The notes below the pieces were generated by a model. It was not told the origin of the DNA, made no database searches, and was given only the letters and a program-made list of their open reading frames with translations. Shown in pieces: positions 1-32,000 of a DNA stretch of 32,000 nucleotides. This stretch comes from Promethearchaeota archaeon (GTDB lineage: Archaea > Asgardarchaeota > Lokiarchaeia > Sigyniarchaeales > Promethearchaeaceae). Where the stretch lies: contig JAFGBS010000021.1 in assembly GCA_016933055.1 (NCBI GenBank), positions 92,842 to 124,841 on the forward strand. The letters run 5' to 3'. The stretch's first letter is position 1, and each line of letters begins with the position of its first letter. The position numbers and the translations under genes are program-made.

Positions 1-850
1 ATGGATCGGTTTTGTCCTCTTGCCCATACAACAAACTCAGTACAATAATTCCTGCATTAGGAAGCACATTTAAGAATTGGAGAGGGGATTTTAAGTATGC
101 ATATTTCCTCATTCCATTTGATGAATGAATTAGGTGTTTCCGGATTTTATACCACTGCCGTAACATCTCAGTTCTTGCGTCACGCCAGTTTTCGTGGGTT
201 TCATAGATTTTTAGTGTCTCACCAATAAATTTAGCATATCTACTGTCTGGAGGAAGTAGTTTTAGCCCGTTCTGAATCAGAGATTTAAGATCTAATGAAT
301 CAGATGTTTGAGCGAACGCATTCGAAACGATACCTGCAATAAAGACTTCTCCATCGATTCCAATACCCGAATGGGCAACTGCCCCATCAATTCTAGCATA
401 ATGAGCAGCAACTTCTGGGCAATTCGGTGAAATCAGACCCCAAATATCAGCTTTCATTTGGCCTCCGATGGCATCGAACCAGATATTGTTTAGAGTAGCG
501 CTTTCAGGGGGCATTATACCTTTCAAGATATTTTTCTTAGCTGCCTTTTCGGCGGTGTATTGATATTTAATAAGGTATTTCGCCCATCCTTCTGCTATAT
601 CTCGTGAAGAGATTTCAATTCCTTTTTCTTCTAAGGTCAATAATCCGACGATCTCATATATCTCATCGTCGTTGACTGTTTCAGTGTTTACGGGTTTCAC
701 GTAACCGGTGATTTCCTTTGTTCCTTTATCGCAATACTTTTTTTGTATGTATTTATAGGGACGAAATTCAAGGGGTGTCCCAAAATGACTCCCCGCAACT
801 CTTCCTAACCATCCCCCCAAGACTTTATTGTAATATTCCTCTGAATTCAT
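1..850 (-). CDS. ADP-ribosylglycohydrolase family protein (runs off the left edge; absent from ORF track)
   Basis: Manual translation from ATG at 850 is open to position 2: MNSEEYYNKVLGGWLGRVAGSHFGTPLEF...VNDDEIYE...DAIGGQMKADIWGL...DGEVFIAG...VLPNAGIIVLSLLYG. The N-terminal GxxLGxxxGxxxGxPxE segment, DD metal motif and GGxMRAD-like motif are typical of the ARH/DraG family. Confidence 0.85.
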   Translation of the reverse strand, partial: MNSEEYYNKVLGGWLGRVAGSHFGTPLEFRPYKYIQKKYCDKGTKEITGYVKPVNTETVNDDEIYEIVGLLTLEEKGIEISSRDIAEGWAKYLIKYQYTAEKAAKKNILKGIMPPESATLNNIWFDAIGGQMKADIWGLISPNCPEVAAHYARIDGAVAHSGIGIDGEVFIAGIVSNAFAQTSDSLDLKSLIQNGLKLLPPDSRYAKFIGETLKIYETHENWRDARTEMLRQWYKIRKHLIHSSNGMRKYAYLKSPLQFLNVLPNAGIIVLSLLYGQEDKTDP

Positions 851-1028
851 AAGATCCAAATCCTAGCTTTGAAATTCCCTCTACAGAATTATAAAGTTTA
901 GCGATAGATGGGTTGGAAATTCCAATCAGTGAGATAGAAAAAAAAATTTCCCTATTGGGAATTTGTTAAAAATGCGTTATTTTCTGGAAAATAACACTCA
1001 TTGTACTTCGAAAAATATAGTAGTAGTT

Positions 1029-1283
1029 TTAGTAATAACTTTTGTTCCACCCAGATCGCTGGGAAGGAGCCTTTTCTGTAACAACAACTTCTCGGGCTTC
1101 TAAGCCTTTATCAGTTTCTGCTGTATCAAATTCTACCTTATCATTCTCGTTGAGTGAAGCGAATTCACCCTCGTCAGCCTTAATTGCACTATAGTGTACG
1201 AAAACATCTTTGTCTCCTTGATCAGGAGTTATAAATCCGAAGCCTTTACGGCCATTGAACCATTTTACTATTCCGGTTGCCAT
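1029..1283 (-). CDS. cspA: Cold-shock domain protein (CspA family) with short C-terminal extension
   Basis: GIVKWFN, RNP1 KGFGFIT, RNP2 [15 protein letters not shown] and KGLEA are all present. Confidence 0.95.
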
Positions 1284-1512
1284 TTATTTCACTTATATTA
1301 TATTGTTTTATGTTGTTTTTCTAGGAAAATTCTCATATATCACTGAGCGTATTCACTAGGGATAAATAAAAGATAGAATCGAGAAATCATAAACGTACTA
1401 AGCCTTACTATATTCGAAAAATTAGGTAGTTCAGAATTATGTTGTTGATACTATTTTATTTACAAGGATTAACAGTTCGCATGAATAAAAAAGGTTGGCT
1501 ATTTAAAAAACA

Positions 1513-1578
1513 CTAAAATGCACAATTTCTCTTTACTTTCATGGGATTGTTCAATCTGGATCGAATTAATCTGAACAC
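1513..1578 (-). CDS. Putative 21-aa small protein MFRLIRSRLNNPMKVKRNCAF
   Basis: GGAGG (rc of 1586-1590) lies 7 nt upstream of a GTG start; TAG stop followed by T tracts. No homology evidence. Confidence 0.25.
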   Translation of the reverse strand: MFRLIRSRLNNPMKVKRNCAF

Positions 1579-1629
1579 TTATGTGCCTCCATTTTGAACT
1601 ATTAAATCATTTTGGAAATAATTAAAAAC

Positions 1630-1690
1630 ATGAGGGTAAAAATTATATAATCAATCGCCATGTTTTGGTTAAGAAATAGGAGATAATAGA
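1630..1690 (+). promoter_or_regulatory. Promoter + RBS of protease paralogue 1
   Basis: ATGA-n-AAAATTATATA, TTTTGGTTAA and ATAGGAG, at identical spacing in all three paralogues. Confidence 0.75.
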
Positions 1691-3283
1691 ATGAAAAAAC
1701 GTGTCCTACGTAATATTGAAGTCTTGTGCTTAATTTTGATGATTACGGTAATATCTTCATCATTGAATAGAATAACTCCGAATCAGAAGCATGCAGAAAT
1801 AATTTTTTCTCCACCTCAGAATGAGTCAATAGGGGTACCCGTTGAAACCACAATGGAACCCTTTCTGGATCAATACTTAAATGCAGAATCAAGTGGGGAA
1901 TCAATTGAAATTGTTGAATATAATGTGAAAACAGGAGTAGAAGAGACCTATAATGTCAATTTTGATGAAATCCATTCCGTAGGTACTCAAATAGAACCCT
2001 ACGCGGGAAATTTTTATCATCGCTTAATGGAGCAAAAGGTTCAAGAAGGTTCATTTTCGGAGGCGTTGAGTTCTTCGAGTACTCTTGGTCCTGAGGAACT
2101 GACTCTGGTTAACGATACAACCATTTATCCATGGAGTGCTGTAGTGAAAGTGATTTCGACAATTAATGATACACATTCCGCTTGGTGTTCAGGAACATTG
2201 ATCGATTCCAATCACGTTCTCACGGCGGGTCATTGTATCTATGATATCACCGATGGGGGATGGAGATCCGATGTGTACGTTATTCCCGGTAAAAATGGTA
2301 CTGGTAATTCTCTTATGGAAGAACCTTTTGGTCGCGCATATGCTACTCATTTAAGATCAACAAAAGGCTGGACACAAAATCCATCACCCAAGAATGATTG
2401 GGCATTAATCACGTTAGATAGGGATATTGGAGATGAAACTGGGTGGCTAGGAGTAAAAACACTGCCATTAGATCACAATAATTATACTGATATGGTATAT
2501 ACTGCGGGGTACCCTGCGGAAACAAAATCGGGGTACTATATGTATAATAATTCCGGAAGTAGTGGTTGGGTAGATGAATATAATCACTATTATACTTTTT
2601 ATGGGGAAGGTGGTCAAAGTGGAAGTGGGGTATGGACCTATCAAAATGCATCACCGTACATCATTAGTATCTATGCATGGAGTACGCCGATGGGGACTCG
2701 TATAACGCAAGAAAAATTTGACATCTTGAACCTCTGGCTGGAACAAGATGCATCAACAGAACCTCAGGTGGATTTTGAAGTTCTTGGATCCAATAATATT
2801 CTCAAAGCTTTAAATTATATAAAAACGGTCAATACTTTCTTTACCGCATTTCCAATAGCGACTCAAGTCCAAAACCATGGTAATATTGGAGCTGATAAGG
2901 TAACTCTTGGGTATTATTTATCAGAGGATGATATTATCAGTGCAGAAGACTATTTAATTGCAGAAAAAACTATTAGAAATTTGCAGGCGTTTGAATTAAG
3001 GAATGTTGAGAAAAGAGTTAGAATCCCTCTTGGTATTCCGCCAGGATCTTATGAACTTGGATGGATGATAGATCCGAACAACGAAATTGATGAATATTTT
3101 GAAGATAATAATTTCTTTGTTTGTGGTATTCGTCTGTATGTCCAAAACACCTTTTTGGATCCGATATTAACTGATCCTCTCTGGTTAAGTCTTATCATCA
3201 CGGGTATTGTGCTAGTAATCGCAGCACCTGCGGTAATTGTGGTGGTTGTTCTAGTAAAAAAACGAAGAAAGTTACCCAAATAA
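1691..3283 (+). CDS. Membrane-anchored trypsin-like serine protease (S1B, V8/Mpr-like) + CARDB-like domain, paralogue 1
   Basis: N-terminal MKKR plus hydrophobic signal and pro-region. Triad motifs HVLTAGH, NDWAL, GGQSGS. CARDB-like GYYLSED...IP...IPPGSYELGWMIDPNNEIDEYFEDNN. C-terminal TM followed by KKRRK. Confidence 0.9.
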   Translation: MKKRVLRNIEVLCLILMITVISSSLNRITPNQKHAEIIFSPPQNESIGVPVETTMEPFLDQYLNAESSGESIEIVEYNVKTGVEETYNVNFDEIHSVGTQIEPYAGNFYHRLMEQKVQEGSFSEALSSSSTLGPEELTLVNDTTIYPWSAVVKVISTINDTHSAWCSGTLIDSNHVLTAGHCIYDITDGGWRSDVYVIPGKNGTGNSLMEEPFGRAYATHLRSTKGWTQNPSPKNDWALITLDRDIGDETGWLGVKTLPLDHNNYTDMVYTAGYPAETKSGYYMYNNSGSSGWVDEYNHYYTFYGEGGQSGSGVWTYQNASPYIISIYAWSTPMGTRITQEKFDILNLWLEQDASTEPQVDFEVLGSNNILKALNYIKTVNTFFTAFPIATQVQNHGNIGADKVTLGYYLSEDDIISAEDYLIAEKTIRNLQAFELRNVEKRVRIPLGIPPGSYELGWMIDPNNEIDEYFEDNNFFVCGIRLYVQNTFLDPILTDPLWLSLIITGIVLVIAAPAVIVVVVLVKKRRKLPK

Positions 3284-3341
3284 AAGATTATTCTCTTTTC
3301 TCCCATTATTTTCTATATTTTTAATCTTAGGATCTAAAATT

Positions 3342-3402
3342 ATGAGAGAAAAAATTATATATTTTTTCTCTTAGTTTTGGTTAAGATATAGGAGTCAGAA
3401 GT
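3342..3402 (+). promoter_or_regulatory. Promoter + RBS of protease paralogue 2
   Basis: Same three boxes; AAAATTATA starts 52 nt before the ATG. Preceded by a T-rich terminator-like tract (3289-3322). Confidence 0.75.
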
Positions 3403-5013
3403 ATGAAAAAACGTATGTTGCGTAGAATTGTAGGTTTATGGTTAATTCTTATTATGGTTGCAATGTCACCCTCCTTGCCCCTTAGATTTCAAGGGCAGAG
3501 ACATGCCGAGATATTGTTTACTCAATCTCCAATTGAATTGAATTTCATTTCCGCATCGGAAACATTAGAACCTATTTTTGAAAAATACCTCAATCCGGTG
3601 GAAACGAGGCAAGAATCAAATGTGATAGTAGAATACGATGTCCAAACAGGAATGGAAGAAGTATATACCATAAATTACGATGAAATCCATTCTAACATTA
3701 CTCGATTGGAACCTTATGAGGGCAATTACCCCCATTATTTGCAAGGACAGCATATTTACAGCGATTCCATCACAGAAATATTGCATACATCGTCAGAACT
3801 CGGTCCTGACGAACTTACACAAGTTTTCGACACGACGGTATTTCCCTTCAGCAGTGTTGTGAAAATCTATGCAGACTATAATGAGACCCATACAGTGGCG
3901 GGGTCAGGAGCAATGATCGATTCTAATCATGTTCTCACTGCCGGTCATGTAGTTTATGACATCACCCATGGTGGGTGGAGAGAAAATGTGAGAGTGATTC
4001 CCGGTAAAGATGGTCCCTTAGATACTAGCTGGAACGAACCCTACGGTCGTGCATATGCTACGATAATGAGATCAACAGAAGGATGGACACAAGATTCATC
4101 AGCACGACACGATTGGGCAGTGATTACCTTAGATCGGGATATTGGAAATGAGACTGGGTGGTTAGGAGTAACAACCCTACCATTAGATCACAATAATTAT
4201 ACGGATGTGGTATATACTGCAGGTTATCCCGCAACAACCTTATCGGGATATTATATGTATACCGTAAATAAAAGTGGGGGATATTTAATAAATGAGTTTC
4301 AGCACCAATATAATTTTTATGTTGAGGGAGGTCAAAGTGGTAGTTCAGCTTGGACTTACCAAAACTCTTCTCCGTATGTCCTTAGTGTAGTTGCTTATGG
4401 TCCTGAGGGAGGAGGGATTGGTTCGGGAACACGTATAACAACCGAGAAATTCGACTTATTGAACTTATGGTTAGAACAGGATGCATCTGAGGAACCTCAA
4501 GCCGACTTAACGGTTAGTGGATCAAACAATATTCTCGCTGCCTTAGGTTATGTTAATGCGGTAAATATTTTATTTACTAAATTCCCAATTGTTACATCCG
4601 TTCAGAATTATGGGAATATAGGAGTGGAACAAGCAACTCTGGGGTATTATCTCTCAGAGGATGCCAATATAACTCCAGAGGATTATCTAATTGGTACCAC
4701 TACCGTTAGGGATATAAATGTATCGGAATCAAAAATCGTTAATTACACAGCGAAAATACCGCTAAGTGTCCCTCCTGGATTTTACGAAATCGGATGGATT
4801 GTGGATCCGAATAATGAAATTGATGAATTTTTCGAGGATAATAACGTATATGTAAATGGACTTAAACTCCATGTTCATTCCACTATCGTGGATCAAATCT
4901 TAACCGATCCCCTTTGGTTAAGCCTTACAATTACAGGAGTAGCGTTAATACTTATTTTACCTATTGTACTTGTAGTGATTCGAAAGAAGAAACGAAGACC
5001 AAAAACCAAATGA
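3403..5013 (+). CDS. Membrane-anchored S1B serine protease + CARDB-like domain, paralogue 2
   Basis: HVLTAGH, HDWAV, GGQSGS; WIVDPNNEIDEFFEDNN; TM followed by RKKKRR. Colinear with paralogue 1. Confidence 0.9.
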   Translation: MKKRMLRRIVGLWLILIMVAMSPSLPLRFQGQRHAEILFTQSPIELNFISASETLEPIFEKYLNPVETRQESNVIVEYDVQTGMEEVYTINYDEIHSNITRLEPYEGNYPHYLQGQHIYSDSITEILHTSSELGPDELTQVFDTTVFPFSSVVKIYADYNETHTVAGSGAMIDSNHVLTAGHVVYDITHGGWRENVRVIPGKDGPLDTSWNEPYGRAYATIMRSTEGWTQDSSARHDWAVITLDRDIGNETGWLGVTTLPLDHNNYTDVVYTAGYPATTLSGYYMYTVNKSGGYLINEFQHQYNFYVEGGQSGSSAWTYQNSSPYVLSVVAYGPEGGGIGSGTRITTEKFDLLNLWLEQDASEEPQADLTVSGSNNILAALGYVNAVNILFTKFPIVTSVQNYGNIGVEQATLGYYLSEDANITPEDYLIGTTTVRDINVSESKIVNYTAKIPLSVPPGFYEIGWIVDPNNEIDEFFEDNNVYVNGLKLHVHSTIVDQILTDPLWLSLTITGVALILILPIVLVVIRKKKRRPKTK

Positions 5014-5072
5014 ACTCAAACTTTTCAATTTTATCTTTTTTTGATAATACTTTCTCTAAGATAAAAAAAAAT

Positions 5073-5133
5073 ATGAACGTTAAAATTATAAATTCGTACA
5101 CTAAATTTTGGTTAATAGATAGGAGTAGTAATG
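5073..5133 (+). promoter_or_regulatory. Promoter + RBS of protease paralogue 3
   Basis: Same three boxes; the 52-nt spacing points to the second ATG (5134) as the homologous start. Confidence 0.75.
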
Positions 5134-6741
5134 ATGAAAAAACGTACTCTGCGTAGTTTAATTGGGATGTGCACCATTTTCTTGATGATAGGGCTTGTTG
5201 CGTCCATAAACTCAAATCATTTAAAAGAACAATCTCTAACAATCGAATTTGCCCGACCCCAAGATGAAATAAAATATCTCCCCATTGAGACTACATTAAA
5301 GCCTTACTCTGAAGAATTTTGGAATGTTAATTCTATAAATGATAAATCCCAAGATACGGTTGAATACAACATTATAACGGGAATTGAAACACAAATCGCA
5401 ATTGAACCAAACGATTTAATCACTACAATAACCCAATTAGAACCTCATGAGGGATGGTTTCATAATAACGATAGGTGGCATAATAATCCTTCCGCAGATT
5501 CATTTGTGAGTGCTTTGCACACATCACATGTGTTTCCTCCCGATGATCGTGTATTGGTATCGGATACTACCATATATCCCTATAGTAGTATCGTAAAAAT
5601 CTGGGTAGAAGCTGCCAATGGATCGTATTATGTGGGATCTGGAGCGATAATCGATCCCAATCATGTTCTTACGTGTGGTCATATTGCCTACATACATGAT
5701 GCTGGGGGGTGGGTTAGCGAGATGGAAATAACTCCGGGATTGGACGGCACCACGGAACCATATGGTGTTGCGTATGCCACTTTAATGCGATCAACAACAG
5801 GTTGGATTAATGATGAATCCTATCAACATGATTGGGCGGTCATTACCTTAGATCGGGATATTGGGGACTCAACAGGATGGATGGGAGTGAAAACCTTACC
5901 ATTAGATCACATCAATTATACGGATCAAAATTATCTTTATACTGCAGGATATCCCGCAGAAATCAAATCAGGATACTATATGTGGGAGACGCACGATGAT
6001 GAAGCCAACGAGGCAACTGAATATAATATATGGTATCATTTGGATTCAGAAGGAGGTCAAAGTGGAAGTGCAGTGTGGACATATGATGAGGGGGATCCCT
6101 ATATTCTTGGAGTACATGCTTATAGCCAGTTAGGTACCGGTCCCAATTTTGGTACGCGTTTAAACACGGATAAGTTCAACTTATTGGTCAGTTGGTTAGC
6201 TCAAGATGCGTCTTCGGAACAGAAAACGGATTTACAAGTAACTGGTTCTAATAATATTATTGCAGCAATTGGTTCTCCATATGTGTATAAACTTAGTACC
6301 AGAATAAACGTTCTAACATCCATACAGAATATCGGTCTTATAACTGCAGATAAAGTTACCATCGGATTCTATTTTTCCAGTGATACCAATATTACTACTG
6401 AAGATTATTACATTGGAAAAGTTAATATCTATAATGTTCAACCTATGGATACTGTGAACGCTCAATTCCTAAAATTAGCTCCACTGAACATACCTGTGGG
6501 CACTTATAAAATTGGCTGGATAATTGATCCTAATAATGAGTTGGATGAATATAACAAAGAAAATAATGTTTATGTTGGTCCTACCTTATATGTTCGTTCT
6601 TCAGTTATCAGCGACATTTTAGAAGATCCTCTGTGGGTCACGATCATAATTGCAGCTGTAATAATTATTATTGTAGTACCCACGGTGATTGAAATCGCCC
6701 GTAAGCGAAAACGGAAGAGACTTGCTATGGGTCTCAGATAA
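5134..6741 (+). CDS. Membrane-anchored S1B serine protease (probable glutamyl endopeptidase) + CARDB-like domain, paralogue 3
   Basis: VFPPDDRVLVSDTTIYPYSSI resembles the mature N-terminus of Bacillus glutamyl endopeptidases. HVLTCGH, HDWAV, DSEGGQSGS and LGVHAY (S1 His) are present; CARDB; TM followed by RKRKRKR. ORF track starts at 5131. Confidence 0.9.
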   Translation: MKKRTLRSLIGMCTIFLMIGLVASINSNHLKEQSLTIEFARPQDEIKYLPIETTLKPYSEEFWNVNSINDKSQDTVEYNIITGIETQIAIEPNDLITTITQLEPHEGWFHNNDRWHNNPSADSFVSALHTSHVFPPDDRVLVSDTTIYPYSSIVKIWVEAANGSYYVGSGAIIDPNHVLTCGHIAYIHDAGGWVSEMEITPGLDGTTEPYGVAYATLMRSTTGWINDESYQHDWAVITLDRDIGDSTGWMGVKTLPLDHINYTDQNYLYTAGYPAEIKSGYYMWETHDDEANEATEYNIWYHLDSEGGQSGSAVWTYDEGDPYILGVHAYSQLGTGPNFGTRLNTDKFNLLVSWLAQDASSEQKTDLQVTGSNNIIAAIGSPYVYKLSTRINVLTSIQNIGLITADKVTIGFYFSSDTNITTEDYYIGKVNIYNVQPMDTVNAQFLKLAPLNIPVGTYKIGWIIDPNNELDEYNKENNVYVGPTLYVRSSVISDILEDPLWVTIIIAAVIIIIVVPTVIEIARKRKRKRLAMGLR

Positions 6742-6749
6742 CTTGATTC

Positions 6750-6782
6750 TATTTCTCTTTTTTTTTCGTACTTTTTTCTTTA
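6750..6782 (+). terminator. Oligo-T archaeal-type terminator after protease 3
   Basis: TATTTCTCTTTTTTTTCGTACTTTTTTCTT directly after the stop codon. Confidence 0.55.
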
Positions 6783-6832
6783 ACCTTTTAGCTTATTTTA
6801 CAAGCTGAATTTTTACTCAGATACATCACTTT

Positions 6833-7021
6833 GTTCTCCGAAATAACCATCTGGAATAGCCAATCTGCTAGTTGGCTCAATTTTCCTTAAATAGCAACCT
6901 TGGATCTATATATCATAGAACTAAAAAACCCGAACACGGAGGTAAAAAATCGATGAACGATTACATGATGGAAAAAATTAATGAATACAAAATAAAAGAA
7001 AACCGAAACCGAAAATGGTGA
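6833..7021 (+). repeat. Duplicated micro-ORF cassette, copy 1
   Basis: Ungapped hand alignment to 10519-10707 at offset 3686: 13 mismatches in 189 nt. Weaker ungapped similarity (30/52) extends left to 6781/10467. Confidence 0.97.
6953..7021 (+). CDS. 22-aa small protein MNDYMMEKINEYKIKENRNRKW (copy 1)
   Basis: GGAGGT at 6938-6943, 9 nt before the ATG; TATATAT at about 6907-6913; T-rich tract after the TGA; frame conserved in copy 2. Confidence 0.7.
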   Translation: MNDYMMEKINEYKIKENRNRKW

Positions 7022-7308
7022 AATTCTTCTTTTTTCTAATTTAATTCATTTTGTTTTGAATAGTACTTCTGTTAGTTAGATCTTCTATTTTTTTGAGAGT
7101 TTCCAACACAATGATAATTCCTTTCATAAATGTCATTATGAGAAAAGTAATCATTTTGTCAGTGGATTTGTTATGATAATTAAACAAGTGGACTAATTAT
7201 TCACCAATTATGATTAAGAAATTCACTATTTTTGAAATAGAATGATTTCATTTAATAAAGGTTCATCTCTTTTCTTACATAATTCAAAATTGATTTAAGT
7301 TTGAAAGA

Positions 7309-7938
7309 GTGTTCAAAATGGAAGGTCAAGAAAGTTCTGATGAAATAAGAAATGATGTATTTTGGCGAAAAGTAGTATTCCAATATTGGTATATAATCTT
7401 AATATTTCTTTTACTAATTGCCGGAGCCATTACGGGATTCATTCTCACACTGAAATGGTATACTGAAGTGCGTATGATTGTTTCCACAGGAGAAACGGCC
7501 CTATCAACGTTTAATGAGTTTTCCATGCGATCCGCTGTTAGATGGATAGTATTTTTGGTATTATGGGAATTGTTGATCGTATTCTTACCTTTCCTTGCCG
7601 TAGGGGGAGGTATCTTTGCTTTAGTATGGTACGTTATCTTACCAGAGAATCTAAAAGAAGAAATGAAATTGCGATCCAAGAAAGAAGAGGAAATGGAACG
7701 AAAGAAAAAACATAGGAAGAATGGAGATAGCGGAGTATTTGGATTATTGATGTTTGTTGGTTTATGCATCTATATTGCTGTAAATGGAAATTGGCAAACG
7801 GAATTTGGCAGTTTAAATCTGGGATACTTCGTGGACGCTTGGATTAGAGTATTCATTTGGATAATAATTATATTTGTTGTTCCTGCTATCGTGATAACAA
7901 GTATTTGGTTTATTTTACGATATGGAAAAGAAAAATAA
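7309..7938 (+). CDS. Hypothetical multi-pass membrane protein
   Basis: About 4 hydrophobic segments with a charged KKEEEMERKKK loop; alternative ATG at 7318. No family recognised. Confidence 0.75.
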   Translation: MFKMEGQESSDEIRNDVFWRKVVFQYWYIILIFLLLIAGAITGFILTLKWYTEVRMIVSTGETALSTFNEFSMRSAVRWIVFLVLWELLIVFLPFLAVGGGIFALVWYVILPENLKEEMKLRSKKEEEMERKKKHRKNGDSGVFGLLMFVGLCIYIAVNGNWQTEFGSLNLGYFVDAWIRVFIWIIIIFVVPAIVITSIWFILRYGKEK

Positions 7939-8004
7939 ATCGATTTTACCCTTTTTTTTAATTTTTACATGACATTATAATAATTCTCTACATTCGATTG
8001 CCAC

Positions 8005-8514
8005 TTAATTCTTCTTTAGCATGGTTAAGAAATGTGTTAATTTATCAGAAAATTCCACGGCATGATCCTCAAAAATGAAAATTCTATTCCTCTTATCTCC
8101 CGATTGTTCCGTAATTACTAAGTACTTATCCCCTTTGCTTGTGTTTTTTATTTCAAAATAATAGATCCGTGCCCCTGCATGTAATTTCGAATCATTTCCT
8201 TTAAATTTGGAACCATAATCCTTGGATTTCCGATCAAATCCTTTGGACTTGGGATCTGGTTTGTGATCAAATTTCAGTTTTTTCTCTATCTTCAAATCTG
8301 CTGGAACTTTATCTAACACTTTGAGATTAGTTCCATTGAAAAATTTCCCTTTTTGCACAATTTTGCAGGAAATGATATCTCCTTCTTTCATTTTCGTCCC
8401 AATGTCTTCTTTCTCGAAAAATCCTACTGAATTATCGCATAATTTGAGTTGTAAGTATTTTTCTCCGTTTTTTCTCTCGCGAATCTCGACTTTTTCTACT
8501 TTATAATTACTCAC
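8005..8514 (-). CDS. PUR (PurA/DUF3276-like) single-stranded nucleic-acid-binding domain protein with an N-terminal OB-like domain
   Basis: C-terminal RIYYFEIKNTSKGDKYLVITEQ...RNRIFIFEDHAVEFSDKL matches the PUR-repeat pattern. N-terminal KNGEKYLQLKLCD...KEGDII resembles an OB fold. Confidence 0.7.
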   Translation of the reverse strand: MSNYKVEKVEIRERKNGEKYLQLKLCDNSVGFFEKEDIGTKMKEGDIISCKIVQKGKFFNGTNLKVLDKVPADLKIEKKLKFDHKPDPKSKGFDRKSKDYGSKFKGNDSKLHAGARIYYFEIKNTSKGDKYLVITEQSGDKRNRIFIFEDHAVEFSDKLTHFLTMLKKN

Positions 8515-8668
8515 TTTCTAAATCACCCAAAAATATATCTAGATATAGTCTAACGGCTATCTAAGAAGAAAAACTTTCGGAAAAAGTGAGTCATAATAGT
8601 CAAATGGTCATAGATTAAACACTGTGAACTTAAAATGTGCAGAGTTCATTTCATCCATGGAGGAGAAA

Positions 8669-8764
8669 ATGCAAGTAAAACTTAGAACAGTACTTCATGT
8701 TCTATTCGATGGTTCTGCTAATAGAATTCCAAAATTGGTGTACTTTCATATTAGTTTGTTTTGA
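8669..8764 (+). CDS. Putative 31-aa small protein MQVKLRTVLHVLFDGSANRIPKLVYFHISLF
   Basis: Strong GGAGGAG ending 3 nt before the ATG. No homology evidence. Confidence 0.25.
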   Translation: MQVKLRTVLHVLFDGSANRIPKLVYFHISLF

Positions 8765-8839
8765 TTAAAGGTAGCGGGATTCGGTCATCGATCAATGGAA
8801 ATTTTATTTACTTTAGATTTGTTAAATTATTTGATCCTC

Positions 8840-9652
8840 ATGGAAGGTTTAGATACTTATACGATTAAAGAATTTTCGAAAGTACGGCAAATTTTGAGTG
8901 ACGTCTATGAAGTTTCTATCAAAAAAACCTCGGTTATCGGCTTGATTGAACTAGATGTTACAACAGCTCGTCACCGAATGCGAACATTTGAATCGGAGAC
9001 AGGGAAAAAATTATCATTCACGGGTTGGTTAATCAAATGCATTTCGCAAGCCGTGAGTGAACATAAAGAAGTCCACGCCTATCGAGTAAAGAAAAACAAA
9101 ATAATCGTATTTGATAATGTGCATGTGAGTGTAATGGTGGAAAGGACCACAAGTTCGGGTATAAAAGTTCCAATCACTTATGTTATTACTTCAGCTAACA
9201 CCAAATCCGTCATGGAAATTACTGATGAAATAAGACAAGCTCAACAGCGAAAAATTGAAGAAAAGAATCAATTCGTGGCAGGCACCCCAAATTTCTTTGT
9301 TAAATTATACTCTCTCGTTCCGAGATTTCTGCGAAGAAGAATAATTCGAAAAAAATTATCAGATCCTTGGTTTTATATTAAAAATGCAGGAACAGTCGGT
9401 GTTACTGCTATCGGAATGTTTGGGAAAAATATTGCAGGGTGGGCGATACCCTTCACTTCTAGCACTCTAAATGTAGCAGTAGGGGGAATGAAAAGTAAGC
9501 CAGAACTGGTGGATGGTAATCTTATTGATAGGGAATTTCTGAATTTGACCATCCAAATCGATCACACCTTGGTAGATGGAGCTCCGGCTACTCGATTTGT
9601 CTCTAGGTTGGTAGAATTGGTGGAATCTGGTTTTGGTTGCTATCAAATTTAA
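8840..9652 (+). CDS. Stand-alone 2-oxoacid dehydrogenase acyltransferase (E2) catalytic domain protein
   Basis: IELDVT, KLSFTGWLIKCISQA, GTVGVTAIG, LNVAVGG and DHTLVDGAPATRF (HxxxDG). No lipoyl or E3-binding domain. ORF track starts at 8795; ATG 8840 is the more likely start. Confidence 0.88.
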   Translation: MEGLDTYTIKEFSKVRQILSDVYEVSIKKTSVIGLIELDVTTARHRMRTFESETGKKLSFTGWLIKCISQAVSEHKEVHAYRVKKNKIIVFDNVHVSVMVERTTSSGIKVPITYVITSANTKSVMEITDEIRQAQQRKIEEKNQFVAGTPNFFVKLYSLVPRFLRRRIIRKKLSDPWFYIKNAGTVGVTAIGMFGKNIAGWAIPFTSSTLNVAVGGMKSKPELVDGNLIDREFLNLTIQIDHTLVDGAPATRFVSRLVELVESGFGCYQI

Positions 9653-9737
9653 TAAATGTGTAATTTAGCTTGAAAGATATAGATGGAACTTAAGAATCAA
9701 ATATTCGAATGGAATTAATGTCCTCGACGGTCTTTAG

Positions 9738-10454
9738 ATGAAAAAATATTTTCTATTTGTTCTATCTCTTTTCGTTTTAGGGGTACTAACTCTGACTGGA
9801 TATGAAGTAAAAGCATTAAATTATTCTCCTGGCGTTGAAGTAGGTGATGTGTTGATATGGGAGACGCAGGAAGACCTCCACATTGCTCATACGGAACCTA
9901 ATATATGGTACACGAAACACGTAATTATCGCAATCAATGACGTGAATGAGAATACAACATGGGTCCAAGCTAATACCTTTTATTCGGAAGATAACATAGA
10001 TTATGAACCCACTGGAGAAAATATAACTTGTGGTGTGTTAGAGGATTATATATTACAGCACAGTGTCTATGAAATATGGATCAATAAGTACTATTATATC
10101 GTACCGGGGACTAAAATAGGGGATTACAGCGAAATCATCCAAGATGCGCATGTGGGAGATGAATATAATGTATACATCCTCCAATTTGGATACGGATTGA
10201 ACCTTCAGTATCATGATGATGAGGAAATTTTGTTCCAACAATCGATATACACAAAACAAGGAATATTAGAAAGGTTAAAGATAAATTATTATGACACAAC
10301 AGTTACCTCTCTTCTGCTTTCAATTAATGGAACAAAATATAGATACCAAATACCGGGATACCACTTAATTTTATTCCTTGGCATCATTCTAGTCGCAATA
10401 ACAGGACTTGTTATATGTGTGCACTATTTCCGTAAAGAAAACTTGGCAAGTTAA
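9738..10454 (+). CDS. Secreted/surface protein with Loki-CTERM-like C-terminal anchor
   Basis: Signal peptide MKKYFLFVLSLFVLGVL; C-terminal IPGY + hydrophobic helix + RK tail. Confidence 0.8.
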   Translation: MKKYFLFVLSLFVLGVLTLTGYEVKALNYSPGVEVGDVLIWETQEDLHIAHTEPNIWYTKHVIIAINDVNENTTWVQANTFYSEDNIDYEPTGENITCGVLEDYILQHSVYEIWINKYYYIVPGTKIGDYSEIIQDAHVGDEYNVYILQFGYGLNLQYHDDEEILFQQSIYTKQGILERLKINYYDTTVTSLLLSINGTKYRYQIPGYHLILFLGIILVAITGLVICVHYFRKENLAS

Positions 10455-10518
10455 ATAAAAGTCATTTAACCATCTAGCTAATCCACCTAACTCTTTCCTT
10501 ACTTGGATTCGATCCTTC

Positions 10519-10707
10519 GTTCTTCGAAATAACCATCTGGAATAGTTAATCTGCTAGATGGCTCAATTTTCCTTATATAGCAACCTTGGATCTATATATC
10601 ATAGAACTAAAAAACACTACCACGGAGGTAAAAAAACAATGAACGATTACATGATGGAAAAAATTAATGAATACAAAATAAGAGAAAACCAAAACCGAAA
10701 ATGGTAA
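10519..10707 (+). repeat. Duplicated micro-ORF cassette, copy 2
   Basis: About 93% identical to 6833-7021 without indels (hand alignment). Confidence 0.97.
10639..10707 (+). CDS. 22-aa small protein MNDYMMEKINEYKIRENQNRKW (copy 2)
   Basis: GGAGGT at 10624-10629, ATG at 10639, TAA stop, followed by TTATTTTTACTTTCTTCTTCTTTTTT. Confidence 0.7.
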   Translation: MNDYMMEKINEYKIRENQNRKW

Positions 10708-11056
10708 GTTATTTTTACTTTCTTCTTCTTTTTTGCATTAACAACGCACTTACTTTCTTGAAATAAGGATTCAAACTCAAAGTCATATACTAATTGTTGA
10801 ATTTTGTCTTTGCCCTACTACGTACAAAAAACTACGCAAAAAGCCATCTCGAGATAGATCTTGGATAACATTATTTACTTTGGTAGTTTTTTCCTCACCC
10901 AAGAGTTGAAAATGCTACGAATGCCTTTTCTTTAACTGTTCGATGTCCGATAGATCGTTACACTCAGATAAACTGATGCAATTCACTTCTTTAAGAAGTT
11001 TAAGTTCGCAATCCGATCGATGGGTTATTCGTATCATTTTTCCTTGTTCTTTTTCT

Positions 11057-12469
11057 TCACTTTTGATATAACTCAGGATGTTCCGTGTGTATTGGTATTA
11101 CATGATTTGGACGAACATCTCGAATTATTTGATGAATTTCCTTGCCTGAGGCGTGCCCAGATGCATGTGCATGATATTCTGGAATGCCAAATCGATTTAA
11201 CCAGTTAGATTTGCGCTCTTCATCGAGCTCCATATCATCGGTAAATGGTTCACATGAGGATTTAATCCAAATGGCACCTTTGGGTTGAATATCAATTAAA
11301 TGTTTAATTTCCCACATGTTCATCGAAACTACATAGTGTTGTGGATTTTCAACGAGATCTCGAACTGTAATTGCATTTTCCCGATGGATGAAATCTTGCT
11401 CCCATTTGAAATAATCTTTCGATATTTGATGATCCGTGCAACCATCCTTGCATAGTAGCCCCCATCCCTTATTTGGAACTAGTATTTTCACTTCATCTAT
11501 CGCAAACGGACTGATATCACCCAATAGTTCTATAAGGTATGCTAATTTTAAATTAACTGCGAACTGTCGTTGATTATCTCGTGCAGAGTCATATATCGAT
11601 TTCACTCGATCCAAATCTCGAATGGGATGTTCTACAAACACTAAACCTTGGTTGTTGGAGACTAATTTGCTGATTTCTTCCCGGACTTTCAATTCGCCAA
11701 TAGAATGCATATCTTTAATTCGTGTTCCTTCCATCAATAACCATTCTGGATTTGCAGCTTTTACTTTCTCGACGAAAGCGTGACTATATTCTCCATGATA
11801 TCCGTGAAAGCGAATATCTCCGCTATAAGCTAAATTCCCCTCGTCGCTATAAATGATAAATCCACAAGCACCAGGTAAGGAATGATCCACCAGACAGCAT
11901 TCTATTTCCAGAGAGCCTATCTTTACTTTACCAACATTCGTTCCGGAACACGAGTCCATAATATGAAAGGTACGGTCATGCACATATTCTCCGTGTTTAC
12001 GGTCGATTCGAGACCACTCTCCTTTTTTATTTATGTAGTGTTTATAGGTTTCACATACAGTTACCAAATCCTTAAAACCCCCACTACCAGTTTCTTCTAA
12101 TGCTTGCAATATGAGTTTGGTGGCGTGAGTACAATAAATTGGAATATCCCAACGGAGAAAATGGATATATTGCGCATGATCTGCATGAGCATGGGATAAA
12201 AATAACGCATCCACAGAGCGATCCTCTTTTGGTCGACCCATATGCTCGACATAATCTTCCCGATAGATTCCTTTAATATCTGGAAGCAGGCCCATTTCGA
12301 AAAAATCCTTTAATCCATCACATTTTCGGGGTTGCAGGAATTCGGAAAAATACATGCCAGTTGTGTTAAAACTCATTCCAAAATCCATCAAAATTCTGGT
12401 CCCTTTATGCTCGATAAGTACCTTATTCCCCCCGATCTCATTTCTTCCTCCTAAAACGTCGATCTTCAT
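11057..12469 (-). CDS. RNase J-like MBL/beta-CASP nuclease
   Basis: GGRNEIGGN, MDFG, HAHADH, VDHS, YSGDIRFHG, SSCEP, HASGHA and VIPIHTE. Start most likely MKIDVLGG (12469); ORF track gives 12502. Confidence 0.88.
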   Translation of the reverse strand: MKIDVLGGRNEIGGNKVLIEHKGTRILMDFGMSFNTTGMYFSEFLQPRKCDGLKDFFEMGLLPDIKGIYREDYVEHMGRPKEDRSVDALFLSHAHADHAQYIHFLRWDIPIYCTHATKLILQALEETGSGGFKDLVTVCETYKHYINKKGEWSRIDRKHGEYVHDRTFHIMDSCSGTNVGKVKIGSLEIECCLVDHSLPGACGFIIYSDEGNLAYSGDIRFHGYHGEYSHAFVEKVKAANPEWLLMEGTRIKDMHSIGELKVREEISKLVSNNQGLVFVEHPIRDLDRVKSIYDSARDNQRQFAVNLKLAYLIELLGDISPFAIDEVKILVPNKGWGLLCKDGCTDHQISKDYFKWEQDFIHRENAITVRDLVENPQHYVVSMNMWEIKHLIDIQPKGAIWIKSSCEPFTDDMELDEERKSNWLNRFGIPEYHAHASGHASGKEIHQIIRDVRPNHVIPIHTEHPELYQK

Positions 12470-12604
12470 TTTGCTTTCACACCTAATTTGCATATTTCTC
12501 ATTGTTTTTTATTTTTATATTTTTTTTTATGGTTTTTTACAGTTATTTGTATACCTTTCAGAGTTCTTCCTTTGTATGGTATATTTTAGCATCGGAATAG
12601 TATA

Positions 12605-13972
12605 CTAATCCGTTTCTTTCTCCTCAAATTCTAACTCATCTTCATGTACTTCGATATCACCGATCTTCCAAAAGCGTAATTTGCCTAGGTCATCTCCTGT
12701 GAGAGCACCATAATCATGACCCACAACAATTCGAGCCAATGTGTCACTTATAAATTTATAACTCTTCTTCTGGACGTCTCTCGAAAACAAAAATGCAAGA
12801 TATTCGGGTCCAGAACCACAGATCCAATCCCGAACGTTGGCAATATTAGAGGTAATCTCTTTTTTCATATGCACTTTCTTAATATGTTTTTCCGAGATTC
12901 GAGCAGGTAACTCCCGCTGAAATTGATAGAGGATACCGTTAGAATTGACGATATATAACCCATAGGCAGATTCTGCTATCCCCATTAAAACTGAATTACC
13001 TAAATGTTGGTTTAATAACAACTCACCTTTTGTAGAAAAAATTATCATATCTCCACGATGTTCCCTTATTCCACCTAATACAACAATTCTGTGGGAAATG
13101 GGCAGAAACTCAATTCGTGTGATTTCGGGTTTCCCGAGTACATATTTTGATCTGGTCCCAAAATCTTTTTCAAAAATAGTTCCTTTAGTTCCTCCTTTAA
13201 TTAAAGTTTCCATTTCTTTGTTTTCTTTGAATACTTTTTGATTGAACACTAAGATGGGTTCTTCAACCTGATCTTTACCATCTTTAGGAGGTTTTACATC
13301 CCAAATCTGTACATTACCGTTTTTCAATCCGATAAATAATAAATTCTCATAAATTACTAACGACATTACGGCAGCAGGAACGGATTTTTTCCAGATAATG
13401 TTTTTCTCTTTCCTATTTGAACTCCATTCTAATTTTATTACATAATAACTATGCGGACCTTTAGAAGAATCTCCCTCACTCTCCCGTAATCCCAAATAAA
13501 TAATTTTTTTGGTAGTTTTAGATTTAGTTTGAAGTTCTGTTTTCAGTTCTCGTATGTCAATGACCCCACATCTCACAAATTTCATTGGATAGAATTCCTT
13601 AATTTCAATTTTAAATGATTTTGGATTGATAGTAAACTCGCCGATTTCATATAATCCGAAGTAGAATCCATGATATGGAGTTTTCATGCAGATATCCAAA
13701 ATATAACCTGCTCCCGTCTCAAATATATCGTGTTGTCTGAGAAAGTCCACATTTACGAGATGTTTTTTGCCCGAATCCGATCTTGCTTTAAAGGAATTAT
13801 ACGTACGACGCTCTACATTCTCGAGTTTAAGACTATTTTTCCTTCCCAATTCTTTGGAATTTAGAATTTTATTACTAGAACAATCCAACACTTCGATAAC
13901 ATTTCGAGCGAATTCGACATCGACATCATATTCAGGAATATTGAATCGCTTCTTCTTTGGTTCTTTTGTCAT
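12605..13972 (-). CDS. Hypothetical protein with divergent WD40/beta-propeller-like repeats
   Basis: LFIGLKNGNVQIWD and LTGDDLGKLRFWKI are WD40-like blade ends, with beta-rich segments between. GAGGGTGGTGG RBS upstream. Confidence 0.55.
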   Translation of the reverse strand: MTKEPKKKRFNIPEYDVDVEFARNVIEVLDCSSNKILNSKELGRKNSLKLENVERRTYNSFKARSDSGKKHLVNVDFLRQHDIFETGAGYILDICMKTPYHGFYFGLYEIGEFTINPKSFKIEIKEFYPMKFVRCGVIDIRELKTELQTKSKTTKKIIYLGLRESEGDSSKGPHSYYVIKLEWSSNRKEKNIIWKKSVPAAVMSLVIYENLLFIGLKNGNVQIWDVKPPKDGKDQVEEPILVFNQKVFKENKEMETLIKGGTKGTIFEKDFGTRSKYVLGKPEITRIEFLPISHRIVVLGGIREHRGDMIIFSTKGELLLNQHLGNSVLMGIAESAYGLYIVNSNGILYQFQRELPARISEKHIKKVHMKKEITSNIANVRDWICGSGPEYLAFLFSRDVQKKSYKFISDTLARIVVGHDYGALTGDDLGKLRFWKIGDIEVHEDELEFEEKETD

Positions 13973-14047
13973 TTTTCCACACCACCCTCTTTTTATTAAA
14001 GTTCGCGTTTTATAGGCTCCACAAAAAAAGCCGTGAAAAATGTATAT

Positions 14048-14869
14048 TTAATTTAAATAATGGAAGATTTGAATGAGTTTCTTCCCTTTTTCAGATAACA
14101 TCACTTTTTTATTACGAGTATCGGATGAAATCTCGATATATTCGAGAGTCTTGGAAAGTGGTCGCAAAAAGTCTTTTACTTTCATATACAGTGCAGATTT
14201 ACGCTTGTGAATATCTTTATGCTTGCTTTCCAGATCAATTATCCCGCTAGATTGGAGTTTTTGAACGAGGTCTTTCAGGTAAGCAAATTGTGGTGCATCC
14301 TGAATTTCTTGCTTAGATAACTGTTTTTTTGCATATCTACGCTGAATCATTTCATCAATCAATTTTAGAGTTTGAATGTGTTCCTTTTCGGGTCTCTGGG
14401 TAGGAAAAGTCAGTGGTTTCTCAATGTAAATATCACCCTTATGAACTGGTCCCTCGTCGTAGGGATCATAAGTGGAAGAGTAGACGTAATAGTATTCTAA
14501 ACCCCAGATCTTGGAGGCTTCGATGCTTGCAATTGATGTAATTTTAGACCCGGTACTGATGTTAATATAAATAGTAGCATTAGGGCTTTCTTCTCGTTCT
14601 ATTTTAACTATCTTCGATATTTCTTGAATAACAGCGATATAATCCACGTAATCGATTTCCTTATGTATGATTTGGATCGTAGGAATTTTGTTTTTGAGGA
14701 TTTGTGTATTATCATGATAAAATTGAAGATTAGGGTCTTTTTGCTTAGTTTTCTGTATGCAAGCGGTGAAATAATAAAGTTTATGCGGTGGATTTTGGAG
14801 TAGGGGTTCCGTAATACGATGAGTCTCTTTAGCATTGAATACGATATGAATTTGCGGAGAAAATATCAT
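14048..14869 (-). CDS. DUF6293/HFX_2341-like (CARF-like Rossmann) domain + winged-helix regulator
   Basis: IHIV...ETHRITEPLL...KLYYF, YINISTGSKITSIA, YYVYSSTY; C-terminal helix and wing ending KKVMLSEKGKKL. Confidence 0.7.
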   Translation of the reverse strand: MIFSPQIHIVFNAKETHRITEPLLQNPPHKLYYFTACIQKTKQKDPNLQFYHDNTQILKNKIPTIQIIHKEIDYVDYIAVIQEISKIVKIEREESPNATIYINISTGSKITSIASIEASKIWGLEYYYVYSSTYDPYDEGPVHKGDIYIEKPLTFPTQRPEKEHIQTLKLIDEMIQRRYAKKQLSKQEIQDAPQFAYLKDLVQKLQSSGIIDLESKHKDIHKRKSALYMKVKDFLRPLSKTLEYIEISSDTRNKKVMLSEKGKKLIQIFHYLN

Positions 14870-15042
14870 GATACATCTCGATACTTTTTTACAAGTGATT
14901 TTTTTAACTTATTATCTATTAAGCGAGTTAAGTTAATAAGTTTTATTATTGATGCTGATCGATCTATAGATGCTAAAGGAAGTTCATAGAGCACCGCACC
15001 CCCGGTATTTTGTATGAGCTTCTTTTGGCTCTTATTTTTCAT
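14866..15042 (-). CDS. Putative 58-aa small protein translationally coupled to the DUF6293 gene
   Basis: MKNKSQ...KYRDVS; its TGA overlaps the downstream ATG (ATGA at 14866-14869). Part of the 94-aa ORF-track call. Confidence 0.3.
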   Translation of the reverse strand: MKNKSQKKLIQNTGGAVLYELPLASIDRSASIIKLINLTRLIDNKLKKSLVKKYRDVS

Positions 15043-15116
15043 GGTATATGCCTGTTTGGATATATATGGGGTTATAATTACCATGTAAATAAAAAATACA
15101 GGAGGAAAATGATAAA

Positions 15117-15485
15117 ATGACGAAATATTGCCAAAAATGCGGAACTGCATTAGATGATGATGCGGAATTTTGCGAGAATTGTGGTTCTCAACAAATTAGA
15201 TCTTCTAAACCTGAGCCTCAGAATATCACTGTGAATGTAAATAACGTAGCACAAGTTAATGCAGGAATAGCAGGGTTTCAACCATCTCCAAAATCCAAGA
15301 TTGTTGCATTAATACTCTGGATATTTTTAGGATACATAGGAGGTCATTATTTTTATGCGGGTAGAATTGGAATGGGAATTTTATACTTTTTTACGGTTGG
15401 ATTTTTTGGAATCGGCTGGTGTATTGATCTTTTTGTAATCCTATCAGGTAATTTTAAAGATTCATTCGGAAGACCAATGAAATAA
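15117..15485 (+). CDS. Zinc-ribbon + TM2 (NINE) domain membrane protein
   Basis: CQKCG...FCENCG; KSKIVALILWIFLGYIGGHYFYAGRIGMGILYFFTVGFFGIGWCIDL; AGGAGG upstream. Confidence 0.9.
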   Translation: MTKYCQKCGTALDDDAEFCENCGSQQIRSSKPEPQNITVNVNNVAQVNAGIAGFQPSPKSKIVALILWIFLGYIGGHYFYAGRIGMGILYFFTVGFFGIGWCIDLFVILSGNFKDSFGRPMK

Positions 15486-15760
15486 TCAATTTAACATCAA
15501 AATATTACTTATTTTATTTTTTTATTGCATTTTACTATAAAACGAACTCAATTTTTAAGAGAGAGTTCGATTCACATTTTAAAAGCACTTGAGCGAAATT
15601 TTTCATTCTTTCAATCTGCGTGTCAATCTGTATGTGATCAATCCCTGGAACAGTATAGTAATTATATCCGAATGAAAAATAATGTAGGTCCTTCCAGTGA
15701 GTGAAAAATCCTATTTATTCTGTGAATGTCATAATGCAGAACATGAGAAGATTTTGTTAA

Positions 15761-16270
15761 TTATATAGTATTTTGCAAATCATAGAGCATCAGAAAGTAG
15801 CTACTAATCGCTAGATAAATAATTGTTCTGGAATCGTCTATCTCTGGGTCAATCTTAATGAAAAATGTATGTTTCCCCTTTTTTTTTATCTTTAAATCCT
15901 TATTGATCCAAATTTTGGATCCAGAGAAATTTGAATTTATTCTTTTGGTGTCGTTGTTTTGTTCATCATCAAAATCGTAAATTATTTTTGATGAGCTTTT
16001 TTTTCTTTTTACATTCCCAACGTATTGATTTTCCACGATCTCCTCGCCCCAGTATATTTCAAAGTAAATTGTGGGCGAAAATGGTTTTTCTCTTATGGTC
16101 AATATTGCAGCATAGGAATCATGAAAATAGAGAGGATATAGTTTACTAAATGGTTTTATTTTCAGAAACCCCACTTCTTGTTTATTCCGGTTTAAAATCT
16201 GAATTTTTCCCTTTCGTGGTCCGAATATATGTGTTAAATAAAAATCTCTTTGCGCTCTGTTATCACTCAT
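15761..16270 (-). CDS. Hypothetical protein, possible LURP-one/scramblase (tubby C-like) fold
   Basis: Repeated beta-hairpin pattern (IQILNRNKQEVGFLKIK, ILTIREKPFS, YVGNVKRK) ending in a hydrophobic helix. ORF track starts at 16279. Confidence 0.45.
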   Translation of the reverse strand: MSDNRAQRDFYLTHIFGPRKGKIQILNRNKQEVGFLKIKPFSKLYPLYFHDSYAAILTIREKPFSPTIYFEIYWGEEIVENQYVGNVKRKKSSSKIIYDFDDEQNNDTKRINSNFSGSKIWINKDLKIKKKGKHTFFIKIDPEIDDSRTIIYLAISSYFLMLYDLQNTI

Positions 16271-16492
16271 AATTTTCAAGTTTCCTTATTTTGAATTCGC
16301 ATAGAATTTTTGATTAAATTTATGAATATCTCTATTTCATTTGACAATAAATCAAATTTCTACCTTCCCTATTCATATAATACCGCCATTGCTAAAAGAT
16401 TACCATGAAGTAAGTGGAAGGTCTCTCTATCCTTGATACAGTAATTCTCTTCTCTTCTCAATATTTTAGAGTTGAAAATTTACAATATGATG

Positions 16493-17806
16493 TTAAAAAA
16501 TAAAATAATAGAATGTAATATACACCACACCACATATGATGTGAATCAGAGCAAATAATGCACCGTTTTTAGTTAGAGTCTTAAATGAAAATCCTTCAAC
16601 ATTATTCCGTGTAGCAATCGTGAGTGTCATAACATCACACGCTGCCCCTTGAGGCAAAAAATTTCCTCCCATATTGATTCCAACTAATAAGGCAATTATC
16701 AATACATTGGGATTCAAGGATAAAGAGGGATTGAAAATAATTAATTGATCAATTATTGCTAAAAACATCAAGGTCGTTGGTGAATTAGCCAAAAAACCTG
16801 ACAGTAAACTACTTAACAGCACAATAAATATAGAGACTACCAAGGGATTACTAGGGAGTATTTTATTTAAAAAATCGGTTAAAACTTCAATTGTACCGTT
16901 TTCTATCATACATCCTATGATGATATACAACGACGCAAAAAAGAACATAACTTCCCACTCCACTTTTTTAAAATAATCGACGAGTTTTTGCCGATTGAGA
17001 AGGATCATTAAAATTGAACCAACTAAAGCTACTAAATACGCATCAGTAAATACGAAAAAGGAAATAAATACAATAGTTAAAAAAATAGAATTCATGATAA
17101 ACTTCTTTTTATCGACAATTACTGCAGAGGGGACTAAAATATCTCGCACCAATTCTTTTCGAATCGGATCCACTCGAACATTCTTCTTTAATAAAAGCAT
17201 ATCCAATAATAGCATCGTTACGATGAGCACAATAAAGCCAAATACCATGACATTTTTAACGAACCATATGGTATTCACTGCGTATTCTTCAAAATGACCT
17301 GCAATAATGATATTCTCAGAACTGGAAAATGGTGTAATCATACTCCCAATATTTATACAAATAGTCATTCCAAACAAATACGGAGCGGGTTTAATTTCTA
17401 AAATACGGCAGGTACGTATTATTAGAGGTGCAAAAATAATTGCCACTGTAACATCAGCAACTACAGCAGCAAGTAGGGTTGATATTATACAAATTACATA
17501 GAATAGGGTACGATCATTCCCTTTAGTTAATCGAATCGTTTGTATGGCGACATACTGGAATATTTTTTGACGCTCCGAGACAGCAATTACGATTTGTATC
17601 CCAAAAATGAATAACAAGGGTTTGAATTCAATCATACCGATAAAACTCGTGAAATTTACCGTCCCGTCTGTTGTATAATATAAGATCCCCGCGGCAAGTA
17701 ACGCTGAAAAAATCGCAACCGTCAAATAATCAAGAGTTTCTGTTGAAAAGACAACCATTACAATTGTAAATAAAATAGCAACAGCGATGACAGAAAACAA
17801 GTTCAT
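16493..17806 (-). CDS. SLC13/ArsB/NhaD-family (ion transporter superfamily) permease
   Basis: About 11-12 TM segments; ADVT..IIFAP, NIGSMITPFSSSENIII, VEWEVMFFFASLY, NSPTT, NMGGNFLPQGAACDV. Confidence 0.9.
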   Translation of the reverse strand: MNLFSVIAVAILFTIVMVVFSTETLDYLTVAIFSALLAAGILYYTTDGTVNFTSFIGMIEFKPLLFIFGIQIVIAVSERQKIFQYVAIQTIRLTKGNDRTLFYVICIISTLLAAVVADVTVAIIFAPLIIRTCRILEIKPAPYLFGMTICINIGSMITPFSSSENIIIAGHFEEYAVNTIWFVKNVMVFGFIVLIVTMLLLDMLLLKKNVRVDPIRKELVRDILVPSAVIVDKKKFIMNSIFLTIVFISFFVFTDAYLVALVGSILMILLNRQKLVDYFKKVEWEVMFFFASLYIIIGCMIENGTIEVLTDFLNKILPSNPLVVSIFIVLLSSLLSGFLANSPTTLMFLAIIDQLIIFNPSLSLNPNVLIIALLVGINMGGNFLPQGAACDVMTLTIATRNNVEGFSFKTLTKNGALFALIHIICGVVYITFYYFIF

Positions 17807-18025
17807 TGTTATGAGAAAAATGAATAACTATTAAATAATGTTTTTTTGTGGAATCCTCCGCTCTGCGAAAATTTGGAAAAATTGCTTATGATATTCAGAA
17901 AATTATCACTATACTTCCAAATACTGGTTTAAAATATGTTTTTCTAGTAAACGCTTATGTATAGAAATAATATTAACGTAAGGGTTAATCCCTATCTTTT
18001 AAATAGTACAAAGATCTATTTTTTT

Positions 18026-18400
18026 ATGATGTATTGCCGCAGTTGTGGTGCATCAATTAGTTTAGAACAAGATGCAAAGCAAAATGGGTATTGTGATAAT
18101 TGTTTTCGAGAACGCCCACTCAGCAATAGAGATTCTAATAATCAAATAACAAGGAGAATGGATGAAATCACATGTTACATTTGTGATCGCCCACTTTTTA
18201 CACGATGTTATAACTGTGGTAAGGCGATATGTGCCTATCACACAAAAGAACGAGTAGGATATTTTGCTGCGATTAGAAAACGCTGTCCTGTTTGTGATCA
18301 ACGATTTCGCCGTATAATCATCATTATCTATATTGCTGCTTTTACTGTATTTATTTCTACAATGATAATTATTATTTCCCGATTTGTCCAGAACATATGA
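18026..18400 (+). CDS. Cys-rich zinc-finger protein with C-terminal TM anchor
   Basis: CRSC..CDNC, then CYIC-x7-CYNC-x4-CAYH-x14-CPVC, then a basic stretch and hydrophobic helix. ORF track starts at 17957; MMYC at 18026 is more likely. Confidence 0.7.
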   Translation: MMYCRSCGASISLEQDAKQNGYCDNCFRERPLSNRDSNNQITRRMDEITCYICDRPLFTRCYNCGKAICAYHTKERVGYFAAIRKRCPVCDQRFRRIIIIIYIAAFTVFISTMIIIISRFVQNI

Positions 18401-18480
18401 TTTTCATGCTATTCTGGGGGTCACCAAACTTATTAATTCTGTTAGAGACCTTACAGAAAATAACACATCCATTATGATTC

Positions 18481-18830
18481 ATCATGAATCCCTCTCATGT
18501 ATCATAATTATCGGATAAATTTCCCAAAAAACCAATATTACAAGAATGGGTGTTTTTTTCGTTTTATTAAAAATCGAACCACAGTTATTGTACTGGACGA
18601 GAAGAGAGCGGATAAAAGTGGAAAACAGAATCAATTGCTATAGAAAATTGCTGCGAATGATATTAATATGACCCAAATAGGATTGGATGATACTATTTAC
18701 TATCAAACCACATTAAGTGAAGAAATGAACAATTCCCGGTGATGATCGTTTCAAACATATTCCCAAAGTGGTGTTTTCAAGAGATCCTCAACAAATCGAA
18801 GATGAATTGAGGAAATTATCCCAAATCTAA
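18481..18830 (+). pseudogene. Possible decayed gene remnant
   Basis: Protein-like stretches interrupted by stops and a frameshift: QEWVFFRFIKNRTTVIVLDEK...LL*KIAAND...; PGDDRFKHIPKVVFSRDPQQIEDELRKLSQI*. Confidence 0.25.
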
Positions 18831-18897
18831 CCACCGATTATAGAGAAAAGAAACAAATAGAAAAAAAGACTTAAGATGATTTGTCTATTGAATTTTT

Positions 18898-19818
18898 ATG
18901 ATACGAAAGTTAGATCTGAAATCTCGACTGAGATTTCGAGAAATCCTCATCTCGTTACTTACTTATTCGGGATTCTTAGGTCTTGGATACGTGATAGCTT
19001 TATTCATTGCAATTCCTCAAGTCATATCCTACGCAATATTTCTTGTATTTGGCATTCTTGCAGTGGCTATCGATATTCCCGATGAAAAAATGAAATGGTT
19101 AAAACTCATCCCTCTTATTCGCCGGCACTTCTTTATGATGCATCGGGTGCGTCGCCGAATTGGGATTGCTGCTAAGGAGGGAAAACTAACAAGTGCTTAT
19201 AAATTCGCTGTGGGCATGATACTTGTAATTGGATACTTATTTTTCATGAATTTAGCAATTATTTCCATTAAACTAATCCTGCATTTCACCATCGATTTTT
19301 CAGACCCGTTTCGATTTACCGAAGCCTTTCTAAGTTTACTCGGTGCTGGAGTAACTGCTTATATTATCTGGTTAAGGTCTTTCCATCGAGAATATAAACA
19401 TACATTGACCTTAATTAAATTCAAGTCAGAAAAATTCAGAGAAAGGACTAAGAACGTTACAAAAGGGGTAGCGAAAGGATTTTCCCTAGTGCTTAAACTC
19501 TATATCCTTTTCATTAGTTTTATTATTTGGCTTACGGGAGAGTGCCTATTTATGCTGGGCACACCATTTTTCACGGATTATATTACCTATTTTCTCCTAG
19601 GGACTGTGGGATTTTTCGCAGCTTTAGTGCTATCGCTAATCTTCATCGTGTTTTTAACAAAGCCCGACGAGGGTTTATTGGCAAATGATATGGTGCATGA
19701 AGAAAAAAATAGCGATTTTCCAGCGGAAGTGAAATCCACACTCGGGGATTCCTACGAACCTGCATCGAGAAAAAGTATTTTTTCTCGATTACGGAAACAT
19801 GATACAATCAAGCAATAA
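18898..19818 (+). CDS. Hypothetical multi-pass membrane protein
   Basis: About 6 hydrophobic segments with basic loops. No family recognised. Confidence 0.75.
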   Translation: MIRKLDLKSRLRFREILISLLTYSGFLGLGYVIALFIAIPQVISYAIFLVFGILAVAIDIPDEKMKWLKLIPLIRRHFFMMHRVRRRIGIAAKEGKLTSAYKFAVGMILVIGYLFFMNLAIISIKLILHFTIDFSDPFRFTEAFLSLLGAGVTAYIIWLRSFHREYKHTLTLIKFKSEKFRERTKNVTKGVAKGFSLVLKLYILFISFIIWLTGECLFMLGTPFFTDYITYFLLGTVGFFAALVLSLIFIVFLTKPDEGLLANDMVHEEKNSDFPAEVKSTLGDSYEPASRKSIFSRLRKHDTIKQ

Positions 19819-19975
19819 TCTGGCATGGAATTTTCCGTTGAATTTTCCGTATCCATGTCCATGAGTCCATATCATGATCAAATTCCCGATTATTATTGTC
19901 ATGACCATGAGTCTCGAAAATAAGTAACGATTCGTGTATAAATCTATAAATAGAAATAGTAATGTCTTCTACATA

Positions 19976-21202
19976 ATGGAACAAGTTAAAGGTCCTCGGT
20001 TGATTGGATTAGATATTTACAGGGGATTTTTGGTTTGGATGATGATTTTCTTTCATAATTTAGATTCATATTCAGGAAATTTAGAAGCAATCGAGAGTAG
20101 TGCAGGAATAGCTAGTGTCATTGGTAAATTTATTGGTAGGTGGGGAGTGTTTTTTTTTATAATCGTAGGATTTTCAAATACACTGAGTCTTTATCATAAA
20201 TTCCAAAATCCTAAGGCGAATTCGGGAAAAATATTGCTTAAATCGATGACAAAGGCTTCAATATTGATAGCTTTTGATAAGATATGCACCATATTATTTA
20301 GCGGGGAATCTCAAGGTGGAGGAATTTATAATTTTAATGAAGGGCCTATTTCTATCGGGATTGTTATGGGATTCATAAAAACCAGCTCGTATATTCCTCC
20401 TCGGACCTATGATGTATTTTTTGATCAATCAGCCGTAGTTACTATCGCTTATATCATGATAATAATAAGTTTAATTGAGGTTATATTATTCAAGAGTTGT
20501 AAAAATCATAAAAGTTACCCCAATTTAATTATATTAGCCTCAATTGGGTTTATAATACTTATAATTTCTCCTTTTGCGGTTCAATATTTACGTCCCTTAT
20601 GGGTGATTGCCTTAGTGAATGAAAATTATGGGATTGCTTTTATTTTGGGGATACTTGTAGGCGATGTTCACCCCTTATTACCTAATATTGGATTTGCCTT
20701 TATAGGTGCAGTTTTTGCACTGGCTTATGCGATGAGAATCCCTCGGAAACTAGTATTGATTTTCGGTTCGATTTTTTCTTTTATTTCCCTTCTTATCGGT
20801 ATAATTGGATATATTATGTTAGGAGAACCCTCTTATGAACAGACATTACAAACTTCTCCAGGAAGAACTATGTGGTTGTTAGTGGGCGTTATGATAATTC
20901 CTATCTTATTCATTTATTACTTTGAATTCGAACCGAGTCGAGAAAAGTCTCCTAATCGATTAGCGTTAAATCTCCAACGATTCGGGAAAGTGTCATTAAC
21001 ATTATATCTTCTAGAGAGTTTTGTGGTTGAACTTTCTTTACTGACAATTGGGTTGATATATCCTATTGCGGATACATTATGGATTTTAGCGATATTTGGT
21101 GCTCTAATTATTATATTACTTAGTTATTTACTCATACTATGGGAAAGAGGAAATTTTATTGGCTCCGTAGAGTGGATGGTACGAAAAGCAACATTGTTTT
21201 AA
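19976..21202 (+). CDS. DUF1624/HGSNAT-like membrane acyltransferase-family protein
   Basis: RLIGLDIYRGFLVWMMIFFH (R..xLD..RG...H motif), GKVSLTLYLLES, GSVEWMVRK; many TM segments. ORF track starts at 19934. Confidence 0.75.
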   Translation: MEQVKGPRLIGLDIYRGFLVWMMIFFHNLDSYSGNLEAIESSAGIASVIGKFIGRWGVFFFIIVGFSNTLSLYHKFQNPKANSGKILLKSMTKASILIAFDKICTILFSGESQGGGIYNFNEGPISIGIVMGFIKTSSYIPPRTYDVFFDQSAVVTIAYIMIIISLIEVILFKSCKNHKSYPNLIILASIGFIILIISPFAVQYLRPLWVIALVNENYGIAFILGILVGDVHPLLPNIGFAFIGAVFALAYAMRIPRKLVLIFGSIFSFISLLIGIIGYIMLGEPSYEQTLQTSPGRTMWLLVGVMIIPILFIYYFEFEPSREKSPNRLALNLQRFGKVSLTLYLLESFVVELSLLTIGLIYPIADTLWILAIFGALIIILLSYLLILWERGNFIGSVEWMVRKATLF

Positions 21203-21362
21203 GTTATTGAATCTCTTTTAAGAGCAGATAGGAAAAGTTTCTCTACGCAATCAAATATAAATGAAGGATCTGACTCATTTTATTTTATTCTTCCTTAAAT
21301 CATAAGTAAGTATAGATGCGGAAGTATTATTACGCTGAATTGACTATTGTTTGTTGGTTGAA

Positions 21363-23252
21363 ATGATGCGAAATTTCGACCATTCTGAGAAGAAACCCGA
21401 AAAAATCACTTTGGAGGATTTAAGCCGTATCATTAAGCCCGGATTTCGTATTTTTCTCGGAACTGGTTGTTCAGAACCTTATATAATAACAAAAGAATTA
21501 ACTCATGATAAGTATCGGTGGACAGATTGTGAAATTGTACATTTACTCACTCTTACCGAGCAAAAATTTTTCAGTGATTCTTTTCCCACCAGATTTCGTC
21601 ACAATACACTTTCTTTGATAGGCTCCGCACAGACACGTCATGCTGTAAATACAGGTAAGAGTGACTTTACACCCATCAGAACTTCAGAAATTCCAGATCT
21701 GTTAGAACGGGGAGTATTGAAGATTGATGTTGCGATGGTTCAACTAAGTCCACCAGATGAATATGGATACTGTTCTCTGGGAATCAATGTCGATATTAAC
21801 AAGAAAATGGTAGAGTATGCGAAAATTATCATAGCTCAAATCAATTCTCAAATGCCATCCACCAGAGGCGATTCCACTGTAAGAATTGACCAACTTGATT
21901 ATATTATCGAGGAAAACACGCCGCTTGTAGAATATAAAAACGAATATAGCCCATCTCAGTCAAATATTATCGATAAAATTTGCAGTTATACTGCACGATT
22001 AATTGAGGATGGAGCTACTTTAAATTTCGGTTTGGGTAAAATTCCCTTAAAAATTTTCTCTCATCTCCAAAATAGGAAAGATTTAGCGATATATACGGAA
22101 AGTTTGGTTATGACTGATGCTCTTTTTGATCTAATCTCAAAAAATGTTATCACCTGTAAATTAAATCATTATCCCAAAGTGATGTGTGCCTTTGCTTTAG
22201 GAGAAAAACGCCATTACCAGAGAGTTCACAACAATCCTTTCATCAAATTTTACCCTACGGAATTTATCAATAACGTAGATAATATCATTAAAAATCACAA
22301 ACTAATCTCGATTTACAGTGCGATTGCAGTGGATCTCTCAGGTCAGATTACAAATCATCTTGAAGATAAATTTTACAGTGGAATTGGAGGTGAAAATGAC
22401 TTTATTGAAGGTACAAGTAGAACCCCAGGGGGAAAAACTATTATAGTTATTCCCAGTACAACAAGCGACGGTGAGAAATCACGTATAGTTCCAATAATTT
22501 CTCGAAGTACGATTCCTGCATCAGATGTGCATTATATTATTACGGAATATGGAATTGCACGGCTTACTGGAAAACCCATCCGACAACGGGCAATTCAATT
22601 GATTGCAATTGCTCATCCAAAATTTAGGAAATCTCTCCTTCAACAGGCAAAAAAAATGCATTTTGTGTATCCCGATCAACTCATTCCCCTTACCCGCGAC
22701 GGAAATGTGGTAGTGTATCCCGAGGAGTATGAGTGGATTTATAGCACGAATTCGGGTAACATGGTAAAATTTCGGGCTATAAAGCCGACTGATGAAGCTC
22801 TATTACAACGCTTCTTCTACCAGCAAGATGAACGATCACGCATTTTGCGGTATTTGACTCCCAAAAAAACACTCACCCATGAAGAATCTCAAATTGAAGT
22901 AAATATTGATTATGATACTAATATGGTGATAGTTGGGTTAGTAGGGGATGAGGATGCTCAAGAAATTATTGCAGCGGCTTCCTATTATTTAGATCCCGAG
23001 GATAATACCAACATTGCGGAAGTTGCGATAATGATCTCAAAAGAATGGCAGAATCAAGGGCTGGGGCATCATATGTTTTCCAAAATGTGTTATATAGCTC
23101 ATGAAAAAGGATTGAATGCGCTGATTGGAGAATTCATGAAAACAAATATTGGCGTTGATAAAATGCTGAAAAATCTGCCATTTCCCGTCGAAATGAAAGA
23201 TTTTGATGAAACTTTTGAATTTATTATTGATCTAACAAGGGAAAAACCTTAA
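21363..23252 (+). CDS. Acetyl-CoA hydrolase/CoA-transferase (AbfT/Cat2-like) fused to a C-terminal Pat-type GNAT acetyltransferase
   Basis: QLSPPDEYGYCSLG, IEDGATLNFGLGKIP, KDLAIYTES, VDLSGQ, SGIGGENDF, ITEYGIARLTGK. GNAT part: FRAIKPTDE, AEVAIMISKEWQNQGLG. ORF track starts at 21351. Confidence 0.9.
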   Translation: MMRNFDHSEKKPEKITLEDLSRIIKPGFRIFLGTGCSEPYIITKELTHDKYRWTDCEIVHLLTLTEQKFFSDSFPTRFRHNTLSLIGSAQTRHAVNTGKSDFTPIRTSEIPDLLERGVLKIDVAMVQLSPPDEYGYCSLGINVDINKKMVEYAKIIIAQINSQMPSTRGDSTVRIDQLDYIIEENTPLVEYKNEYSPSQSNIIDKICSYTARLIEDGATLNFGLGKIPLKIFSHLQNRKDLAIYTESLVMTDALFDLISKNVITCKLNHYPKVMCAFALGEKRHYQRVHNNPFIKFYPTEFINNVDNIIKNHKLISIYSAIAVDLSGQITNHLEDKFYSGIGGENDFIEGTSRTPGGKTIIVIPSTTSDGEKSRIVPIISRSTIPASDVHYIITEYGIARLTGKPIRQRAIQLIAIAHPKFRKSLLQQAKKMHFVYPDQLIPLTRDGNVVVYPEEYEWIYSTNSGNMVKFRAIKPTDEALLQRFFYQQDERSRILRYLTPKKTLTHEESQIEVNIDYDTNMVIVGLVGDEDAQEIIAAASYYLDPEDNTNIAEVAIMISKEWQNQGLGHHMFSKMCYIAHEKGLNALIGEFMKTNIGVDKMLKNLPFPVEMKDFDETFEFIIDLTREKP

Positions 23253-23273
23253 TTCAGGGGATATTCTCACATA

Positions 23274-23882
23274 TTATACTCTATGTCTCACGATTTGCTG
23301 TAATTTATCTTGTAATGAACTAGTGAAATCTTCTAACTCTGGTGGAAATCGACTAAGAGCCTCGTTAATCTCATCCTTATATATATTCTCATCATCGTTT
23401 TTCGTCATTATGGTAAAAAAATCCTCCAAAACGGGTCGGAGATATGGAAAATTGATTAACTTTGGAGTTTTTCGAATAATTGCGTGGAGATGGAGTTGAA
23501 TGTATGAATCTGCATTTTTAGATAAATTCGCGAACATATCGATGATAATTTTAGATTTGAATCGATTCTTTTCGTCGAGTTCACTAACCATGATAGGTAG
23601 TAGTTTCTTAATGTAGTTTGGGTGTATTTTCTCTGCAATAATCACTGCTGTTTTCAATAAATCGGTGTGCAACGAGTAATCAGACTTACTGAGTTCCTCT
23701 TTAAGAAATTCGACAAGCTTATCGATGTCACCGGGATTAAGAGGTTCTTGCGTTTCGTCTACCAAAACACTAAATGCTTGAAGGGCTACACTTTGGAGTT
23801 GGGTATCTTCTAATTTTAACTGCTCGAGTATATCCTTCAGTGTAGGAAGGTTTTCCTTGGATTGGTCGGAATTGAAGTGCAA
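23274..23882 (-). CDS. Hypothetical all-alpha protein (HEAT/ARM-like)
   Basis: Alternating amphipathic helices (LQSVALQAFSVL, IDKLVEFLKEEL, IKKLLPIMVSEL). Confidence 0.55.
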   Translation of the reverse strand: MHFNSDQSKENLPTLKDILEQLKLEDTQLQSVALQAFSVLVDETQEPLNPGDIDKLVEFLKEELSKSDYSLHTDLLKTAVIIAEKIHPNYIKKLLPIMVSELDEKNRFKSKIIIDMFANLSKNADSYIQLHLHAIIRKTPKLINFPYLRPVLEDFFTIMTKNDDENIYKDEINEALSRFPPELEDFTSSLQDKLQQIVRHRV

Positions 23883-24120
23883 TCTCTTTATTCTCCAATT
23901 TTCTTAATTTCTGCGTTCTGAAGTGTTACTATGTTGCATCTCAAATGAATTTTCCGTGTTAGTACGATCTAGAAGAAGAAGTTTTTTCATTTTTTTTTTG
24001 GGTTGATTTTGGGTTGGTGAATATTCCTTGATTGATATGCATTTGAGATTGAAATAGTCAATCCACAAGTATATCTTATCATATATATAGTTTAAAACCA
24101 ATAGGTTTATACTCTCATTC

Positions 24121-24140
24121 CCACTTAGTACACTAGGTGG
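24121..24140. promoter_or_regulatory. Inverted repeat overlapping the antitoxin RBS (candidate TA operator)
   Basis: CCACTTAGT-AC-ACTAGGTGG is an imperfect palindrome whose right arm contains GGTGG, ending 7 nt before the ATG. Confidence 0.55.
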
Positions 24141-24147
24141 AGTTTAA

Positions 24148-24378
24148 ATGGATTCTGCAGTTACAATTGATATGAAAGGTAGGATTTTAATTCCCAAAGA
24201 GATACGAAAAAAACTTAATTTAAAACCCGGTGTTAAATTAATAATAAAAATCGAGAATGGGAGATTGGTATTATTAATAAGCACTTCTTTGGAGGATTTC
24301 CAATCAGAAATCAAATCATTTCAACAAAAATTGAAAGAACTAACTACCGATCCTATTCCTACAGAGAAATTGTTTTAG
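24148..24378 (+). CDS. vapB: AbrB/MazE/SpoVT-family antitoxin
   Basis: VTIDMKGRILIPKEIRKKLNLKPGVKLII; lies directly upstream of a PIN gene. Confidence 0.92.
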   Translation: MDSAVTIDMKGRILIPKEIRKKLNLKPGVKLIIKIENGRLVLLISTSLEDFQSEIKSFQQKLKELTTDPIPTEKLF

Positions 24379-24394
24379 AGGGGGTAATCAGTGA

Positions 24395-24853
24395 ATGATC
24401 ACCATTGATAGCCAGATCTGGATTTATTATTTCGATCCAAACGCTCCTGAGAACCTCAATGTTCAGAAATGGATGAAATCCATTCTACAAAATGAAATTA
24501 TAGTTCTTAGCACAATAATACCCTTAGAAGTTTCCCACAATCTCTATGCAATTCCCAAAATAAGCAGAGATGATGTTGAAGAGTTGATTTTGAAATGGAT
24601 TACCCAAGAAAATATAAGAATGGTCGAGGTAGACCAACATAACATGCTTATTGCTCTTGAACTAATGAAAACCAATCGTAATAGGGGGATTGGTGGCAGG
24701 GATTGTTTAATATTAGCGAGTATGTTAACTCAAGATGTGCAAATGCTTGTTACAAACGACAAGAATTTATTAAGAATACAGAGCTTGCAGCGAATGAATC
24801 CTGTATTTGATCCCCCCTTAATCTTAAACAAAGGAGAGAAATTCAAACAATAA
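24395..24853 (+). CDS. vapC: VapC PIN-domain ribonuclease toxin
   Basis: IDSQIWI, PLEV, GRDCLILAS and TNDKNL supply the PIN acidic residues. Confidence 0.92.
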   Translation: MITIDSQIWIYYFDPNAPENLNVQKWMKSILQNEIIVLSTIIPLEVSHNLYAIPKISRDDVEELILKWITQENIRMVEVDQHNMLIALELMKTNRNRGIGGRDCLILASMLTQDVQMLVTNDKNLLRIQSLQRMNPVFDPPLILNKGEKFKQ

Positions 24854-25325
24854 GAAAATGAATATTTTAGCAAGCAGAATGGGACACACAGCATGCTACA
24901 ATCAATTGATTGGAAATATATTCGTTAAGATGTTAACCCAGAAATCTAACATAGAACGGTCAATCTGCACCATCTAATAAAATCAAGAAACTTCACGAAA
25001 TTATAAAAAAACTTTCATTTGGCAATAGAAATCGAATTATGATACAGCGAATTGCCTGCTAGGCTACAAGCAATGAACATTTCATTTTATCAAAATTGCA
25101 ATATGGTAGGTGCCAAGATTATAGAGATGCACCAGCTTGCTGAATTCATTAAAACCAAAAATGAGATAAAAAGCATTTAAGTGAAAATGCGAGAAATCTA
25201 AGAGTTGAACAAGACCTTTACTATTTAGAACAAAATATCTCTACAGACAAAATTTTCCCAGATTAATAGATGCATCTAACCACTTTTTCTTCTGAAGTGG
25301 GAATCCCTTAAACATACATATATAT

Positions 25326-25601
25326 GTGTCGAATTTTATCAAGAAGATAAATTTTGGGGATGGTTCCACGAATAGCACATTAAGTAATCCAACACATCTT
25401 TATAATACTCCTGGAAATTACACCGTTCCTTTAACTATTACGGATACTGATGGAGATTCTGCCATAGTTTCTACAATTGTTCGAGTTTCTGCACCGGAAC
25501 CAAAAGGTTTAGGTATAGGTGCTATTATAGGAATTATTTTAGGTTCTCTGGTATTTGTTGGTGGAGCAGTGGCTGTTTTTATCATCGTTCGTAAGAAATA
25601 A
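25326..25601 (+). pseudogene. Truncated PKD-domain surface protein remnant (PKD half + TM anchor)
   Basis: NFGDGS..ST..NPTHLY..PGNYTV.LTITDTDG is the PKD signature, followed by TM + RKK. No signal peptide and a weak GTG start. Confidence 0.6.
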
Positions 25602-25901
25602 AAATCAAATACGAGAGCTGACGATAAAAAATCTACTTCCACCAAACAATTACACCTAATTATTGTATAAAGTGAGTGAATTTTTTCATTCTCCTATTTT
25701 TACCATCCCATTATGTTTTTAATAAGAATATTGTTTGTCTTTAGTATAATTCTAATTTGACTGTTGGAGGAAGGGATCGAGGATCATCACTCGAAAATAA
25801 TGAATTCATTTCAGTTTTCTACTAGGTAATTTATTCAAATTTATGATCTTGTGAAAATAACTATTAAATGATAACACTCCTCATTATTATCAACGATATC
25901 A

Positions 25902-26711
25902 ATGGTGTTCATAAAAAATTATAATTTCGTGAAGGACTTCACCTTGGGAAGAGAAGTTTTCAATCGAATCCTCTACCCCGTGCATTCCTATCTAATTGAC
26001 AATATTCTCATAGATTCAGGTCCAATGACCGCTGAGAAACACTTTTTACCACTGATTGAAAAAGAAAAAGATTCTATCGATTATATTATCAACACTCACT
26101 GTCATGAGGATCACATAGGAAATAATCTAACTATTCAGAAAATGACCGGAGCACAAATTTATATCCATCCTTTGGGACTTGATACTCTAACTTATCCAAA
26201 ATCGCTTGGTTTATATCCATATCAGAAATTTTTTTGGGGAACTCCCCCACCCTCGTCAGGTAACTCGATACCAAACACTGTAACCGGCAATCGTTTTATA
26301 TTCCAGATACTTCACACTCCTGGGCATTCAGAAGATCATATATGCATCTATGAACCCGATAATGGAATAATTTTTACCGGGGACTTGTATTGGGGACAAA
26401 AAATCATTTCATTTCGACCAATAGATGATTTTTATGCCATTAAACACTCCTTAGAGAAAATTAATCAACTGGATATTGATGCAATCTATTGCGGATTTCG
26501 CGGACGAGTAGAACATGGCAACAAGGCAATCACCCGAAAATTAAATTATATGGAAACATTGGAAAAAACTGTCAAAGCCCATGCCTTTCAAGGATATGAC
26601 GTTAAATCTATAGTCAAAAGAACTTTAGGACGTGAAAATTACATGAAATGGCTTACGAACGGGCAATTTTCGAAAGAAAATGTGATCTTATCCATTTTAT
26701 CTCAAGATTAA
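25902..26711 (+). CDS. MBL-fold metallo-hydrolase
   Basis: LIDSG, THCHEDHIG, HTPGHSEDH, FTGDLY. Confidence 0.9.
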   Translation: MVFIKNYNFVKDFTLGREVFNRILYPVHSYLIDNILIDSGPMTAEKHFLPLIEKEKDSIDYIINTHCHEDHIGNNLTIQKMTGAQIYIHPLGLDTLTYPKSLGLYPYQKFFWGTPPPSSGNSIPNTVTGNRFIFQILHTPGHSEDHICIYEPDNGIIFTGDLYWGQKIISFRPIDDFYAIKHSLEKINQLDIDAIYCGFRGRVEHGNKAITRKLNYMETLEKTVKAHAFQGYDVKSIVKRTLGRENYMKWLTNGQFSKENVILSILSQD

Positions 26712-26972
26712 CCAATTTTAAATCCACGCCCCTATTCGTAGGGACTACCCTAGAAGCCTATTTGAGAAACAATACAAATGAGTAAATTTTTACGTAGGGG
26801 TGCCTAGTACCCTTGACATTATATATTGGGTATCCCATGTGTTTTCCTGCGGTTATCCCATTTGGGTGGCTCTTTATCAAAGAATGAGACTAAATAAGGA
26901 ATAGTATGATAGATAGAGCCTAAACGAGCGTTTAGGATATGGGATAGATGAGGATTTGACAAATATTGATAT

Positions 26973-27260
26973 ATGAGCAAATATCAAGTTCCGTGTATGG
27001 AAAAAAATATTAAATATATCTTGAACCATCAAGTCAGGTAATACGAGCAAACCGCCTGTCCAGCCTAAACCGACACTTCAGTTTTTTCTCAAAAATCTCG
27101 GAATTCTAGAAAAGCTTAAGAAATCAAACGGAAGAAGATCAAAGAAAAACCCATTAAAATTGCATTCCATAAAGCAATTTTAGCCAAGAAACATAAAATA
27201 ACCACCATAGATTTGCTTCAAATTGTTTTGAAAGATCAAAACTCAGAGAAATTGAAGTAG
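26973..27260 (+). pseudogene. Frameshifted gene remnant, possibly a transposase N-terminus
   Basis: Three adjacent frames give MSKYQVPCMEK..., PTLQFFLKNLGILEKL and EIKRKKIKEKPIKIAFHKAILAKK...; no DDE residues visible. Confidence 0.25.
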
Positions 27261-27439
27261 AACTTATTTTCTTTAGAGGGATATTTTTTCTTCATATATT
27301 CTTCATTGAAACCAGTTTCAAATTTCTTGATTATTTTCTCTAGTTTTGCTTTCTCTTGAAAATCATCCTTATCTCGTGCTGTAATGCGAAGATCTTGAAG
27401 GAATCGTTCCATATATTCCTTATCAGAAATCATTCTCAT
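27236..27439 (-). CDS. Small hypothetical protein (67 aa, charged/helical)
   Basis: Protein-like composition; GAAGGA upstream; divergent from the beta-galactosidase gene. Confidence 0.5.
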   Translation of the reverse strand: MRMISDKEYMERFLQDLRITARDKDDFQEKAKLEKIIKKFETGFNEEYMKKKYPSKENKFYFNFSEF

Positions 27440-27441
27440 AG

Positions 27442-30678
<3,237 letters not shown>

Positions 30679-30848
30679 TCCTTATTGATTCTATGGTATT
30701 CCACATGGTTTTTTTTAAACTACGCCACAATTCTATTCCCTTATTCTTCTATCCTATCGGATAGATTCCCTTTGTGACGTTCGGAGGAGTGTTACGAAAT
30801 TTAACCTTTCACACGTTTACCTAATCACTAGATAGATCAGAATAGGTG

Positions 30849-31697
30849 TTAATTAATAAGAAATTTGAAAAATTTTGGCCAATTTTTCGGCGAAATTAAC
30901 ATACCGGGTGTTCTTTTAATATATTCTTCATAAGATTTGCCAAATCGAATTTTTAATTCCCTTTCTTCTACTAAAATATGGCGACAGAAATTGAGGTAGG
31001 TGATTATAGATAAAAGGATTGAATAGCCCGAAAAATGTGTTAGAAATCCCCCAATAGCCACCAATACCACTGCAAGATACATTGGATGCCGTACGATGGA
31101 ATAAATATCATGATCCACGATCTTTGCATCTTCTGGAAAATATACATAAACCATCGCAGCTGTATCTATTCCAAATTCTTCTACAGCACGATAAGCCGTT
31201 CTTAAGGCGATGAGAAAACAAATCCCACCCAATGTATATCTTATCCATACCCAATCCCAATTGGTAAACCACGAGTAGAACGGCTGACTAAGATAGTATC
31301 CTATTTGTCCTGATGGATAAAACAATGGAACATATCCAAATAGAATTCCTGCAAATACCATGGATATCCCAAAAAGAATGGTTTTAACTATTCTTTGATA
31401 TGCACGATTACCATATTTCTCTAGATAATCCTTTTTTTTATGGAACCCTAACTGAGCAATCAAAGTGCCAAAAAAGATGAAAATGATATTATTTAGAATT
31501 GGTACAATGAACAAGATTACCTTAAAAAGTTTTATTGGATATTGTAGCGTTAAGAATCGGATACTATAAAAAAATCCAATTTGCAGAAGGAAAAAAAGAA
31601 TCGCGAATCCTGGTAATCGCAGAAGGAGTAATTTAGATTGTTTTTCTGAATAATCCGGAAGATAATTGATGAATCTCTGTAATCCCGAAATTCGCAT
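30849..31697 (-). CDS. Isoprenylcysteine carboxylmethyltransferase/PEMT-family membrane methyltransferase
   Basis: Multiple TM segments; IYSIVRHPMYL and EERELKIRFGKSYEEYIKRTP. Confidence 0.85.
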   Translation of the reverse strand: MRISGLQRFINYLPDYSEKQSKLLLLRLPGFAILFFLLQIGFFYSIRFLTLQYPIKLFKVILFIVPILNNIIFIFFGTLIAQLGFHKKKDYLEKYGNRAYQRIVKTILFGISMVFAGILFGYVPLFYPSGQIGYYLSQPFYSWFTNWDWVWIRYTLGGICFLIALRTAYRAVEEFGIDTAAMVYVYFPEDAKIVDHDIYSIVRHPMYLAVVLVAIGGFLTHFSGYSILLSIITYLNFCRHILVEERELKIRFGKSYEEYIKRTPGMLISPKNWPKFFKFLIN

Positions 31698-32000
31698 ATA
31701 AAGTCAAATACGCTAAACCAAAAAAAAGTGTCTTTTCTTTTTTATAGTTACCGATTTTTTAAAGGCTCTTAATGTACCTTTTTTTTTATCTAGCAAAAAT
31801 TCACGGTAACCCATTCCCAAAAACTCTGCTAAAAAGCCTAAAATTCAACTTCAGTTGACTTTACTTCCTTTCCACGTTGTAGCACCGTATTCCGAATTTT
31901 AGGTTTTTTATCGTAGGTGTTCCTTTAACCCACGCTATGCGTGGTTATCCACGTGCGTTACCAATTTTTGAAATGGGACTATAGTTCTCGTTAAAAGGGC

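Follow-up and report, generated by a model that had tools for sequence, protein, structure and literature searches.

The question raised by this locus is whether a DNA repeat that occurs twice in the 32,000-nt window (the whole stretch of Promethearchaeota archaeon DNA that was analysed) is a gene for a micropeptide, as proposed in a sequence-only reading, or a repeat in which the short reading frame is incidental. Comparative sequence analysis confirmed the repeat as a real, unannotated gene that is predicted to encode a charged peptide of 22 amino acids. Each genome has several copies, a conserved promoter belongs to the gene, and its distribution is limited to one genus of Asgard (Loki-type) archaea.

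The repeat pair in the window

Both copies, here called A and B, are made up of the following features:

6779-6795, + strand: copy A distal motif TTTAACCTTTTAGCTTA; the consensus of the family is TTTAACCAnTTAGCTTA, conserved with constant spacing across the 11 promoter copies
6833-6913, + strand: copy A core upstream block, including GTTCTCCGAAATAACCA (nhmmer, 161-genome search)
6858-6877, + strand: copy A inverted repeat AGCCAA-N8-TTGGCT, within the core upstream block
6887-6893, + strand: copy A TATA candidate (C)TTAAATA, from the tRNA promoter comparison
6902-6913, + strand: copy A AT-rich GGATCTATATAT, within the core upstream block
6938-6943, + strand: copy A Shine-Dalgarno sequence GGAGGT, 9 nt before the ATG
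6953-7021, + strand: copy A ORF MNDYMMEKINEYKIKENRNRKW, followed by TGA
7030-7035, + strand: copy A oligo-T tract, which may act as an archaeal terminator
10465-10481, + strand: copy B distal motif TTTAACCATCTAGCTAA
10519-10599, + strand: copy B core upstream block including GGATCTATATAT (A/B alignment, nhmmer)
10544-10563, + strand: copy B degenerate inverted repeat, within the core upstream block
10573-10579, + strand: copy B TTATATA, within the core upstream block
10624-10629, + strand: copy B Shine-Dalgarno sequence GGAGGT
10639-10707, + strand: copy B ORF MNDYMMEKINEYKIRENQNRKW, followed by TAA
10712-10734, + strand: copy B oligo-T tracts, T5 at 10712-10716 and T6 at 10729-10734, candidate terminator

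Alignment of 6833-7021 with 10519-10707 was gapless and reproduced exactly the 13 mismatches in 189 nt reported earlier, and GGAGGT was found, as described, 9 nt 5′ of the ATG in both copies (ATGs at 6953 and 10639). The 23-codon ORFs consist of 22 codons and a stop, and their three differences are those already listed (K15R, R18Q, and TGA/TAA at the stop). TATATAT, which the sequence-only reading had placed about 40 nt upstream of the ATG, is present at 6907 and 10593; its distance is 46 nt. The similarity of A to B was said to end at the stop codon, and identity immediately 3′ of the stop is indeed ~35%; the T-rich tracts noted beyond both ORFs are T-runs, for which a role as terminators is a candidate assignment. 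On the 5′ side, the unit is longer than first stated, with weaker similarity extending upstream to the 17-nt distal motif. As the unit recurs three more times in the genome, and also in other genomes, the A/B repeat is far above chance.

Both copies had further been described as lying just after genes for C-terminally anchored surface proteins. Such genes do adjoin them, and both upstream proteins have a C-terminal transmembrane helix and a basic tail, with no NCBIfam match to the suggested Loki-CTERM model. The implied functional link did not stand: three lineages have inherited the location between the protease gene and the PUR-like gene, so the association reflects synteny and not function, and the genes next to copies C and D/E are different ones.

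Family members and coding evidence

The source genome contains 5 intact copies and 1 promoter-only relic, and a metagenome-assembled genome of the same genus (the sister genome) contains 4 intact copies and 1 decayed remnant. Searching with upstream DNA alone identified 4 metagenome contigs with 5 more intact ORFs, which brings the intact copies to 14, drawn from 4 or more genomes or contigs. Homologues with frameshifts or stops in otherwise conserved DNA had been named as the test of the coding reading, and the reading passed it: on 3 of the 3 contigs with downstream sequence, the upstream-DNA-only search led to an intact in-frame ORF. Across the 161 genomes of the class searched, the micropeptide family and its core upstream block were each found in one genus only. 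A scan of genome contigs with a Shine-Dalgarno plus ATG pattern was too loose, giving chiefly bacterial chance matches.

None of the 14 members matched a family in a Pfam-A profile search at E up to 10, the best matches among PDB chains reached E 0.6-1.0 over 8-11 residues, and a search of the literature on Asgard small proteins turned up no mention of the family. The core of the earlier proposal, that ORF calling overlooked a family of small, charged peptides that is so far undescribed and has regulation of its own, is supported and strengthened. At 69 nt, the genes fall below the standard gene-caller cut-off and are therefore missing from Asgard annotations and protein databases.

All 14 ORFs have an ATG, a Shine-Dalgarno sequence, and 22-23 codons, with indels of whole codons only; the Shine-Dalgarno sequence is GGAGGT in 13 copies and GGAGAT in 1, located 6-11 nt before the start. 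For codon statistics a set of 13 ORFs was used, from which copy J was left out (it has gained a Met codon and lost one whole codon relative to the others). Every ORF of this set is exactly 22 codons long from a conserved MN start, and the stop is fixed in position and variable in codon (TAA 8, TAG 3, TGA 2). Third positions were the most variable, with summed entropies of 13.2, 14.2, and 24.0 for the three codon positions (n = 13). The proposed frame is free of stops in 13 of 13, and both other sense frames are stopped in 13 of 13; given the composition, the probability of an open frame by chance is ~0.14 per copy. In diverged pairs, pN/pS was 0.11/0.92 (E-F), 0.08/0.76 (La-Lb), and 0.06/0.45 (E-La). 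Copies A and B differ by 2 nonsynonymous and 0 synonymous changes, so this pair alone is uninformative on selection, and the family-wide pN/pS of 0.46 shows that the peptide evolves fast between subfamilies. Comparison across the copies showed that selection preserves the ORF as protein-coding, in a paralogous family with 4-5 copies per genome in one genus.

Between distant paralogs, conservation of the upstream DNA equals or exceeds that of the ORF, so part of the conservation is not protein-related. This would be accounted for by a small non-coding or dual-function RNA, whose conservation reflects RNA function and in which the ORF is incidental or secondary; the predicted transcript of only ~115 nt and the complementarity between CGGAGG of the Shine-Dalgarno region and a TCTCCG at the block's 5′ edge are also in keeping with it. 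Excess variation at third positions, indels of whole codons, a stop fixed in position, low pN/pS, and closed alternative sense frames, all seen here, would not be expected of a pure RNA gene. Rfam 15 gave no match at E up to 1 for positions 6000-11500 of the window, nor did an Rfam search of the promoter-only relic on contig C19, and RNAalifold, run on 9 copies and both strands, gave weak energies and positive covariation terms, that is, no covariation support. Moreover, the best TATA candidate is situated 3′ of the conserved block, which is thus probably not co-transcribed with the ORF. We consider the RNA explanation improbable, and the protein-coding reading is retained.

Gain and loss of copies were also apparent. 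Tandem second copies (E, F, Lb, and O) are without the upstream block and retain the Shine-Dalgarno sequence and ATG. On contig C19, the promoter-only copy forms a fusion with a truncated gene. At the copy C locus of the sister genome ~190 nt have been lost, including the ATG, the Shine-Dalgarno sequence, and the promoter. In this natural knockout, the leftover ORF body contains a TAA stop along with numerous nonsynonymous changes; in a third lineage the gene at this locus is intact. The sister genome has cassette J at a site whose two flanks lie 63 nt apart in the source genome.

The C19 fusion, the presence and absence of cassette J, and the variable number and position of copies would suit an element that is mainly a mobile or recombination-prone promoter, with the ORF as its passenger. 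Terminal inverted repeats and target-site duplications were absent at the junctions of cassette J and of the locus C deletion, just 5-6 copies occur per genome, the tandem second copies keep Shine-Dalgarno sequence and ORF in the absence of the block, and the ORF is under purifying selection. This makes the passenger explanation very improbable, and selected genes remain the preferred reading.

The upstream region and a candidate regulator

A region of ~190 nt upstream, comprising the distal motif, the inverted repeat, and TTTAAATA, matches the ORF in degree of conservation. Eleven copies share the conserved upstream block, which is exclusive to them, and its core is found nowhere else in the genome: nhmmer recovered 5 copies in the source genome with E values of 5e-24 to 1.7e-14 and nothing else of significance. 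Positioned ~63 nt before the ATG, TTTAAATA is the better TATA-box candidate, as it fits the tRNA promoter consensus of the genome; TATATAT at -46 is more likely an AT-rich proximal or initiator region. The palindrome AGCCAA-N8-TTGGCT was not found at other promoters. As all copies share an exclusive promoter-upstream region, a dedicated DNA-binding regulator may switch them on together.

Outside the cassettes, the exact distal motif has a single occurrence in the genome: it lies in the opposite orientation, 45 nt 5′ of the gene for an ArsR/HTH_5 regulator. The chance expectation for an exact consensus match elsewhere in the genome is 0.01-0.02. The motif is retained at the ArsR/HTH_5 ortholog of the sister genome. 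This promoter region (C11) is the best non-cassette match in the genome to the cassette promoter; as a match to the whole cassette promoter it was not significant (nhmmer E 0.33), and the 17-nt distal motif is the one part that would by itself be improbable as a chance match. The ArsR-type protein (contig C11:94744-95196, minus strand) has the distal motif in its own, divergent promoter and is a candidate regulator of the cassettes.

Two further possibilities were discarded. Derivation of the peptide from the 5′ end of a bactofilin-like gene with a cassette-like promoter received an hhalign probability of 0.3%. In the gap between the block and the distal motif, a minus-strand 20-codon ORF (MVISEN...IS) is open in 5 of 7 copies and stopped in C and C19, and differences in its conserved part, judged by eye from the alignment, are mainly nonsynonymous; it was regarded as spurious.

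The peptide, its possible role, and known systems

Family members have GRAVY values of -1.2 to -2.1, a net charge of +1 to +4, and 40-50% charged residues. Acidic and hydrophobic residues characterise the N-terminal half (MNDYMMEK-I--E-Y), and the C-terminal half is basic with an aromatic last residue (R-RKW). Gly, Pro, and Cys are absent from the 286 residues of 13 ORFs, which include 4 Ser and 6 Thr; given this composition, and with no conserved neighbours, a RiPP precursor was rejected. An amphipathic helix was unsupported, as hydrophobic moments compared with shuffled controls were inconsistent across members. The product is predicted to lack a signal peptide, to be very hydrophilic, and to reside in the cytoplasm.

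In the proposed mechanism, each copy would be a self-contained small gene with a promoter formed by TTTAAATA and the AT-rich proximal element, followed by a leader of ~35 nt with a strong Shine-Dalgarno sequence and the 22-codon ORF; after the ORF would come either an oligo-T terminator or another copy in tandem. A dedicated DNA-binding regulator would turn on all copies together, and the peptide would bind a larger partner, whether protein or nucleic acid; multiplication of the gene suggests that it would do so stoichiometrically rather than catalytically. As a whole, the account of self-contained, selected, and co-regulated micropeptide genes with a soluble, partner-binding product is in our judgement probably right; the best guess at function is that the peptide is soluble, co-regulated across its copies, and acts by binding to a larger partner. 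Rather doubtful is the more specific idea of a young, genus-specific micropeptide regulon, in which one regulator, possibly of the ArsR type, would control the 4-5 copies and the peptide would act as a stoichiometric modulator of a cellular machine. If it were true, the decay of an ORF after promoter loss and the gain and loss of cassettes between sister species would offer a tractable case of micro-gene birth and turnover in the closest prokaryotic relatives of eukaryotes.

More generally, the locus illustrates that comparative sequence evidence alone can establish so short a gene with high confidence. The cassettes also provide a ready-made, putatively co-regulated promoter set, together with a candidate regulator, for transcription studies in Loki-type archaea. 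Since the family is confined to one genus, its broader importance hinges on the partner and the inducing condition.

Among known systems, the bacterial leader peptides of trpL, thrL, and tnaC are similar in size, in having a strong ribosome-binding site, and in the T-rich tract after the stop. A role as leader peptide or upstream ORF, in which its translation would regulate the gene that follows via attenuation or ribosome stalling, would also be suggested by the conserved C-terminus of basic residues and an aromatic residue directly before the stop. Unlike those leaders, the micropeptide has no conserved downstream gene: the genes that follow vary by copy, that after B is convergent, and C lies between unrelated genes. 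Nor is there a regulatory run of codons for a single amino acid or a set of alternative RNA helices (RNAalifold, 9 copies, both strands), and similarity ends at the stop codon, after which the copies run into candidate oligo-T terminators or face convergent genes. A leader function is less probable still than an RNA gene or a passenger ORF.

The enterobacterial LDR/ldr and QUAD/Sib-Ibs loci are short, partly tandem intergenic repeats with their own promoter and a tiny ORF, and were first noticed as DNA repeats; the Ldr and Ibs/Sib type I toxins are hydrophobic membrane peptides under antisense RNA control. By general description, the cassettes are alike in being short, intergenic, multicopy, and partly tandem, with a predicted promoter, conserved regulatory flanks, and a tiny ORF, and the presence or absence of copies differs between close genomes, as it might for a type I toxin-antitoxin-like repeat encoding a small toxic peptide repressed by antisense RNA. 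In contrast to these toxins, the micropeptide is highly charged and strongly hydrophilic with no membrane segment, and neither an antisense promoter nor a structured antisense RNA was found in the sequence. This is the least probable of the alternatives weighed here.

The closest parallel to a self-contained gene for a soluble, partner-binding peptide comes from Methanosarcina mazei, in which 314 unannotated sORFs are translated (PMC11456600) and the 23-amino-acid sP26 binds and enhances glutamine synthetase (bioRxiv 10.1101/2020.05.06.080432). Small proteins of the sP26 type likewise derive from archaeal stand-alone genes of ~22-23 residues that were missed by annotation and are under condition-specific control, and both sP26 and the micropeptide are too small for an enzyme, so that binding of a larger partner is presumed. 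There is no sequence similarity between the two, and expression and partner have been shown for sP26, whereas the micropeptide is known from its sequence. To our knowledge, sP26 is not multicopy. Compared with sP26, the micropeptide is distinguished by a long, exclusive promoter-upstream block and by its restriction to a single Asgard genus.

Micropeptide cassettes in the genus and their coding evidence

The sequence-only reading had described two copies of a separately expressed cassette for a charged 22-aa micropeptide, missed by ORF calling, and its description of the sequence was accurate in all details. Copies A (6833-7021) and B (10519-10707) aligned without gaps, with exactly the 13 mismatches in 189 nt that had been noted. 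GGAGGT is located 9 nt ahead of both ATGs and T-runs are present 3' of both stops, as claimed; directly 3' of the stop, A/B identity falls to ~35%, in line with similarity stopping there. Upstream, weaker similarity reaches a 17-nt distal motif (6779-6795 in A, 10465-10481 in B). The window spans C30:92842-124841 of this genome (G000); searching the full G000 assembly at the DNA level gave three further copies, C, D and E.

Cassette ORFs in G000
Copy A, window, ATG at 6953: 22 codons and TGA, MNDYMMEKINEYKIKENRNRKW
Copy B, window, ATG at 10639: 22 codons and TAA, MNDYMMEKINEYKIRENQNRKW
Copy C, contig C28: MNDYMMEKIQEFEKKIREHRKF
Copies D and E, contig C32, tandem pair: MNSYMLEKQVEQKLKESRNRKW (D), MNDYIIEKIAEYKRNEIRKTKW (E)

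The one other genome of the genus, the MAG G001, contains four intact copies (F and G in tandem, I and J single) and a decayed remnant, H. Public metagenome contigs were then scanned with a pattern drawn from the upstream block alone, leaving out the ORF. Four contigs matched, and all three having downstream sequence carried an intact family ORF at the expected distance, two of them with a tandem second copy; a frame broken within conserved DNA, named earlier as the observation that would count against coding, was thus not encountered in these three. Using a 14-member profile, the family was confined to G000 and G001 among 161 genomes of the class.

Copy J has one additional Met codon and one whole-codon deletion and was left out of the 13-copy analyses. 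The 13 ORFs are exactly 22 codons long counted from a conserved MN start, and the position of the stop is fixed while its codon varies (TAA 8, TAG 3, TGA 2). Summed column entropy for codon positions 1, 2 and 3 was 13.2, 14.2 and 24.0, and in diverged pairs pN was far below pS (0.11 versus 0.92 for E-F, 0.08 versus 0.76 for the metagenome copies La-Lb, 0.06 versus 0.45 for E-La). The A-B pair is uninformative on selection, since its ORF codons differ by two nonsynonymous changes only. The proposed frame is free of stops in 13 of 13 copies and the other two sense frames are stopped in all 13, where the chance of a 21-codon open frame, given composition, is ~0.14 per copy. SD and ATG are found in 14 of 14 copies; even the second members of tandem pairs, in which the upstream block is missing, have both. 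On neither strand did covariation analysed with RNAalifold support a structured RNA, and the cassette region had no match in Rfam. From these sequence comparisons the ORF is very probably protein-coding, and the best explanation, which takes in the gene anatomy as well, is likely too. The cassettes form a genuine micropeptide gene family, undescribed and restricted to one lineage, whose dedicated promoter region is strongly conserved.

Promoter region and a candidate regulator

Eleven promoter copies could be aligned across ~190 nt. From 5' to 3' these comprise the distal motif TTTAACCAnTTAGCTTA, a ~45-nt spacer, GTTCTCCGAAATAACCA, TAGCCAATCTGCTAGTTGGCTC (the inverted repeat AGCCAA-N8-TTGGCT), AATTTTCTTTAAATA, GGATCTATATA and the SD. 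The palindrome does not occur outside the cassettes in G000, where a core-block profile matched the cassettes, one relic on contig C19 and nothing else. Of the 161 genomes of the class, two had the block pattern, and both belong to this genus; a reversed-pattern control gave none. The tRNA genes of G000 have TTTAAAT ~30-40 nt ahead of the mature 5' end, preceded by an A-rich element; on this basis the TATA box is likely TTTAAATA, and the TATATAT previously noted upstream of the ATG would be the AT-rich proximal region. If so, transcription is predicted to start ~35 nt ahead of the ATG.

The 5' edge of the block carries TCTCCG (6835-6840), which is complementary to CGGAGG overlapping the SD (6936-6941), and single-sided changes are mostly wobble-compatible; this pairing is relevant only if block and ORF are co-transcribed, against which the TATA position argues. 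TAGCCAATCT in the block (6856-6866) resembles the eukaryotic CCAAT-box consensus. A 20-codon ORF, MVISEN...IS, covers the block-to-distal-motif spacer (6780-6852 and 10466-10538, minus strand); five of the seven copies examined keep it open and two, C and C19, interrupt it, and by eye its changes are mostly nonsynonymous. It has probably arisen incidentally from the fixed spacing of two conserved DNA motifs.

Outside the cassettes there is a single exact match to the distal-motif consensus, against a chance expectation of 0.01-0.02; it lies 45 nt upstream of a winged-helix gene on contig C11.

Divergent genes at C11:94744-96426 (L064:745-2424)
Minus strand: ArsR/HTH_5 regulator, 151 aa
Divergent from it: bactofilin plus zinc-ribbon protein, 340 aa

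The G001 ortholog of the ArsR/HTH_5 gene retains AACCATATAGCTAAA, inverted, at the equivalent position. The whole intergenic region was the top non-cassette match of the full promoter profile, with an E of only 0.33; it also has a loosely similar layout of AACCATC and CAATTTnCTTTAAATA. No similarity was found between the micropeptide and the N-terminus of the protein neighbouring the ArsR gene. As a lead only, these motif matches make the ArsR/HTH_5 protein a candidate regulator of the cassettes.

Gene neighbourhood, gain and loss

Window genes near the cassettes
1691-6741, plus strand: three tandem paralogous trypsin-like protease genes; CARDB domain, signal-like N-terminus, C-terminal TM anchor, basic tail
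7309-7938, plus strand: 209-aa ORF, multi-pass membrane protein, between copy A and the PUR-like gene
8005-8514, minus strand: 169-aa protein, DUF3276 (PUR-like nucleic-acid-binding) match at the C-terminus

A link to C-terminally anchored surface-protein genes had been proposed. The proteins encoded upstream of A and B indeed have signal-like N-termini, a C-terminal TM helix and a basic tail, but the link is one of synteny and not evidence of function; C and D/E have other neighbours. In G001 and metagenome contig L079, proteases are followed by two cassettes in tandem on the opposite strand and then by a PUR-like DUF3276 gene, the proteases and PUR-like gene being homologous to those of the window. 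As this order is common to both, the protease-adjacent position was inherited and has been rearranged in G000. The PUR-like gene homologs directly adjoin the cassette pairs (G001:C44, L079), which may reflect descent alone or a functional partnership. The syntenic locus in the sister genome has two such protease genes. No significant family match was found for the 209-aa membrane protein; an antisense 147-aa ORF overlapping it looks spurious.

Copy C, metagenome copy K and remnant H share one syntenic locus, at which a ~190-nt deletion in G001 took the start codon, SD, block and distal motif. The residual ORF of H is interrupted by TAA and has undergone many nonsynonymous changes, one to proline, and K is intact in a third lineage; judged by its sequence, H is a natural knockout. 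The two flanks of cassette J in G001 lie 63 nt apart in G000 which, with the loss at H, indicates that whole cassettes are gained and lost between sister species. Neither inverted repeats nor target duplications were found at the junctions of J or of the deletion.

The C19 relic (C19:12763-13120; L063:1264-1621) is a promoter-only copy with distal motif, block and TATA and without SD or ORF. It is joined to the 3' portion of a PIN-like gene, the G001:C3 version of which is intact. This fragment is broken by a ~170-nt GC-rich insertion (52% GC versus 35% for the genome) with one partial relative (C2:4768-4858), a modest fold z-score of -1.9 and no Rfam match.

The micropeptide and its precedents

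Family peptides are strongly hydrophilic (GRAVY -1.2 to -2.1), with a net charge of +1 to +4, an acidic N-terminal half and a basic C-terminal half. Y4 is invariant, E7 and K8 are nearly so, and 12 of 13 copies end in an aromatic residue. Gly, Pro and Cys are absent from all 286 residues, a composition that would fit a helix; hydrophobic moment was not consistently higher than in shuffled controls across members. The micropeptide matched no Pfam family or solved structure. As a plausible but doubtful guess, it would be a co-regulated, soluble peptide binding a larger partner stoichiometrically. The 23-aa sP26 and other stand-alone small proteins of Methanosarcina mazei are its nearest precedents (bioRxiv 10.1101/2020.05.06.080432; PMC11456600).
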